Origin: a virus
Lineage: Duplodnaviria; Caudoviricetes
Virus record (IMG/VR): IMGVR_UViG_3300034894_000006
Coordinates: 1 to 55,967 of that record
DNA: 55,967 bases
Direction: 5' to 3' (one strand)
Positions 1 through 55,967 of the stretch are shown here, piece by piece; the first letter of the stretch is position 1, and every line of letters starts with the position of its first letter. The notes beneath the pieces are model-generated. The model was given only the letters and a program-made list of their open reading frames with translations. It searched no databases and had not been told where the DNA came from. Made by a program: the position numbers and the translations under genes.

Positions 1-127
1 TTCCTGAGATTGTTTGCGACGATATTCATGGAGATATCCCCTAGCTTCTCAACCGCAAGCCCCGCATTAAGCCCGTTCTACGACATCAAAACCCTCTAGT
101 GCTAAAGCACTCATGTCGCCGCAAGGC
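1..127. repeat. Terminal direct repeat, identical to 55841-55967; probable circular assembly overlap
   Basis: ttcctgagat...gcaaggc occurs at both ends; 127 nt is a common assembler k-mer length. Confidence 0.95.
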
Positions 128-204
128 GGCTAGACGGTACTAGCGCTAATTGGCGTTAGCTGAAGAGGCTGGCAGATTCCAGCCGAAACCTAGAGGGTAA
201 GTAA

Positions 205-1464
205 ATGCGTAATACATTGATCTCAATGGCGATTCTGGCCGGCCTGCGTAACAGCGAACCGGGCACAGAGGCCGCCACGGCGCCCATCTCCGAAACCGCC
301 AAAGTCATCATGTTCAATACGGCTGAGCCCGTTTTGATGGACGACAAGGCTGCGACGGAGCTAAAGGCGCCGATTCCCAAGGACGCGAAGGAAGCTCCGG
401 ACGTGATCGTGGCGAACCGTGAAAGTGCGTGGTGCAAGCTGCAAGCCCGTCGCTTCGACGACGCCAAGGGCTGGGATGTGATCGAGGCCGCGCAGAACAT
501 TACGGCGCAGTTGTCGATTATCCCCCTGGACATCGCACGGTACGTGCAAGGTCTTTACAAGAACGTTCCCACGGTCGGTAAGACCAAGACGGGAAAAAAG
601 ACCAATCCGCAGCACGATAGGCGGCTAGAGAAGTACAGCAACATGTGCAAAATGGTGGGGGAAGAACTCATCAGATTGCACAATATCCCGGAGAATCTGC
701 CGGGTAGTGCAGGCGCGTCCTACACGGCGCGTATGCAATACTTCTCGCGCGGGCAGTACTGGTTGCGCCTCACCTCGGACGTGCGCAAAGCCCTGCAATT
801 CGACTTGGACCTTAACAAGCCGATGATGGGTAGCACTTCGGGAGAGCTGCACTATCAGACGTACCGCGATGTGCTCGTCGGCGCCAATGCGGCGAAAGCC
901 GCGAAGGCAAAGGCCGAAGCCGCCGCGCAAGCCGCAACACCGGAAAGCGAGGAGGAAATCGCAGATGCGCCCGCGACTCCCGGTACGCTGGAAGTCAACG
1001 GTAAGCTCCCGGAAAAGGTCCGTAGTCAATGGAATCGCTTGCACGGTATCGTGCATGGTGCCCAGTACGAAACGGACCCCACCGAGGCCAAGGACAGTGA
1101 TAGCGTTATCAACCTTGGCTCTCGCGTCCTAAGCCACGCTTGTTCCCTGTACGATCACATGCTGGAGGGCATGGTGGGGAACGAGGATATGGACGCCCTC
1201 GCCAAATGGTGGCACGCACGCATCAAAGGCCGTAAGGCGGGAGACATCATGGTGGGCAAGGCCACGAGACCGGCCGACATCGATGTGATCGAAGCCGCAA
1301 AGGCTTTGGGCGCTGAGATCCAAACGCACGAGGCGAACGAGGCCGGAGACCTGGCAGACTTGGAAGCCGCGCAGCTTGCGGCGACCAACGAAGCACCGGA
1401 TACGGACGGTTTGCCCGACGTGGAAACGGGAACGGATGCCCCCGACGCCAGCGTGAACGAGTAA
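205..1464 (+). CDS. Hypothetical protein, 419 aa, Ala/acidic-rich
   Basis: Long ORF with GAGGG SD upstream and a terminator downstream; visibly more GC-rich than most of the genome; no recognised motif. Confidence 0.8.
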   Translation: MRNTLISMAILAGLRNSEPGTEAATAPISETAKVIMFNTAEPVLMDDKAATELKAPIPKDAKEAPDVIVANRESAWCKLQARRFDDAKGWDVIEAAQNITAQLSIIPLDIARYVQGLYKNVPTVGKTKTGKKTNPQHDRRLEKYSNMCKMVGEELIRLHNIPENLPGSAGASYTARMQYFSRGQYWLRLTSDVRKALQFDLDLNKPMMGSTSGELHYQTYRDVLVGANAAKAAKAKAEAAAQAATPESEEEIADAPATPGTLEVNGKLPEKVRSQWNRLHGIVHGAQYETDPTEAKDSDSVINLGSRVLSHACSLYDHMLEGMVGNEDMDALAKWWHARIKGRKAGDIMVGKATRPADIDVIEAAKALGAEIQTHEANEAGDLADLEAAQLAATNEAPDTDGLPDVETGTDAPDASVNE

Positions 1465-1479
1465 ACTGATCTCCCTTTA

Positions 1480-1511
1480 GCCCCCGAGCATGTCTTGGGG
1501 GCTTTTTTTTT
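1480..1511 (+). terminator. Rho-independent terminator
   Basis: gcccccgag-catgt-cttgggggc hairpin followed by a long T run. Confidence 0.9.
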
Positions 1512-1569
1512 GTTCCGAAGAAAGCATTTCCACACTTGAGAATTTCTCGGTTGGGCAGCTTTTTAAGAT

Positions 1570-1599
1570 TTGACAAGTACCCCCATCACATGCTATAAT
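1570..1599 (+). promoter_or_regulatory. Sigma70-type promoter with extended -10
   Basis: TTGACA-18 nt-TATAAT with TGn before the -10. Confidence 0.85.
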
Positions 1600-1921
1600 A
1601 AGAGAGTAGGGAAGCGCCCAAGCAAAGTTCAGTTGAGTTCAGCTAAAGCGCCTTTGATGTTAGCCCTATATAATCAACACTAACCTAACCTTTGATAGAG
1701 AGGTGCTCTATATGCTCACCTAATACCCACTTACCCCACTGACAAAGCTTATTGCGGAATGAGAATGAAGCGCGGTGAACTTTCGGTATAGCTGCGCGAG
1801 TCTTAAGTCAACATGGAACGGTAGGAGAATTTCTCCGCGCTGGTTGAAACCGAACCAATTCAGTTTAGCTAGGCACAGGGAGCCTACTGCCCGTTGTATA
1901 AAGTCGGGCCTAATTTTCTTT

Positions 1922-1992
1922 TGAGTGGCGTAGTTTGCGGATACTTCTAGCCTGTTAAGCTAACCAAAATACCGTAGACGTTTGTTCCCTCA
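1922..1992 (+). ncRNA. Y-RNA-like element Y1 (Ro60-binding stem; GUU anticodon-like hairpin)
   Basis: tgag/ctca and gtttgcgg/ccgtagac stems; tggcgta, tacttc and gtttgttcc motifs shared with five other copies. Confidence 0.75.
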
Positions 1993-2063
1993 CTAGTTCA
2001 ATTCGGAAGTAAAGAGTAGCTGCGCTCGCCAGTCTCCGGAAGCGGGCTGGATTTTCTAATTTC

Positions 2064-2157
2064 TTTTGGGTAGTGATAGTCTTCAGTTACTTCATTAATA
2101 ATGTAATGGTCTGTGCCTGAAATATGGCACTAGCTGAAGGCGCGTGTTCTCCCAAAA
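2064..2157 (+). ncRNA. Y-RNA-like element Y2
   Basis: ttttggg/cccaaaa and gtcttcagtta/tagctgaaggc stems; tacttc and gcgtgttctc motifs; two inner hairpins. Confidence 0.75.
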
Positions 2158-2198
2158 TTTAAGGAAGTGGCTTAGCTATAAGTTCACTTGTAGAAGGT

Positions 2199-2308
2199 GT
2201 GACGCCATCATGCTACATTAACCAGCGCCTCGTTAAGCTAACGAGGGGAAGGATACCGGTTACAGTCGTCAGGAGACCGGAACCCGTTGGGGTTTGTAGT
2301 TAGGTCAC
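2199..2308 (+). ncRNA. Unclassified structured RNA candidate
   Basis: Nested stems gtgac/gtcac, gctaca/tgtagt and ccagcg/cgttgg enclose hairpins cctcgtta/taacgagg and ccggt/accgg; no + strand ORF in the track. Confidence 0.5.
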
Positions 2309-2351
2309 TTCACTTAAATTAGTTTCGGTCGCGCTTTCAAGTAAGCGACTT

Positions 2352-2382
2352 AGCCGCTCTCTTAACGGGGAGCGGCTTTTTT
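2352..2382 (+). terminator. Rho-independent terminator closing the ncRNA region
   Basis: agccgctctc/gggagcggct stem followed by T6. Confidence 0.9.
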
Positions 2383-2395
2383 GTGCCTGAAATAA

Positions 2396-2620
2396 ATGGA
2401 GATAGTGATGAAGTGGTTCACGCCAGTTCGTTTCGCTAACGACCAAACCTACGCATGGTGCAAAACAAAAGAGCGTAGTCACGGGTTACCCGTGTATGCT
2501 CTAAAGAAGCCGGCTACCAAAGACAAAGTTCTTAGTTTTCCTATGCACGGGAATGCTAAGGGCTGTGTTCAAGTAATGGATAATCCCAAAGTTCCCCAAC
2601 CTAGCTCAAAGGAGAGCTAA
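2396..2620 (+). CDS. Hypothetical early protein
   Basis: First ORF of a tightly packed + strand run; start may be the second Met, after GGAG. Confidence 0.6.
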   Translation: MEIVMKWFTPVRFANDQTYAWCKTKERSHGLPVYALKKPATKDKVLSFPMHGNAKGCVQVMDNPKVPQPSSKES

Positions 2621-2621
2621 C

Positions 2622-2834
2622 ATGCCACGCGGTGTTTATACCCGACCCAAAGTTGCTACCGAGACCGAGCAAGCCACTACTAAAGCTCGTGGTGCCAAGG
2701 TGCGCGAAGCTCACAAGCGGAGACGCATCGAGGATGCCCGTGCTCTGTTCGAGGTTGCCAGTGTGAAATACGTGCAAGCGTGCGCGGAACGCGACCAAGC
2801 ATGGGAGGCGCTTAACAAAGCGATGGTGGGATGA
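2622..2834 (+). CDS. Hypothetical basic protein
   Basis: AAGGAG SD; ATGA overlap with the next gene. Confidence 0.75.
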   Translation: MPRGVYTRPKVATETEQATTKARGAKVREAHKRRRIEDARALFEVASVKYVQACAERDQAWEALNKAMVG

Positions 2835-3058
2835 AGCAAAAGAAGCCCCTAGCCAGGTTAATTTTGGTTAGGGGTTTCTTTCACGATGGTTCTCAGTGGC
2901 TAGTCACCACTCCCATAGAGAATCTCTTCGAGGCTGAAGAACAAGCACGGAGGATGCTCAGTGTCCCGGAAATCGATCGCGTGCTTATTACTGACTGGTG
3001 CCTTCGTTCAAGGTCGGATGAGTGGCGTATCGACAGAAGAGTTTTACGAAGGAATTGA
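2831..3058 (+). CDS. Hypothetical protein
   Basis: ATGA coupling to the upstream ORF. Confidence 0.65.
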   Translation: MKQKKPLARLILVRGFFHDGSQWLVTTPIENLFEAEEQARRMLSVPEIDRVLITDWCLRSRSDEWRIDRRVLRRN

Positions 3059-3068
3059 AAAGGACAGT

Positions 3069-3212
3069 ATGATGTACAAGGTAGTTTTTACAAGGAATAG
3101 TAGCCAGTACGTGGTGGAAGTCGGTTCATTTGATGCTATTCAACACGTAGCGGCGGCATTACGCAAGGATGGATGGAGCGTCAAGATCGAGAAACGAAAT
3201 AAGGGGGAGTAG
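3069..3212 (+). CDS. Hypothetical protein (MMYKVVF...)
   Basis: AAGGA SD before an internal ATG of ORF 2961..3212. Confidence 0.55.
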   Translation: MMYKVVFTRNSSQYVVEVGSFDAIQHVAAALRKDGWSVKIEKRNKGE

Positions 3213-3345
3213 TGATTAAGTTCACTTGTACTTCAGGTCCTAATGTTCTTGTGTTCTCAATCAGTTGCAAAATTGCGACTATTATTCTCAAAAATCTGCT
3301 TGAAAAGGCAGGATGGGTCGTAAAAACCACACAGGAGGATACCTA

Positions 3346-3648
3346 ATGTCCGACAAGGTGAAAGAGCCCAAGGCCCCTACACTATTAGATGGCATAACTG
3401 CGCAATTTCATGTGCCTTCTAAGAAGGAAATTGATGGTCTTAGGGTTGGGGATTATGCAAAAGTGGAGGCATTTGCAGGTAAAGGATCTGAACGTTTCTG
3501 GGTGGAGCTTCAGGAGATAGACGGCGCTCACGAAACCTTTACAGGGCGCGTAGATAATGATCTCGTACTTCGTTCTCATAACATCAAAGTCAATGACCTG
3601 ATTACATTCAAGGGGCGCAATATCTTAGCCACCTTGAAGGGAAACTAA
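3346..3648 (+). CDS. DUF2314/YegJ-like protein
   Basis: ERFWVE...FTGRVDND motif; AGGAGG SD before ATG 3346. Confidence 0.65.
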   Translation: MSDKVKEPKAPTLLDGITAQFHVPSKKEIDGLRVGDYAKVEAFAGKGSERFWVELQEIDGAHETFTGRVDNDLVLRSHNIKVNDLITFKGRNILATLKGN

Positions 3649-4045
3649 AGTGATTTTCACCAAAAATGGAGAAAGATTCTTTATCTTTTTTTCTTATTCC
3701 ACCAATAGATATAAGGGGGAATACGTAGCGATGCGAATGTCGGATTCGATATACGACGCTTTTTTTGGGTTAAGCAAAGGGCTGATGCAGTATCAGAAGG
3801 AAATTTAAAATGGCGGGGGCAACTGATCGCGCTACCAAGCGATCCCAAATTGGTAACAGAGTGCAGAGAGGCATCTGGAAGTCAGCCCATGCGTGGAAGC
3901 ATCCTTGGTATCCCGCATTGTGTGCCAGGGTCGCTAAAATCAACTCAGGTGGGTTGAGTGGTGGTAGGCAGGAAGCCAGATTAGACAAGCAAGCGCAGTC
4001 CAAGATTTGGACAGAGCAGAAGCAACGACAAAGGGAGGCTGTGTC

Positions 4046-4237
4046 ATGTCTGGTGTAGTTATCGCTAGATGTAATTGCAAGTCTGAGTATCAGGACCTAG
4101 TGTATGGTCCTAGAATGAGAGTTTTCAATGTGGGTAAAACGCCGGACATAAGGAAATGTACGGTATGTGACCCCATAACAAGAATGAAGAAGTTGGCTAC
4201 GCACGCAGGGATGCACAAAAAGGACGTTCACGGATAA
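4046..4237 (+). CDS. Small Cys-rich (probable Zn-binding) protein
   Basis: GGAGG SD; CNC...CTVC. Confidence 0.6.
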   Translation: MSGVVIARCNCKSEYQDLVYGPRMRVFNVGKTPDIRKCTVCDPITRMKKLATHAGMHKKDVHG

Positions 4238-4243
4238 TCCGCG

Positions 4244-4477
4244 TTGTTCATTTTGGGAGAATTACCCATGCGGCCGGTCCGCGTTATTCTAAACACGCCT
4301 ACAGGCGTGGCACTAATAGAAAATCCCGAGACTGGAGACAGGCAAGCCTACATGGCCTTCATGCCTGCCCCCTTCGGTGAATTACAAGTACAAGAATTCT
4401 CGGAAACTTATCAAACGGCGGAAATACTGGAAGAGGTTCTATCCTCCTTCAGTTCGTTTTATTTTAACTTATTTTAA
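4244..4477 (+). CDS. Hypothetical protein
   Basis: ORF, probably starting at MRPVRV after GGGAG. Confidence 0.55.
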   Translation: MFILGELPMRPVRVILNTPTGVALIENPETGDRQAYMAFMPAPFGELQVQEFSETYQTAEILEEVLSSFSSFYFNLF

Positions 4478-4481
4478 GCCT

Positions 4482-4610
4482 TGGGTGGCGTTGCAAAGGG
4501 TTACTTCGACTGCGAATCGAGAGGTTGTGGGTTCAAGTCCCACTGTAGCCTAAAGGCTATGTAGCTCAATTGGATAGAGCGCTAAAATACCCTTTGCGCC
4601 TGTTCCCCCA
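4482..4610 (+). ncRNA. yrlA: YrlA-type Y RNA (Y3) with circularly permuted tRNA-like domain
   Basis: Ro stem gcaaagggt/accctttgc; T arm gtggg-ttcaagt-cccac; loop-closed acceptor stem tgtagcc-taaa-ggctatg; D arm gctc-aattggata-gagc; TROVE gene nearby. Confidence 0.88.
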
Positions 4611-4640
4611 CTTGTTCGTTCCTAGCTGCTTTTGCAGTTT

Positions 4641-4736
4641 TGGGTAGCGTAGAGTTCAGTTACTTCATTGGTGTATAAGTCCTAGCGGACTTAGGAGGTT
4701 CAAGTCCTTCAGCGGCTGAATTCGTTTGTTCTCCCA
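4641..4736 (+). ncRNA. Y-RNA-like element Y4 with T-arm mimic
   Basis: tggg/ccca and gagttcagtt/ggctgaattc stems; tacttc; inner ggagg-ttcaagt-ccttc. Confidence 0.78.
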
Positions 4737-4942
4737 TTTATGAGAGGTGATTGTATGCGAGGGAAACCAAGGAGATAGCTACCTTATCACCACCTCGACA
4801 GTCTCATATTTATCCGACTCACCGAATCCGTGCCGTATATACGGTAGGTGAGGACGTGTTGGTCCGAGCGTCTGCAATGTATCGGTATCGGGCCTTTTGT
4901 TTGTAGTTTCCTCAACACGTAGCCTAATGGAGGGCTATTCTC

Positions 4943-5491
4943 ATGAAGCTAGCTAATGCAGTTCGTAGAGATCAGATTGATGCGTTGCAAAGATTCATTT
5001 CAGCGCCTCAGCACAAAGCGCTGAATGACTTCAGTGGCACCATAATCAATCTTCGAACAACAATACTGGAGGCAGGATTTAAGAAACCAGGTGACCGCGT
5101 GTTCATGTCTGACAAGGTACCAAAGTTGGCCGTGTGTAACTTAGATGTGCGCCAAACTCTGGTACATATACAGAACGGGCGCCTGCGCTTTATATGCGAC
5201 AATAACGAGGTACTCATGATAAATGTCGCCTTTAGTAATAACAATCTAATTTGGGGAACTGGTACTCCATTGCCTCCTAAAGAGATGACTGAGCACGTTC
5301 CGCAAATTAGGGGGGCCAGGCCGCCGCTAATTCTTTTCGAATCTGGAGAATGGGTTTCTACGGGGCGAGTGTCCCCGCCTGTAGAAGATCCAGCCCTCAT
5401 TCAGCATCTGGTGGGGGATCTGTGGGGGGTGCTGTACACTTGGGAATTAACTCCGTTGGAGAAAGAAGCGCTGCGCGCTATCGGAGTGTGA
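4943..5491 (+). CDS. Hypothetical protein, 182 aa, between Y RNA pairs
   Basis: GGAGG SD; C-terminal DPALIQHLVGDLW..YTWELTPLE block. Confidence 0.8.
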   Translation: MKLANAVRRDQIDALQRFISAPQHKALNDFSGTIINLRTTILEAGFKKPGDRVFMSDKVPKLAVCNLDVRQTLVHIQNGRLRFICDNNEVLMINVAFSNNNLIWGTGTPLPPKEMTEHVPQIRGARPPLILFESGEWVSTGRVSPPVEDPALIQHLVGDLWGVLYTWELTPLEKEALRAIGV

Positions 5492-5492
5492 T

Positions 5493-5759
5493 ATGAGATT
5501 TCTTTGGTTTATACGCCAGTTCTTTGTTTGGGGTATCTTAGGTGTTATCACGGGTTACTTGACTACTGGAATTTGTTTTGCTGTTTGGTTGGCGTATACT
5601 AACTTGGGATTAATTACTACTGCTATGCTCTTTGGAACTGCCGCCATGATTATCGGATTTATAGTTGTAGCAATAATTGAAGGCAACAGACCTGATTTTT
5701 TTAAGCGGCACCGAAGAGTAAACCAAAATCACATAGAACATCGTCACGAACATTTTTAG
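5493..5759 (+). CDS. Membrane protein with two TM helices
   Basis: GGAG SD; two hydrophobic segments and a basic His-rich tail. Confidence 0.75.
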   Translation: MRFLWFIRQFFVWGILGVITGYLTTGICFAVWLAYTNLGLITTAMLFGTAAMIIGFIVVAIIEGNRPDFFKRHRRVNQNHIEHRHEHF

Positions 5760-5765
5760 TTAAAC

Positions 5766-5837
5766 TTTGCCTGGTGAAGTTTAGGGTTACTTCTATTTGT
5801 TATGGAAACCAATACCCTAGACGCTTGTTCCGGCAAA
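5766..5837 (+). ncRNA. Minimal Y-RNA-like element Y5
   Basis: tttgcc/ggcaaa and gtttagggt/accctagac stems; tggtgaag, tacttc and gcttgttcc motifs. Confidence 0.8.
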
Positions 5838-5846
5838 TATTCGTTT

Positions 5847-5911
5847 TGAGTGGTGTAGATCTCAGTTACTTCAATGAAAATGATAAAATACTGAGATCGC
5901 TTGTTCCCTTA
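5847..5911 (+). ncRNA. Minimal Y-RNA-like element Y6
   Basis: tgag/ctta and gatctcagt/actgagatc stems; tggtgtag, tacttc and gcttgttcc motifs; directly upstream of the Ro60 gene. Confidence 0.8.
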
Positions 5912-5951
5912 TTAGCGCGAAGCGCGCATGTCGTCTTCGATAGGAGTTTTT

Positions 5952-7313
5952 ATGTCACAAAGGAATCGTCCGAATGTAACAGAACCAAAACATACGCACG
6001 GTGGAGTAGTCGCGTACCCTCACTTAAAGCCTATACAGCAGCTTCGACGTTCTGTATTGGCGTGCTTGCTCTGGGAGGATCAGTTTTATGAAGATGGGGA
6101 ATCGATTGCTGCACGTATCTCCACTGTTGCGGATAACGTTTCCCCCGAAGAGCTTTCTAGTCTTGCTGTTGAAGCTAGATCTGTGCATCATCTTCGCCAT
6201 GTTCCTCTACTTCTGCTCAAAGCCTTAGCCAAACGTGGAGGTAGGATTGTTGGACAAACAATTTATGAAACCATCCAAAGAGCAGACGAGCTTACTGAAT
6301 TTCTTGCTGTATATTGGAGTCCCGACAAACAGAAGCTATCCGCGCAAGTCAAAATCGGCCTTGCACGGGCTTTTCGTAAGTTTAATGAATACGAACTTGC
6401 GAAGTACAATCGAGATAATGCGATTAAGCTTCGCGACGTATTATTCCTGTGCCACGCGAAACCAAAAAATGCGGCTCAGGAGGCTGTATGGAAAAGGCTT
6501 GTTGACGGCAAGCTCCAAGTGCCGGACACGTGGGAAGTTGCGCTCTCGGGCGGCGCAACCAAAGGGGAAACCTTCACAAGACTAATAAAGGAAGAGAAGC
6601 TTGGATATCTGGCACTTCTACGCAACCTACGAAACATGGCCGAGTCCGGAATGGACATGGGAATCGTCAAGGATGCAATCCTGGCGCGCAAAGGGGGCGC
6701 ACACAGAGTGCTTCCGTTCAGGTTCATCGCCGCTGCCCGTGCGTGCCCCCAGATGGAGCCATATCTTGACCAGGCCCTCGTCGGTTCTATTGAGGATTCC
6801 CAGAAGCTCCCCGGAACTACCATTGTTCTTGTGGATGTATCGGGAAGCATGCTCGCCCCGATTTCTACTAAATCGGATCTCACTAGGATGGACGCTGCGT
6901 GCGCTTTGGCCTCTTTGATTCACGGAGATCGTCGTGTGTTTTCGTTCTCGAACCACACGAAAGAAGTGGCACCGCGATACGGGATGGGGGGAGTGGATGC
7001 CATACGTAGCTCGCAGGGACATAGCAACACGCAGCTTGCGGAAGCTGTAGCCCATGCCAATAAGATTCCGCATGATCGACTCATAGTGATTACGGATGAA
7101 CAAGCTACACTCCGCCCCGCATACTATGGAGCGGCAACTATCCCTGATCCAATTGCCAAAAAAGCTTACATGATCAACGTGGCATCTTATCAAAACGGCG
7201 TTGGTTATGGTAAGTGGATCCACTTGGATGGCTTTTCGGAGTCTGTTATCAAGTGGATTCATGCTGTGGAGTCTCAATCTAACACTGAAAAGGAGGGTCC
7301 CGTTATCGATTAA
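5952..7313 (+). CDS. rsr: Ro60/TROVE-domain RNA-binding protein with C-terminal vWA domain
   Basis: LWEDQFYE, RADEL, F..Y.LAKY, TWE, ALLRNLRN; MIDAS DVSGS...ITDEQ; GFSE; AGGAG SD before ATG 5952. Confidence 0.95.
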   Translation: MSQRNRPNVTEPKHTHGGVVAYPHLKPIQQLRRSVLACLLWEDQFYEDGESIAARISTVADNVSPEELSSLAVEARSVHHLRHVPLLLLKALAKRGGRIVGQTIYETIQRADELTEFLAVYWSPDKQKLSAQVKIGLARAFRKFNEYELAKYNRDNAIKLRDVLFLCHAKPKNAAQEAVWKRLVDGKLQVPDTWEVALSGGATKGETFTRLIKEEKLGYLALLRNLRNMAESGMDMGIVKDAILARKGGAHRVLPFRFIAAARACPQMEPYLDQALVGSIEDSQKLPGTTIVLVDVSGSMLAPISTKSDLTRMDAACALASLIHGDRRVFSFSNHTKEVAPRYGMGGVDAIRSSQGHSNTQLAEAVAHANKIPHDRLIVITDEQATLRPAYYGAATIPDPIAKKAYMINVASYQNGVGYGKWIHLDGFSESVIKWIHAVESQSNTEKEGPVID

Positions 7314-7342
7314 GTGGACTGTTTAGTGTAGGCGAAACTCAG

Positions 7343-7378
7343 AGAGGGCGTCGTTTGGATTCGGCGCCCTCTTTTTTT
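7343..7378 (+). terminator. Rho-independent terminator after the Ro60 gene
   Basis: agagggcgtcg/cggcgccctct stem followed by a T run. Confidence 0.88.
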
Positions 7379-7393
7379 CACTTGGAGAATATC

Positions 7394-7582
7394 ATGGATG
7401 CTGAAGCAACAGTTGCTCCCCAAAAGCTCTTTGAATACTACGCTAAGAAGGCTCGTAGATTTCATATACGAGCGATTAAGTCAATAGGTCTTGAACGAGT
7501 GTGGTTTGGTACATTGGCTGCTATCTACCAAAAGCAAGCAGATCAATTTGAACAAGAGGCAGCAAAACTAATAGAATTATAA
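7394..7582 (+). CDS. Hypothetical protein
   Basis: GGAG SD before ATG 7394. Confidence 0.6.
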   Translation: MDAEATVAPQKLFEYYAKKARRFHIRAIKSIGLERVWFGTLAAIYQKQADQFEQEAAKLIEL

Positions 7583-7591
7583 AGAGGAACT

Positions 7592-8035
7592 ATGGAAGTT
7601 ACAAAGTTTTTTGTTGTTATGTTTGATCCGGAGGCTAGGCAATTTCACGATAAACAAGAAGCTATTGATTGGGCCAAGACTCAGATGAACAACGGTAATG
7701 GGTATCAAGAATTTTACGTGTTTGAATCTGTTCACGGCGAAGTTGCAGAGCAAGTCTATAAAGAACTTAAGTTTGTAGAGCGAGATCCTACTATTGGTGA
7801 ACTTAGGCAAGCTAACGTTGATATTCAAAGAGATCGCCGGGACGACGCTATGGCTGAGCGGGAAGCGCGTGAAGCACGGGAGGATCGCAATAGGCGAGCT
7901 ACGCCTGCTGCGGGACCTCGGGCAAGAGAGGGGCTTCGAGCTACTGAGGACTTTCGCGCACAGACTCCAACAACGGCTCCTACGGCGCTCCAGGATTGGG
8001 ACCTGAATGCAGTAATACCGCCGCCGCGTAGATAA
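7592..8035 (+). CDS. Hypothetical protein
   Basis: GAGG SD; Arg-rich low-complexity C-terminus. Confidence 0.75.
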   Translation: MEVTKFFVVMFDPEARQFHDKQEAIDWAKTQMNNGNGYQEFYVFESVHGEVAEQVYKELKFVERDPTIGELRQANVDIQRDRRDDAMAEREAREAREDRNRRATPAAGPRAREGLRATEDFRAQTPTTAPTALQDWDLNAVIPPPRR

Positions 8036-8045
8036 GGAAAACAAC

Positions 8046-8876
8046 ATGTACGGTGCAGATATTGAATTTTTTATTAAAAAAGATCCCACAGGCCGTGTGA
8101 TTCCGGCGTGCGGGTTGGTGGGTGGAGAAAAGAACAACCCCATCAAAATTGACGATACATATGCTATCCTTGAAGATGGAGCAGCCGTAGAGTTGAATTA
8201 CACTCCAACAGATACTCCTAAAGCTTTGATGGATAGAATATATGCTTCGGCAGATGTCATAAACAGCTTTACCAAATACACAACATCAAAAGCACAGGAA
8301 GTGCGTATTAAAGGCATTGAAAATCACAAACAAGCAATGGAGATCGGGTGCATGCCCGATTTCGATGCCTATGCGGATAACCCTCAAGATCCGCGCAAAA
8401 CCCCCGAAATCGATGAATTCAAAGGTTTTCGATTTAGTGGCGCTCATTTACATTTTAGCTATGAAACACACGAGCAAGTGCCTGCATTCGTTGCAGCACG
8501 GCTAGCAGATGTGTATATAACGCTACCAGTACTAAGTTTGGCCTATAGTCTAGGTGGCGATAAGTTAATGAGATGTATTTTGGGTCCTCGTAGAGCTAAG
8601 TTTTATGGACTACCCGGATTGTATAGACCCAAGCCCTATGGAATGGAGTATCGCACACTTAGCAACTTTATTGCGTTTGATAAACGTTTTTATCAAACAC
8701 TACGAACTGGGATGCACTCTACTACCTGGCTATTAGATTCTACTAGGTTAGACGAAGAGTTGCCTAAGTTGATGATTCACATGGATTGGGCTAAGGTTAG
8801 GGAAGCAATCACAACATTGGATATAAAGCTGATTAAGAGCTGTCTTGAACATAAGGCAACCTCAGCTCTACAATAA
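8046..8876 (+). CDS. phiEco32-like COOH-NH2 ligase type 2
   Basis: GADIEFF, EDGAAVELN, GC.PD, GAHLH and YRPKPYGMEYRTLSN motifs. Confidence 0.88.
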   Translation: MYGADIEFFIKKDPTGRVIPACGLVGGEKNNPIKIDDTYAILEDGAAVELNYTPTDTPKALMDRIYASADVINSFTKYTTSKAQEVRIKGIENHKQAMEIGCMPDFDAYADNPQDPRKTPEIDEFKGFRFSGAHLHFSYETHEQVPAFVAARLADVYITLPVLSLAYSLGGDKLMRCILGPRRAKFYGLPGLYRPKPYGMEYRTLSNFIAFDKRFYQTLRTGMHSTTWLLDSTRLDEELPKLMIHMDWAKVREAITTLDIKLIKSCLEHKATSALQ

Positions 8877-8885
8877 GGAGGCACC

Positions 8886-9509
8886 ATGCACATAGTGGAT
8901 AGTGCGCCTGAATTTGCTAGATATTTTACAGGAACGTGGATAGGTAGACCAACCGGTAAGCACGTTGTCCCTTGTTACGTTAATTATATCAACGAGACTA
9001 CGGGCTCTTGTGATATACGTGAATATAACGCTCAAGGTACTTATTTGGATGGACGAGTGTTGTTCCCTGAAATTATAGAAAATTATCAGCTATTTCCACC
9101 AATGGGCGGAAATGTTAATTTTGATCAGGGATATTTTCACGTAAGTACAACGCCGAAACGTCACAGCTCCAAAGGATTTAGTAGTCATCGATTAACTTAT
9201 AAGAGGTTTGGGGTTCCTCATGGGGATGTGATTTATCGTATAGGAGAGTGGATTTGGAGACTATATAATCCAACCTATGTCTCTATAGAACAAGCGTTAG
9301 GAGAACTTAGAACACAAGCAGTTCACGCTAGGGCTATATCTCATGATGTGGGATTGGAAAACGCAAATTCAGGGAAAATAATCGTAAGATTTCAAAACAC
9401 TATTATTGGGAGCGTAATAGAAACTAAGATTAATATTCTTAGTCAATATAGTTTAGTAGCCGAAATCTTTAATAATACTAAAGGCTATGAGTTATGTCTG
9501 ATAGACTAG
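8886..9509 (+). CDS. Hypothetical protein within the amidoligase cluster
   Basis: AAGGAGG SD; position in operon. Confidence 0.8.
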   Translation: MHIVDSAPEFARYFTGTWIGRPTGKHVVPCYVNYINETTGSCDIREYNAQGTYLDGRVLFPEIIENYQLFPPMGGNVNFDQGYFHVSTTPKRHSSKGFSSHRLTYKRFGVPHGDVIYRIGEWIWRLYNPTYVSIEQALGELRTQAVHARAISHDVGLENANSGKIIVRFQNTIIGSVIETKINILSQYSLVAEIFNNTKGYELCLID

Positions 9510-10300
9510 GAGTGGAGATAGAACTAGAAGGAGTAGGTGAAAACGATGCTAGGTTGAAGCCCTACAAATATTGGCAAGTTAAGGAGGATGGTTCGTTAAG
9601 GGATGGAGGTATTGAGTATGTGTTTAATATACCTCATCCATACACAACAGCAATTAAAGCACTAGATGAACTATATGAGAGGCTAGATAAAGTTAGATTT
9701 AATATCTCGTGTAGAACTGGAACGCACGTTCATGTAGATGCTAGGGATCTTAATGTAAAAGCGTTGAGAGTGTTGTGTTTCATCTATGCCGCGTTTGAAA
9801 GAGAGCTATTCAACTGGGTAGGTGACGGTCGGCATCAGAATATGTACTGCTTGCCTTGGTACGCAGCACAAGGAGATATTCCTAATATATGTACTGCTGT
9901 TATGGGGATATCTACTAAGAACTCGGATGTCATATCTCAAGCACGTTATTTGCATAGATATAGTGCCTTGAATTTACAAGCTTTGAATAAGTTTGGAAGT
10001 ATTGAGTTTAGGCACCTTTTATCCACTAAAAACAAGGCTAGGATTGTTGAGTGGATAAATTTGATCGTGGCGATGAGGGCTTTTGCTAGAGACAATCAAG
10101 ACCTAGATCTCAGTAAAACTATAGTAGATATCATAGCCCTGAATAATAAAAATGAACTAAAGGAGAAAGTGTTTGGAAACTACGCCAATTTACTGACTGT
10201 CAACGAAGAGCCCGATGCTAATGTATTCGCTGTTCTTCAGAATTTGGTAGCGTCTGCGCACCCACCAGCTTTTACGCTGGCAAAGCTAAAGTTAATATAA
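9494..10300 (+). CDS. Putative amidoligase (Amidoligase_2 family)
   Basis: GVEIELE, DGSL, GTHVHVD, RYSALN, IEFRH. Confidence 0.88.
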   Translation: MSDRLGVEIELEGVGENDARLKPYKYWQVKEDGSLRDGGIEYVFNIPHPYTTAIKALDELYERLDKVRFNISCRTGTHVHVDARDLNVKALRVLCFIYAAFERELFNWVGDGRHQNMYCLPWYAAQGDIPNICTAVMGISTKNSDVISQARYLHRYSALNLQALNKFGSIEFRHLLSTKNKARIVEWINLIVAMRAFARDNQDLDLSKTIVDIIALNNKNELKEKVFGNYANLLTVNEEPDANVFAVLQNLVASAHPPAFTLAKLKLI

Positions 10301-10315
10301 TAAGGAGAAGAAAGA

Positions 10316-11842
10316 GTGTGCGGTATTTTCGGACTAGCTGTAAGTAATAAATGTTCTCTTATCGAGTACCCAAAGCGAGCTTTCATAGATGAAGCTTTAA
10401 TCTGCGGTACAATTCGCGGGGACGATAGCACTGGAGTGTGTACAGTTGCGAAAGACGGAGAGGTTACAGTTCTAAAGAACACCTTGGCCGGTTTTGAGTT
10501 CGTACAACAACCAGCTTTTCGTAAGCTGATGACGTCTAGTGCTATGTATTCGTTGATTCTAGGTCACCACAGATATAAAACTACGGGAGAAATCTCCAAG
10601 AGAGATGCCCACCCGCATTCGTGGGATCACATAACGCTCGTCCACAATGGGACGATCTCTAATGCATATCATTTGCCAGGCTATCGTTATGCTAAGGATG
10701 ATTCCTATGTGGATTCATTCAGAGCTACTATGGCAATGGCTAATGAGGGAGCAAGTAAAACTCTACCTCGCCTAGAGGGAGGTTACTCATTAGTGTGGCA
10801 CGATGCTAATGAGAGCACTGTTAACTTTGCTCGCAACGATGATAAGCCTATGTATATGTGCTGGGGACCTGAAAAGGAGTCCCTATTCTGGGCGTCCGAA
10901 CCTGGTATGTTGCACTGGTTGATGGTTCGTAATAACATTTATCCCCCCAAGGATTGTCATATTACGTCGTTGCCAATTCACACACACATCAAGTTCAAAC
11001 TTGGTCCAGTGTTGGAAATGACATCGGAAATCTATGAAGTTAAAGGATTCTCAGGTCCTAACTATGGAAAACCCAACTACGATCACTTGACCAGATATGA
11101 TCGCCCTAATGGTCACCCTGGTTTGGAGAACGATGACTTGGGAAAAGCGCAAACGGGTGGCCCGAATGGTGGGACTGATAACGTAGGAGACCCTTCTGCT
11201 CCGAAGTCACTCATACCCACCTACCTGCCCGCTACTCGTAAACATTCGACAGAAGGACCGGGGGTGGAGGAACCGACCCAAGTGGAGAAGTTTCTTAGCG
11301 CCAAAAGGAGAAGCAAACTCAACAGAAGGCTCGCGGTTTTCCACAAAGGTCTTACAGCTAATGCAATTATTTGGGGTGTTCCTGATATTTGGCATGCTTA
11401 TAAAAATAATCATAGATCTCAAGGGGTAGGTCAATTTTTGTGGATTAAGGATCACACATTGCTGCATGTTCACAGTGTTACCGCAGATATGTGGGCGAAA
11501 GCTGTCGGTGGAAATTTGCTGGTTCCTATTTCCATCACAGGAATCACAGACAATAACCGAATCCTTACTGGTAGTATTGCTTTTGATCGGTTGAAGCAAG
11601 GTTGGACCATCGCTGACGGTATTCCGGATACTAACGACCAACTCAAATTTGTTCCATTTGGCCTTGGCGAATATATAAGCAAGGCGGAGTATATCGAGAG
11701 AACCAAGGGCGGTTGTACGTGGTGCGAAGAGCACATCTCTCTCGGAGATGCTCTTGACGTTTACTGGGAAGCTAATTTGCCGCTTTGTAAAATTTGTGGC
11801 GAAATTAATGCAAAAAAGGATGATATTCAACATGGTAACTAA
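10316..11842 (+). CDS. Class II (Ntn) glutamine amidotransferase with C-terminal Zn ribbon
   Basis: N-terminal MCGI, RG.DSTG, GHHRY.T.G, AHPH, HNGTI; CxxC...CxxC at the C-terminus. Confidence 0.9.
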   Translation: MCGIFGLAVSNKCSLIEYPKRAFIDEALICGTIRGDDSTGVCTVAKDGEVTVLKNTLAGFEFVQQPAFRKLMTSSAMYSLILGHHRYKTTGEISKRDAHPHSWDHITLVHNGTISNAYHLPGYRYAKDDSYVDSFRATMAMANEGASKTLPRLEGGYSLVWHDANESTVNFARNDDKPMYMCWGPEKESLFWASEPGMLHWLMVRNNIYPPKDCHITSLPIHTHIKFKLGPVLEMTSEIYEVKGFSGPNYGKPNYDHLTRYDRPNGHPGLENDDLGKAQTGGPNGGTDNVGDPSAPKSLIPTYLPATRKHSTEGPGVEEPTQVEKFLSAKRRSKLNRRLAVFHKGLTANAIIWGVPDIWHAYKNNHRSQGVGQFLWIKDHTLLHVHSVTADMWAKAVGGNLLVPISITGITDNNRILTGSIAFDRLKQGWTIADGIPDTNDQLKFVPFGLGEYISKAEYIERTKGGCTWCEEHISLGDALDVYWEANLPLCKICGEINAKKDDIQHGN

Positions 11843-12311
11843 GGCGAAGTACCCTCTTTTTGTGTATGGTTCGCTTAAGAAAGATCACGGCGCCCACAGA
11901 ATCATAGCGGGCGCTGATTTTATTTCAGAAGCGAAGGTCCAGGGAAGTTTGGTAGATCTTGGTTATTTTCCTGGACTTCTCTTGGACACCGAGAAATACG
12001 GTGTCTCAGGAGAATTATATTCTATCACAGAGAAGCACCTGAAGTCAACTGATATGCTTGAATCTGAAGGGTCTTTTTACTTTAGGACAGTGGTAGACGC
12101 TAAGCTTCCGGATGGACAGATAATAGATACGTATGTGTACTTCTTACCAACTTGGTATTGCAAGAGGTATCCGAAGATAGAAGGAGGTAATTGGCATGGG
12201 GGTGTATATTCTCCCGTACAAATGGTGCAGTCTGAGCGCAGTGGCGTTAAGCAGGGCGACAAAGATACGCAGAATCAGCTTATTGAAACAAACGTTCAAG
12301 GCGAAGCCTAA
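11832..12311 (+). CDS. Gamma-glutamylcyclotransferase (AIG2-like)
   Basis: FVYGSLK, GYFPG, GELY, D.LE. Confidence 0.88.
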   Translation: MVTKAKYPLFVYGSLKKDHGAHRIIAGADFISEAKVQGSLVDLGYFPGLLLDTEKYGVSGELYSITEKHLKSTDMLESEGSFYFRTVVDAKLPDGQIIDTYVYFLPTWYCKRYPKIEGGNWHGGVYSPVQMVQSERSGVKQGDKDTQNQLIETNVQGEA

Positions 12312-12957
12312 CGATATAATCATTAATTGGGGCAATTCGTCGGATTACGCGATTGAATTGAAGCCCAAAGAGTGGTTGAATAAACCTGAGGCTGTTGCTA
12401 ATGCTATCAACAAAATTAAGTTCTTGGAGATTGCGTCTAAAGCAGGAGTGTCTGTACCAAAATGGACAAAAGAGGTTGGGGAAGCGAAAAAGTGGTTGAA
12501 GAAATACAAGGTAGTTGCCCGTACTCTTGTGGAATCGAGCGCGGCGAAGGGGATTGTATTGGTAGATTCTGGTACGGAATTGCCTGGTGCAAAATTGTAC
12601 ACGCGATATGTGCCGAAGAAGGTAGAGTATCGTGTGCATGTATTCTTAGGAGTGGTCTTCGATGTCCAACAAAAGAAAAGCAGAGCTGAAGCCGACGATG
12701 TGGACTACCAGATTCGTTCGTATGATAATGGATGGATCTTCGCCAGAGACGGAGTGTCGTGCCCTAAAAGCGTTACAACTGCAGCTTTGGGAGCGATTAA
12801 GGCCATACACCTTGACTTTGGAGCTGTCGATGTGGGGTGGACAGAGAAAGACGATAAAGCAACAGTTTACGAAATAAACACCGCTCCGGGGCTGGAGGGT
12901 GAAACAATAACAAATTACGCACAAAAAATAAAAGAGGTATTTTATGCCCAAGGTTAG
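12196..12957 (+). CDS. ATP-grasp (RimK-like) ligase
   Basis: INWG, EYRVHV, DFGAVDV, YEINTAPG; GGAGG SD. Confidence 0.9.
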   Translation: MGVYILPYKWCSLSAVALSRATKIRRISLLKQTFKAKPNDIIINWGNSSDYAIELKPKEWLNKPEAVANAINKIKFLEIASKAGVSVPKWTKEVGEAKKWLKKYKVVARTLVESSAAKGIVLVDSGTELPGAKLYTRYVPKKVEYRVHVFLGVVFDVQQKKSRAEADDVDYQIRSYDNGWIFARDGVSCPKSVTTAALGAIKAIHLDFGAVDVGWTEKDDKATVYEINTAPGLEGETITNYAQKIKEVFYAQG

Positions 12958-13648
12958 TTTTACTAGAGTTCCGGATATAGGGTACGCATATAAGTTTGCG
13001 GTTGGCATTGATGGAAAGCCTATTGGGGTTATCGCTGTTAACTGGGTTACAGACTCCGCCCCTACAGGTGTTTGCGGTACCTACATTTACAGGGATTTCA
13101 AAATAACAACTTGGATTCAGGACGGCGCTGGACATAAGTTGGACACTATGAATACATTTCTTGGTGAAATTAAAAAGGCCGGAGCTTGGAATGCTGTTTC
13201 TAAATTTTTGATTAAATCAGTTGTAGATATTCTTACTAAGAGCAACTACAATGCTATGTTTGGTGGTAGGGTGAACATCATTAAGGATGAATGGGAAGCT
13301 TGTTTTGGAGTGTACTCTTGTGGTATAGCAAACTATGTCAAAGAAAACAACCTGGGAACTATTACAAGCTCTCACTTGTATGTTAATCCGGTGCACAAAA
13401 CACTTACAGATTTTGGAAACTTTGCAATTCACCAAACATTCATTTGGACTAAGCCTACTTGGTATGTTATTGAGGACAACAGCGTAGGTGTTCAGATAAA
13501 TGAATCGAACATCAACACGTTTAATGCAATGGTTGAAGAGCAGAAACGTTATGGAGTTCTAAATGATCCAAAAGCCCGTATAACACCAGCGTACAAGTAT
13601 GAAGTTACAAAGGAAGAACTACCTATTGACATTGCAGTGAATTCATGA
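12944..13648 (+). CDS. Hypothetical protein (putative paralog family with 17165 and 22202)
   Basis: GAGG SD; CG motif and ANY...NNLGTI.SS...NP...FIW. Confidence 0.75.
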   Translation: MPKVSFTRVPDIGYAYKFAVGIDGKPIGVIAVNWVTDSAPTGVCGTYIYRDFKITTWIQDGAGHKLDTMNTFLGEIKKAGAWNAVSKFLIKSVVDILTKSNYNAMFGGRVNIIKDEWEACFGVYSCGIANYVKENNLGTITSSHLYVNPVHKTLTDFGNFAIHQTFIWTKPTWYVIEDNSVGVQINESNINTFNAMVEEQKRYGVLNDPKARITPAYKYEVTKEELPIDIAVNS

Positions 13649-13654
13649 TATGCT
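13626..13654 (+). promoter_or_regulatory. Possible sigma70 promoter for the replication genes
   Basis: TTGACA-17 nt-TATGCT with an extended -10 TG. Confidence 0.55.
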
Positions 13655-13696
13655 AATGCCTACTACAGCGGCAAATACTACAAGCAAACAAATACT

Positions 13697-13909
13697 ATGA
13701 AATTAACAGAAGAACAAAGAAAGAAATTGTTAGGTAAAAGAGTATCTGTATTCAGTAATAAATTTACATATCACAACAGTATTATAGTAGATATAAATGA
13801 AGATACTGTTGAGGTAGAAGATTTTGAAATGAAAGGAGTGTATCATAATGCTTTGATAGATTTATCTACGATAAGTTCTATAAGCATGGAAACAAAAAAA
13901 GTAAAATGA
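13697..13909 (+). CDS. Small beta-rich hypothetical protein
   Basis: ORF coupled by ATGA to the next ORF. Confidence 0.55.
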   Translation: MKLTEEQRKKLLGKRVSVFSNKFTYHNSIIVDINEDTVEVEDFEMKGVYHNALIDLSTISSISMETKKVK

Positions 13910-14076
13910 GTGGACCAAAGGTAAACCCCTTCGGATCGCTTACCGAAGGGGATGAAGATGAAGCGAATATGGAGGTAGATTTTCAGGAAGAAGAGAAATT
14001 TGAACCTCTTGATTTTACAGAACCAGTGTATGATCCTTTTGAAGAGGATTGGGAGAATCACGTAGAAGAGGATTAA
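13906..14076 (+). CDS. Highly acidic 56-aa protein (not in the ORF track)
   Basis: GGA upstream and ATGA overlap; MSGPKVNPFGSLTEGDEDEA...WENHVEED. Confidence 0.6.
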   Translation: MSGPKVNPFGSLTEGDEDEANMEVDFQEEEKFEPLDFTEPVYDPFEEDWENHVEED

Positions 14077-14078
14077 AA

Positions 14079-14303
14079 ATGAAAGCGTATACAATCACGT
14101 ATTTGGATGGGCACAAGGAGGTTGTGGAAACTCCCGACAACCATCACGCAGGCTACAGCTCGCAATATGCGAACCAAGTTCGTCTATATGACAACAGTGG
14201 GAAGCTGATAAAGAAATTCTGTGATGTAAAGCGTTATCGCATGGATCAGGTAGATGAACAAAAAAGAACTACTAGCACCGTGGCTACATCTAACACCAGG
14301 TGA
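14079..14303 (+). CDS. Hypothetical protein
   Basis: GAGGA SD before ATG 14079. Confidence 0.65.
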   Translation: MKAYTITYLDGHKEVVETPDNHHAGYSSQYANQVRLYDNSGKLIKKFCDVKRYRMDQVDEQKRTTSTVATSNTR

Positions 14304-15057
14304 TCAAGTTGCAGGGGACGTGTGCCCCTTCTGTAATGGAGGGGACTCTAAGGAAGGATCGTTTTCGGTATTTAGGACGAATGATGGAAAATTGGTGTAT
14401 AAGTGTCACCGCGCGACGTGTAATAGAGGTGGAGCTATATCTTCTGACGGCTCTTCTCTGCTTCATGTAACGGGGAAGACAAAGGTTCACAAGGAATTTA
14501 CGGATTCCACAGAGCCGTTACATGCGAACCATATTAAGTATTTCTTGTCTAAGTACGGCTTCGAAGAAAAAGAAATAACAGACGCCGGGTTCCTGTGGGT
14601 GCCTGAGCGTAAGGCCGTGTATCACCCCGTAAGAGGGCCTGACGGGGTGTTTAGGGGGCAGGTAGTACGTAGATACCAGGACAAGCAGATCTGGACCTAT
14701 AAAGCCTTTAGCGACGACAGAAGGCCATTAATAGCCTGGTATCCCGGCCCGCAAGGATTCGAGCAGAACCATGTGGTGATAGTTGAGGATATTCTCAGTG
14801 CCCTAAAGTTTTCGAGGTTTCATAATGCTGTGGCTTTATTGGGTACCTCTTTCTCGGATGGTGCCGTACTGGAAATAATGCAATGGTCAGGTAGGCAATA
14901 CCTGGCTTTGGATAACAATGCAACTGCAAAAGCCGTAGCCGCGGCGCTACGATGGAGTCAACTATTAGATATACGAGTAATTGAGTGCAAGCTAGATCCC
15001 AAGTATTGGGAAAATGAGCAACTTAAAGAACTATCGGAGAAGGCAACGCCTTTTTGA
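14254..15057 (+). CDS. DNA primase (Zn finger + TOPRIM)
   Basis: CPFC...CHRATC; IVEDILSA; ALLGT; LALD; DPK. Confidence 0.88.
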   Translation: MNKKELLAPWLHLTPGDQVAGDVCPFCNGGDSKEGSFSVFRTNDGKLVYKCHRATCNRGGAISSDGSSLLHVTGKTKVHKEFTDSTEPLHANHIKYFLSKYGFEEKEITDAGFLWVPERKAVYHPVRGPDGVFRGQVVRRYQDKQIWTYKAFSDDRRPLIAWYPGPQGFEQNHVVIVEDILSALKFSRFHNAVALLGTSFSDGAVLEIMQWSGRQYLALDNNATAKAVAAALRWSQLLDIRVIECKLDPKYWENEQLKELSEKATPF

Positions 15058-15518
15058 AAATGCTGTATCTTCTAAAGCAAATTGGCGATTTGGTTGGAAA
15101 CCCTGTATCATTATTTAGAGATTATGGTACTGAGTTCAAACTGATTACTAAATTTGAGTACTGTAAACCTAATATTGGTTATGGGGCACGATTAGACCCT
15201 TTTATTCTAATGACTGGAAAAATGGAGAAAGTTCATACCTTTAGTCTATATGAATTCCCTAGTTGCTGCGCATTCTGTGTAAGTACCCGAGCATTTACTT
15301 ACGATGGTTTTCGTAATATAGGGGTTAATAATTTAGCTAACCAGCTTAGAATATTTATAGCTAAAGAGTGTGGGTATACAGCCTTATTGTGTACTGATGT
15401 GCTCTCTAATGTAGCGCAACGGAAAACACTTCAGAAGAATGGATGGGAAGATATACTACAAATTAATAACAAACGAACAGGAAATGACGTAGCTATCTCA
15501 ATAAAGAGGTTAACATGA
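15054..15518 (+). CDS. GNAT-like acetyltransferase
   Basis: FRNIGV (R..G.-type motif), AKECGY.ALLCT, N....K...KNGW. Confidence 0.55.
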   Translation: MKMLYLLKQIGDLVGNPVSLFRDYGTEFKLITKFEYCKPNIGYGARLDPFILMTGKMEKVHTFSLYEFPSCCAFCVSTRAFTYDGFRNIGVNNLANQLRIFIAKECGYTALLCTDVLSNVAQRKTLQKNGWEDILQINNKRTGNDVAISIKRLT

Positions 15519-15607
15519 ATAGGAGAGGGCTTCTTTAACGAGCCTTGGTTTGATGAGGCTTGGGAACTAGCAGAAGAGAAATTAGAGGAACTATATTTGG
15601 AGTAACT

Positions 15608-15838
15608 ATGACTAAGTATGCTGTAATCTTGGCCCTGATGCTGCCATTATGGGCCAGATGGATTTTTTTCGTTATCTCAGCAGTGTTCCTATTTTTATTT
15701 TTGGGACCATGGGTAGGGTCTAATAAGACCGTTCTCATGTGGCCAATGACCATTGCTTACCTATTTTTGTGTGGGTGGTGGGGGTATGTAGCATCTAGTG
15801 TTTATAACGCATCAAGAGAGGAAGATCGTCATGCGTAA
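15608..15838 (+). CDS. Membrane protein upstream of SPFH
   Basis: GGAG SD; hydrophobic segments. Confidence 0.7.
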   Translation: MTKYAVILALMLPLWARWIFFVISAVFLFLFLGPWVGSNKTVLMWPMTIAYLFLCGWWGYVASSVYNASREEDRHA

Positions 15839-16706
15839 GATTCTTATTGGTACGGCAGCAGTTGCTGCGATTTTGTTGACGGGTTGTTCTAAGGTAACAG
15901 CAGGTCACGTGGGAGTTAAGGTCCACCTACTTGGAGCAAGCTCCGGTGTGGATTCGGAGGAACTGGGGCCGGGGCGTTATTGGATCGGCATTAACGAAGA
16001 GCTGTATCTGTTTCCCACGTTCACGCAGAACTATACGTGGACCAGTAAGCCTATTGCGGGGGATTTCGGGTTGGAGCTGGGGGATGAATCCCTAGACTTC
16101 CAGACTATAGAGGGTTTGAAGGTCAATGCGGATGTCGGCATTTCGTACCATATCAATCCAGCTAAGGTTACTGATGTGTTCCAGAAGTACCGCAAAGGTG
16201 TGGATGAGATCACGGACGTGTATCTGAGGAACATGGTTCGAGACGCTTTGGTGGAAGTTGCATCCGATCTTCCCATTGAGTCCGTGTACGGGGCAGGTAA
16301 GACAGCCTTGATGGATGAAGTCCAGCAGTTGGTAATGGAGCAAGTTAGCCCTATTGGCATTGAGGTTGAGAAGGTCTACTGGATCGGAGAGCTTCGTCTT
16401 CCGCAAACGGTGGTCAACAGCATCAACGCGAAAATCGAAGCGACGCAGATCGCGCAGCAAAGGCAGAATGAGATCGTTACTGCCCAAGCTGAAGCGCAGA
16501 AGCAAGTTGAGCAAGCGAAGGGTCAAGCGGAAGCGCAACTCACGAGGGCTCGTGCGGAAGCTGAAGCGCTACAACTCCGTGGAGACGCTCTCAGACGTAA
16601 TCCGGAGATTATACAACTCAACGCTGTAGAGAAGTGGAATGGTACGCTCCCGACCTTTATGGGTGGTGAGCAAGCTGTTCCGTTCATTCAGGTGCAGAAG
16701 CCATGA
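15831..16706 (+). CDS. SPFH/band-7/prohibitin family lipoprotein
   Basis: LLTGC lipobox, GHVGVKV, AEA-rich coiled coil, EKWNG.LP. Confidence 0.92.
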   Translation: MRKILIGTAAVAAILLTGCSKVTAGHVGVKVHLLGASSGVDSEELGPGRYWIGINEELYLFPTFTQNYTWTSKPIAGDFGLELGDESLDFQTIEGLKVNADVGISYHINPAKVTDVFQKYRKGVDEITDVYLRNMVRDALVEVASDLPIESVYGAGKTALMDEVQQLVMEQVSPIGIEVEKVYWIGELRLPQTVVNSINAKIEATQIAQQRQNEIVTAQAEAQKQVEQAKGQAEAQLTRARAEAEALQLRGDALRRNPEIIQLNAVEKWNGTLPTFMGGEQAVPFIQVQKP

Positions 16707-16984
16707 AAGTAATCAGCAAAGAGGATTTGTGCGCGTCAGACCCCGATAAACAAGTATCTAAATTTGTTGCGGGTAAGCTGTATCACGCAGGCCCTTGTAC
16801 GAAAGGGAAGCCCATATGCCACACCTATATAAGGTTATGTGTACAGACGCCCTCAGGGCAGGGCCTCTATATGGTGGATTTGGAGGGCAAGTCTCAAAAT
16901 TCAAACCTGGATCAGAACATAGTAGGCTATTATGAGCTTCCGGAGGATGTAATATCCGTAGTGCTCAATAAACAGGTGTTCTAG
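16703..16984 (+). CDS. Hypothetical protein
   Basis: ATGA overlap with SPFH gene. Confidence 0.6.
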   Translation: MKVISKEDLCASDPDKQVSKFVAGKLYHAGPCTKGKPICHTYIRLCVQTPSGQGLYMVDLEGKSQNSNLDQNIVGYYELPEDVISVVLNKQVF

Positions 16985-16992
16985 TTTTCGGA

Positions 16993-17067
16993 GCCACTGA
17001 AGCATTTAAGGTGATGCACCGGTTTTGTACTCCGGAGAACAGAGTTCGATTCTTTGTAGTGGCTCCA
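16993..17067 (+). tRNA. tRNA-Thr(UGU)
   Basis: gccactg/tagtggc acceptor stem, gcat/atgc D stem, ccgg(t)-tttgtac-(t)ccgg, cagag-ttcgatt-ctttg, encoded CCA. Confidence 0.85.
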
Positions 17068-17071
17068 TTTT

Positions 17072-17151
17072 TGGGGTGTATCCCCTCGGTCTTATAAGCC
17101 GTAGAAAGGGTAGACGGTTACACGTGGGTTCGATTCCCATCACCCCGACCA
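17072..17151 (+). tRNA. Irregular tRNA-like RNA, anticodon UAU (Ile), with rearranged D region
   Basis: tggggtg/caccccg acceptor + ACCA; T arm gtggg-ttcgatt-cccat; cggt-cttataa-gccg placed soon after U8A9; no conventional D arm. Confidence 0.7.
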
Positions 17152-17164
17152 TTAAGGAGATGGT

Positions 17165-17548
17165 ATGCAAATTTTTAGTAGTGGAGTTTCGTGCGGTGTG
17201 TTTATTATGTCAGGGATACGCACTAGTACTTATTCAGAAGAAGATAGATGGTTCCGTTATATTATGCAGAGGGTACTTGAATTCAGGAGATCTAATGGTG
17301 TATATACTTTTCTTTTTTCAGATAACTTTAAACACAAACTTAGCGGGGAACTTTTAGCTAAGCTGATTCTAGATAACAAATTAGGGGAGCTTGCGTCTAC
17401 TGGTAGAACCAGAAGCGCTAGCACAGAAAATGACATACAAACATGGATGTTCAAACCAGATATGGACGCCATTGATAGATTTCTTAATAGGGTGGAGGTA
17501 AAACAAAAAGTTGGAACTGAAAGTAATAGCGGCATCACTACAGGATAG
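17165..17548 (+). CDS. Hypothetical protein (putative paralog family)
   Basis: AAGGAG SD; SCG...FSD...NKLGE...IQTWMF. Confidence 0.75.
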   Translation: MQIFSSGVSCGVFIMSGIRTSTYSEEDRWFRYIMQRVLEFRRSNGVYTFLFSDNFKHKLSGELLAKLILDNKLGELASTGRTRSASTENDIQTWMFKPDMDAIDRFLNRVEVKQKVGTESNSGITTG

Positions 17549-18743
17549 GAGGGCATGGAAACTAGCTTCTAAGTATCTTGAAAACAAAGATATAGGCCCA
17601 GAAACGCAAAAGGTATTAAAGGTTATAGGTGATTATTATGAGCGCGATGAAAGTGCTAAGATCGCGGATCGTGAAATTATTCGAGAAAGAATTCTCGCCG
17701 GAATCCCTGAACATCAGGAGAAACACCGGGACATCTTCAAAGCATATCTCGACCGTGTTCCAGATGGAGTCTCGGTTGAGAACATTTCTGAATATATTGT
17801 TGGGGTTCAGCAAAATAGAATTGAAGCAGAATTGCATCAAGCTTTACTTGCTAGGAAAGACAAATCCCACCTTTCCGGACTTATGGAAAAATGGAGATCC
17901 GTCCAAGATGGAATTAGTGATCTCGATACAATCGAAAAAGAAATATATACGGGGTGGGACGTCGAACTTCTCGTACAAACGCACCATTCCCCTAGAAACC
18001 TTATTCGACTGCTACCTGTCACATTAGATAAGCTCACAGGGGGAGGGGCAATGCCAGGAGATCATATTCTGGTGTTTGCTTTCACAGAAGTAGGTAAGTC
18101 ACTTTTTTGCATAAATTTAGTATTCGGGTTCCTCAAACAGGGACTCCGTGTGCTTTACATTGAGAATGAAGAACCTATAGCACGTACACAGATGCGTGTA
18201 ATCAATAGGATTACGGGCAAGACTAAGAAAGAGATAATTGAAAATTATGGTAATTTACAACCGATATTGGATAAAGCCGGTTACAAGAATTTCACAATCG
18301 CCGGTCTATCTCCGGGATCTTTCGATGAGATCAAAGAGATCACGGAGGAAATAGATCCTCATGTGGTTATTTTCAATCAGTTAGGTAATTTGGATACAGG
18401 AGTTAAAAGGGATGGGCCGACCATTCAGCTACTATCAGCCTCACAGAATGCGAGAAACTTGGCTAAGAAGGAAGCACGGGTCGTTATATCGGTTGCGCAA
18501 GCGAGCGATGATGCATACGGTCGTGCCGGGCTTCGCAAGAACGATGTACAGTGGTCGAACGTGGATCTCCCCGGAACTCTTGATCTTCAGGTCGGCATCG
18601 GATGCACTGAAGAGATGGAGCAGATGGGCACGCGTCGTATCACGTTATGCAAAGACAAATTGGGCGGTAATTCGGGGGAATACTTCGATTGCCGGTTTAT
18701 CAAAGAAATCTCAAAGGTAGAAGAACTTGGACAACCAGCCTAG
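17511..18743 (+). CDS. dnaB: DnaB-like replicative helicase
   Basis: Walker A AFTEVGKS, YIENEE, SVAQA; TTG start after GGAGG. Confidence 0.88.
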   Translation: MELKVIAASLQDRRAWKLASKYLENKDIGPETQKVLKVIGDYYERDESAKIADREIIRERILAGIPEHQEKHRDIFKAYLDRVPDGVSVENISEYIVGVQQNRIEAELHQALLARKDKSHLSGLMEKWRSVQDGISDLDTIEKEIYTGWDVELLVQTHHSPRNLIRLLPVTLDKLTGGGAMPGDHILVFAFTEVGKSLFCINLVFGFLKQGLRVLYIENEEPIARTQMRVINRITGKTKKEIIENYGNLQPILDKAGYKNFTIAGLSPGSFDEIKEITEEIDPHVVIFNQLGNLDTGVKRDGPTIQLLSASQNARNLAKKEARVVISVAQASDDAYGRAGLRKNDVQWSNVDLPGTLDLQVGIGCTEEMEQMGTRRITLCKDKLGGNSGEYFDCRFIKEISKVEELGQPA

Positions 18744-18776
18744 AATAGCAGGTTATATAGAAAAGGACCCCGATCT

Positions 18777-18920
18777 ATGACACGCATAAATAGAGGGGTA
18801 TTATTTGTATTGGCTGCATCTTTAGGAGGACTTATAGTTGCTGCTGATGCTTATCCTATGATAGCTGTTGTAATAGGAATAGCTATTTATTTTGGAATCA
18901 CAGACGAGATATCCGTATGA
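18777..18920 (+). CDS. 47-aa membrane peptide (not in the ORF track)
   Basis: AAGGA SD; MTRINRGVLFVLAASLGG...; ATGA overlap with the next gene. Confidence 0.55.
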   Translation: MTRINRGVLFVLAASLGGLIVAADAYPMIAVVIGIAIYFGITDEISV

Positions 18921-19240
18921 AACTACTATTCTGTCCGGACTGCTGGGATGTCATTAAGTTGGAGTCAGAAATCCGGAAATGTAAGTGTGGGAAGTGTTCG
19001 GGTAAGTATCTTGAGAACCTGCACAATGCAGTAACTAATGGTGAAGGTATTTGCCTTGCTTTTAATAATTCTTCGTTAACTTCAGCGATAGTGAGATTTG
19101 CCTTATTAAGGGATAAACGAGAGGTAACACAAGCAGATACATGCGCTTTTCATTTTTCAGCGTGGGTACGTGATCACGGGGGACCTTCAAATCCCCGAAC
19201 TATTGTGGATAAAACATTAGGGGATGAATCCAACGCATAA
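18917..19240 (+). CDS. Zn-ribbon hypothetical protein
   Basis: CPDC...CKCG. Confidence 0.7.
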   Translation: MKLLFCPDCWDVIKLESEIRKCKCGKCSGKYLENLHNAVTNGEGICLAFNNSSLTSAIVRFALLRDKREVTQADTCAFHFSAWVRDHGGPSNPRTIVDKTLGDESNA

Positions 19241-19276
19241 TTTTCGTTTTTATCTAACAAACTATGGAAATTATAT

Positions 19277-20125
19277 ATGCTTAGTGTAAGCTTTTCTAGG
19301 TCATATTGGCACAAGATAGAGCCTATTAATTTCCCAGGAGGGGAACTACACATTGACCTTGACAATCTATTTGAAGAAGAAGAGCAGTGCGTAATTAAAG
19401 TTGATTTTAGAACTTCTGGAGATATCATAGGAGTGCTATTACTTACAGATGCTTTGAGACGCAAATCTCCAGGTATTAAGATTTCACTATACATGCCGTA
19501 TCTTCCGTATGCACGGCAGGATAGATACGAAAAAGACTTTGCTTTCAGCCTAAAAGTGCTGTGCAATCTAATAAATGAGCAGAACTATGAACAAGTCACA
19601 ATTCTTGATTGCCATTCAGATGTTGGGCCTGCTTTGCTCAATCGTTGCAGGAATATACCTGTGGAAGACTTGGTACCTTCTAAGGAAATTCTCAAGTTGG
19701 CGCCAGGAACACATATCCTCGCTCCAGACCAAGGCGCGCATAAAAAGTGCGCAAGAGTTGCAGCAAAACTTGGGTTGCCACTTATCCAGGCACAGAAGAC
19801 GAGAGACCCTAAGACGGGTAAAGTAGAGATAGATATTGAATATCTGGAGGAAAGGGAATGTCCACCTGCTTTTTTAGTTGTAGACGATATATGCGATGGT
19901 GGCGCTACGTTTAGTCTTCTTAGAGAATGCCTACCGTTAGACGTAGATTTACGTTTATGGGTTACGCACGGAATTTTTAGCAAAGGTCTCAAACCTTTAA
20001 CAGCATCAACCCCTGGAGAAGATCCACCATATAAGCAGATTTGGACAGCTAATAACATGTCAGGGATCATTCCAGATCTTCCCTTCATCAGTGAACAACT
20101 AAAGGTGTATCCGTATGTATATTAA
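19277..20125 (+). CDS. prs: Ribose-phosphate pyrophosphokinase-like protein (probable Adps)
   Basis: FPGGE, PYLPYARQDR, D.HS, APDQGA, VVDDICDGGATF, THGIF. Confidence 0.93.
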   Translation: MLSVSFSRSYWHKIEPINFPGGELHIDLDNLFEEEEQCVIKVDFRTSGDIIGVLLLTDALRRKSPGIKISLYMPYLPYARQDRYEKDFAFSLKVLCNLINEQNYEQVTILDCHSDVGPALLNRCRNIPVEDLVPSKEILKLAPGTHILAPDQGAHKKCARVAAKLGLPLIQAQKTRDPKTGKVEIDIEYLEERECPPAFLVVDDICDGGATFSLLRECLPLDVDLRLWVTHGIFSKGLKPLTASTPGEDPPYKQIWTANNMSGIIPDLPFISEQLKVYPYVY

Positions 20126-21629
20126 TCCATTGAATGCGATTGATTTCTACAAGGCCGATCACAGACGTCAATATCCTCACGGAACTGAATATGTCTACTC
20201 AAACTTTACCCCTCGTAGTGCTCGTCATGCTATCGATTCGAAACTCGTGGGGCCAAACTTCGACAACAAAGTGGTTTTCGTTGGGCTTCAGGGTTTCTGC
20301 AGATGGTTTTTGCGAGACTGTTTTAACCAGCACTTCTTTTCTCGACCCAAAGTGGAAGTCGTTGCCGCCTACAAACGACGAATGGATAGGTCCTTGGGAG
20401 AAGGAGCCATCCCTGTAGAGCACATAGCGGCTTTGCATGATCTACAGTATCTGCCGATAATGATAAAGGCAGTACCCGAAGGTACACGGGTACCTATTGG
20501 TGTACCGATGCTTACTATCGAGAATACCGATGAAGATTTCTTCTGGCTCACCAACTACCTGGAGACGGTACTATCGAATAGTTTGTGGAAAGCTTGCACA
20601 GAAGCCACAATAGCGTACGAATATCGCAAACTATTCAAAAAGTATGCCGTGGAAACTGGAGGCAATCTTTCTTTTGTTGACGTCCAGGGCCATGATTTCT
20701 CAGCCCGAGGAATGAGTACAATTTATGACGCAGCTAGTTCGGGTATTGGACATTTGCTCTCTTTTGTCGGCACTGACACTGTCTCTGCTATTGACTATGC
20801 AGAACACTATTACGGTGGGAACGTTATTGGGGTGTCTGTACCTGCAACTGAGCACTCTGTCATGTCTATGGGCGGCCGAGAAGACGAAATCTCTACCTTT
20901 CAGCGCCTTATCCAAGACCTATATCCTAGTGGTATTGTATCTATTGTCTCTGATACTTGGAATTTTTGGACTGTCATTACTGAGTATGCCGCCCGCCTTA
21001 AAGACATTATACTCAACAGAACTCCTGACAGCCTAGGAATGGCCAAGGTGGTGTTCAGGCCGGATAGTGGAGATCCGGTGAAGATCATCTGTGGCGATCC
21101 AGAAGCGCCAGAGGGTAGCCCAGCTCGTAAAGGGGCTGTACAGTGCTTGTGGGACATCTTTGGAGGAACTACGAATGCTAGTGGTTATCGTACAATTAAT
21201 CAGTGTGTGGGTCTTATTTATGGGGATAGTATTACTTACAGTAGGGCTAGTGAGATTCTTGAGCGGCTCAAGAGAGCCTCCTTCGCCTCAGATAATATTG
21301 TCTTCGGGATTGGGTCTTATACTTATCAGTATGTTACTCGCGATACCTTTGGATTTGCTATGAAATCCACTTGGGGTAGAGTACTTGGAGAGCCACGGGA
21401 GTTATCCAAGGACCCTATTACAGACGACGGCACCAAGAAGTCTTTGAAAGGTTTGTTAAAAGTTATTAGGACCGATGACGGGAATCTAACGGTTCTAGAC
21501 CAGTTGTTGGGCCGGGGTATGGGAGGTAAGGCGGACGTAATGGATATCGTGTTCTTTGATGGGGAAATGGATAATCCTGAGACTTTTGATACTATCAAAC
21601 GAAGGCTATGCAGTACCGACGAAAGGTAA
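20115..21629 (+). CDS. nadV: Nicotinamide phosphoribosyltransferase-like protein (probable Namat)
   Basis: DFYKADH, HDFSARG, F.GTD, PATEHS, SIVSDT, RPDSGDP, IYGDSI, KKS.KG. Confidence 0.95.
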   Translation: MYINPLNAIDFYKADHRRQYPHGTEYVYSNFTPRSARHAIDSKLVGPNFDNKVVFVGLQGFCRWFLRDCFNQHFFSRPKVEVVAAYKRRMDRSLGEGAIPVEHIAALHDLQYLPIMIKAVPEGTRVPIGVPMLTIENTDEDFFWLTNYLETVLSNSLWKACTEATIAYEYRKLFKKYAVETGGNLSFVDVQGHDFSARGMSTIYDAASSGIGHLLSFVGTDTVSAIDYAEHYYGGNVIGVSVPATEHSVMSMGGREDEISTFQRLIQDLYPSGIVSIVSDTWNFWTVITEYAARLKDIILNRTPDSLGMAKVVFRPDSGDPVKIICGDPEAPEGSPARKGAVQCLWDIFGGTTNASGYRTINQCVGLIYGDSITYSRASEILERLKRASFASDNIVFGIGSYTYQYVTRDTFGFAMKSTWGRVLGEPRELSKDPITDDGTKKSLKGLLKVIRTDDGNLTVLDQLLGRGMGGKADVMDIVFFDGEMDNPETFDTIKRRLCSTDER

Positions 21630-21780
21630 AAGTACGAAAAGATCCCAACAAAATAGGTAAGGGAACAAAGGTTCACGAACCTAAACCAAAGGAGAAGCAC
21701 AAACATAAGAAAAGAGAGTTAGAAGAATTAGAGCAAGAAGATGCAGATACTATAACAGATCTATTTGGAGATACGGATTT

Positions 21781-22200
21781 ATGAACGATCAAGCACAAAC
21801 GCACAGCGCTGAAAGCGCGTTGCCCACGGCTGCGGAAGAAACAAAGGCGGAGCAAGTTGTAAAACCGTCTAAACGGAGCTACCTAAGCAATAGCTCAAGA
21901 TTTCCTTCGCCCGATGAAATTCACGAAAAGTACAAAGTCAAATTCTTCGTGCATCATTGGCACGAAGGGAATGATCCAAAGATGGTGGAGAGGGCAAAGT
22001 ATGGGGAATCTAAGTATATTCCTATTTATGTCACTACTTGTACCATTATGGACTGGGATCAACAGGTGCGATTGGGTTATGGAGAAGCGGTATGCTCCCA
22101 CAAGGACATCCCCAATCGTTCTATAGGCCACCAAATGGCGGTCGGTAGAGCAATTAAGGATTTCATGGAACATCTAGAGGACGAAAAGAATAAGGAATAA
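21781..22200 (+). CDS. Hypothetical phage protein
   Basis: G.A.CS.KD...R.IG...A..RA block. Confidence 0.7.
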   Translation: MNDQAQTHSAESALPTAAEETKAEQVVKPSKRSYLSNSSRFPSPDEIHEKYKVKFFVHHWHEGNDPKMVERAKYGESKYIPIYVTTCTIMDWDQQVRLGYGEAVCSHKDIPNRSIGHQMAVGRAIKDFMEHLEDEKNKE

Positions 22201-22201
22201 T

Positions 22202-22600
22202 ATGGGCATGGAAATGTCGTGCGGTTGCACGGAAATTACGGGAGTAGCAAGTTCTTCTCCTGAGCAGGTACTAAAAAACCATTTAGGCCATTATGATGAT
22301 GGGGAATTAATAGAGTTGAATTACCACGAAGGAGATGATGGTAAAGAGAAACTTGAAGTGATTGTTTGTAGTGCGTTTGCTGTTTTCTCCGATGCTGTTG
22401 GGCACGGGGGAACTTATAGCGGCACTGAGTTTGCTAACTATCTTACAGCAAATAAACTAGGAACTGTTAGAGCTTCTGCGGTTAAAAAGAACCCAAATAC
22501 GAGTAACAGGATAAGAGTTTGGATTTGGGAGATCAACAAACGCAATCTAATAGCACATCTACGTAAAATAGGGGCTATCCATGAAGCTAACAGCGATTAA
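22202..22600 (+). CDS. Hypothetical protein (putative paralog family)
   Basis: SCG...FSD...ANYL..NKLG.V..S...NPNT.NRI.VWIW. Confidence 0.75.
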   Translation: MGMEMSCGCTEITGVASSSPEQVLKNHLGHYDDGELIELNYHEGDDGKEKLEVIVCSAFAVFSDAVGHGGTYSGTEFANYLTANKLGTVRASAVKKNPNTSNRIRVWIWEINKRNLIAHLRKIGAIHEANSD

Positions 22601-22776
22601 TTGCTTTAGGCGCTGTAAACGAATATTTTACGTTTTATGTGAGGAAGGATTTGACACGGAGGGCTTGAATGGTGTATACTCTTGTCCTAAGTGCAGAGAA
22701 CGGGATATCCATATAAGTTTAAAGCCCGTTGATATTCTGCCCCCTAAAATAACAATAATAAAGGAGGGACAAACTA

Positions 22777-24660
22777 TTGCTGTCATCTGTTTGGCAAAAC
22801 CCCAAACTTCCCCCGTGGCTGAGCAGCCCGGACAAGGGGGAGAGGTTCCTGGGGAACAATTACCTGGTGCTGGACTTCGAGACAACGAATCTCGAAAAGG
22901 GCCATCCGAGGAACTTGAAAAACAGGCTCCTGATGGCTTCTTGGAGTCTGGGTCCAGGTCACCCTATGAGGAAGAAGTCTCGAAATACCTCGGGGTCAAA
23001 TGCGACCCCAAGTTTATCTTCTGATTATATAGTAGGAGATGAGTATGGGATGGCACGGCTGGTTGATGCTATCTGGGCTTCCGATTTTATTGTGTGCCAT
23101 AATGCTAAATTCGAGTTGGGCTGGCTTTCTAGGTGTGGTCTGGATACTAGTCGTGTGCTCTGCTGGTGTACACAGATTGCAGAATACGTGTATCTATCTA
23201 ATCGAAAAGGTGCGATCAATCTTGACGACACGTTAGCACGCCACGGTCTTGAGGGAAAGAAAAAACTAATAAGTATCTTATTGAAGGGAGGTATATGTCC
23301 AAGCGAAGTACCGAAAAGCCTGCTAATCAAGTACAACAAACAGGACGTGGAGCAGACGCATCGCCTGTTCCTATTACAGCGAGAGAAATACAGGAACTTA
23401 TTGCCGGTTATCTCGACCCGTTGCTACTCGGTGCCGATGTTGACGAGTTTAGAATGTACGGGTTTGCGACTAACGGACGAGTGTTTAACGTTGAGTTCCG
23501 TCGCGACGCAGGAACTGGAAAAGTTAGGACGAGATTTTACACAGATTACGAACGGCGTCAACTTCAATAGCCCGGACCAAGTTTGTAACTTTGTCTATGA
23601 TGTATTGAAGTTTGATGAACCAATAGATCCAAAAACAAGGGAGCCGTTTAAGACAAAGAAAGGTAAACGTACTGCCAATAAAGACGTCCTTGCTCTGTTG
23701 AGACCTAAAACAGCGGAGCAACGGACGTTCAAAGAATTACAAGCTAAATTGGCAAAGTGTGAAACAGATAAAGTATTTTTAGGTAAACTAGCCGACTGTT
23801 ATAACAATAATGATGGTATTCTGCACTTTAACTATAACAACACAGTTGTAAATACTGGGCGGCTTTCCTCTCAAGGTGGGATATTTAAAATACAAGGTCA
23901 AAACATCCCCCGCAAATACAAACGTCTTTTTGGTCCAAGTAAGTTAGGGAATTTAATAGGAGAATTGGATTATCCAAATCTAGAATGGAGGGTAGCGGGA
24001 CATTATGGCAGAGATACAAGACTTCTCAGTGACGTACTTTCAGGATTTGACGTCCATAAGTTTTCAGCTAGCGTCTTCGGAATTAGTAGACAAGCTGCCA
24101 AAGCTGAGACCTTTAGACCTCTTTTCGGAAGTAAAGGCTCTACTCCGAAACAACGGAAGTATGCAATTGCCTTTAGAGAACGGTGGTCTGGAGTCGATAG
24201 GATTCAGCGTGCTTGGGCACAACACTGCCTCAATACAGGTGAAGTTGTTACAGAGACAGGGTGGAAATTTTATTGGCCTGCAAAGTTAACCCATAATGGG
24301 TATATTGAATATACTACGAAAATCTATGATTATCCTATTCAATATTTAGCAGGGGCAGAGTTAACGATGATGGCGTGTTTGATCATGTGGTACCTAGGTT
24401 CGTCTATGGATAGTTTCATGGTCAACACAGTACACGATTCTAATATATGGGAGGTGGTTCCTAATGAAGCTGAGGATTGGAGGCAACTGGGTCTTGACTG
24501 TTTTACTACGCACGTGTATAATTATATGCTTCACCAGTATGGGATTAGTTTTTTTATACCTCTTGGAGCAGATAGCAAAGTCGGTCCTCTATGGTCTGTA
24601 GGTGAAGAAAGAAAGATAGACGTTACGGTGGATGGTAAGATTTTAGAAGTAAGGAGATAG
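22777..24660 (+). CDS. polA: Family A DNA polymerase with 3'-5' exonuclease
   Basis: DFET, HNAKFE, Y..QDV; TGRLSS, QNIP, DYPNLEWR, R..AK...F, VHDS; AAGGAGG SD + TTG. Confidence 0.95.
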   Translation: MLSSVWQNPKLPPWLSSPDKGERFLGNNYLVLDFETTNLEKGHPRNLKNRLLMASWSLGPGHPMRKKSRNTSGSNATPSLSSDYIVGDEYGMARLVDAIWASDFIVCHNAKFELGWLSRCGLDTSRVLCWCTQIAEYVYLSNRKGAINLDDTLARHGLEGKKKLISILLKGGICPSEVPKSLLIKYNKQDVEQTHRLFLLQREKYRNLLPVISTRCYSVPMLTSLECTGLRLTDECLTLSSVATQELEKLGRDFTQITNGVNFNSPDQVCNFVYDVLKFDEPIDPKTREPFKTKKGKRTANKDVLALLRPKTAEQRTFKELQAKLAKCETDKVFLGKLADCYNNNDGILHFNYNNTVVNTGRLSSQGGIFKIQGQNIPRKYKRLFGPSKLGNLIGELDYPNLEWRVAGHYGRDTRLLSDVLSGFDVHKFSASVFGISRQAAKAETFRPLFGSKGSTPKQRKYAIAFRERWSGVDRIQRAWAQHCLNTGEVVTETGWKFYWPAKLTHNGYIEYTTKIYDYPIQYLAGAELTMMACLIMWYLGSSMDSFMVNTVHDSNIWEVVPNEAEDWRQLGLDCFTTHVYNYMLHQYGISFFIPLGADSKVGPLWSVGEERKIDVTVDGKILEVRR

Positions 24661-24662
24661 AA

Positions 24663-24860
24663 ATGGCAAGTATTAATGTTCGCAAGTCTGCGAACGGTGT
24701 GTTTTTGGTCACGGTGTATCGTGATAGGGACGAGGATATGGGGCTAGGTGGGCGTGGCACAGAAGAGCACGCTTTCTTGACGTTGCCCAAGTTGATGAAG
24801 TTTGTTAAGCAGTTTTACGTGGAGCAAACGGCTCCAGTGGAGGTTGTGATAGATGCCTAA
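24663..24860 (+). CDS. Hypothetical protein
   Basis: AAGGAG SD. Confidence 0.7.
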   Translation: MASINVRKSANGVFLVTVYRDRDEDMGLGGRGTEEHAFLTLPKLMKFVKQFYVEQTAPVEVVIDA

Positions 24861-25404
24861 GTTTCGTGGTGTAGTTTCGAAGTTGTTGACTAAAGATTGG
24901 CAAGATAAAACGTTCCACTCGTTCATGATTGAGAACGAGAAGGGTTCGTTTGGTACAGGCGTTAAGCGCTACTCGAATGCGCAAGTTGGTAATGCGATTG
25001 AATTCGAGGCGGAGAAGAATGCCAAGGGGTATTGGGAAGTTAAGGGTGATGTACTTACCATAGAGCTTCCGCACGCTACGGTTGCCACAGGCGCAGCCCC
25101 GAAGGTTGTTGTGGATTGGGATGCCAAGGATCGAATCATCCAACTTCAATCTTGCCGCAATTCCGCGATAGCCCTGGTTGATGTAATGATAAAGAATGGT
25201 TTCGTTAAACTTCCCACTAAGAAGGATGAACAATATGACGCAGTCCGAGAACTCGTCGCCGAGATTACGGAACAGTTTACTGAGGAAAATGCGAAGGTTA
25301 GAGCGGGAAAAACCTTTCGAGATACGACCCCCGAAAGTGAAGCCTCTAGCGAGAGCGATACAACGGATAATTCTACTGGATTTAGTGAGGCTACATGGGA
25401 GTAA
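24853..25404 (+). CDS. Putative ssDNA-binding protein
   Basis: OB-like N-terminus; acidic tail ending ...TWE; position after the polymerase. Confidence 0.5.
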   Translation: MPKFRGVVSKLLTKDWQDKTFHSFMIENEKGSFGTGVKRYSNAQVGNAIEFEAEKNAKGYWEVKGDVLTIELPHATVATGAAPKVVVDWDAKDRIIQLQSCRNSAIALVDVMIKNGFVKLPTKKDEQYDAVRELVAEITEQFTEENAKVRAGKTFRDTTPESEASSESDTTDNSTGFSEATWE

Positions 25405-25661
25405 GGCAAGTGTACGAGATCAATCCTGATCGAGTGATACATGAAACCGACGTCTACGTTGTGGACGTCGGGCCTTATCCCGAAGAGCAACTAGATTGCT
25501 ACAGGGTCTGGAACAAGTATCATAATGTGCTAGAGCACGCTCACAGTATGTTCTTTTTCGCTGTTCAGTGGGCAAACGAAGCTACCAGAACTTACAAAGC
25601 TATGGATAATAACGGTGCGCCACCACAAACAGATGAGAATGACCTACCGGAGGTTAACTAA
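25395..25661 (+). CDS. Hypothetical protein
   Basis: GAGG SD; overlap coupling. Confidence 0.65.
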   Translation: MGVRQVYEINPDRVIHETDVYVVDVGPYPEEQLDCYRVWNKYHNVLEHAHSMFFFAVQWANEATRTYKAMDNNGAPPQTDENDLPEVN

Positions 25662-25861
25662 TGTTTGAGCTAATTAGTATAATACTTGCGACGATAGTTC
25701 TTTTACTCTATATATGGGGCCGATCCAATCATCAAGCTTGTACGTTACTGTGGTTAGACAACCATAGACTTAAGCAAGAACTTAAAGAAGCTAGAACAGA
25801 GTACGAACTTTACAAGATGGAGATAGTGAATAGTCTTGGAAACCACAACGGTATGGAATAA
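25661..25861 (+). CDS. Small protein with N-terminal TM helix and coiled coil
   Basis: TAATG coupling; GGAGG SD. Confidence 0.65.
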   Translation: MFELISIILATIVLLLYIWGRSNHQACTLLWLDNHRLKQELKEARTEYELYKMEIVNSLGNHNGME

Positions 25862-26735
25862 TAACGAAGAAATCTATGACCTAGATGTAGTTCTATTCAG
25901 GGGGTGTTTTGCCGCAGAGAAGAAGATCTATTACGCAGAACTACCAGACAAAGGTGTAATCCAGTTTAGTAGTAAAAAAGAATACAACGAGTGGTTAAAA
26001 ACAGATCCAGGAACTTCTGAATTCTGGGTAGAGCACGTTGTAGAGCCCGTAGAAAATGCCATCCAAAACTGTAAAACAATAATAGAGGGGTGTCATAATG
26101 CACTTGGTGGTTTATCGCAACGCTTCTTTTTGTCCGGTCCAAATAATTTCCGTTATGGAATTGCCACGGTCAAACCTTATAAGGGTAATCGTGACCCGAA
26201 GCATCGTCCTGTGTGGCTCCAAGAGGCGCGTGATTGGGCGGTAAAGCATCTCTTTGCAGATATTGCCGATGGTTGCGAAGCCGACGATCTAGTAGGGATT
26301 GCCTCGGTGCGAAACCCCCAAAGTGTCATCATATCAAACGACAAGGACCTAGGCCAACTCGTAGGGTGGCACTATAACTTTGTTACTAAAGAGGGACCAT
26401 ATTATGTCAGTCCAAAAGACGCAAAACTATTCTTCTACGAGCAAGTTATTGCAGGAGATTCAACAGACAATATCCCAGGACTTGAGGGTGTTGGACCTGC
26501 TGGAGCACGACGACTCCTTGAGGGAGTATCTTCGCCAAGCGAAGCTGAGAATAGAGCTCTTGCAGCATATAGAGAGAAGTACGGAAAAGGTGAAGGAGAC
26601 CGAAGATTCCTCGAAACTGGTAGACTCGTCAAAATCCGTACAAGCGTGGAAGAAACTCTATGGGAGCCAAAGTGGGTAAAGCTGGAAATTCCTCACGAAA
26701 CAAATACGGACAATCCGGTGGATTTTCCTAAGTGA
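25836..26735 (+). CDS. 5'-3' exonuclease (T7 gp6/FEN-like)
   Basis: NFR, YKGNR, EADD, DKD, GDSTDNIPG..GVG. Confidence 0.92.
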   Translation: METTTVWNNNEEIYDLDVVLFRGCFAAEKKIYYAELPDKGVIQFSSKKEYNEWLKTDPGTSEFWVEHVVEPVENAIQNCKTIIEGCHNALGGLSQRFFLSGPNNFRYGIATVKPYKGNRDPKHRPVWLQEARDWAVKHLFADIADGCEADDLVGIASVRNPQSVIISNDKDLGQLVGWHYNFVTKEGPYYVSPKDAKLFFYEQVIAGDSTDNIPGLEGVGPAGARRLLEGVSSPSEAENRALAAYREKYGKGEGDRRFLETGRLVKIRTSVEETLWEPKWVKLEIPHETNTDNPVDFPK

Positions 26736-27235
26736 GATTTAATAAATACACACTAAAGAGAGGTAACAAGAAAAGTATTCAAGTTAGATCAAAGCTAGAG
26801 GCTAAGGTTCTTTATCAACTAGAGAAAGAGAAGGTAGACTATAAGTATGAACCCCGAAAACTCGAATGGTTCGATAAAATCGGTGGAAGTAGGTGCGAGG
26901 ATTGTGGCTCAAAGAATATTAGCAAACGTCGTCTATACCTCCCTGACGTTATACTTGGAACAGGCACAGTGCTTGAGATCAAGGGGAAGTTCACTTCCCG
27001 AGATCGTAAGCTTGCTAAAGGAATTAGAGCAAGATATCCAAAACTGGACTTCCGATACGTGTTTGACAAAGATAATAAACTTAGTAAAAACACAACCACG
27101 AGATACTCCGACTGGTGCAAAGCTCAAGGTATCCTTTGTTGCTTTAAGGGAGTTATTTCAAAAGAATGGTTAGATACTTTCAAAGGAATCTCTCAAGCAT
27201 CAACGTCTATGGAACAGCAAACGACAAACCAATGA
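26732..27235 (+). CDS. Endonuclease I-like Holliday junction resolvase
   Basis: RSKLE, YLPD, LEIKG, Y.DWC; inserted CxxC. Confidence 0.88.
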   Translation: MRFNKYTLKRGNKKSIQVRSKLEAKVLYQLEKEKVDYKYEPRKLEWFDKIGGSRCEDCGSKNISKRRLYLPDVILGTGTVLEIKGKFTSRDRKLAKGIRARYPKLDFRYVFDKDNKLSKNTTTRYSDWCKAQGILCCFKGVISKEWLDTFKGISQASTSMEQQTTNQ

Positions 27236-27534
27236 TCTATAAAGGATTTACAGAGTTGACAGAAAATGAAAAGATAGCAGCCGATATACTTTATCGTGAA
27301 TTCGGATCTAAAGACCCGCTACACCTGCAAGTACAAGGTGCTCACTACAAGAACTTGAAGATACAACCGGTGGAATATGCTCACGCAAACCAACTAGATT
27401 GGTTCCAAGGAGAGTCCATCAAATACATAACAAGACACAAGGATAAGAACAAATCGGACGATATAAAGAAGGCAATTCACATACTACAGATCTACTTGAA
27501 GTTGGAGTATGGAGAAACCTATGAGTTGAAATGA
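27232..27534 (+). CDS. DUF3310 / T7 gp1.7-like protein
   Basis: QVQGAHYK...IQPVEY...G..IKYITR..DKN..DI.KA. Confidence 0.8.
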   Translation: MIYKGFTELTENEKIAADILYREFGSKDPLHLQVQGAHYKNLKIQPVEYAHANQLDWFQGESIKYITRHKDKNKSDDIKKAIHILQIYLKLEYGETYELK

Positions 27535-27692
27535 ATAAATTAGACATAAATCATATTCTAGAATTTCTAGACGAAGTGGAGGCCCTATACGAGGCAGATA
27601 GTGACGGGGACTACATCCCGGAGTACATAGAGGATTACGTAAAAAGTATCCGACTAATACTATTAGAAGAAGAAGCGGAGGATACTAAATAG
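27531..27692 (+). CDS. Acidic 53-aa protein (not in the ORF track)
   Basis: ATGA overlap; MNKLDINHILEFLDEVEALYEADSDGD... Confidence 0.55.
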   Translation: MNKLDINHILEFLDEVEALYEADSDGDYIPEYIEDYVKSIRLILLEEEAEDTK

Positions 27693-27845
27693 TGGAATAT
27701 ACAGTTACGGTAGAGTTTTATTTTGATGCTATTAATACGTTTGATGCAGAGATGCAGTTTGTAGACAATGTCGAAGTACCGATGGCCATTGATATGGCTA
27801 TAGTGGGAATAGAGCCCACCAAGTTTCCTGAGGTCCATACTCTAA

Positions 27846-28565
27846 GTGAGTAAACCATTAATATTGGATCTTGAGACTTCGGGACTTAATGCAAACAGGG
27901 GTCATATCCTTTGTGCGGCGGCAAAGTGGTATGGAGAAAAACCAACACTAATTTGGAGAATTGATGATACACCTGATTTTGGGACTACTCCTAAATCTTA
28001 CTTTGACGACAGTGTTATTGTTCGAGATATTGTCACATTGGTCTCTCAAGCCCCGGCTGTTGTTGCTTACTACGGTGGCTATGGGAAGTTCGATATTCCT
28101 TTCCTTAACACCAGAGCACTGGCTCATGGGTTGGAGCCTTGTCCTCAGCTCTCTATCATTGATCCGTATACTACGGCTCGTGGGAAGCTCAAGCTCGAAC
28201 GAAATGGACTCGGAGCTGTAGCAGAGCTGCTTAATACAAGAGACAAGTATCACCTTCCTTGGAAGGATTGGCAACTTGCTAAGTATGGGGATCGTAAGGC
28301 TATGAATAAGCTGATCAAGTACTGTGTGAACGACATCAAGTGCTTGGAAGAGGTTTATACAGCTCTATTGCCGTTGATGAATACGCACCCGTATGTGGCA
28401 GATCCTACAACCATTAATCCGGAGCACGTGCATCGGCAATGCCCTGCGTGCGGTAGTACGAGATCAAAGAGTAAGGGGCGTAGGTTTACAAGAAGTTTCG
28501 TGGTAATGCGGAGGCAATGTAAGGAATGCAAACACAATTTCCAGAGCGGAAGACAGAAAGTCTAG
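27846..28565 (+). CDS. DEDD/RNase H-like exonuclease with C-terminal Zn ribbon
   Basis: LDLETSG, KFDIPF, YC.ND; CPAC...CKEC. Confidence 0.85.
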   Translation: MSKPLILDLETSGLNANRGHILCAAAKWYGEKPTLIWRIDDTPDFGTTPKSYFDDSVIVRDIVTLVSQAPAVVAYYGGYGKFDIPFLNTRALAHGLEPCPQLSIIDPYTTARGKLKLERNGLGAVAELLNTRDKYHLPWKDWQLAKYGDRKAMNKLIKYCVNDIKCLEEVYTALLPLMNTHPYVADPTTINPEHVHRQCPACGSTRSKSKGRRFTRSFVVMRRQCKECKHNFQSGRQKV

Positions 28566-28677
28566 AGTATCGTGACAAAACTTGGAGATCAGTTCCAATG
28601 CCTGTGGACTATACGTGTCCTTGTGGTATTTACGTTCATCCAACACGTAGGAATATGGAAGCAAAACATATTGAAGA

Positions 28678-29103
28678 TTGTCCATATTATATAACATGAC
28701 ATGGCACTGGGGTAGTAAGGACGGAGGTCCTGACAGTAACTCTTGGGTATGGGGCTTGGAGTTAAAGAATTGGTTTTCCATACTGGTAGTTAAGTTTGAT
28801 GGTCCCTCTGAGCGTACAGTAATGCACAATCACGCATTTAATTCATTATCATTCCTACTAAAAGGAGAACTGCATGAAGTACGTTGTACGCCTGGGCCTC
28901 TCAATCATTATACTCACCACTTTCATCGTTGCTTTGCAAAGCCTATTTGGACCTCTAGAAATACGTTGCACGAAGTCCACGATATCGCAGCAAACACATA
29001 TGTCTTGTCATTTAGGGGTAAGTGGCAAGATACGTGGGAGGAATATAACCCCTACACCAACGAGTTCGTTACACTAACACACGGGAGAAAGAAAATTGAG
29101 TAA
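28678..29103 (+). CDS. Cupin-like protein
   Basis: HNHAFN..S.LLKG...E...H pattern. Confidence 0.6.
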   Translation: MSILYNMTWHWGSKDGGPDSNSWVWGLELKNWFSILVVKFDGPSERTVMHNHAFNSLSFLLKGELHEVRCTPGPLNHYTHHFHRCFAKPIWTSRNTLHEVHDIAANTYVLSFRGKWQDTWEEYNPYTNEFVTLTHGRKKIE

Positions 29104-29734
29104 GACGCACATATTGTTTATATTGGATAGAAGCGGTAGCATGACATCTAGAGCTGCGGACGCTGTAGGAGGGTTCAATTCGTATTTGAAGGAACTGCGC
29201 GTCGCACCTAACGGTAAGCGAGTTACGTTGCTGCAGTTTGATAATAAGTTTGAGTACACCTACGAGAAAGCTTCTGTACAAGAGTGTACCGACCTTGTTA
29301 ACGGAGACACGTATAAGCCGCGAGGTAACACCGCTCTCTTGGATGCTATTGGTCTTGGCATGGACAAGCTTAATAACAAGAAGCGCGTTCTAGTGGTGAT
29401 CTACACCGACGGCGAAGAGAATGCAAGCAAGCAGTTCTCGGCAGAGCAAATAAAGACAAAGATAGCAGAAGCAAAGACTAGAGGGTGGGAAGTAGTATTC
29501 ATGGCTTCTGAACCGAAAGCTGTATATTATGCTCGTGGAGCGATGGGTATGTCCCTAGATCGTACTGCGTTTGTGGATAATGCGTATCTGGGAACCGCTA
29601 ATAACAACTTCAATGCGCTGAGGTCCTATACTGAGGCATATGCTTCGTCTGCGGATATGTCTTCGTTTAATCTCCAAACAGCTGTGGATAACCACGTAAA
29701 GGGGGCAGATGAAGCCAACAAACCGTCGAGTTAA
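29096..29734 (+). CDS. von Willebrand factor A domain protein
   Basis: MIDAS DRSGSM, T.LLDA, TDGEEN. Confidence 0.9.
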   Translation: MSKTHILFILDRSGSMTSRAADAVGGFNSYLKELRVAPNGKRVTLLQFDNKFEYTYEKASVQECTDLVNGDTYKPRGNTALLDAIGLGMDKLNNKKRVLVVIYTDGEENASKQFSAEQIKTKIAEAKTRGWEVVFMASEPKAVYYARGAMGMSLDRTAFVDNAYLGTANNNFNALRSYTEAYASSADMSSFNLQTAVDNHVKGADEANKPSS

Positions 29735-29871
29735 GTACTGGTTTCGAGGTAAGTTGTGGGGCACCATAGAGCACGGCAAACTGGAGCTATCTGAAGAATC
29801 TAAGTTGTTCCTAGCGAAGGAGAACAACCGTAGATTGACGTTGGAAGCAGAACTACGTAGGTTAATGGGTA

Positions 29872-30156
29872 GTGATAGTTCGTAAACTAAGATATAGTCC
29901 CATGAGTTTCCCTAAGGACTACACCAAAGCTTTGTCACAAGGCAATGTTTGGTACTACGAAACGTTTTACACGTCCTTGGGGGAGTCCCTACATCTCGCA
30001 GGTAGTAACCCATTCTTTGACTACCTAGGAGACATCATAGTAGGTATTGCTCAACAAATAGATACCCACGAAGATACTTTAAAGTTAAGGAGGCAGGGCA
30101 TAATAACAATAACAAGGAAGTCCTCGATATCGGACGATACAACAAGAAGTTCCTAG
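29872..30156 (+). CDS. Hypothetical protein
   Basis: ORF near the end of the + strand arm. Confidence 0.45.
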   Translation: MIVRKLRYSPMSFPKDYTKALSQGNVWYYETFYTSLGESLHLAGSNPFFDYLGDIIVGIAQQIDTHEDTLKLRRQGIITITRKSSISDDTTRSS

Positions 30157-30325
30157 AGCGGTGGGCCTCTATATACTGTAGTATATATTTGGACAAAGAA
30201 AAAGGCCCATTAGCTGCGAAAGCTTGGGCCTTTAATCTAGGCTTCGATAAGGAAGGTCTTAGAGAATTAAGGAGCTACATAAAGAACGAATTCCAGAAGC
30301 GTGGATTTAATAGTACGTAAACGAT

Positions 30326-30354
30326 AAGGGGAGCTTAGTGCTCCCCTTTCTTTT
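30326..30354. terminator. Terminator at the convergence of the two genome arms
   Basis: aaggggagc-ttagt-gctcccctt followed by T-rich sequence. Confidence 0.8.
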
Positions 30355-30426
30355 GCTTACCTAGTATATAGCCGATTAAACCGGCAAATACCATAAACAC
30401 CAACATTAACTCAAATGGGTAACCCA

Positions 30427-30636
30427 TTATGCACCCTGGTGCTTAGCACGCATCCTACCGTAGATAGCAGCGCCAGCGAGGAAACCTTGCACAACAGCAT
30501 CCCACTCAGTCGGCAACACATCCACCCCTACTGCTGAAAGTAGCGGCAATATAGTCGTACCAACAGCAGCTAGGTTAGTTAGTTTACCTTTAAGAAATTT
30601 AGCAGCAAGTGCCTTAGCTAGAAGCTTTTTAAACAT
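30427..30636 (-). CDS. Holin-like membrane protein
   Basis: Two hydrophobic segments, basic ends, near the endolysin. Confidence 0.55.
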   Translation of the reverse strand: MFKKLLAKALAAKFLKGKLTNLAAVGTTILPLLSAVGVDVLPTEWDAVVQGFLAGAAIYGRMRAKHQGA

Positions 30637-30799
30637 TTTTCTGTCCTTTTATTTTTAACCAATACAAATATACACTCAAACATATCGCAACAAGACCTAT
30701 AACGGCTGTTACGAACTGGATTACCTCTGTGGCAGGGCCAAGTACGGAGTATATCCAAGACGCCCATCCACCAACCATGATACCGCCTTCTTTATTCAT
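30629..30799 (-). CDS. Small membrane protein, holin candidate (not in the ORF track)
   Basis: ATGA overlap with endolysin; MNKEGGIMVGGWASWIY...LYWLKIKGQKNV. Confidence 0.55.
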   Translation of the reverse strand: MNKEGGIMVGGWASWIYSVLGPATEVIQFVTAVIGLVAICLSVYLYWLKIKGQKNV

Positions 30800-31146
30800 T
30801 TTACGCCTTCATGTTCAATACTAAAGTGTACGCTGTCCCTTTTTTTAAAATCCCCACCCCATCTATGATCTTGACCCATGCTTTTCCATTTAGCGCCTAA
30901 AGGCCTATAATCTTCTATATTCCATGTTAGAGCACTATTTTTAAATAGGTTGATATCTACCGCAAGTCGTTTTATATGCAAACTATTAGATATTCCTATT
31001 TTTGCTTCTGCATTTGCCCGAGCTTGTTCGGGAGGTCTCCAAACCTCTCCTAGAGTTATTTCATAACCTTGGTTATAGATCCACACTATAAACTCTCCCA
31101 ACCTTAAGGCAAACCTACTCTGCTTCTGGCGCAACGTTTCGGGCAC
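30796..31146 (-). CDS. Endolysin, peptidase M15 family
   Basis: R....Q, SLH...AVD, WGGDF..D..HF. Confidence 0.9.
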   Translation of the reverse strand: MPETLRQKQSRFALRLGEFIVWIYNQGYEITLGEVWRPPEQARANAEAKIGISNSLHIKRLAVDINLFKNSALTWNIEDYRPLGAKWKSMGQDHRWGGDFKKRDSVHFSIEHEGVK

Positions 31147-32953
31147 GCTGTTCTTCCTCTTGACTTACCCAATCAGCCATTAAGGCTCCTGCAGCAAATG
31201 TACCCTTGGGCATCAAAGGGGTATTAGGATCGTACCCACCCAGTGCTTGTAGTACCTTACGTCTTTGAGCAGACCCCATACCACGAAGTTTTACCAGAGC
31301 CGTTTCAGCAAGAGTTCGCTTCATCGCAGCTTGGGCTATATCGTGGCCAAAGAGAGCTTGACTAAGAATTCTATTCATATTCAAGGGCAATGTTTGACCT
31401 TTTCTCATAGAGCCTTGTAGGGCTTTAGCTACATCATATAGTTGATCTACTTGAGTAGCACGGTACGGATCAAGAGCTTCCACCACTTGTCTATTCTTGT
31501 TCATCGTGCGTTCATAACGTCGTATGAATTCATGAATATTAGGTGTAGTATCTATCAATGGCTCTACCACATCATATGTAAATTCCATACGTAGACCCTG
31601 CATAGCGGGGCTGTCTTTACCCAGTAGAGTATTAAGACGCTCTATAATATGAATAGCTTGCGGTCTAGCTCCAACAGAGCTGGCCCCGAAAATCCATTTA
31701 CGAACCTCTGCGCCTGTAGCCTCTTCGTTAAACACCATCTTATGTAGAGTTCTATCCACATCAAATAATTCTACATAACGTTGACGAATTTCGTAGGCAT
31801 TACGCCATGCCGCTAAGGCTTCCGGATCACCCACAATCATATCCTCATCGAAAGCTTTCTGAACCATCTCGTCCAAACGCTCTTTCAATATAGTCAAAGC
31901 AGCCTCTGTGCGAGCATGGGGGCGATGGGAGTCTGGAACACTACCAGGAGGTGGGGTATTGTATTTAAGACGTTCACGTAGGGTTTGTATGTACCCTAGA
32001 CGAACCCTACCCTCTGTTTTACCAATTTTAAGCCATTCTTTGAGGTGGCCTTGAATATCCGGCATTCTCCAGAAATCGAAGCCATTCTCAATGAGCTCAC
32101 GAGCTGTCTTTAACGATAATTCCCGAAACGAGGGAGCTCTTATTTCCGCTCTATGTGCACGAGCTTGCTCGAACGCTGTGTCTTGCTTCATAGACTCTAC
32201 ATTGTGTTCATGGCGTAGGTTTTGCAGCAGATTTTCGATATTCTCACCGTGGAACTCTACTGCACGATCTCGGGCACTAGGACCAAGCTGATCTACTATA
32301 CGTGGGCTATCTAGGTCTAAACCTAGATCCGCGGCACGCTTAAGCGTAGCCGCATCTGCAGCCCTTGCAGCGGAAGTACCTTTAAAGCCTTTTACACCGC
32401 CTATGACTTCAGGGAATCCAAAAATAGCTGTCTCTAGAGCAGCACTAGAGAGAGGGTTAGGACCATCAGGCCCCGTAGTAATCTCTTCAATCTTGGGGCG
32501 TATATAGTCGTTGATGGCTATATCCGAACCCTGGGCCATGACTTCGTTGATTTCCTGCGCTCCTGCGGTCTTAGGTTGGAATCCCCAGCCTTGAACTTCA
32601 CGGGTATACCTAGCGCCCTTATCACTGGGGCTTTCACCACCGGGAGCCATACCTGCAACAGTACCAAAAAGGCCTGCAATACCAGATGCTGGCGTAGTGA
32701 GCGCACTAGCTCCTGCTTGCATGGCTATCTGTCCGGCTTGAGCGAAAGGTTCATACGCTGCATACTCTTTTTGTGCCATACCCAATTGCTCATTCTGAGA
32801 TCTGGCCAGTGTATTCTCTGAAGGAGGCAAAGCCAAGTTCTGAGGATTACTAGTTATCTCATTGGCTTGAGCCATGAGGGCTTCCTCATTATCCCCTTCC
32901 AGAGTATACTGCTTACCGTTGTGAGTGAATCTATATGTAAGTTTCTTGGCCAT
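31115..32953 (-). CDS. Internal virion / DNA ejection protein
   Basis: Large helical protein, third in a P22-like ejection gene trio. Confidence 0.55.
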   Translation of the reverse strand: MAKKLTYRFTHNGKQYTLEGDNEEALMAQANEITSNPQNLALPPSENTLARSQNEQLGMAQKEYAAYEPFAQAGQIAMQAGASALTTPASGIAGLFGTVAGMAPGGESPSDKGARYTREVQGWGFQPKTAGAQEINEVMAQGSDIAINDYIRPKIEEITTGPDGPNPLSSAALETAIFGFPEVIGGVKGFKGTSAARAADAATLKRAADLGLDLDSPRIVDQLGPSARDRAVEFHGENIENLLQNLRHEHNVESMKQDTAFEQARAHRAEIRAPSFRELSLKTARELIENGFDFWRMPDIQGHLKEWLKIGKTEGRVRLGYIQTLRERLKYNTPPPGSVPDSHRPHARTEAALTILKERLDEMVQKAFDEDMIVGDPEALAAWRNAYEIRQRYVELFDVDRTLHKMVFNEEATGAEVRKWIFGASSVGARPQAIHIIERLNTLLGKDSPAMQGLRMEFTYDVVEPLIDTTPNIHEFIRRYERTMNKNRQVVEALDPYRATQVDQLYDVAKALQGSMRKGQTLPLNMNRILSQALFGHDIAQAAMKRTLAETALVKLRGMGSAQRRKVLQALGGYDPNTPLMPKGTFAAGALMADWVSQEEEQRARNVAPEAE

Positions 32954-34146
32954 TACTCTTCCGATTCTGTAACTGTTATTTTGACTCCGCTACTCGAAGT
33001 TGTTGTTCTACTACGAGGGGCCACCGCTCTTTCAATATCGGCAAGCCCAAGATCTCCCGCGAATTGCTTACGTGTGCCATCTGGATTCTTATTACGAATA
33101 CCCCAATTAATACGGAAAGTTCTATCAACTTGCCGTGCAGTATCCAAGAAGGCTTGTTTCATCGAATTAGTATCTCTACTACCCGCGCCAATGATCTGTA
33201 GGAATCGTTCCACGTCATTATTGGACACGTCTCTACCAGCAGCTTCCGCCACAGCCTTAGCTGCTTGGAACGCAAGAGAGATAGAGATAGCCTTAATACG
33301 TGTATTGGAAACACCCAGTAGGAACGGAGAGCTATCATATTCTTCCAAGGACTTAACAGGATCTTTAGGATCTGTGTTGTTAGCAATCTGCCTATATAAA
33401 GCACCTAGTTCCTGCTCCATGTTGTTCAGAAAACCCGCGCCCTGAGCCACGAATGTAGCAGCATCAGGGGACGCATTAAGAAGGTTGACGTAATCTAGGC
33501 CAGTACGCAGGAAGCTTTCTGTATTGGCTTCCGCATTACGCAGCATTGTTTGTTCATTCTTGGGTATACCGCCCTCAAGGCCAGTACCAAGGTCACCACG
33601 ACCAAAGAGGACATTAGGTCCTACCAGCTTCTTCCAGGCACTAGGGTCACTAGCATCAACGGAACCCCGCTGATTAGTTTCTGTATTAATCCAGTTCCAC
33701 GGAATATCCGGATCTGTGGTAGCCTTCATTGTGGCTATGGCACGAACAGCTCGTGGGTTGAACTGAGACAAAGCATGGCCCCTAGCGGGTATCTGGTTAG
33801 CGTCTCGTGCATTATCGTACAAGCGCTTTGCACCTTCCATGTCATCAGGATTAAGTTCAATATAACGCTGTACTGCAGCAATCTGATCAAAGAATTTATC
33901 TGCAGCTTGGCGTTGATCATCACTTATTTGTCGAGACAGTTCCCCCCACCGCGCTTGCATGTTACCGGCCGCGATTCCAAGTTCATCCGTTTTTTGCGAT
34001 GCTTCGGATTGACCCGTGGCATCGTAATAATTTGCGGACTGTTCTGTAATACGAGCAGCAGCAGTGTTTTGCCGATTAGCAATCTGCATTGCGCGCAACT
34101 CAGAAGGTAAACGCTGTCTAGCAGCTACATCATAAAAAGCGGGCAT
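32953..34146 (-). CDS. Internal virion / DNA ejection protein
   Basis: TAATG coupling; position; DVSNNDVE block. Confidence 0.55.
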   Translation of the reverse strand: MPAFYDVAARQRLPSELRAMQIANRQNTAAARITEQSANYYDATGQSEASQKTDELGIAAGNMQARWGELSRQISDDQRQAADKFFDQIAAVQRYIELNPDDMEGAKRLYDNARDANQIPARGHALSQFNPRAVRAIATMKATTDPDIPWNWINTETNQRGSVDASDPSAWKKLVGPNVLFGRGDLGTGLEGGIPKNEQTMLRNAEANTESFLRTGLDYVNLLNASPDAATFVAQGAGFLNNMEQELGALYRQIANNTDPKDPVKSLEEYDSSPFLLGVSNTRIKAISISLAFQAAKAVAEAAGRDVSNNDVERFLQIIGAGSRDTNSMKQAFLDTARQVDRTFRINWGIRNKNPDGTRKQFAGDLGLADIERAVAPRSRTTTSSSGVKITVTESEE

Positions 34147-35558
34147 TATCCTCTCCTACCTCCACCAACACTAGACCAATCGAAGTTACCCAACCTCTGG
34201 GCTAGATCCATAAGTACATTACCTTTAGCAGTATATGCACTAGCATTAGCGAGCCCCTGACTCTGGGCGGCATCGCCAGCCATAGTGGCGTAATTTATCA
34301 TAGCATTCTGTGAGTTAGCGGTAGCACCTTGGCCGTATCCCGCTACTTGAGCTATGCGGTTATAAATATTTGAGTATTCTTGGCTTGCAAAGTTACCAGC
34401 AAGTTGTAAAGCGCTTCTACCAAATCCACCGCTTATTAATCCACCTCTAGCTGCGGCACTATTCTCAAGTGCGCGCATACTCTCATCTCTACGGAACTGA
34501 TAGCTAGGATCGTTGTTCAATAGCTCCTGCTGATTTACAGGAGTACCGCCTAGACCTGTCATACCAAGCATCCTATCTAGCGCTGTTCTGGAGGCATCGT
34601 AGAATGGTTGATTGAGTTCTAGGGCCTTATCTCGACTTTCCCTAGCAAAATCTAATACCGCTTGATTAGATCGTTCCTGGGCATCTGCCGCATCATTAGC
34701 TGCGTTAGTACCGATAGCTCCAGTGATTAGATCTGTAATTAGAGGAAGCCAGTTTTGAAATCCACCACTAATAGCGTTTTCTATTCCTGATAAATCAGGC
34801 GTGCCCCCTGTGGGCGTACTTGAAGTGGGATTGGTAGTAGGGGTAGTTGTGGAGGTAGTAACATCAGGTATTGTATTAGCTGCCGCTCCCGCAGCACCAC
34901 CAACTACTCCGGCTGTCCCGGGTCCCATAGCAATTCCAGAAGCTGCGGCAGTACCAGGAGCTACAGCACCTGCGGGTATACTAGGACCTAATCCACTCGC
35001 GACAGCTCCCGTAGAAGCTACACTACTGGGAAGAGTGATACCAGTTAAAGCTTCTCCTGTCCCGGCAAGAGTCCCTTGAGGCCCCATGCCTTCTGAAATG
35101 AGGGCTCCTAAATCTTGAGTGCCTGCTGTAGCGACTCCTGCTGCACCTGCCCCACCTAGCGATGCCACAAGTCCACCTAGTCCAACGGCCGCAGGCCCTA
35201 GAACCTGCGCTAACTCTGGGTTACCAAACTGCCCCCCAGGCGTGTACTGTGCTGCAATTGCATTTATGAGCGACGTTATATCGCCACTATTTATTGCCAT
35301 AGCAAGTGTTCGATGGGCCCCTTGGTTATATCCTGGCCCAAGTTGGCCTCTTTGTATTGCAGCTTGCGCCTCTTGTGTGGCACGATCCCAGATCTCTTGA
35401 GTAGTCCAATCTGGAGCAGGTATACCTGTTGTATTTGTAGATTGCTGAGTTAGCCCTAGAACATTCTCTATAGTAGACGGGTAGTAACCTGTTGGCGATG
35501 ATTCCGCAGATTGCGCCCCCATAGATTGCAAAAGATATTGAAAATATTCGTCATCCAT
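34146..35558 (-). CDS. DNA pilot / ejection protein (P22 gp7-like C-terminal half)
   Basis: Gly/Ala-rich; QPFYD, DPSYQF, ENSAAARGGLISG; start reassigned to MDDEYF (TAATG coupling). Confidence 0.7.
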   Translation of the reverse strand: MDDEYFQYLLQSMGAQSAESSPTGYYPSTIENVLGLTQQSTNTTGIPAPDWTTQEIWDRATQEAQAAIQRGQLGPGYNQGAHRTLAMAINSGDITSLINAIAAQYTPGGQFGNPELAQVLGPAAVGLGGLVASLGGAGAAGVATAGTQDLGALISEGMGPQGTLAGTGEALTGITLPSSVASTGAVASGLGPSIPAGAVAPGTAAASGIAMGPGTAGVVGGAAGAAANTIPDVTTSTTTPTTNPTSSTPTGGTPDLSGIENAISGGFQNWLPLITDLITGAIGTNAANDAADAQERSNQAVLDFARESRDKALELNQPFYDASRTALDRMLGMTGLGGTPVNQQELLNNDPSYQFRRDESMRALENSAAARGGLISGGFGRSALQLAGNFASQEYSNIYNRIAQVAGYGQGATANSQNAMINYATMAGDAAQSQGLANASAYTAKGNVLMDLAQRLGNFDWSSVGGGRRG

Positions 35559-36028
35559 TATGTGTTGTTCTTTAAATAAATAAGAGGACCTTGTAGTCCT
35601 TTGGTACCTGTATTGGTCCAACCTGTAGAACTAAATTCTACCCGCGGGTTGGGTAGTACGACTACGCTAGATATATACATAGTAACTGTACCCGAGGTGC
35701 TAATTTCTGCCTTAGCCAAAACATCATTGCCACTATCTTGTGCTATACACGTAAGATATACCGTAGCTTCTGGCCAGATATTCTCAGGTATCGTAAAAGT
35801 GAATCCTGTTGCGTTGGAAGTTCCACCACTAGCCCCCTCTATAATAATTAGGGCATCTAGAACTCTATACATTATTGCGGTAGGGTCCGCACTAAATCCC
35901 GTATAGGTAGGAGTAGCATCATAGGTAGGGCCAAACTTACCTTCGCGGTATAAGCGTTCGACTTCTTGCCATTGCTCTCCCTCTAAATACGGATTACTTA
36001 AAAATCCAGGTCTAACTCGTCTAGCCAC
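35558..36028 (-). CDS. Putative tail-associated protein
   Basis: Position; beta-rich, F..P...WP pattern. Confidence 0.5.
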   Translation of the reverse strand: MARRVRPGFLSNPYLEGEQWQEVERLYREGKFGPTYDATPTYTGFSADPTAIMYRVLDALIIIEGASGGTSNATGFTFTIPENIWPEATVYLTCIAQDSGNDVLAKAEISTSGTVTMYISSVVVLPNPRVEFSSTGWTNTGTKGLQGPLIYLKNNT

Positions 36029-37548
36029 TATTTAACCTTAGAAGGACCCAATTTGTCTTCTCCATATAACCTTCCATATAATCCTTTTATAACTATTTTA
36101 CCTGTGGTAGTAGAGGCAACTCTAAAAATCCAATTATGACCTTTACCAAACTTGCGTCTAATAAGGCGTCTATCGTAGTCAGGAGAACTTCCAGATGTAT
36201 CTAGTGCCAAACTTTTTGCAACCCAAGTGTGCCCGCCATCTTTAGAATAAGACAACGACACAGTACTAGATGTATCTCCGCCACCCTCCTCTGTATCTAA
36301 TTGCACTTCTGAGAAACGAATCACGGCTTCATTTTCCGCGCAGATAGCAGGGCCTGTAACTCTACGATTCATCGCAGTACCATTAGTGCCGGTACTCCCA
36401 CCGAAGGTATAGTTACCAGTTCCAGATAGTTTGTATATTTTTCCGTCATCTTCCGAGGAGCCCAAAAATATAACACCTGCTGATCCCGAGATACCACTAG
36501 CCGTCCCCTGTACCGCTCCAAAAATAGGCTCATCTATAGGCTCATCACCACTAAATGTGCCTGATCGTTGGTGCCACATTTTGGTGGAAGCATCGTAGGC
36601 TAGAGTCATACTTTCACCCACAGTTATAATATAAAATTCGTGGCCTAGATATGTGAGTACATAAGCTCTGGGATAAAAAGCTAAAGCATTAGCAGCATTA
36701 GCCATCATAGTGGAAACCTGAGGGGTAGAAATTACTTCTACTTCATTAAGTCCCCTAAGACGTACAACTCTAAAGGTGCCTGATTTATCTCGACTCAGCC
36801 ACACTAGACTATTATCAAAACGCTTTAATGAAAGCGGTCCCCAGATACCGTGTTTTAGGTGAGCATATCTAGAGAATATAAATTCTCCATCTCCTTGGTT
36901 ATACCAAATCTCTCCGTTTTCGTCGCCTAGAAAGTATACTAAACCACCGAATTCTTCCATAGCTCTTATGGGACTAGTCATAGATTCACATGTAGCTAAG
37001 TCAGCAGCATCCCAAGTTAAACCATCGTTCAGATTGCTCCATTGAAATCTTCCATTAGTAGCAAGTTTATTTACAAGAAAACGACCATTGATATAACAGC
37101 AAGTTGTAATGCCAGTGGTTGGAAAATCACCATCGGATATCGTAGTAAATGTATTTGTGTCACAATCGAATATAAAGCCATCCGAAGTATCTACAATGAA
37201 TATTTCCGAAGTGTTAGGATTAAATGCCATAGCCAAAAGTTGTCCGGCTGCGGAAGTAATATCCCCTCTATCCGTTACATTGCCATTAGTAGAGTCTATT
37301 TCATAGAAATCATCATCAGCTACTACATAGAGATTATTGTCTAGCTGGTTAAATAGCATACCTCTAATAGCCTTAGTGTTTGTTACCGTAGCGGCCAAGA
37401 TATTACCATTAGTGGGTAACAAAGCACCTTGATGAGACTCACCATCCATCGGTTGCTCGTAGTAAAAATTAATGCACTCCATGCTGGAAACATTGGTACT
37501 AATACCCTTGATTCCACCACCGGAACTAGCTAGTAGAGGTACTCGCAT
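36028..37548 (-). CDS. Tail nozzle / packaged-DNA stabilisation protein (P22 gp10-like)
   Basis: About 500-aa propeller-like protein; INFY, LAYD..TK.WH, LSYSKDGG.TW. Confidence 0.78.
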   Translation of the reverse strand: MRVPLLASSGGGIKGISTNVSSMECINFYYEQPMDGESHQGALLPTNGNILAATVTNTKAIRGMLFNQLDNNLYVVADDDFYEIDSTNGNVTDRGDITSAAGQLLAMAFNPNTSEIFIVDTSDGFIFDCDTNTFTTISDGDFPTTGITTCCYINGRFLVNKLATNGRFQWSNLNDGLTWDAADLATCESMTSPIRAMEEFGGLVYFLGDENGEIWYNQGDGEFIFSRYAHLKHGIWGPLSLKRFDNSLVWLSRDKSGTFRVVRLRGLNEVEVISTPQVSTMMANAANALAFYPRAYVLTYLGHEFYIITVGESMTLAYDASTKMWHQRSGTFSGDEPIDEPIFGAVQGTASGISGSAGVIFLGSSEDDGKIYKLSGTGNYTFGGSTGTNGTAMNRRVTGPAICAENEAVIRFSEVQLDTEEGGGDTSSTVSLSYSKDGGHTWVAKSLALDTSGSSPDYDRRLIRRKFGKGHNWIFRVASTTTGKIVIKGLYGRLYGEDKLGPSKVK

Positions 37549-38568
37549 TTAGCCTTCGCTCTTTTCAAATATCACAGAAGCATTCTCAACTTCAGAGTCA
37601 AAGAAGTTCATCTTCTTAGTCTCAGCTATAGTCCACAATCTCTTTTGTTCAGCTTCAGATAAGCCATACTCAGCCGCTATCTCCGCGGCTAAGCACCAAC
37701 TTAAGGCATTTAGACCGTTTGGGGGAATAGCAAATGTATTGGAAGTGGCATCCAAGTCCTGAATAGGCTTAGCTATTACTAACTCAATTACATCCAAATC
37801 CTCTAAAGGACCTTGCGGCCATATGTGAATATCTGAACTATCGTGAAGTTTCTTGTGATAAAGCTTCAAAGGTGTTCCATTTTGATTTCGTAGAGATAGC
37901 TCATGAAATTCTTCATCTCCCACTATTTCTATAGACGATGTTTTCTCTCCTTCATACGCTGAGGCATAATCTGCCTCTGCTTGATTAGTATATAGAACTC
38001 TGGCACTTAATATGGAAGATATAGGACCTTGATATCTATTAACCAGAGCTGTTGTATACACCTTTTTACCAGCCGCCGAAGCTCCTACTGTATTACTTCC
38101 TAGTGTAACGACATTTGCAGCAGGAGCACCATTAACAGTTGTCGCATATATTAAGTTATCATCCTGCTTTATGAGAATATGATCAGCATTAGCTATCAAC
38201 TGGTCATCTGTTACAGTCACCGAACCCGCAGCGGCGGCTACACTTGATGCAAGAGTAGTTATATTATAGTTGAATAACAAATAAGTAGTAGTATTTGCTG
38301 TATTGTATACAGCTCTAGTTGACTGCGGATTAAATATACTAAATGTTCTTGTACTTAAGAACAAGTACGCTGTCTCTACTGTATACGGAGCGAAACCTTC
38401 ATTGGTCCATTCTTTTACTAACAGATTTAAAATCTGTAGAGCTTGCGTTTCTTCTGTACTATTTATAGTTTCCTCAGGATCATATACTCCAAGTCTACGA
38501 AGTGCCACTGCAATAACATTGGCCGCCGTAACGGAATCACCATAATTGTAAGAGCCTGATGTTGCCAT
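37549..38568 (-). CDS. Head-tail adaptor (P22 gp4-like) with inserted beta domain
   Basis: ALRRLGV...LN.LV.EW at the N-terminus; AL.W.LAAEIA.EYG at the C-terminus. Confidence 0.72.
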   Translation of the reverse strand: MATSGSYNYGDSVTAANVIAVALRRLGVYDPEETINSTEETQALQILNLLVKEWTNEGFAPYTVETAYLFLSTRTFSIFNPQSTRAVYNTANTTTYLLFNYNITTLASSVAAAAGSVTVTDDQLIANADHILIKQDDNLIYATTVNGAPAANVVTLGSNTVGASAAGKKVYTTALVNRYQGPISSILSARVLYTNQAEADYASAYEGEKTSSIEIVGDEEFHELSLRNQNGTPLKLYHKKLHDSSDIHIWPQGPLEDLDVIELVIAKPIQDLDATSNTFAIPPNGLNALSWCLAAEIAAEYGLSEAEQKRLWTIAETKKMNFFDSEVENASVIFEKSEG

Positions 38569-40049
38569 TAATATCTCCTGCGACGGCGACGTCTATTCCA
38601 GTGAGCTGAAGAACTACCACTGCTAGAAGCCGCTGGATTAAGTATTACGTTATTGAGTCTTAGGACTGGTCTGTACGTAAACAAGAATTTAGATTTAGTA
38701 CTGGCACTCTCAACTCTACTAATTGCTGCATTGTTATCTGTAATAGTCTTAGTTACAACTGTAGCAGTTATTGCGGACCCTACTATTAGAGTAGCCGCAA
38801 ACTCTGTAACGGTCTTAGTAACAGATGTTGCCGAGTAAGTAGTATCATGAATTGCAGCAAAGCTATCGATACTCTTAGATACTGTTGTAGCCCCAATACT
38901 AACATTACCACTAAAATTAGTGGTAGCCGCTCTAGGAACTATATCTAAAGTTATACTAGTAGCAGTTAAGTTGGTGTTAGTAAATGCAGATACAGTAGCT
39001 TGATTCTCAGTAACCGACTTAGTTACAGAAGTTCCGCCAAACAAGAAGTGTTGTGTAAGCTGCTGGGCCTCTATATTTAGGGGTATCGAGGTAGCAATAA
39101 TCCGTAGAACTATTTCTACAACTGCGTTTTTAGGAGTTCTAGATATAGCCTGATGTGTTGCAAAGAAACTTAGACCTGCTTGAACTACTGCATTGTTGGC
39201 TTGTAGATTTTTACTTGCGCTATTAGCATTTATAACAGGGGCGGAGCCAACGATGGCATTATTACTTTGTAGGTTTTTACTGGACGATGTACCTATAAGA
39301 GCGGTCTCTAGTAAAAAAGAAGCATTAAAAGCTTGATTGTTTTTAGAGACTACAGCGCTTTGAGTAATGTTTGTTCCAGTAGCATCTGGATTAAACGAGA
39401 CACTACTAGCGGCAATCGACTCAGCCATACCCGCCACTAGATCGGCAGTTATAGTTAGCGGCGTAGAGGCCGCACCTAGATCACTACTTGCCCCAGAGAA
39501 TAAATCGTCTCCGAATACATTAACGCCATCGAAGCGTTCAGTAAGACCAGCCCAGGTTGTGGTAAGGGTACCGTCAGAATACGAAATAAGAGCTGCGGCC
39601 GCCGTACCACCAGATACAGTATTAACACTTACATTAGGATCGTTACCAGAAGCATTTGTAGTAGCTAGTAGGGTGTCTGCATCATTCAAATTCCAAAGAG
39701 CACAAAACCCTGCAAAGTTATCACCGCCTGCTGTAGCACTATAAGTCGCTACAACGTTAAATGATGTACTAGCCGTTCCTGCGGCTCTATACCACGTAAT
39801 ATGAGCAGCGGTATTTCCACCATCATCTGCTCCCCTAGAAACAGTGCCTACCCTTGTGGCGGATTGACCATCAATAGTAACTGCGCTAAAATCACAAGTT
39901 GCAGCATTAGAGCCAATGCCCGCAACCGCTACTAATCTTTCTTGTCCTGCAGCTGATGCAACGGTAGCAAAGGCAAATGTATAAGTACCACTTGCACCTA
40001 TAGTTCCACTATCGGTGTCAGTTGCTTGAAATACTAGTGATGCTGCCAT
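38568..40049 (-). CDS. Ala/Thr/Ser-rich putative structural (fibre-like) protein with poly-Arg tail
   Basis: Composition and position; ends HWNRRRRRRRY. Confidence 0.55.
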   Translation of the reverse strand: MAASLVFQATDTDSGTIGASGTYTFAFATVASAAGQERLVAVAGIGSNAATCDFSAVTIDGQSATRVGTVSRGADDGGNTAAHITWYRAAGTASTSFNVVATYSATAGGDNFAGFCALWNLNDADTLLATTNASGNDPNVSVNTVSGGTAAAALISYSDGTLTTTWAGLTERFDGVNVFGDDLFSGASSDLGAASTPLTITADLVAGMAESIAASSVSFNPDATGTNITQSAVVSKNNQAFNASFLLETALIGTSSSKNLQSNNAIVGSAPVINANSASKNLQANNAVVQAGLSFFATHQAISRTPKNAVVEIVLRIIATSIPLNIEAQQLTQHFLFGGTSVTKSVTENQATVSAFTNTNLTATSITLDIVPRAATTNFSGNVSIGATTVSKSIDSFAAIHDTTYSATSVTKTVTEFAATLIVGSAITATVVTKTITDNNAAISRVESASTKSKFLFTYRPVLRLNNVILNPAASSSGSSSAHWNRRRRRRRY

Positions 40050-40053
40050 TTAA

Positions 40054-40497
40054 TTACCATATGGGCTCTGCATCTGCAGAAGCCTGTTTAACAATAGTCG
40101 CAGTACCGTTGGAACTATAGAGAACTGCTTGTCTAGGCCAATACTCTATTCCACCTTCTACTCGACGAATAATTGGTATTCCATTCTCTATACTTCCTGA
40201 AGCGAATGGTTTAATTTTTAGAACTTCTCGTACTTCTTCTGGAGAATTTCCGGCTCTATACGAACACCCAACTCTTCCACCTACCAGCACGTTTCGCATA
40301 TTCTCATCCTCTTGTATTCCATACACTTGAGGATTTAGAAGACCGTCACACCAATAGCGGTCTTCCTCTTGTTTTAAAGCTTTACAAGCACCGTTAATCC
40401 AAAGATTATGTCTTTTAGATAATGGGCACGGGGAAAATCTGCAACAATCTCCGCACCCATTGCATTCTGCCCCAAACCCTGGATATTTAACGGGCAT
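40054..40497 (-). CDS. Cys-cluster protein (YkgJ-like Fe-S/Zn binding)
   Basis: CNGCGDCC...C...C...YWC...GC. Confidence 0.6.
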   Translation of the reverse strand: MPVKYPGFGAECNGCGDCCRFSPCPLSKRHNLWINGACKALKQEEDRYWCDGLLNPQVYGIQEDENMRNVLVGGRVGCSYRAGNSPEEVREVLKIKPFASGSIENGIPIIRRVEGGIEYWPRQAVLYSSNGTATIVKQASADAEPIW

Positions 40498-41830
40498 CCG
40501 ATCCGGCGTCTCTAGGAGATGTTCTTAGGTCTCCATCCCAATCCAACAGCACGTTGGAATTCGTAACAGAGCCTGGAACATAGTCATCCGCGGCTGTAGA
40601 ACCTACAGCGCCTGAGAGATGATAGTCACCGGATGCACCATCAGACGTATTGACGTAAGGCAGCGCCCCAATTAGGATATTACCATTTAAGGCTGTTCCA
40701 CATCTAGAACTTCCCAAATATATATTATAGAAGTACTGGGCCCCAGACTCACACGATACCACTTCCCCTATAAGATTTCCTATGTACCAAATATTAGTGC
40801 AAGTTAGGTCAGAATCCTCATTGCCTGGGCCTGTGCCACCAGCAAAAGAGTTGAAACGAATATACACAACACCACTAGGGCACGAACCATTAAGGCCCCA
40901 TTTCAGGTTAGCGTTTGCTGATCCGTTAGAGCCCCACCAATTGTTATCAAATATCCAGGTGCCCGCCATATCTTGGCTATTAAGGGCTATACCATTTGTT
41001 ATGCAATTCCAAAAGTGATTGTACCTAAGAGTAACATTGTTACCTCCATTAGACCAAATACACTCGAAGTGCGCACCATCTGTAATCTCGAAATCGTGAA
41101 TCGTGTTATTTTCTATAACAATATTTGTGGCACCGTCAACGATCTTATTTTTACCTTCCTGAGGAGCATTGGTGTACTGGTTGCGGCAATCAAAACCAGT
41201 ACCTCCTGCTGTTCGGCAAGGTCCCCAATCACCGTTTCGAATAGTGACGTTAGTCGGGCCGCCTTCGCTGCCGCATCCCGGATAACCACCACCAATACCA
41301 AACGACCCGCCATCAAACCCATCTATGATAATATCGTGAGCATCGTGTTCAATATCGATACCCCACACAACATCAATATCCCACATTGTAATATTATCAG
41401 GGCTAATGTTGTTACAATTACCTATATCTGTACCTAGACGTATATGTCTGAATGTAGCACGCTGGCCTGCTTCTGACCTAAACACAATAGGCGTATTCGA
41501 CGCACACGCAGTAGCGCTAGCGTCTTCTAAGATTACTTGATCTTGGTCTGCACCAGTAGAATAATCTGCTCCTATAATACGGACAACGTCGCCACATTGA
41601 GCTGCTTCGTATGCAAGAGCAAGTGTATTACAAGCCTGAGAATCTATATAGGCTCCCGGTGTACTCTGGCGCGCACAGTTACCGCCATTTGCATCAAACC
41701 AAAAATTTCCTAGCCCGTTATCACCACCAGTATCATCGTCAATGATAGTGCCAGTAGCTGTAATATCAGCAAAGGCCGGCGCGCTTAAGGCTATACTAAC
41801 AGCTAAAGCAAGTGGTTTTATTAGGGACAT
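40487..41830 (-). CDS. Right-handed beta-helix (pectin-lyase-like) protein with signal peptide
   Basis: MSLIKPLALAVSIALSAPAFA; CNTL..A, GDVV.I, repeated N.TI.N coils, DYHL..S.A.D, D.DG..R...DAGS. Confidence 0.75.
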   Translation of the reverse strand: MSLIKPLALAVSIALSAPAFADITATGTIIDDDTGGDNGLGNFWFDANGGNCARQSTPGAYIDSQACNTLALAYEAAQCGDVVRIIGADYSTGADQDQVILEDASATACASNTPIVFRSEAGQRATFRHIRLGTDIGNCNNISPDNITMWDIDVVWGIDIEHDAHDIIIDGFDGGSFGIGGGYPGCGSEGGPTNVTIRNGDWGPCRTAGGTGFDCRNQYTNAPQEGKNKIVDGATNIVIENNTIHDFEITDGAHFECIWSNGGNNVTLRYNHFWNCITNGIALNSQDMAGTWIFDNNWWGSNGSANANLKWGLNGSCPSGVVYIRFNSFAGGTGPGNEDSDLTCTNIWYIGNLIGEVVSCESGAQYFYNIYLGSSRCGTALNGNILIGALPYVNTSDGASGDYHLSGAVGSTAADDYVPGSVTNSNVLLDWDGDLRTSPRDAGSDAR

Positions 41831-42021
41831 ATTAAAATGAAGCCACCAGTATCTAGACCATCAGGGCCTCTTACTTTGGCTTTGACTGTGTAAGTACCTG
41901 AATCATATTCGTCACAATCTATACGAATAGTTACAGATTCTCTATAAGTATTTAACTGAGCACTAGAACACCCACCTAAAATTAGTAAGCCGCATAGTAA
42001 AAGTTTCGTCATCCTCTTCAT
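41821..42021 (-). CDS. Small putative lipoprotein
   Basis: Basic N-terminus, hydrophobic stretch, LGGC lipobox; AGGAG SD. Confidence 0.5.
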   Translation of the reverse strand: MKRMTKLLLCGLLILGGCSSAQLNTYRESVTIRIDCDEYDSGTYTVKAKVRGPDGLDTGGFILICP

Positions 42022-42292
42022 TCACATCTCCTAAAATAGGTACATCTATCGTTGTATTCGTTTGTCCGGCTGTAATAGTACCAGTACCCGAAGTTGAAGT
42101 ATAATCTTGTCCTGCTGTAGCTGTATCATTCTCAGTTGTATAAGTGAACTGCAAATCTAGTGGTTGTGCTCGTATTACCATTACGGTAAACGTCATATTA
42201 GCACTACCTGAGTCTCCTTCATCCAACGACGAGCTGGCCATAGAAACAAAGGATTCAGGGTTACGAGGAGCAAAAGCGTATCTTACACTCAT
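41963..42292 (-). CDS. Calx-beta domain protein
   Basis: EGDSG...TATAGQDY...GT..I.AGQT...I.V.I.GD...E.DETF. Confidence 0.88.
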   Translation of the reverse strand: MSVRYAFAPRNPESFVSMASSSLDEGDSGSANMTFTVMVIRAQPLDLQFTYTTENDTATAGQDYTSTSGTGTITAGQTNTTIDVPILGDVNEEDDETFTMRLTNFRWVF

Positions 42293-42534
42293 TTAGCTAC
42301 AGATTTTCCAAGTTTAGCAACACCTGCCGAAATATGAATACCTAAAGATTTACACTGGAGTTTACCTTTTATAGGTTCTCCATTTTGATCTACCCATTCA
42401 AATCTAGCCGTAGTTCCATCTGTAAAACAAAACTCTACCTCCGAGCCATTCTCCCGGATATAGTCTATAGTTTTGCCTCCACACCAAGCAGAATGAGGAC
42501 CGCCCTTTCGGACGGTCTCACTAAAATCATGCAT
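42289..42534 (-). CDS. Hypothetical protein
   Basis: ORF with ATGA coupling. Confidence 0.65.
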   Translation of the reverse strand: MHDFSETVRKGGPHSAWCGGKTIDYIRENGSEVEFCFTDGTTARFEWVDQNGEPIKGKLQCKSLGIHISAGVAKLGKSVAK

Positions 42535-42535
42535 A

Positions 42536-42985
42536 TTAGCTTATCGTATATACGCCATTGGCGTGCCAGGTAATACTAAAATCACCGGCTGTCAAATTGA
42601 TAACGGCGCCCAAGTCAATAAAAGCTATACACTCGTTATTGGTGGCTGTTTCATTATATATGATACCCCAACGAGCGTCCGTAGGATTAGCCGCATTTTG
42701 CTCAATATCAACGTCAGTAACGTCAAAAGTAGCCGTACCCGCAGCCTGCGCATACGTACCACCAATCGACGGTCCATCATTAATATAATTACCTCCAGCC
42801 GTTACTTCGTTAGTATCGAAGTTCGTAGTACCTCCGGCGCCCCAACATGGTGCCGCCGTAGTTGATGCCGGAGTCACCGCATTAGTAATAAGCCCTAGCG
42901 AAATATCCCCCGTCTCAAGATTATGCACTCCACGACCAATATCCTGTAGGTGCACGTTAAAAACAGTCACATCACCTGCTGCCAT
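42536..42985 (-). CDS. Putative virion protein
   Basis: GAGG SD; EV...GNY..G, G.F.I.W...G. Confidence 0.6.
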   Translation of the reverse strand: MAAGDVTVFNVHLQDIGRGVHNLETGDISLGLITNAVTPASTTAAPCWGAGGTTNFDTNEVTAGGNYINDGPSIGGTYAQAAGTATFDVTDVDIEQNAANPTDARWGIIYNETATNNECIAFIDLGAVINLTAGDFSITWHANGVYTIS

Positions 42986-42991
42986 TTTATA

Positions 42992-43612
42992 TTACCTCTT
43001 CCACATTTTAAATAATTTTTCATGCACCGCACCCAATTTAGCGAAGTGCTCTTGGTTTCCTTGTTTACCAACCTCAACTGTTACACCATGCAACAAGTTA
43101 AGTACCTCTCGATTAATCTCGTCGGGTATGTATGATTGAAGCCAAGTAATGGCAGCAATCCTATCTCCTTTGGTCACTGGATTGACCCAATGGGGTCTCC
43201 AGCAATCATATACTATAGCTATTCCAGGCTTAGCCTTTATCTGCTGGCCATCTATGCACAGTTCCCCACCTTCGTAATCATCAGTAAGAAATAGAGTCAT
43301 GGCTAGATCAGTTCGAATATCTCCCATCATAGAAGCATCCGAATGAATCTTATATTCTCCAGTTTCCTTATACCAGTTGAACTTAGGAGGCAAAACCTTC
43401 TCTATAAACTGATCGGGAATAATAGAAGATTTCTCTATATCTGTATAGATCTGCTTGAGCAGTAGATGACTTTTAATCTCTAAATTACGCTTAGTAGTTC
43501 CTGTTGCTTTCTGAGAGCTAGCTAGCCCTGGTTGCCAAAGTTTATCGTGTTTAAGCTCATTCCCTACATCTCTAGCTACACTTTCTTCTAGTAGCCTATA
43601 AGCTTTAAGCAT
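42992..43612 (-). CDS. PKHD-type Fe(II)/2-oxoglutarate hydroxylase (YbiX/PiuC-like)
   Basis: P.FN.Y, HSD, RTDLA.TLFL, YEGGEL, H.V.PVTKG.R, W.QS. Confidence 0.88.
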   Translation of the reverse strand: MLKAYRLLEESVARDVGNELKHDKLWQPGLASSQKATGTTKRNLEIKSHLLLKQIYTDIEKSSIIPDQFIEKVLPPKFNWYKETGEYKIHSDASMMGDIRTDLAMTLFLTDDYEGGELCIDGQQIKAKPGIAIVYDCWRPHWVNPVTKGDRIAAITWLQSYIPDEINREVLNLLHGVTVEVGKQGNQEHFAKLGAVHEKLFKMWKR

Positions 43613-43618
43613 ATTTAC

Positions 43619-43969
43619 TTATTTCTTCTTAAATTTAAGTACCACCGTACCAGCAGTTACAGAAGCCGAGTTAGTTAAAAGCACGTCTCCCGTAGTACCA
43701 GTACCTCCTGGATTTTTTCGTCCTTCTGTAAAGAACATGACACCAGATCCGGCAGGCATTTCCAATAGCGCAGCATCTGTATCCTGATCCCATTCTAGGA
43801 GAGCATCATCGCCCTCTATAGCCCATTGAGCTTCCACTAGTTTAAGGGTTTCAGTTATACCGAGCGCAGACACATCTACTATGACAGCATCTGTATTGTC
43901 AGCCGCTATATCCAATTCAACGACTAAGTTCCTTGGACCATGCTGCCTAGTTGTAACTGTGACAGCCAT
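43619..43969 (-). CDS. Putative virion protein
   Basis: GGAG SD; G.TGDVLLT; near the capsid gene. Confidence 0.6.
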   Translation of the reverse strand: MAVTVTTRQHGPRNLVVELDIAADNTDAVIVDVSALGITETLKLVEAQWAIEGDDALLEWDQDTDAALLEMPAGSGVMFFTEGRKNPGGTGTTGDVLLTNSASVTAGTVVLKFKKK

Positions 43970-43971
43970 TA

Positions 43972-44739
43972 TTATCTCTCCAGTGCAAACCTAACGTAGT
44001 CTACGTCTATAGTACCGATAGCGCCATTACCGCCAAGAGCACCAATAAAGGGAGCCAGTAAAACATCCTCGGGCACTTGTGCAACTGTGGCCGCACTTAC
44101 AGCCTCGGAGCCATTAACGTAGCCCTTAAGAGATTTGGAAGCATCTACCGAAGCACCGTTATACCATATAGCCAGGGTTACCCATGTGCTATTAGCTAAG
44201 TCAAATGTAGTACCAGAAGCTGCATTAGTAACTGGACCACCATTATCCTTATCGTATACTAGTTGCGGTGTTGCATCACCATCAGATACACCAAAAGCTA
44301 TACCGTCAGCGTTCGACGTATCCCACAAATCCTCAGGATCTGTTGTAGCAGACAAGTCCGAAAGACCAAAGTATAGAGTAGTATCAGTTGCCGCAGCAGT
44401 TCTAACTCTAACTTCCATAAAAAAGCGTTTACCGGAGAGATAGACTTGCTTAGGTAAGTAAATGCCCGCACCTTCCGAAGCCGCATCCGAAGTAATACGA
44501 ATGACTCCATTGGCATTAGCTGCCGCAGAAGTCGCAAAAGAAGCAATGGTTGCGCCGGTATCTATGATAGCGGCATCCCAACCTACAGGAACGTTAGTTG
44601 CAACGTCCCTCTGAAAATCATCGAAAAAGGTAACCCATTCCGCTGAGCTGAACATTCCCATACCAGACCGGTAGGGATAAGCAGTATCCCGAGCGATAGT
44701 AACCGATTCACTAAAACCTGCACGATTTTTACGCGCCAT
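43972..44739 (-). CDS. Putative capsid-associated beta-sandwich protein
   Basis: GGAGG SD; FFDDF...IDVDYV. Confidence 0.6.
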   Translation of the reverse strand: MARKNRAGFSESVTIARDTAYPYRSGMGMFSSAEWVTFFDDFQRDVATNVPVGWDAAIIDTGATIASFATSAAANANGVIRITSDAASEGAGIYLPKQVYLSGKRFFMEVRVRTAAATDTTLYFGLSDLSATTDPEDLWDTSNADGIAFGVSDGDATPQLVYDKDNGGPVTNAASGTTFDLANSTWVTLAIWYNGASVDASKSLKGYVNGSEAVSAATVAQVPEDVLLAPFIGALGGNGAIGTIDVDYVRFALER

Positions 44740-44802
44740 AGTTATTCCTCCAACAAATAAAAAAGCAGGATGATATAGCTCACCCTGCGAAAGCCTCTAG
44801 AG

Positions 44803-45714
44803 TTAAGCTCCAGGAGTACCGTAGATTGCTCTCCAATCCGACCAACCCGTGCTAAAGCGCATATAGAGCTTAGCCTTCGCGTTGTCTGTATCGAAGTCCG
44901 AATCCTTCTTGAACGACACCGACTCACGATCAAACCAACACAGACCTTCGGGCGCATTGGTCCGAATGAACCAAGCGTCAGTATCTGTAAAGTAATGGTT
45001 TGTTTTCGCTCCCGGAACAGCGCCAGTGCTACGCACCGCGTTGATCGCATTAAGCGAAGAATCGTTCTGCAGTGTAGATGCAAGAACCCGTTCGAACTCG
45101 TAGACTAGATTCACCGGACCAAGCAACGTTTGGGGCTTCAACGAGATACGGAGACCTCGCGAATTCTTAGCGTTCATGATCTGGATTGTCATATCTTCCA
45201 ACGACAGCTCGTTAAAGTCCGAAGCTGTTGCTAGAACGTTGGATTGAGTAGTAGCACCATTAGCCGTCGGATGATCCGACACTATAAGTGCTTTACCATC
45301 GGCACCAGTATAAGAAGTATTGAACGCGCGATTATAAATCTGCGCACCCACGTTCTCCCTTGTTTGATTAGCCGAAAAAGCGAGCGCTGTAGCACGCTGA
45401 CGAGACACAGACTCGTACAAATTATCCGAAAGCTCTTCGTGAGTAACGATGTACCCAAGCGAATATGCAATATGGACAAAGCGCGACACCGCACCCTGCG
45501 AATGGCTGTCATAAGTAGACGAACCACCCTCGTCCTTCACCGGGACTAGACCAAAGCCTGTCGTTTCGACGAGCTCTTCGTAGTTGCGGCTAGAAGTCTT
45601 AACGTCGAACAAGTCAGTATATTCCTTGTCCAGTTCGTTGTACTTATTACCAAACAACTCGTAAATGCCCGGCCAAAGGAGCTTCGGATGATTACCAGTA
45701 TTAATTGCTGCCAT
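44803..45714 (-). CDS. Major capsid protein
   Basis: AGGAG SD; LWPGI, GFGL..VK.EG, DTDAWF, R.S.GW.DWR..YG.PG; follows scaffold. Confidence 0.85.
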   Translation of the reverse strand: MAAINTGNHPKLLWPGIYELFGNKYNELDKEYTDLFDVKTSSRNYEELVETTGFGLVPVKDEGGSSTYDSHSQGAVSRFVHIAYSLGYIVTHEELSDNLYESVSRQRATALAFSANQTRENVGAQIYNRAFNTSYTGADGKALIVSDHPTANGATTQSNVLATASDFNELSLEDMTIQIMNAKNSRGLRISLKPQTLLGPVNLVYEFERVLASTLQNDSSLNAINAVRSTGAVPGAKTNHYFTDTDAWFIRTNAPEGLCWFDRESVSFKKDSDFDTDNAKAKLYMRFSTGWSDWRAIYGTPGA

Positions 45715-45726
45715 CTAAATCTCCTA

Positions 45727-46332
45727 TTAAGGCTCAGTCGTACCAGGGGTAACCAATTCATGCATGGCCCCGTTAATCTTCACTCGCCACATCGCTGTAG
45801 ACGTAGTGCCCGAGCCCAATTCCGAGTCCGGACGATTAACTTTACCAAGCAACTTTAGTTGTCCCGTGGCTGTACCCGAGGGGAAAGATGAACTGTCAAG
45901 CAAAGCACCCGAACGACCATAAGTCGTATTCGCTGTACCCGCTACTGCGATACCTAGATTGCCAACATCGCCAACCACAAGGACCGCGCCAGCCCCATCT
46001 TCACCTATAATAAACTCCTGATCCGGGTCATCTGCAACTAGCACATATGCCGCTGTAGATGCCGCCCGATATGGAACCGTAAGCGGAGTCGAAGTCTTTG
46101 TTTCGTCAGTAACTGCAAGGACGCCGACTACAACACCCAACCACTGATTATTAGCGGTATAGGTGGCTTTGGTAACACTCGGGTAGTTGCCCTGCGTATC
46201 TGCAGAGCCCGCAAAAGCAACCGGATCACCGATATACACCGCAGTACCGTCGGAAGCTGGTATAAAATACCGATTCACTCCGGCCGTATAGGGCGTATTG
46301 CTGCCTCGCTTCACAGGAATAAAACCTGTCAT
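45727..46332 (-). CDS. Capsid-associated (decoration/minor capsid) protein
   Basis: A.Y.GDPV, YVLVADDPD; between scaffold and capsid genes. Confidence 0.6.
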   Translation of the reverse strand: MTGFIPVKRGSNTPYTAGVNRYFIPASDGTAVYIGDPVAFAGSADTQGNYPSVTKATYTANNQWLGVVVGVLAVTDETKTSTPLTVPYRAASTAAYVLVADDPDQEFIIGEDGAGAVLVVGDVGNLGIAVAGTANTTYGRSGALLDSSSFPSGTATGQLKLLGKVNRPDSELGSGTTSTAMWRVKINGAMHELVTPGTTEP

Positions 46333-46386
46333 ATTATATTATCTCCTAATATAAATTTACCCATAAATCCGAGGCTCTTCGTAATA

Positions 46387-46827
46387 CTATCTTTCGTAGT
46401 GATTACGGTACTTAACGTCGAGGCCGTAAGAGTTTGGAACTCCAGACGATCCACCACCGAATATAGCTTCATCCACCGCGTCAGCGGCTTCTTGCTTCAG
46501 CGCGAAGTCTTCTTTCCAATACTCTTCTTTAATCCTCATCAGATAAGTTGTAAGAGTCTCGTTTACCCTTTTGGAAACAGCACTATTGAGGTTGTTGTTC
46601 TGATTGTTGACATCGGTATCACCCGTGGTCTTACTCTTCAACATCTTATTAGTAACATGCTCGTAACCTGCTTCCTTTGCTCGTTCGATTCTATCTTGCA
46701 CATCGTTAAACCAGTGGTACACAAATCCGTCGTCACGAACAGGAACCGACAATCGTCTACGAGGCCCACCAAACGGCACTCTGTCTCTTGCGCCTTTTTC
46801 ATTTTCTGGCAACTTCTCTCTACTCAT
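46387..46827 (-). CDS. Hypothetical head-module protein
   Basis: G..Y.W.ND, GYE.V, YLM.I. Confidence 0.7.
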   Translation of the reverse strand: MSREKLPENEKGARDRVPFGGPRRRLSVPVRDDGFVYHWFNDVQDRIERAKEAGYEHVTNKMLKSKTTGDTDVNNQNNNLNSAVSKRVNETLTTYLMRIKEEYWKEDFALKQEAADAVDEAIFGGGSSGVPNSYGLDVKYRNHYER

Positions 46828-46830
46828 TTC

Positions 46831-47604
46831 TTACTCCCAGTACAGGGCCGCGTATTTAGCACGCCCTTCATCACTTGCTTTAAAGATACCTTCCTTAGCC
46901 AGCCTATTGAATTCGGCTTTAGCTTCCGGAGGCATCGAGTTATAAGTCTTAGGTCCTTTAGTTTGAGGAACAGAAGTCTGAGCTTCTATCTCAACCTCAG
47001 GAGCCTGAGTCTTCTTTTTGTTTTCAAACTTGTGTGGCAATTCTGTCTTAACGTATTTCGCCACTTCGTCCATAAATTCACGATCCTCTAAGAATGGTTG
47101 AGCTTCCCGTAGTTCTTTGGCATATGTCTCTGCTACTGCTGTTGCAGCACGATCCTTACCATACCACGGATTCTCTTGCATCCACTCCTGTGCCCATTCG
47201 GGTGGAGGACCAGACTGTTGTGTTTGCTCTTGGGGAATTTTTACAGCATCTTGCTGCTTTCGTACATCCTGCAATCGCTTCTCTGCCCTGTCAAAGGCTT
47301 CGCCATCGCCTGCACTTACAGCACGCTTACGCTCTTGTTCGAGCTGTGCTGCTAGGCCATTAAGCTGCGCTGCGTGAGCTTTCTCTTGACGCTCCATATA
47401 ACGTTTAAAATCGTTATTTAGCTGCTCTTGATACTTAAGACGCTTCTCTGTACGATCTAGCCTATCCTTGACTATACCTACGTACTTATCCCCTCGTTCT
47501 ACGAAGGTTTTAGCGTCTACCCACTTCTCCGAATCCCCCTCATACTCTTCTTGAGGCTTCCAGCCTTGAGCACGAGCTTCATTATCATAATCTCTATCTT
47601 CCAT
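46831..47604 (-). CDS. Scaffolding protein
   Basis: A...GW.P, WVDA..F, coiled coil, W...NPW. Confidence 0.7.
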   Translation of the reverse strand: MEDRDYDNEARAQGWKPQEEYEGDSEKWVDAKTFVERGDKYVGIVKDRLDRTEKRLKYQEQLNNDFKRYMERQEKAHAAQLNGLAAQLEQERKRAVSAGDGEAFDRAEKRLQDVRKQQDAVKIPQEQTQQSGPPPEWAQEWMQENPWYGKDRAATAVAETYAKELREAQPFLEDREFMDEVAKYVKTELPHKFENKKKTQAPEVEIEAQTSVPQTKGPKTYNSMPPEAKAEFNRLAKEGIFKASDEGRAKYAALYWE

Positions 47605-48002
47605 TACTTCTTACTCACTCCACCTTTCTTACGTCCATCGAACTCTGTAAACGTAACACCCTCTTCTATGAGTGCTGTTATATCTATATCGTTCAGGACT
47701 CTATACTCTACGCCATCCTTGCCCCAAACCTTCTGTCCGCCGTACTTGGCAAACATCACCTTATCCCCAACCTTGGCAAACGGAGTCGAGAAGCCTCGAA
47801 CTGTTGTGCCCTCATTGCTGTACTCGGTATAATGTTTCCAAGAGTCTGGGCCCACACTTATAAGAGTGCCTGAGGTTTGGGCATCCATGTGATGGGATAA
47901 CACCGTTTCCGGTATCACGATCCCACCTTGAGTGGTTTCCTCAATAACATCGGGTTTAACAAGAACTCTATCTCCACACGGATAAATGCCTGATTTATTC
48001 AT
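47604..48002 (-). CDS. groES: Co-chaperonin GroES
   Basis: P.GDRVLV, ETTQGGIVIP, VGP, KVGDKV.F.KYGG, Y.VL.D.DI.A. Confidence 0.92.
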   Translation of the reverse strand: MNKSGIYPCGDRVLVKPDVIEETTQGGIVIPETVLSHHMDAQTSGTLISVGPDSWKHYTEYSNEGTTVRGFSTPFAKVGDKVMFAKYGGQKVWGKDGVEYRVLNDIDITALIEEGVTFTEFDGRKKGGVSKK

Positions 48003-48288
48003 CGTCTAATCTATCTCCTATTACTTCTATATTTTGACTTGTAAACAAGTCCTCTATCTCTGATTCGCCTAGTTCTATTAGACCTTTAATCGTTTCATAG
48101 GCGTCTTCTTCTCCGAGCAATTTCATTCGATATTCCTGGGTACTGTGTGCATCCCCTGGTAGCAAATAATTAGCTCGATTTTCGTAACATGCGTCTATCT
48201 TACGTCTAAGTGCCTCTAGAACTAGTTGAGTTATTGGATTTTCAGTCCATTCTGTAAACTCACTTCTTAGAACTATCCTTCGCTCCAT
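47995..48288 (-). CDS. Hypothetical protein
   Basis: AGGAG SD; F.EW..NPIT. Confidence 0.7.
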   Translation of the reverse strand: MERRIVLRSEFTEWTENPITQLVLEALRRKIDACYENRANYLLPGDAHSTQEYRMKLLGEEDAYETIKGLIELGESEIEDLFTSQNIEVIGDRLDDE

Positions 48289-50593
48289 TCTCCTTCTTCA
48301 CCTTAGCCTGCTGTTTCGCGGACTCTACCTTTTGATCCCCAAGTTTCTTTTGGGTATCTACCTTATCATCAGACATTTCCTTCTGATTCTCGACTTCGTG
48401 CTCCTTGACTTCCATATCCAAGGCCGCCTCCTCTCTCTTAATCTCTAGCTCTTCGCGCTTGATCTGAAGTTCTAGGAGTTTAATCATGGCATCTATCTTG
48501 CCCTTCATTTCCTCGCGCTTCATCTTCATCATCTCTTGGATTACCTTGAGCTTATCCGAAGCATCGCCTTGACCCACCTGCTGGGCCTCTGCTTGGGCTT
48601 TCATGGCCTGCGCTTCCTTGAGCATGATGTCAGCTTCAGCTATAGCAGCATCCACTTCTCCGCGGATTTTACCTTCTATAGCCTTACGCTGCAGATCGGT
48701 CTTTTCCAGTTCCAACTCGGGATTTGGCTGAGGCGGAAAGACATACTTGCCGTCCGGTGTAATCGGGAATACTTCCTGCACATCGGGAATATCCATAGCC
48801 TCCAACCATCGCTGTTCCACAGCAATTGGGTTGTAGCCAGGTGTACTCATAGCTGCTTGCTTGAGAGCCGCTGCCTTGGTGAGGGCTTCCATATTGGAGA
48901 AAGCGTTAGGATCAGCCGCAGGCATAAGGTCCTTCGGATCACCTAAAAAGTCATTTTGAAGTACCTTAAATTCACCGTCCAAAGTTTCAAAATAGGTTTC
49001 AGGATCTAAGTATTCCGAATTGCAGATATACACCTTGCGCAATTCACTGCGGAAGGATCTGTATATACGCTTGAATACACCGTTAAATACTTGGAGACCT
49101 TGCTCTAACATGGCCGACATATTGTAGGCCGGAGTATTCTGGCCAGGATTCTCTCCCGACATAACATCCGTAACCGAGCCAATTCGCTCAGCATACTGAA
49201 TAAGGAGCCCTAGTAACTGGAATAGAACTGGCGAAGGAGCATTGACCGGTAGCGGAACCAACGAGTCCTTCAGCGTAGCGCCAGCCACTGCCACTCTCTT
49301 CCATTCATAGGGCTCAAATCGTACACGTCCGCCTTGTATTCTGGCGCCTTTGCCTATAAACCCTTGTGATCCTTGCTGCAAAGTGCCTGAATCAATAAGC
49401 TGATTGATGAGCGTATCCACAGACATATTGATAGGGCCAAGAAGCTGACCAAAACCAAGATCGTAGAAACCACCATCGGGAGCAGGAATAAAAGAATACT
49501 TAGTATAGTGAACTTTCGGTTCAATACGTATAATATTAGGCGGTTGAGCAAGAAGTTGCTCCTTCATGCTTTTTAGTTGCATGACTTGCTGCTCTATCTG
49601 CTGGATTTTTTGAAGAGCCATACGCTGTTGCTCCGGTGGCATTCTCTGCACCAACGGCAACGGAGGTATAGATTGAGCAAGCAAGAAAGCTTGCTTTTGA
49701 AGTCTATCAGCTTGAATAGATTGCTGAGAGATGATTTTACGGAATCTAGTTTTGATGCGAACAGCAAGTCCGAGCGTTTTATCCACTGTTATTGTGTACG
49801 GCTCGTTGACACCATCGCCATCTAAATCCCAGAAACAATGCGATTCCAACATATCTCGGGGTACTTGGTCATCTCCGATAGGGGCGGAGAGACCTTGTCT
49901 TTGATCACTGTCCTCATTACGCTCTTTAGAGCTAGTATCGCCGTTGACCACATCGTACTCGATGTATATTTTTTTAAGCTGGCGTTCTACTATTTCGGAC
50001 GGATAAAGCTCAAAAATCTCGGTGGCACGACTACGCTCAAGATCTTTGGCATAGTAGTGAACTGCGAGATTCTTAGGGAAAACTATTCGGCTACGACACT
50101 TTTCAATCATAGGGTCGTACATGGTCTTCTTGAACATGCACCCCATAATCGGGAGAGCTATCATCAGCTTGTCTTGCTCTTCCTCCCAGTGTTCATCCTC
50201 ATCTAAAAGCTGATAGGACATATATTTGCCCACACGGTATGCTCGACTGGCCTTTTGACCTTGTGGATCACGGCCCACAATTCGGTACTTAACTAAGTCG
50301 GGGGCCTTTATTAGTGCCGGATAAACTCTCGCCGAGAACTGCAAAGCAGCTATCGTCAAGAGGGGAAACTTAACATTTGAAGCATTAGGCCACGGGTAGG
50401 ACTTAGTCTCTACGACTTGCATAGCCAAATTCATGGCGGCTTTATTCTTTTCTAGCCACCCGGATCTGCTTTCCTCGTCCGTAGTATACCAATGTATAAC
50501 TTTATTACCGATATACTTTAGTTGCTGCTCGTCGAGCAAATCGGCGATATTATCGGCTTTGAGAATCTCTTCTATTGGAATCTGAATATCCAT
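48260..50593 (-). CDS. Portal protein
   Basis: 777 aa after terL; PWPNASNVK.P, G..FKK, P.PDG.FY..G, C-terminal coiled coil. Confidence 0.88.
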   Translation of the reverse strand: MDIQIPIEEILKADNIADLLDEQQLKYIGNKVIHWYTTDEESRSGWLEKNKAAMNLAMQVVETKSYPWPNASNVKFPLLTIAALQFSARVYPALIKAPDLVKYRIVGRDPQGQKASRAYRVGKYMSYQLLDEDEHWEEEQDKLMIALPIMGCMFKKTMYDPMIEKCRSRIVFPKNLAVHYYAKDLERSRATEIFELYPSEIVERQLKKIYIEYDVVNGDTSSKERNEDSDQRQGLSAPIGDDQVPRDMLESHCFWDLDGDGVNEPYTITVDKTLGLAVRIKTRFRKIISQQSIQADRLQKQAFLLAQSIPPLPLVQRMPPEQQRMALQKIQQIEQQVMQLKSMKEQLLAQPPNIIRIEPKVHYTKYSFIPAPDGGFYDLGFGQLLGPINMSVDTLINQLIDSGTLQQGSQGFIGKGARIQGGRVRFEPYEWKRVAVAGATLKDSLVPLPVNAPSPVLFQLLGLLIQYAERIGSVTDVMSGENPGQNTPAYNMSAMLEQGLQVFNGVFKRIYRSFRSELRKVYICNSEYLDPETYFETLDGEFKVLQNDFLGDPKDLMPAADPNAFSNMEALTKAAALKQAAMSTPGYNPIAVEQRWLEAMDIPDVQEVFPITPDGKYVFPPQPNPELELEKTDLQRKAIEGKIRGEVDAAIAEADIMLKEAQAMKAQAEAQQVGQGDASDKLKVIQEMMKMKREEMKGKIDAMIKLLELQIKREELEIKREEAALDMEVKEHEVENQKEMSDDKVDTQKKLGDQKVESAKQQAKVKKENGAKDSSKK

Positions 50594-52245
50594 TAATAAC
50601 CTGTAACCTCGTTACGGCCAAACTCTCCAAACTCTTCCAACATTATTTCATATTCCTCTTCCGCTTCTTCCTCAGGAGTAGGCGGATTAACCATTTCTTC
50701 CAAAGTTAGACCTATCCACGCCAATGCGTCCACTTGGTCAACTCTAGGGTGCTTAGGGTAACTTACGAGCTCTTCTTCGAGATCGGGGTACCATTCGGCT
50801 TGTTTGTCGAATCTGACCTTTCCTGCACGCATCCTGGCACGGATCGCTTGCGCTCTCTGGTCTTTGTCTTTCGTCGGTTTACCAGTCGAGATAGGGAGGT
50901 ATTCTTGGCGCTCATCCATCTCCTTGTTTATGACGGAACCTAGCGCTTTTGCTATATTCTCTTCCTCGATCCTCATTACCTCAGGTTGCCATCGATTATT
51001 GACGGAAAACAGTTCTTCGATAATCTCCAAACCATCCCATCTACCTCGTCTAACATCCAGAATATTGAGAAACCCATCTGAGTCCATACCACCAATTATC
51101 ATGGCAGTCATAGCAGACCGCTTCTTTTCGGATATAGCTAAGTCAATTCCTACGTATATCGTTTTCTTAGTCTCAAAGTGCTGAGGTTCCATCGGTAGAA
51201 AATCGGATCTACGGAAAAAGGCCGTGGTAGGATCAATCGGATAATTTAGGTATTCTTGCCCGTAAACATCTAATTGGCCTATCTCCGCATATTCTTGTCG
51301 TTTAGCTAGTAACGACTGTTTTGTGAATTGCTGAGGCCACAGTAGTTGACTAAAGTCTTCGTTATGAGCCTTGTACTTTACAGAAAACCAGGCTCTATCT
51401 TTTCGCTTACTATATGTTCTAAGCCCATCCTGGAACGTATCAATGTCCTTAGGAGGGGGCATAAAGTTTTCGAGCAACGAATCGAGGTGCATGATCGTAC
51501 CAACGACCCGGATCTTTCCGCCTTCTTTAGTAATAGGCAACACGGCACCCAAAAACCACTTCTTAAACTTGTCTCGTCTGATATCATTGGCTACTAATTC
51601 TTCGTCTTCCATGTCATCACAAAGTACGTAATCAGGTCTTTTGCGTTCCCACTTGAGACCGCGCATACGCTGGTTTGCGCCCTTGGCTACTACACGGAAC
51701 TTGTAACCATCTTTCATTCGAACTATCATCTCGGTTTCTTGGTCCTTAGTGAACTCTTGAATACCGAAATGGTCTATTAGAAGCTCATTTTCTTGAAGCT
51801 CAATCTTGGTGTCCTTCAAGAAGGCACTTGCCAACTCCTCGTTTGAGGAGATAATAAGCATGTGTTGACTGCGTCGTGTTAGAAGAAGGAACAGCGCGTA
51901 CGCAAAAGTAATAGCAGTGCTCTTTGCGTGGCCGCGAGGTGCAGCAATGGCAACCTTTTGGTGCCCACTGGAGCAGAGTGCCCACATTTCTTCGTGAAAC
52001 GACGGAATTTGCTTGGGTTCATCATATCGACTGTGTAAATACGCAACAGAAAAACCTAATATAGTCTTTGCTGTATGTTTCGCCTTACCTGAAATAAAGT
52101 GCCAAATACCATCTTGATATGAGTATCCATCCGTGGGGTCCTTGACAAAGTACTCCCTATTGCCATTCTCGGCATAATAGAAAGTAGGATCATCTTTACT
52201 GAGTAGCGACGATTCTATCGTGGTATTTGTCGGCGAGTTCGGCAA
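50593..52245 (-). CDS. terL: Terminase large subunit (start uncertain)
   Basis: APRGHAKST, RG..., LCDD.ED, VGT, QEYLN.P, GIDLA, DQVDA. Confidence 0.93.
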   Translation of the reverse strand: MPNSPTNTTIESSLLSKDDPTFYYAENGNREYFVKDPTDGYSYQDGIWHFISGKAKHTAKTILGFSVAYLHSRYDEPKQIPSFHEEMWALCSSGHQKVAIAAPRGHAKSTAITFAYALFLLLTRRSQHMLIISSNEELASAFLKDTKIELQENELLIDHFGIQEFTKDQETEMIVRMKDGYKFRVVAKGANQRMRGLKWERKRPDYVLCDDMEDEELVANDIRRDKFKKWFLGAVLPITKEGGKIRVVGTIMHLDSLLENFMPPPKDIDTFQDGLRTYSKRKDRAWFSVKYKAHNEDFSQLLWPQQFTKQSLLAKRQEYAEIGQLDVYGQEYLNYPIDPTTAFFRRSDFLPMEPQHFETKKTIYVGIDLAISEKKRSAMTAMIIGGMDSDGFLNILDVRRGRWDGLEIIEELFSVNNRWQPEVMRIEEENIAKALGSVINKEMDERQEYLPISTGKPTKDKDQRAQAIRARMRAGKVRFDKQAEWYPDLEEELVSYPKHPRVDQVDALAWIGLTLEEMVNPPTPEEEAEEEYEIMLEEFGEFGRNEVTGY

Positions 52246-52756
52246 AATTCTTCTCTATCTGGTTTACGTTGAAATGCACTTCTGCGGTCACCTTGGCGGG
52301 CTTATTCTGCAGTAAGCGTATCTTGTCAATACCTTCACGCAGGAGCGTAGTAAGATCGCGGGTAGATACTTTTACGCGGACTATGTCCCCTTCTTTCGTA
52401 AGTATCTCATCACCATTAGCTAACCGTTCTAGAATCTCCGTGGTGGCCTTTTCGACTATATCTGATAGGCGTGCCTCCAGTAGCTCCGCATATTCTCTTT
52501 TAGCCTCATCATAGGCTGCCGGAAACCACGATTGTTTAAGCCACGGATATAGTGTCCGTGACGGTATTTTCATCGTTTCGGCTATCTTCTTGACATTTCC
52601 ATGCAAGAGGTATAGCACCGCGAAGTTCTTATGATCCTCGTCTGTGTACTCTCGTTTATCCTGCGAGCGTTGCTCGTCATTGGCTTTAGCCAAGGTCTTC
52701 GACGGTGACTTCTGTGGTGATAAAGTTATCTGATTGTTCTGGTCTTGGACTTCCAC
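52196..52756 (-). CDS. terS: Terminase small subunit (HTH; start uncertain)
   Basis: HTH-like GNVKKIAETMKIPSRTLYPW; directly upstream of terL. Confidence 0.7.
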   Translation of the reverse strand: MEVQDQNNQITLSPQKSPSKTLAKANDEQRSQDKREYTDEDHKNFAVLYLLHGNVKKIAETMKIPSRTLYPWLKQSWFPAAYDEAKREYAELLEARLSDIVEKATTEILERLANGDEILTKEGDIVRVKVSTRDLTTLLREGIDKIRLLQNKPAKVTAEVHFNVNQIEKNFAELADKYHDRIVATQ

Positions 52757-53009
52757 GCTCTCTCTCTGTTGCTCGACCTCTATTGAGGTCTTGGGGGTGT
52801 CTAGGCTCCCACGATTCTTTACGAACCATTTTACCTGTCCACTCTTTCTTCAAGCCTTCCTTTACGGAAACCCTGAACCCTGTTCTATCACAAATAAGAT
52901 AGTTATTCGGCGGAGGAAGCTCGGCTTGATCATTTTCCTCGCCTATAGGATCAGTAGTACTCTGTCCTGAGGTACTACCGGGTTTAGGATCTGGTGTAGG
53001 ATAAGTCAT
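52686..53009 (-). CDS. Hypothetical phage protein
   Basis: GAGGG SD; CDRTGF...EWTG..V...WEPRHPQ. Confidence 0.7.
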   Translation of the reverse strand: MTYPTPDPKPGSTSGQSTTDPIGEENDQAELPPPNNYLICDRTGFRVSVKEGLKKEWTGKMVRKESWEPRHPQDLNRGRATERERGSPRPEQSDNFITTEVTVEDLG

Positions 53010-53053
53010 AACGTAGTCAACCCTCTTTCGGAAGGTAGAACTGGATCACCTCC

Positions 53054-53437
53054 TTAATCACGACGCTTAAAGCGTCGCCAATAAATGCGTTTATTGTAAG
53101 TAATTCCTGTCCAATACAGCTCTCCGCTACCATCAAACCATTGGGATTTGTGAGAAAGTGCTATTGAGTGGCCCCTTGGAAATTCCCAGCCTATAAGGTC
53201 TCCCACAAACATAGGCTCATCTCCACCACAACTAAAAGCCCCAGGATTAGGCCCACCACGAGGGTTATCAGGCCACAAAGGATTGATAACCACAGCTTTT
53301 TGACACTTTGGGTTCTCAAGAAAGGACGAATAATTAGTAAATCGAACACCAATACCCAGCTCTGTATACAAACCCTGCGCTTCAGTACTGTGCGCTGCAA
53401 ATAAAAATACTAAAAATAGTGTAAATTTCTTGAACAT
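53054..53437 (-). CDS. Exported protein (signal peptide, beta-rich)
   Basis: MFKKFTLFLVFLFAAHSTEA; TAATG coupling. Confidence 0.65.
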   Translation of the reverse strand: MFKKFTLFLVFLFAAHSTEAQGLYTELGIGVRFTNYSSFLENPKCQKAVVINPLWPDNPRGGPNPGAFSCGGDEPMFVGDLIGWEFPRGHSIALSHKSQWFDGSGELYWTGITYNKRIYWRRFKRRD

Positions 53438-54147
53438 TATAATTTATTTTTAGGGTTTTTAAGGTTTCCCATAAGACGATCAAAGAATTCTTGGGTATTT
53501 CCTGTTTTGTGAGCAAGATCAAGGATTCTGCCTTGAGATTGATCTAGATAAGCAAATCTTTTTTGTGCGGATTGATATGCTTCCGCTGTTTTACGCAACT
53601 CAGTAGCAATATTTCGAGACTCTTCTCTCATTTCTTGAAAAACTTGGTATCTGTCTTTACCTAGTTTGAATCTAATAGCAGAATCGCCTTTGATTCCTTG
53701 CAATTCTTGCTGGAATTTCATCAGCCCTTGCTGGACTCGGATCCCTCTTTGTTTTAGATCATCCTGTATTGTCAGCAAGTCTCTTGCTACTTGTCTTAGT
53801 TGTACTCTTTCTCGGGTTAGGTCATCTAGCCGCTTTAAATGGGCATTAAGGGGTACTATCGGGGGAGTCCTACTCCTCCCACCCCCTGAGCCTAAAAGCG
53901 TCCCAGTGGGCTTTGGAGAGCCCATACCACCGCCTGTAATGTTCATGGCAAGGTTTAGCAACTCATCGTTGCCTATATTCTCACCTTTCATGGCCCTACC
54001 GGGTACGGAAGCTGCATTCAACAGATTGGCTAGTATTCCAGGTAGTGCTAGTTCTCTTTTGTTGAACACACTTCTGCCACCACCGGGTATACTTTCTTTG
54101 ATAGGTAGTATATTAAACCTACCTTCCATATCGAAGGGTTCAGCCAT
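53437..54147 (-). CDS. Coiled-coil hypothetical protein
   Basis: Start reassigned to MAEPFD (TAATG coupling). Confidence 0.65.
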   Translation of the reverse strand: MAEPFDMEGRFNILPIKESIPGGGRSVFNKRELALPGILANLLNAASVPGRAMKGENIGNDELLNLAMNITGGGMGSPKPTGTLLGSGGGRSRTPPIVPLNAHLKRLDDLTRERVQLRQVARDLLTIQDDLKQRGIRVQQGLMKFQQELQGIKGDSAIRFKLGKDRYQVFQEMREESRNIATELRKTAEAYQSAQKRFAYLDQSQGRILDLAHKTGNTQEFFDRLMGNLKNPKNKL

Positions 54148-54215
54148 TAGAGTTCTACAATATCTCCTGCAAGCAGGAAGAACACAAATAATCCAAGCAT
54201 AGCTATAGCAATCAT
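54147..54215 (-). CDS. 22-aa hydrophobic peptide (not in the ORF track)
   Basis: AAGGGG SD; MIAIAMLGLFVFFLLAGDIVEL; TAATG coupling. Confidence 0.5.
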   Translation of the reverse strand: MIAIAMLGLFVFFLLAGDIVEL

Positions 54216-54240
54216 AAGATGCCCCTTTGAAGATTAAGAG

Positions 54241-54558
54241 GTAGTTTGGAAGTCCTGTACTACGACCGGGCCGCTCTTTTACCAAAAAAGGCCCGGATAC
54301 TGAACTAAAACTACATTTATTGAGGATATGACTCGCCCCTTATAGGGCGAATCGTTGATTCGGTGACCGGTACCAACCGGAATAGGCATTGCACCTACTT
54401 AAGGATCTGGTATACCTACATTTACGTTAGTACGTCCCTATCACGTAGTAACAACCTGGCGGGGCTAGTCGTCTTACGACGTTTGTCTACCGTAACCTTA
54501 GTTACGAACCAGGACACACTCACCTTACATTAGATGGTGCTGTTGAGGAGTATTAAGC
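54241..54558 (-). ncRNA. Structured non-coding RNA candidate
   Basis: Dense series of hairpins in a stretch without a convincing ORF, downstream of tRNA-Gly. Confidence 0.45.
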
Positions 54559-54632
54559 TGGAGCCTAGAGACGGAATCGAACCGTCGCCATCAATTTGGA
54601 AGATTGAGGTTCTACCACTATACTATCAGGGC
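54559..54632 (-). tRNA. tRNA-Gly(UCC), with mismatches in the acceptor stem
   Basis: GCCCUGA/UCUAGGC + UCCA; UCAAU-CUUCCAA-AUUGA; GACGG-UUCGAUU-CCGUC. Confidence 0.8.
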
Positions 54633-54717
54633 TTTTTACAGGACTTCCAATTCACAAAACCTAGTATGTTTTACCACCCCTAGGTAGGCTAATTGGAAGC
54701 CTCTACCGAGTGGTATT

Positions 54718-54790
54718 TGGAGGCACGGTACGGAGTCTAACCGCCATCTCCCTCAAATCAGAAAGGTGCTCTTACGTTGAGCTACGTGCC
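54718..54790 (-). tRNA. Degenerate tRNA-like gene, anticodon GAU (Ile)
   Basis: GGCACG/CGUGCC + UCCA; GCUC/GAGC D stem; CCUUU-CUGAUUU-GAGGG; T loop UUAGACU. Confidence 0.55.
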
Positions 54791-54809
54791 ATTTTTTAAA
54801 TAAGTGCTC

Positions 54810-54839
54810 ATTATAGCACATTTTAAAGGTACTTGTCAA
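54810..54839 (-). promoter_or_regulatory. Sigma70-type promoter driving the tRNA and late arm
   Basis: TTGACA-18 nt-TATAAT with TGn. Confidence 0.85.
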
Positions 54840-55198
54840 GTTTTAGAAAAGTACCAAAAAAGCAAAATTTTTAAAAAAATTGCAGCAGTTATGCATGGTG
54901 GGACCGCTAGCTACTGCGCAGCGGATAGTTTTTGCCCCTGGACCCGGTCTAAACATGAGGCTCATTTCGTACAGTACGCATCTATTTACGTGCGTTATGC
55001 AACTAATTACGTGCAGAATGCAAGCAAATAGCCCTATATATGGGAAGATTGATAGTGCGGGATCACATCACACTCGACATTGTTAGGCGATCTAAGCACA
55101 TACCCTCGCAGCTCTAGGCCAACATACCTAGCGTCCCGAGGGCTGATATGTACGTGTGCTAACAGTCTTGAATGCGGCACTACGCGGGCTTTGGAAAC

Positions 55199-55229
55199 TT
55201 GACAAGTAGTGCCAGGTACATGCTATACT
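55199..55229 (+). promoter_or_regulatory. Sigma70-type promoter (long spacer)
   Basis: TTGACA-19 nt-TATACT with TGn; shares TTGACAAGTA with the promoters at 1570 and 54839. Confidence 0.6.
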
Positions 55230-55557
55230 AGGATAGTAGAGCTACGGCACGGACTTTGCATTGTGCAAGAGATATGCCAAAACCTAGATATGTGCGTCGC
55301 GTACGTAAAATATACGCGAGTATATTTCGTGATTAGGCTCACGATAGTCTTGCACTCGATACGATCTTTGTGGTTAGATTCGCGTTACGGACCTCGCGCG
55401 CCGAAAGCGGCGAGGGCTAGGCCAGCATAGGGCTGGCTAGATAAGCTCAGGGCACGGCTCATCCGTGACTTGTCACCGCTAGGTGGCATTACGACAAAGT
55501 GGAACGGGTTTAGTACGGGGCTTGCCTTAGCCGTCTGTAGGCGGAAAGGAATGCCCT

Positions 55558-55884
55558 ATGACTGACTCCGATGAATCATGGCTAGCCCGAGTAGCTGGCT
55601 ATGCAGTGAACTACGCTGGCCTTGCCAAGCGTGAGATAGCCCTACATGGCCTAGACTTCGATATAGGCCAGCCCATAAGCGAATGGATCGTAGCTAACGA
55701 GCAATACATAGCAAAGCCTAGATTCGCTGATATGTTCCGACAGATGCCCACAATATTGAACGTAGGCGAGCCGTGCGATTGTGACCATTGCCTAGATCGC
55801 GTTGCATTCTTCCAAAAGCGCGGGCCTATTCAGCGCGTGTTTCCTGAGATTGTTTGCGACGATATTCATGGAGATATCCCCTAG
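55558..55884 (+). CDS. Hypothetical protein
   Basis: AAGGA SD; CDCDHC. Confidence 0.65.
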   Translation: MTDSDESWLARVAGYAVNYAGLAKREIALHGLDFDIGQPISEWIVANEQYIAKPRFADMFRQMPTILNVGEPCDCDHCLDRVAFFQKRGPIQRVFPEIVCDDIHGDIP

Positions 55885-55967
55885 CTTCTCAACCGCAAGC
55901 CCCGCATTAAGCCCGTTCTACGACATCAAAACCCTCTAGTGCTAAAGCACTCATGTCGCCGCAAGGC

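What the first reader, a model, noticed from the sequence alone, without database searches (positions are those of the whole stretch)
1948..5883. Most Y-like RNAs display a different anticodon-like loop at the same position
Seen: at or just after UACUUC there is a short hairpin with a 7-nt loop and U at loop position 2, like U33. Y1 has tagc-CU GUU AA-gcta (Asn), Y3 tcga-CU GCG AA-tcga (Arg) and Y6 tca-AU GAA AA-tga (Phe). Weaker cases are Y5 tcta-UU UGU UA-tgga (Thr) and Y2 ca-UU AAU AA-tg (Ile). Y1, Y5 and Y6 consist of little beyond the Ro stem and this loop. Inference: the RNPs could present a panel of anticodon loops as decoys or sensors for host anticodon nucleases (PrrC, RloC, VapC types) or tRNA-modifying enzymes. 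That would be an RNA-based anti-defence system.
Basis: partly seen in the sequence, partly recalled or inferred. Interest (0 to 1): 0.88.

Follow-up and report, generated by a model that had tools for sequence, protein, structure and literature searches.

The report
Anticodon arms on phage Y RNAs
Some of the small Y RNAs encoded next to this phage's Ro60 gene carry a hairpin built like a tRNA anticodon arm, a feature shared by many related phage and bacterial Y RNAs, but nothing yet shows that it works as a decoy against host defences.

Summary
The window is a complete 55,967-bp phage genome. It has a Ro60 gene (5952-7313) and six Y-like RNAs whose Ro-binding stem covaries.

The anticodon-like hairpin is real for Y3 (5 bp, 7-nt loop CUGCGAA, then a 5-nt AGGUU and a T arm) and for Y1 (4 bp, CUGUUAA). 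It is marginal for Y5 and Y6, refuted for Y2 and absent in Y4. "Most" is therefore overstated.

Among 46 unique Y3-type RNAs found with a loop-blind pattern, 42 have 7-nt loops, and all 42 have U at position 2 and a purine at position 6. In sets found through Ro60 alone, 15 of 32 viral and 28 of 68 bacterial tRNA-domain Y RNAs have the arm. So do 24 to 26 of 79 to 98 small Y RNAs, where shuffles give about 1 to 3.

Between close relatives the triplet changes about as fast as unconstrained loops (5/27), while the stem never changes (0/90). Shape is selected, not the anticodon.

The hairpin is the "V" stem-loop already described for YrlA, so this is a new variant of a known kind. The decoy and anti-defence idea is untested, and the same arms occur in bacterial genome assemblies (one locus checked has cellular flanking genes).

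The parts
1570..1599 (+). sigma-70-type promoter-like site upstream of Y1 and Y2
   Evidence: 12 of 12 consensus matches plus TG. Consensus scan only.
1920..1994 (+). Y1: small Y-like RNA made of the Ro stem, AUACUUC, an anticodon-like hairpin and an A-rich tail
   Evidence: R1 71.9 bits; fold.
1948..1962 (+). Y1 hairpin UAGC[CUGUUAA]GCUA (4 bp, 7-nt loop, U at 2, A at 6)
   Evidence: In the MFE fold; ensemble P 0.57. The same loop occurs in Y3-type RNAs of other phages.
2065..2156 (+). Y2: Y-like RNA with two other hairpins and no anticodon-like arm
   Evidence: R1 73.6 bits. The proposed 2-bp hairpin has P 0.000 and a 6-bp alternative is in the MFE fold.
2352..2377 (+). terminator-like hairpin after Y2
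   Evidence: 11-bp stem and a T run.
4480..4612 (+). Y3: YrlA-type Y RNA with a full tRNA-like module
   Evidence: R1 74.8 bits, R2 130.5 bits. Rfam YrlA 36.4 bits, below the cut-off of 69, matching only the T, AS and D arms.
4505..4521 (+). Y3 anticodon-arm mimic UUCGA[CUGCGAA]UCGAG; equals the 'V' stem-loop of YrlA
   Evidence: ARAGORN tRNA-Arg gcg; Rfam tRNA 28.3 bits. Conserved in 42 of 46 unique pattern-found homologues.
4522..4543 (+). Y3 5-nt variable-loop-like AGGUU (4522-4526) and T arm (4527-4543)
   Evidence: Alignments; T stem paired in 99% of cells.
4544..4580 (+). Y3 closed acceptor-like stem-loop (4544-4561), UA, and D arm (4564-4580)
4639..4738 (+). Y4: Y-like RNA with a tetraloop hairpin and a T arm (about 4694-4710), no anticodon-like arm
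   Evidence: R1 83.6 bits; fold.
5766..5837 (+). Y5: small Y-like RNA; hairpin 5791-5807 UUCUA[UUUGUUA]UGGAA (U at 2, but U at 6)
   Evidence: R1 72.2 bits. The MFE fold closes it to a 5-nt loop; P of the open 7-nt loop is 0.02.
5845..5913 (+). Y6: small Y-like RNA; weak 3-bp hairpin 5871-5883 UCA[AUGAAAA]UGA
   Evidence: R1 72.5 bits. Isolated dG +1.7. Relatives show UUC...GAA closure with loops of varying length.
5952..7313 (+). Ro60 orthologue (TROVE plus vWA)
   Evidence: Pfam TROVE 7.4e-12. 88 phage records and 583 bacterial stretches encode relatives.
7341..7374 (+). terminator-like hairpin after Ro60
   Evidence: 13-bp stem and a T run.

Best explanation
The six RNAs are Y RNAs of the YrlA lineage that partner the phage Ro60.

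In Y3 the effector module is a whole tRNA cloverleaf with a closed acceptor stem: anticodon arm, 5-nt variable loop, T arm, closed acceptor hairpin and D arm. The Ro60-binding helix emerges between the D arm and the anticodon arm. In this subfamily it has the dimensions of an anticodon arm: usually a 5-bp stem, a 7-nt loop, Y/A32, U33, NNN, R37, A38. Y1, and less cleanly Y5, are reduced versions that keep only this arm. Y4 keeps only a T arm.

Shown: the arm's frame is under strong purifying selection, while the triplet is free to change.

Inferred: what is selected is a U-turn anticodon-loop shape. This lets the Ro60 RNP bind, or be bound by, a protein that recognises tRNA anticodon arms without reading the anticodon. 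Candidates are position-37 or position-32 modification enzymes and other tRNA-handling proteins. Binding would tether Ro60, and through it an exonuclease, to tRNA metabolism. The arm is most simply inherited from the tRNA ancestor proposed in the dimeric-tRNA origin model.
For: - Ro stem: 100% paired, 9 of 14 pairs covary.
- Y3 cloverleaf on 20 homologues: 89% of cells paired, 26 of 35 pairs change on both sides. The anticodon stem is 92% paired and one pair switches AU (13) to CG (5).
- Spacing: NUACUUC to the T stem is exactly 26 nt (4+5+7+5+5) in 41 of 71 tRNA-domain RNAs.
- A loop-blind pattern (N{3,11}) found 66 stretches. Of these, 53 are followed by a T arm: 47 have a 7-nt loop, 2 have 6 nt and 4 have 8 nt. 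All 47 seven-nt loops have U at 2 and a purine at 6, and 45 have A at 7. After removing duplicates this is 42 of 46.
- Sets found through Ro60 only: 15 of 32 viral and 28 of 68 bacterial tRNA-domain Y RNAs have the canonical arm, where shuffles give about 1. Small Y RNAs: 26 of 98 and 24 of 79, where shuffles give 1.7 and 1.4.
- Nine independent close pairs: differences are 0/90 in the anticodon stem, 0/18 at 37-38, 0/42 in the variable loop, 5/27 at 34-36, 7/21 in the acceptor-stem loop and 13/80 in the linker.
- tRNA finders read the arm as an anticodon arm: ARAGORN on 5 Y RNAs; Rfam tRNA above its cut-off on 3; GenBank tRNA-Thr, tRNA-Gln and tRNA-Ser features lie on Y RNAs.
- Model R2 positions 26-64 also hit true tRNAs.
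- Literature: YUAY begins the V region and a V stem-loop lies upstream of T (Chen 2014, sections 5, 6 and 10 read). The dimeric-tRNA model is cited in Wang 2018 (passages read).
Against: - About half of the tRNA-domain Y RNAs and two thirds of the small ones lack the arm (17 of 32, 40 of 68, 72 of 98, 55 of 79). It is therefore not needed for Ro60 partnership.
- Covariation in the anticodon stem is thin: 1 of 5 pairs. Its 5' strand overlaps the invariant UUC of NUACUUC, so conservation could reflect another constraint.
- Nearest-neighbour folding gives the Y3 hairpin only P 0.14.
- The sequences are related, so shuffle controls overstate independence.
- Whether the hairpin or the Ro helix stacks under the D stem cannot be told from sequence. 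The solved Salmonella YrlA has the Ro-proximal helix in the anticodon-stem position and no such loop.
- No expression, Ro60 binding or partner protein was shown. No RNA run was listed.
Confidence: 0.6

Rival explanations
1. The Ro60 RNPs display anticodon loops as decoys or cleavage sensors for host anticodon nucleases (PrrC, RloC, VapC-like and similar enzymes), giving the phage an RNA-based counter-defence.
For: - The anticodon-arm geometry is conserved and the triplet is variable.
- In 31 of 32 loci with two or more such loops, the triplets all differ.
- In three near-identical contigs, one small Y RNA differs within its insert only in the triplet (UAG, UGU, CGG), plus one change in the 3' strand of its stem.
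- The Y RNAs sit in the region behind a strong promoter among small ORFs.
- The genome carries NAD-salvage genes of a kind I recall as counter-defence.
- A Ro60-like protein of phage Bas63 is reported to counter the ppl system (PMC11482910, passages read).
Against: - The triplet is the main specificity element of the known anticodon nucleases (my recall). Here it changes no faster than unconstrained loops (5/27 against 7/21 and 13/80), and it is not conserved among phages of related hosts.
- Most loci show none or one such loop (91 of 123), so there is no panel.
- The same arms occur in bacterial genome assemblies, where the one locus I checked (L159) has cellular flanking genes.
- A stoichiometric decoy would have to compete with the whole tRNA pool (inference).
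- All-distinct triplets are expected by chance when about 20 triplets are in use.
Confidence: 0.12
2. The hairpin is a structural cap. A stable helix next to the Ro stem, closed through the invariant UUC, protects the RNA from nucleases or positions Ro60. Its likeness to an anticodon loop is an inherited accident with no reader protein.
For: - 123 of 146 NUACUUC RNAs can close a hairpin through UUC, with loops of 2-12 nt.
- The UUC...GAA subtype has loops of 3-9 nt with no U33/R37 rule.
- Chen 2014 (section 10 read) proposes nuclease protection as one role of the tRNA fold.
Against: A mere cap would not hold the loop at 7 nt in 42 of 46, U33 in 42 of 42, R37 in 42 of 42 and position 38 nearly invariant, while letting 34-36 vary. 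Seven-nt loops are the only loop size strongly enriched over shuffles, apart from the 9-nt loop that arises when the closing pair opens.
Confidence: 0.15
3. Neutral relic. The arm is left over from a recent tRNA ancestor and is decaying.
For: - The arm is degenerate or missing in many lineages.
- Loops of 6 or 8 nt occur in 4 of 46.
- Y RNAs lie inside tRNA arrays in L003 and L020.
Against: 0 changes in 90 anticodon-stem sites, and 0 of 18 at 37-38, across nine close pairs whose unconstrained parts differ at 16-33%. The same stem sequence is kept across phages of Xanthomonas, Caulobacter and Brevundimonas and across metagenomic viruses.
Confidence: 0.08
4. [quoted passage not shown]
For: - All four arms and a variable loop are present.
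- M. smegmatis YrlA is cut by RNase P and receives CCA (Chen 2014, section 10 read).
Against: - A roughly 20-bp Ro helix at the D/anticodon junction would be bulky on a ribosome (inference).
- The triplet is unconstrained.
- The small Y RNAs have the arm alone.
Confidence: 0.03

Closest known systems
YrlA-type bacterial and phage Y RNAs (Chen et al. 2014, PMC4201824; Rfam RF02553; Salmonella YrlA structure, bioRxiv 10.1101/312249)
   Same: - Encoded next to Ro60 on the same strand.
- 5' motif close to GNCGAAN0-1G (GGCGUAG, GGUGAAG and similar).
- The conserved YUAY is the NUAC seen here.
- A stem-loop upstream of the T arm (their 'V'), then a T arm, a closed acceptor-like stem and a D arm.
- Several Y RNAs can occur at one locus (YrlA and YrlB).
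   Different: - Here the 'V' hairpin has the dimensions and conserved frame of an anticodon arm and is followed by a 5-nt AGGUC-type loop. The Salmonella structure paper states that YrlA lacks the anticodon loop.
- Both strands of the Ro helix are conserved and covary.
- No member reached Rfam's YrlA cut-off in the window or in the 8 loci scanned.
- Loci hold up to 8 Y RNAs, and many are reduced to the arm alone.
D. radiodurans Yrn1
   Same: Chen 2014 (section 6 read) notes a potential 'anticodon arm' with a 5-bp stem in this Y RNA.
   Different: That loop has 6 nt. The arm lies between the T and D elements, which is a different topology, and the lineage is described as separate.
Bona fide phage tRNAs, including those reported to counter tRNA-targeting defences (van den Berg 2023, seen only as a reference listed in PMC11482910)
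   Same: Anticodon arm, variable loop, T arm and D arm. Some Y RNAs pass the Rfam tRNA cut-off (33.3, 32.8 and 30.2 bits) and are annotated as tRNAs.
   Different: The acceptor stem is closed by a loop. The order is permuted, with the T arm before the D arm. A Ro-binding helix is inserted. The triplet is not conserved.
Phage Ro60 systems: Thermus phage phiLo Ro60 with Yrl1 and Yrl2 (PMC12135203); Bas63 gp130 (PMC11482910)
   Same: A phage Ro60 with Y-like RNAs encoded upstream. Host-PNPase hijack and counter-defence roles have been proposed. The Bas63 paper suggests that some annotated phage tRNAs are Y RNAs.
   Different: In the passages I read, no anticodon-like arm is described for those RNAs. 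I did not compare their sequences here.

Membership tests
YrlA-type Y RNA | Encoded within about 4 kb of a Ro60 (TROVE) gene on the same strand | tested here: met
   All six lie 39-4032 nt upstream of Ro60 (5952-7313) on the + strand. All R1 hits in the homologous loci are on the Ro60 strand.
YrlA-type Y RNA | 5' motif GNCGAAN0-1G in the Ro60-binding strand | tested here: inconclusive
   The window RNAs carry one-off variants (GGCGUAG, AGUGAUAG, GGUGAAG, GGUGUAG). Exact GGCGAAG occurs in homologues such as L020 and L086.
YrlA-type Y RNA | Conserved YUAY ahead of the V region | tested here: met
   NUACUUC in 146 of 169 viral inserts and as the dominant start of the 147 bacterial inserts. All six window RNAs have it.
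YrlA-type Y RNA | T arm, closed acceptor-like stem and D arm with tRNA-like conserved bases | tested here: met
   Met for Y3 only: Rfam YrlA positions 24-84 aligned; helices paired 93-100%, except the inner acceptor helix at 66%. Y4 has a T arm only. Y1, Y2, Y5 and Y6 have none.
YrlA-type Y RNA | Score at or above Rfam RF02553 gathering cut-off (69 bits) | tested here: not met
   Y3 scores 36.4 bits. No YrlA hit at the cut-off in the window or in 8 homologous loci.
YrlA-type Y RNA | Physical binding to Ro60 | not testable with these tools
   Needs RIP, EMSA or a structure.
tRNA | Anticodon arm: 5-bp stem, 7-nt loop, U33, purine 37 | tested here: met
   Y3 at 4505-4521. Y1 has 4 bp.
tRNA | Open 7-bp acceptor stem with a free 3' end, and the arm order D, anticodon, T | tested here: not met
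   The acceptor-like stem is closed by a 4-nt loop (4544-4561). The T arm precedes the D arm, and the Ro helix lies between the D arm and the anticodon arm.
tRNA | Rfam RF00005 gathering cut-off (29 bits) | tested here: not met
   Y3 scores 28.3 bits. Three homologous Y RNAs do pass, at 33.3, 32.8 and 30.2 bits.
Anticodon-nuclease decoy or sensor (no curated family) | Bound or cut by an anticodon nuclease, and protects phage growth against such a defence | not testable with these tools
The indirect evidence is mixed.

The most novel reading that the evidence does not exclude
Ro60 RNPs of phages and bacteria use a Ro60-tethered anticodon stem-loop, with or without the rest of the tRNA body, as bait for enzymes that act on anticodon loops. 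The loops fall into two classes...U36-A37-A38 and ...G36-G37-A38. From my recall, these are the determinants for t6A37 and m1G37 formation. The RNP might therefore capture, titrate or report on position-37 modification enzymes or anticodon-loop nucleases. In a phage this would amount to an RNA-based takeover or counter-defence device. Arrays of two to eight Y RNAs would then display different tRNA parts: the whole tRNA, the T arm alone or the anticodon arm alone.
Probability: 0.15. Interest if true: 0.85.

Novelty: new variant of a known kind. Interest (0 to 1): 0.6.

Why it matters
- Y RNAs that mimic tRNA are known, but their effector is not. The published view, from what I read, is that YrlA copies the T arm, the D arm and the acceptor stem and lacks an anticodon loop.
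- A large branch of the family, in phages and in bacterial genomes, keeps a strictly framed anticodon arm, and many reduced Y RNAs keep only that arm. This points to the anticodon-arm side of the mimic as a binding surface and gives a concrete bait for pull-downs.
- It supplies sequence-level support for the dimeric-tRNA origin model.
- It flags a recurring annotation error: Y RNAs called tRNA-Thr, tRNA-Gln, tRNA-Ser, tRNA-Asn, tRNA-Glu or tRNA-Arg in phage genomes inflate counts of phage tRNA genes.
- Searches that found no paper describing an anticodon arm in YrlA-type Y RNAs. The supplements of Chen 2014 could not be seen and may show these hairpins.

Tried and rejected
- Minimum-free-energy folding of whole RNAs often misses tRNA-like arms, so I used it only as a guide.
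- Rfam at gathering thresholds finds no Y RNA family in the window.
- Expression: the look-up of sequencing runs listed one DNA holder, possibly the source sample, and no RNA holder.
- Close relatives of this phage that could supply orthologues of Y1, Y5 and Y6 were not found. The best Ro60 matches are 58-64% identical. Those three RNAs were therefore judged by subtype, not by orthology.
- I considered a test in which the Y3-type module is cut at the acceptor loop, rejoined in tRNA order and given to ARAGORN. I did not run it, because it needs joined sequences. I counted pairs on native-order alignments instead.
- Testing whether the triplet matches the isotype of the tRNA-like body needs a tRNA reference set that I did not have. 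The Glu-like D arm with CUC in L014:4606 is a recalled impression only.
- Positive selection on the triplet: the nine-pair comparison shows no excess over unconstrained sites. The small-RNA comparison had only two usable pairs.
- Control genomes gave no above-threshold YrlA, so I did not compare a genuine Salmonella-type V region.

Rows dropped:
- One search was given 51 of the 66 pattern loci. Left out were 13 matches without a T arm and 2 duplicates.
- One search was given 71 sources: the window plus 70 of the loci then held. Left out were those 15, the duplicates L012 and L013, and L063.
- Alignments A5, A7 and A9 hold at most the best 150 hits, so 44 of 194 hits and 52 of 202 hits were not analysed.
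- Identical sequences were counted once.

Full report
WHAT THE WINDOW IS

The window is a whole virus record of 55,967 bp with direct terminal repeats. ORF 5952-7313 (+) is a Ro60 orthologue with TROVE and vWA domains. Upstream of it, on the same strand, lie six RNAs that share one scaffold:
- a lower stem of 4+2 bp with a bulged U;
- an internal loop holding GGYG(N)WAG on the 5' side and CGYUUGUUC on the 3' side;
- an 8-bp upper stem;
- NUACUUC directly after the 5' strand of that upper stem.

On the six sequences all 84 pair cells are standard pairs, and 9 of 14 pairs change on both sides. A covariance model of this scaffold (R1) finds exactly these six in the genome. A perfect sigma-70-like promoter (1570-1599) precedes Y1 and Y2, and terminator-like hairpins follow Y2 and Ro60.

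THE OBSERVATION IN THE WINDOW

- Y3 (4480-4612) holds UUCGA[CUGCGAA]UCGAG at 4505-4521. This is followed by AGGUU, a T arm, a closed 7-bp acceptor-like hairpin, UA and a D arm. ARAGORN calls it tRNA-Arg(gcg). Rfam's tRNA model gives 28.3 bits against a cut-off of 29. Rfam's YrlA model aligns the T, acceptor-like and D parts at 36.4 bits, below its cut-off of 69.
- Y1 holds UAGC[CUGUUAA]GCUA at 1948-1962.
- Y5 has a 5-bp stem and U at loop position 2. Position 6 is U, however, and the first and last loop bases pair, so the open 7-nt loop has ensemble probability 0.02.
- Y6 has only 3 bp.
- Y2's proposed hairpin has 2 bp and probability 0.000.
- Y4 has nothing of the kind.

Two of six meet a criterion of at least 4 bp, a 7-nt loop, U at position 2 and a purine at position 6. 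Shuffles give 0.18 (P = 0.017).

HOMOLOGUES: SAMPLING

- Ro60 relatives gave 13 IMG/VR loci. 88 phage records hold a relative, and I fetched eight of them.
- R1 found 29 Y-like RNAs in the IMG/VR loci and 38 in the named phages. All are on the Ro60 strand. They form arrays of 2-8, with eight in Caulobacter phage CcrColossus.
- The GenBank features tRNA-Thr (Xanthomonas phage 10KY502B), tRNA-Gln (CcrColossus) and tRNA-Ser (Brevundimonas phage Kikimora) lie on these Y RNAs.
- ARAGORN calls four more Y RNAs as tRNAs, reading the hairpin triplet as the anticodon. Three pass Rfam's tRNA cut-off.

I searched IMG/VR with the conserved stem of Y3 and a free loop of 3-11 nt. This gave 66 stretches.
- 13 have no T arm and are unrelated.
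- 53 are Y3-type RNAs. Their loop is 7 nt in 47, 6 nt in 2 and 8 nt in 4.
- In the 47 seven-nt loops, position 2 is U in 47, position 6 is a purine in 47, position 7 is A in 45 and position 1 is never G. At least 16 different middle triplets occur.
- After removing duplicates, 42 of 46 have 7-nt loops, and all 42 have U33 and R37.

This sample fixes the stem, so I also counted in samples found through Ro60 alone. A full cloverleaf model (R2) supplied the alignment.
- 15 of 32 viral full-length RNAs have the canonical arm.
- In 80 bacterial genome loci, R1 made 202 hits, all upstream of Ro60 on its strand. I analysed the best 150, which gave 147 unique sequences.
- Among these, 28 of 68 tRNA-domain RNAs have the arm, where shuffles give 1.0.

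The small Y RNAs show it too.
- 26 of 98 viral RNAs, where shuffles give 1.7.
- 24 of 79 bacterial RNAs, where shuffles give 1.4.
- 17 of 36 of the smallest bacterial ones.

Seven is the loop size that stands out. The sequences are related, so these shuffles overstate independence. About half to two thirds of the family lacks the arm.

WHAT IS CONSERVED AND WHAT IS NOT

Nine independent pairs of close relatives (86-97% identical) were compared site by site.

| Region | Differences / sites |
|---|---|
| Anticodon-like stem | 0/90 |
| Loop positions 37-38 | 0/18 |
| 5-nt variable loop | 0/42 |
| D stem | 0/72 |
| Loop positions 32-33 | 1/18 |
| Triplet 34-36 | 5/27 |
| Acceptor-stem loop | 7/21 |
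| 3' linker | 13/80 |

The frame is among the best-kept parts of the RNA. The triplet behaves like unconstrained sequence, not like a site of accelerated change.

In three near-identical contigs, one small Y RNA differs within its insert only in its triplet (UAG, UGU, CGG), with one more change in the 3' strand of its stem. This is striking but is a single case.

Loop positions 36 and 37 go together. The counts are U-A 41, G-G 16 and U-G 0 in the viral set. In the bacterial tRNA-domain set they are U-A 10, G-G 7 and U-G 1.

WHAT IT IS

Chen et al. 2014 (sections 5, 6 and 10 read) describe four features of YrlA RNAs:
- a GNCGAAN0-1G motif;
- a conserved YUAY that begins the V region;
- a less conserved 'V' stem-loop upstream of the T arm;
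- T, AS and D arms.

The NUAC here is that YUAY, and the hairpin is that V stem-loop. The RNAs are therefore members of the YrlA lineage. They fall below Rfam's cut-off, and both strands of their Ro helix are conserved.

What is new is the character of the hairpin:
- a 5-bp stem and a 7-nt loop with the tRNA frame;
- a following 5-nt AGGUC-type loop that looks like a class I variable loop;
- a fixed 26-nt spacing to the T stem in 41 of 71.

The hairpin then fits the anticodon arm better than a class II variable arm. On that reading the Ro helix emerges at the D/anticodon junction. This is an inference: the topology allows both readings. In the solved Salmonella YrlA the Ro-proximal helix takes the anticodon-stem position, and the authors state that YrlA lacks the anticodon loop (10.1101/312249, passages read).

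The layout matches the dimeric-tRNA origin model quoted there. The anticodon arm, variable loop and T arm would come from a first tRNA, and the D arm from a second. Truncated forms exist: arm plus T arm (L041:5309), and arm only (Y1, L068:283, L081:9021, L086:12159, and the bacterial L139, L147, L159 and L166).

HOW IT PROBABLY WORKS

Shown: selection keeps a U-turn-type 7-nt loop on a fixed stem next to the Ro60-binding helix and ignores the triplet.

Inferred: the arm is read by something that recognises anticodon arms generically. It is part of the tRNA mimic through which the Ro60 RNP meets tRNA-handling proteins. Published work shows that D-loop and T-loop enzymes modify YrlA (Chen 2014).

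THE DECOY IDEA

The decoy and sensor idea remains possible, but four results argue against it:
- The triplets are not conserved.
- Most loci show none or one such loop (35 and 56 of 123).
- The arms are equally present in bacterial genome assemblies.
- In the one bacterial locus I examined in detail (L159), a glycoside hydrolase, a BCS1-like AAA ATPase and a molybdopterin oxidoreductase flank the array and Ro60.

A counter-defence role for a phage Ro60-like protein has been reported for Bas63 gp130 against ppl. Its authors also suggest that some annotated phage tRNAs are Y RNAs (PMC11482910, passages read). An anti-defence context is therefore not far-fetched.

VERDICT

- The structure is a genuine and widely conserved anticodon-arm mimic within a known RNA family.
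- The proposed function is open.
- I rate this a new variant of a known kind, of moderate to good interest.

Noticed in passing
L014:4828-4895, L015:5173-5240, L016:5772-5846 (GenBank OQ622092, JX100810, ON529857): The annotated tRNA-Thr, tRNA-Gln and tRNA-Ser upstream of Ro60 in three cultured phages coincide with Y RNAs. These are likely misannotations. ARAGORN makes the same kind of call in L002, L014, L021 and the window.
   Followed up: yes
L015:4762-5955 (Caulobacter phage CcrColossus); L089-L168: Tandem arrays of Y-like RNAs lie upstream of Ro60: eight in CcrColossus, and many bacterial loci have four or more R1 hits. Array members are of mixed types: whole tRNA mimic, T arm only, anticodon-like arm only, or other hairpins.
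   Followed up: partly
window 19277-21629: A ribose-phosphate pyrophosphokinase-like gene and a nicotinamide phosphoribosyltransferase gene lie side by side. From recall, this pair resembles a phage NAD+ reconstitution pathway that counters NAD-depleting defences.
   Followed up: no
window 8046-12957: A cluster of COOH-NH2 ligase, amidoligase, glutamine amidotransferase, gamma-glutamyl cyclotransferase and RimK-like genes lies directly downstream of Ro60. From recall, it resembles the phiEco32-type peptide or metabolite modification cassette.
   Followed up: no
L003:3093-3368: A bacterial type A RNase P RNA (126.8 bits) sits inside a 26-tRNA array of a viral contig that also holds Ro60 and four Y RNAs interleaved with the tRNAs.
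   Followed up: no
L016:9347-9692: A permuted tmRNA hit (57.7 bits, cut-off 47) in Brevundimonas phage Kikimora, near its Ro60 locus.
   Followed up: no
window 1963-1971 and 5808-5814; L086:12159, L042:595, L140:285, L154:3564: In many small Y RNAs the anticodon-like hairpin is followed directly by ACCA or ACC and then an A-rich tail. This looks like a discriminator base plus CCA after a minihelix. It may be chance or simply part of the linker motif.
   Followed up: no
alignment A7; Loop positions 36 and 37 co-vary (U-A and G-G common, U-G almost absent). This gives two loop classes...UAA and ...GGA, on the same stem. From recall, these match the determinants of t6A37 and m1G37. Relatedness between sequences was not controlled.
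   Followed up: partly
window 1600-1920 and 2160-2350: The non-coding stretches between the strong promoter and Y1, and between Y2 and the terminator, have no ORF of note and contain further hairpins (for example near 2224-2250). I did not examine them.
   Followed up: no
L159:2564-3928: In an Acidobacteriaceae chromosome, a BCS1-like AAA ATPase gene lies between the Y RNA array and Ro60. It may be a conserved partner of the vWA-bearing Ro60.
   Followed up: no

Follow-up and report, generated by a model that had tools for sequence, protein, structure and literature searches.

The window analysed here is a complete virus genome of 55,967 bp with terminal repeats and 45% G+C. Between positions 17072 and 17151 of its plus strand lies a gene (Table 1) in which the acceptor stem, the anticodon arm (UAU), the T arm, A73 and the encoded CCA are all those of a normal tRNA, and in which a local D hairpin is absent: only 6 nt stand between A9 and the anticodon stem. 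Within that stem, a U.U takes the place where the pair 27:43 would be. A sequence-only reading of this locus had described an acceptor stem, a T arm, an encoded CCA and a chain that runs from U8A9 through UCCCCU into the anticodon arm, and each of these elements is present where it had been placed. The same reading held that the partner strand of the D stem and a GG-containing loop had moved 3' of the anticodon arm, so that the RNA would be a tRNA on a different secondary structure; the covariation, the consensus folding and the Levitt-like pair that we describe below uphold the displacement and support the structure drawn from it. We refer to the gene and its relatives as rewired.

Table 1. 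Features of the rewired gene and its upstream neighbour in the window. Canonical tRNA positions follow the numbering that we propose for the rewired gene.
Feature	Coordinates	Strand	Remarks
Canonical tRNA-Thr(UGU)	16993..17067	+	ends at 17064 by Rfam, at 17067 by ARAGORN; 5 nt upstream of the rewired gene
Acceptor stem, 5' strand	17072..17078	+	7 nt; U1.G72 wobble, then six Watson-Crick pairs; 7/7 pairs covary in the family
U8 A9	17079..17080	+	canonical-like; kept in 6/6 homologues found by BLAST; fixed as TA in every pattern and descriptor, so invariance in alignments A2 and A3 is by construction
UCCCCU	17081..17086	+	directly after U8 A9
U opposite U17111	17081	+	putative weak fourth pair topping the D-type helix; mapped to position 22
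CCC, proximal strand of D-type helix	17082..17084	+	pairs with GGG 17108-17110, enclosing the anticodon arm; mapped to 23-25
C and U	17085..17086	+	C mapped to 26; U mapped to 27, U.U opposite U17102
Anticodon stem, 5' strand CGGU	17087..17090	+	4 Watson-Crick/wobble pairs; 3/4 covary, the fourth is an invariant C:G
Anticodon loop CUUAUAA	17091..17097	+	U33 17092; UAU 17093-17095 (reads AUA); A37 17096; A38 17097
Anticodon stem, 3' strand GCCG	17098..17101	+	covaries with the 5' strand
Linker UAGAAA	17102..17107	+	larger side of an asymmetric internal loop between anticodon stem and D-type helix; in the proposed map 43/44/45 and an AAA bridge
GGG, distal strand of D-type helix	17108..17110	+	mapped to canonical 10-12; partner left free in the covariation scans
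Relocated D loop UAGACGGUUACAC	17111..17123	+	U(13) A14 G15 A C G18 G19 U20 U A C A C48
Levitt-like pair	G15 (17113) : C48 (17123)	+	R:Y covariation across the family
T arm	17124..17140	+	5-bp stem, loop UUCGAUU; 4/5 pairs covary
Acceptor stem, 3' strand	17141..17147	+	pairs with 17072-17078
Discriminator and 3' end	A73 17148; CCA 17149..17151	+	CCA encoded

The canonical tRNA-Thr(UGU) just upstream is probably co-transcribed with the rewired gene; a scan of 16500-17500 for promoters and terminators found no such site. The flanking genes encode an SPFH/Band 7 protein and a DnaB-like helicase. In the 71 called ORFs of the window, AUA makes up 336 of the 973 Ile codons, and the other tRNAs of this phage, Thr(UGU) and Gly(UCC), likewise read A-ending codons. 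The phage also carries a YrlA-like RNA, itself a tRNA mimic, beside a Ro/TROVE gene.

Standard tools would be expected to miss such a gene, as the sequence-only reading had predicted, and they do. On the window, ARAGORN calls three other tRNAs and passes over 17072-17151, and across the rewired family it detects 0 of 328 members. The Rfam tRNA model (RF00005) gives the window gene 27.9 bits, below the gathering score of 29, through an alignment that deletes 15 D-arm positions and inserts 18 nt in the variable region. By comparison, R1, a covariance model of the family built here, aligns the gene over its full length at 92.2 bits (E ~4e-22) and gives the canonical tRNAs of the window at most 15 bits. 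Some GenBank records do call rewired genes tRNAs and assign them wrong isotypes, apparently because the conserved linker is read as the anticodon loop. Gene 108 of phage EGole is annotated tRNA-Leu (UUA) and is a rewired Ile(GAU) by R1 (94 bits); Mildred21 gene 169, annotated tRNA-Phe(gaa), is a rewired Arg(UCG) (76 bits); and Yaboi gene 148, annotated tRNA-Val(aac), is a rewired Arg(UCU) variant (53 bits).

Relatives of the gene are widespread in phages. When the 3 kb that surround the gene were compared with the phage collection by megablast, no match was returned. A sensitive BLAST search of isolated phages with the tRNA pair as query returned unannotated matches of about 80% identity in the Streptomyces phages LilMartin, MulchMansion, Angela and Coruscant, the Microbacterium phage Magritte, the crAss-like phage cr130_1 and bajarodcaudo virus 1. 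Further BLAST searches add about 45 cultured Streptomyces phages (Stanwilliamsviridae), the Microbacterium phage A3Wally and Kehishuvirus 'tikkala', a cultured crAss-like phage of Bacteroides cellulosilyticus. With a pattern taken from the BLAST alignment, at least 117 stretches of viral contigs are matched. Among 120 copies that are uncut by a contig end (83 unique sequences), the acceptor stem forms 7 of 7 pairs in 105, 6 of 7 in 13 and 5 of 7 in the remaining 2. In all, the family comprises several hundred copies in viral contigs.

The central question is whether the CCC that follows U17081 truly pairs with the GGG on the far side of the anticodon arm. The first sequence set is uninformative on this point, since the search pattern had fixed both triplets, and we therefore turned to three scans that required a base other than C at one position of the triplet and left its partner free. 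The yields were at least 120, at least 119 and 22 stretches. In the 192 unique sequences with a forced change, the partner is Watson-Crick compensated in 188, forms a G.U in three and is mismatched in one. A tally of the 5'/3' triplets over all 293 unique sequences then collected gives CCC/GGG in 101, CUC/GAG in 78, ACC/GGU in 70, CCG/CGG in 13, UCC/GGA in 8, CGC/GCG and CCA/UGG in 5 each, CAC/GUG in 4, CCU/AGG in 3, and GCC/GGC and AGA/UCU in one each; the combinations outside Watson-Crick pairing are CUC/GGG (G.U, 2 sequences), UCC/GGG (G.U, 1) and UCC/GAA (mismatch, 1). Over the family as a whole we see 19 different triplet combinations. The sequence-only reading had made its case depend on whether homologues would support this pairing, and the answer favours it: the compensatory changes seen in relatives prove that CCC pairs with GGG.

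The remaining helices are supported in the same way. Given 146 representatives aligned with MAFFT, RNAalifold on its own predicts the acceptor stem, the nested 3-bp helix, the anticodon stem and the T stem. Over the acceptor, anticodon and T stems together, 97.2% of the alignment cells are paired, compared with 69.9% in shuffles, and none of 500 shuffles reaches the observed score; the result repeats on the 146 representatives. The nested helix is paired in 100% of alignment A3, a figure that arises by construction because A3 was filtered on this helix, and the unbiased figure is the 188 of 192 given above. Folding of the window sequence by itself supports no particular fold: the proposed structure has an energy of -21.4 kcal/mol against -25.6 for the minimum, the three D-type pairs reach an ensemble probability of about 0.11, and the z-score against shuffles is -0.5. 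For this single sequence RNAfold prefers a shifted register of the helix, and we can rule that register out, as sliding the 3' partners of the 3-bp helix by 1-3 columns lowers pairing from 89% to 37-49%.

In the window gene the D-type helix is short, with three Watson-Crick pairs and the U.U on top. Eight viral stretches have a base other than U at the position opposite 17081, and they form 5 A:U, 1 G.U and 2 C.U combinations, so that the U opposite U fits a weak pair of the 13:22 type. The C at the position of 17085 is replaced in one viral stretch only and is invariant in A3, and the base after it is T in at least 90% of A3 rows. The linker that leads back from the anticodon stem is 6 nt long in 334 of 342 descriptor matches (in the architecture with 2 nt before the anticodon stem, 4 bp in that stem and 6 nt in the linker); the invariance of its U, its G and its last two A residues is partly by construction, these bases being fixed by the search patterns.

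We now consider the segment between the distal strand and the T arm, whose family consensus is N-A-R-n-n-G-G-N-n-n-C-A-Y. The R and the Y directly before the T stem vary together. In 320 sequences the combinations are AU 197, GC 91, AC 12, GG 11, UG 4, GU 3 and others 2, and in the first 83 sequences they are AU 48, GC 27 and others 8. This pattern is the covariation signature to be expected of an R15:Y48 Levitt pair, and it includes the G:G variant, which is known from tRNA-Cys (PMC9976931). A mutual-information scan of the 320 sequences returns only two strong signals outside the helices: the R:Y pair, and a coupling between anticodon position 35 and the base after GG. Several other core bases appear invariant, and this conservation is in part by construction because the search patterns fixed them.

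The second of these couplings bears on tRNA identity. Directly after GG, 304 of the 307 Ile-type members carry U and all 21 of the Arg type carry A, and the discriminator is A in 299 of the 307 and A or G in 19 of the 21. In Table 1 of PMC9976931, the bacterial Ile identity set comprises A73, U20 and A35 U36 A37 A38, and the bacterial Arg set A20, C35, U/G36 and A/G73. The window gene carries A35 U36 A37 A38 and A73 and, given the proposed mapping of the relocated loop, also U20. Of the E. coli Ile determinants, this copy lacks the minor ones C4-G69, C29-G41 and U12-A23; under the proposed numbering it has G4-C69, G29-C41 and G12-C23 in their place. In the family, A23:U12 is found in 47 of the 90 GAU-type and 21 of the 207 UAU-type members. 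The match between isotype-specific bases and bacterial identity elements argues that the relocated loop would sit at the place of the D loop, and that synthetases would read these RNAs.

How many isotypes does the family hold? When the anticodon is left unconstrained, only NAU or NCU/NCG are seen, and in 341 unique sequences the anticodons are UAU (207), GAU (90), UCU (20), CAU (16), CCU (5), UCG (2) and ACG (1). The CAU members are candidates for Met or for lysidine-dependent Ile. In the same 448 loci ARAGORN finds 2,895 canonical tRNAs of all 20 isotypes; as the loci were seeded with Ile and Arg patterns, other rewired isotypes are excluded in those neighbourhoods only. Scans that forbid A at position 35 returned 41 stretches, 29 of which have all three inner and outer helices and are all UCU or CCU, while the remaining 12 resemble chance matches. 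One of the 29 (L382) has no T arm and is a doubtful member. Scans that forbid U at position 36 returned 16 stretches, none of them a family member. More divergent members, with ACG, UCG and other linker lengths, were found with R1 and a descriptor in which anticodon and linkers are free. The core shared by the two types suggests that the Arg forms may have arisen from the Ile form by an anticodon switch.

That these RNAs are put to use is suggested by the composition of phage tRNA clusters. Counting loci with at least 10 canonical tRNAs, we find a canonical UAU gene in 1 and a canonical GAU gene in 20 of the 34 loci with a rewired UAU gene. In the 70 loci with a rewired GAU gene the corresponding numbers are 21 and 7 (Fisher p = 8.6e-4 for canonical UAU and 2.8e-7 for canonical GAU). 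A canonical UCU gene is present in 0 of 11 rewired-UCU loci versus 116 of 274 rewired-Ile loci (p = 0.0035). In phage tRNA clusters, then, the rewired gene replaces the canonical tRNA of the same anticodon. The tRNA array of 'tikkala' provides an individual case: canonical UAU is present, canonical GAU is absent, and the space between tRNA-Trp and tRNA-Met, which had been left without annotation, is taken up exactly by a rewired GAU gene.

Rewired genes also occur in bacteria. A scan of prokaryotes with one genome per species returned 70 stretches, 68 of which are family members by the covariance model. Isolates of a Cytophagales clade (Chryseolinea, Chryseosolibacter, Dawidia, Ohtaekwangia and Parachryseolinea) carry near-identical rewired UAU genes, on megabase contigs and within arrays of up to 17 tRNA genes. 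We considered two ways in which a cell might have come to depend on the rewired form and reject both. Loss of TilS in the Cytophagales with rewired UAU is contradicted by a TilS-type PF01171 protein (~450 aa) in all five of five genomes, and a rewired CAU as the sole tRNA-Ile2 of Pedobacter nyackensis is contradicted by three canonical CAU tRNAs in the same species. With TilS kept and canonical CAU present, no cell is seen to depend on the rewired form. Five candidate-phyla-radiation genomes were also checked for such dependence, their tRNA matches being listed without anticodons. In cells the gene thus looks accessory and may be mobile. In viral loci it is most often accompanied by HNH endonucleases (62 of 260) and DUF559-type proteins (31 of 260), and homing-type endonucleases next to the gene would fit horizontal spread. 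Among the neighbours in these 260 loci we find no processing or charging enzyme that might serve as a dedicated partner.

What structure could such a strand order produce? In a canonical tRNA, residue 9 is followed by the 5' strand of the D stem (10-13), the D loop (14-21), the 3' strand (22-25), residue 26, the anticodon arm, the variable loop and the T arm. The rewired order would result from moving the block 10-21 from its place before residue 22 into the position of the variable loop. After U8 and A9 the chain would enter the D-type helix at its core end (U, CCC) and run straight into the anticodon arm, return through the 6-nt linker and supply GGG and U as the second D strand; the D loop, with A14, R15, G18 G19 and U20, would come next and be joined to the T stem via Y48. 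Expressed in canonical numbers, U-CCC would be 22-25, the following C 26, the U.U 27:43, U-N-G 43-45 and AAA a bridge, while GGG-U would be 10-13, to be followed by A14, R15, G18, G19, residue 20 and, as 48, the Y.

A consequence of this order is that the D-type helix and the anticodon stem become one long interrupted hairpin. Such a hairpin would form the same coaxial stack as in a normal tRNA, a separate variable loop would not be needed, and the usual L shape could be reached. U8 would be expected to contact A14, and G18 and G19 the T loop, as in the canonical core. The RNA would then presumably be processed, charged by the IleRS of the host and used in decoding. It should be kept in mind that a U34 without modification in the UAU anticodon could misread AUG.

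We consider it almost certain that the structure is real and conserved. A role in translation seems likely from the comparative evidence, and our preferred reading, held with good confidence, is that the element is a functional elongator tRNA-Ile(UAU) whose strands are connected in a new way and which would read the frequent AUA codons of the phage. One may go further and ask why the rewired form persists. It could be a second natural solution to the L shape that bacterial translation accepts, kept beyond mere ancestry because it would escape host enzymes that recognise tRNAs by the canonical D arm or variable loop; such enzymes might be tRNA-targeting defence nucleases or modification or quality-control enzymes. 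We put this forward tentatively and think it rather unlikely. If it were true, the phage would have a protected supply of scarce AUA and AGR decoders during infection.

A different possibility is that the RNA resembles a tRNA and works outside translation, as a decoy for tRNA-targeting nucleases or modification enzymes of the host or as a regulator that binds IleRS or ArgRS. The sequence-only reading had itself speculated on nuclease resistance or a decoy. The fold is indeed unlike that of every tRNA known to be accepted by the bacterial translation machinery, and the YrlA-like RNA by the Ro/TROVE gene demonstrates that tRNA mimicry of a non-translational kind occurs in this very genome. However, a decoy is expected to be found alongside the canonical gene, and rewired and canonical genes of the same anticodon exclude each other in clusters; it is because the rewired gene takes the place of its canonical counterpart that we disfavour a decoy. 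The elements on which EF-Tu and the ribosome rely are moreover all kept (the 7/5 acceptor-T branch, the T loop, U33 and A37 in an anticodon loop of 7 nt, A73, and either the whole CCA or its C74), and the high AUA usage of the phage also speaks against a role outside translation, which we judge distinctly improbable.

Less probable still is a scheme in which the rewired order exists in the gene only, and the precursor is cut and religated into a canonical cloverleaf, for example by RNA repair enzymes of the phage. Some algae and archaea have permuted or split tRNA genes whose rearrangement takes place in the RNA, and two bacterial copies (L441 and L481) carry an insertion of about 20 nt in the T loop, both of which can be counted in favour of such processing. 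Yet a return to the canonical order would take two precise cuts and two ligations within the core, and the conservation of the linker and the U.U is what one would expect if the mature RNA contained them. The commonest neighbours in the 260 loci include no such ligase, kinase-phosphatase or endonuclease, and the gene is found in very different phages and in bacterial chromosomes. Together these points leave the scheme a very slim chance. Finally, a decaying pseudogene or chance look-alike, which the sub-threshold Rfam score and the ARAGORN miss might suggest, is refuted by the compensatory changes in all four helices in hundreds of copies from unrelated phages, as well as by the 92.2 bits on R1, and its probability is negligible.

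The tRNA architecture behind the preferred reading, a working tRNA-Ile(UAU), has a new strand connectivity; it has gone unrecognised although phages commonly carry it. Our full-text literature searches returned no description of the rewired fold. The words phage and virus are absent from a 2020 review of non-canonical tRNAs (PMC7609411), and the abstract of a 2024 paper states that all known bacterial tRNAs are canonical. The tRNAs of bacteria and their phages are treated as uniformly cloverleaf, and the rewired family would show that the L shape has no need of the cloverleaf. It would account for places in phage tRNA clusters where annotation is missing or the isotype is wrongly called, and correct censuses of phage tRNAs and codon usage, and tRNA engineers would gain an alternative scaffold that is naturally validated. 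Since cultured phages of Streptomyces, Microbacterium and Bacteroides carry the rewired gene, it is directly testable.

It is useful to set the rewired gene against the tRNAs that it most resembles. Bacterial tRNA-Ile(UAU), which reads AUA without lysidine, is a rare form that is found for example in Mycoplasma mobile. With the canonical tRNA-Ile described by RF00005 the rewired gene shares the 7-bp acceptor stem, the 5-bp T stem with a GUUCRA loop, the 7-nt anticodon loop with U33 and A37, A73 and CCA, as well as the rare UAU anticodon and the position in tRNA clusters, and probably the L shape and the tertiary pairs. It differs in that a local D hairpin is missing: the place of the variable loop is taken by the D loop together with the 5' strand of the D stem, and the D-type helix encloses the anticodon arm.

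An order of segments other than that of the cloverleaf is also a property of the permuted tRNA genes of red algae, in which the 3' half precedes the 5' half, so that the ends of the mature tRNA fall within the gene, and a circular RNA intermediate restores the canonical order. The rewired gene, by contrast, begins and ends with its acceptor strands; what has been rearranged lies between them and probably persists in the mature RNA. Class II tRNAs (Leu, Ser and Tyr), with their long variable arm, likewise have about 20 nt between the anticodon and T stems. The extra stretch of the rewired gene differs from theirs in that it pairs 5' of the anticodon arm and has no hairpin of its own (neither RNAalifold nor the mutual-information scan predicts a conserved internal hairpin there), and the canonical D arm is absent.

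A further analogy in outline is with the D-armless tRNAs of animal mitochondria, such as mt-tRNA-Ser(AGY) and nematode mt-tRNAs, in which the D arm is lost, a short connector takes its place, the core is floppy and partner proteins are adapted (PMC7609411). They too lack a D hairpin between residue 9 and the anticodon stem, and they too have an extended helix below the acceptor/T branch. The mitochondrial forms have no contact of G18 G19 with the T loop. In the rewired gene, however, the D helix is kept, as are A14, R15, G18 G19 and a residue 20 that depends on the isotype; these elements are merely reconnected, and the setting of the gene is that of phages and bacteria with standard bacterial factors. 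Allo-tRNAs, likewise non-standard tRNAs that came from the mining of metagenomes, share with tRNA-Sec an 8/4 or 9/4 branch (PMC5389517), whereas the branch of the rewired gene is an ordinary 7/5.

The genes that surround the rewired tRNA genes (tRNAs in which half of the D arm has moved 3' of the anticodon arm) suggest how these genes travel between phages. Among viral loci, the most frequent neighbours are homing-endonuclease-like ORFs of the HNH type (62 of 260 loci) and the DUF559 type (31 of 260), and we read them as pointing to a route of transfer from phage to phage. The cluster-BE Streptomyces phages (loci L001, L002 and L511) have a constant arrangement: the rewired Ile(GAU) gene always lies after a gene annotated as 'nucleotidyltransferase' and before an FtsK-like translocase, and CCA is not encoded in these copies. 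The cluster-BE phage EGole is also one of three phages whose GenBank records give the rewired gene another isotype than does our covariance model of the family (see table).

At 13 loci in all we find at least two distinct rewired genes. At L131, L136, L160, L180 and L196, two differing rewired Ile genes stand in tandem with roughly 14 nt between them; one has the standard form and the other, scoring 55 bits, has a longer and different linker.

Rewired genes also occur in bacteria. On Cytophagales chromosomes (L454, L444, L505, L507 and related loci) the rewired UAU gene belongs to arrays that pack as many as 17 tRNA genes into about 4 kb, with partial synteny across genera, and the output of the standard finder ARAGORN for these arrays includes odd four-base 'anticodons'. 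In two Bacteroidota assemblies (L441 and L481), the T loop of the rewired UAU gene holds an insertion of about 20 nt that forms a small hairpin by itself, lowering the family-model scores to 58 and 54 bits, respectively. This insertion may be intron-like, or these copies may be disabled.

Coordinates of rewired genes, their neighbours and other tRNA-like features
Feature	Location	Strand	Assignment or score
Rewired UAU gene, Cytophagales type, T-loop insertion	L441:5211-5287	-	
Rewired UAU gene, Cytophagales type, T-loop insertion	L481:3735-3810	-	
Tandem, differing rewired Ile genes	L131:872-950 and 964-1040	-	
EGole rewired gene	L511:295-371		GenBank tRNA-Leu(UUA); family model Ile(GAU)
Mildred21 rewired gene	L513:301-376		GenBank tRNA-Phe(gaa); family model Arg(UCG)
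Yaboi rewired gene	L512:301-378		GenBank tRNA-Val(aac); family model Arg(UCU)
Homing-endonuclease-like ORFs (examples)	L317:5745-6212; L129:324-983		
tRNA-like sequence	window 54722-54790	-	RF00005, 27.5 bits
Y RNA-like (YrlA) tRNA mimic	window 4487-4600	+	RF02553, 36.4 bits
TROVE-domain (Ro60/Rsr-like) protein	window ORF 5928-7313	+	

The window itself holds a second tRNA-like sequence for which ARAGORN makes no call. It folds as a cloverleaf with GAU in the anticodon loop, lacks GG in the D loop and has a degenerate T loop; a tRNA-Gly(UCC) lies 90 nt away. Elsewhere in the window, ARAGORN reports a 'tRNA-Arg(gcg)' at 4483-4552, which is probably a piece of a YrlA-like RNA rather than a tRNA. 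The match to RF02553 is below that model's gathering score of 69, and the TROVE-domain ORF lies 1.3 kb downstream. The architecture of this RNA is that of a long closing stem with hairpins resembling a T arm, an acceptor and a D arm.
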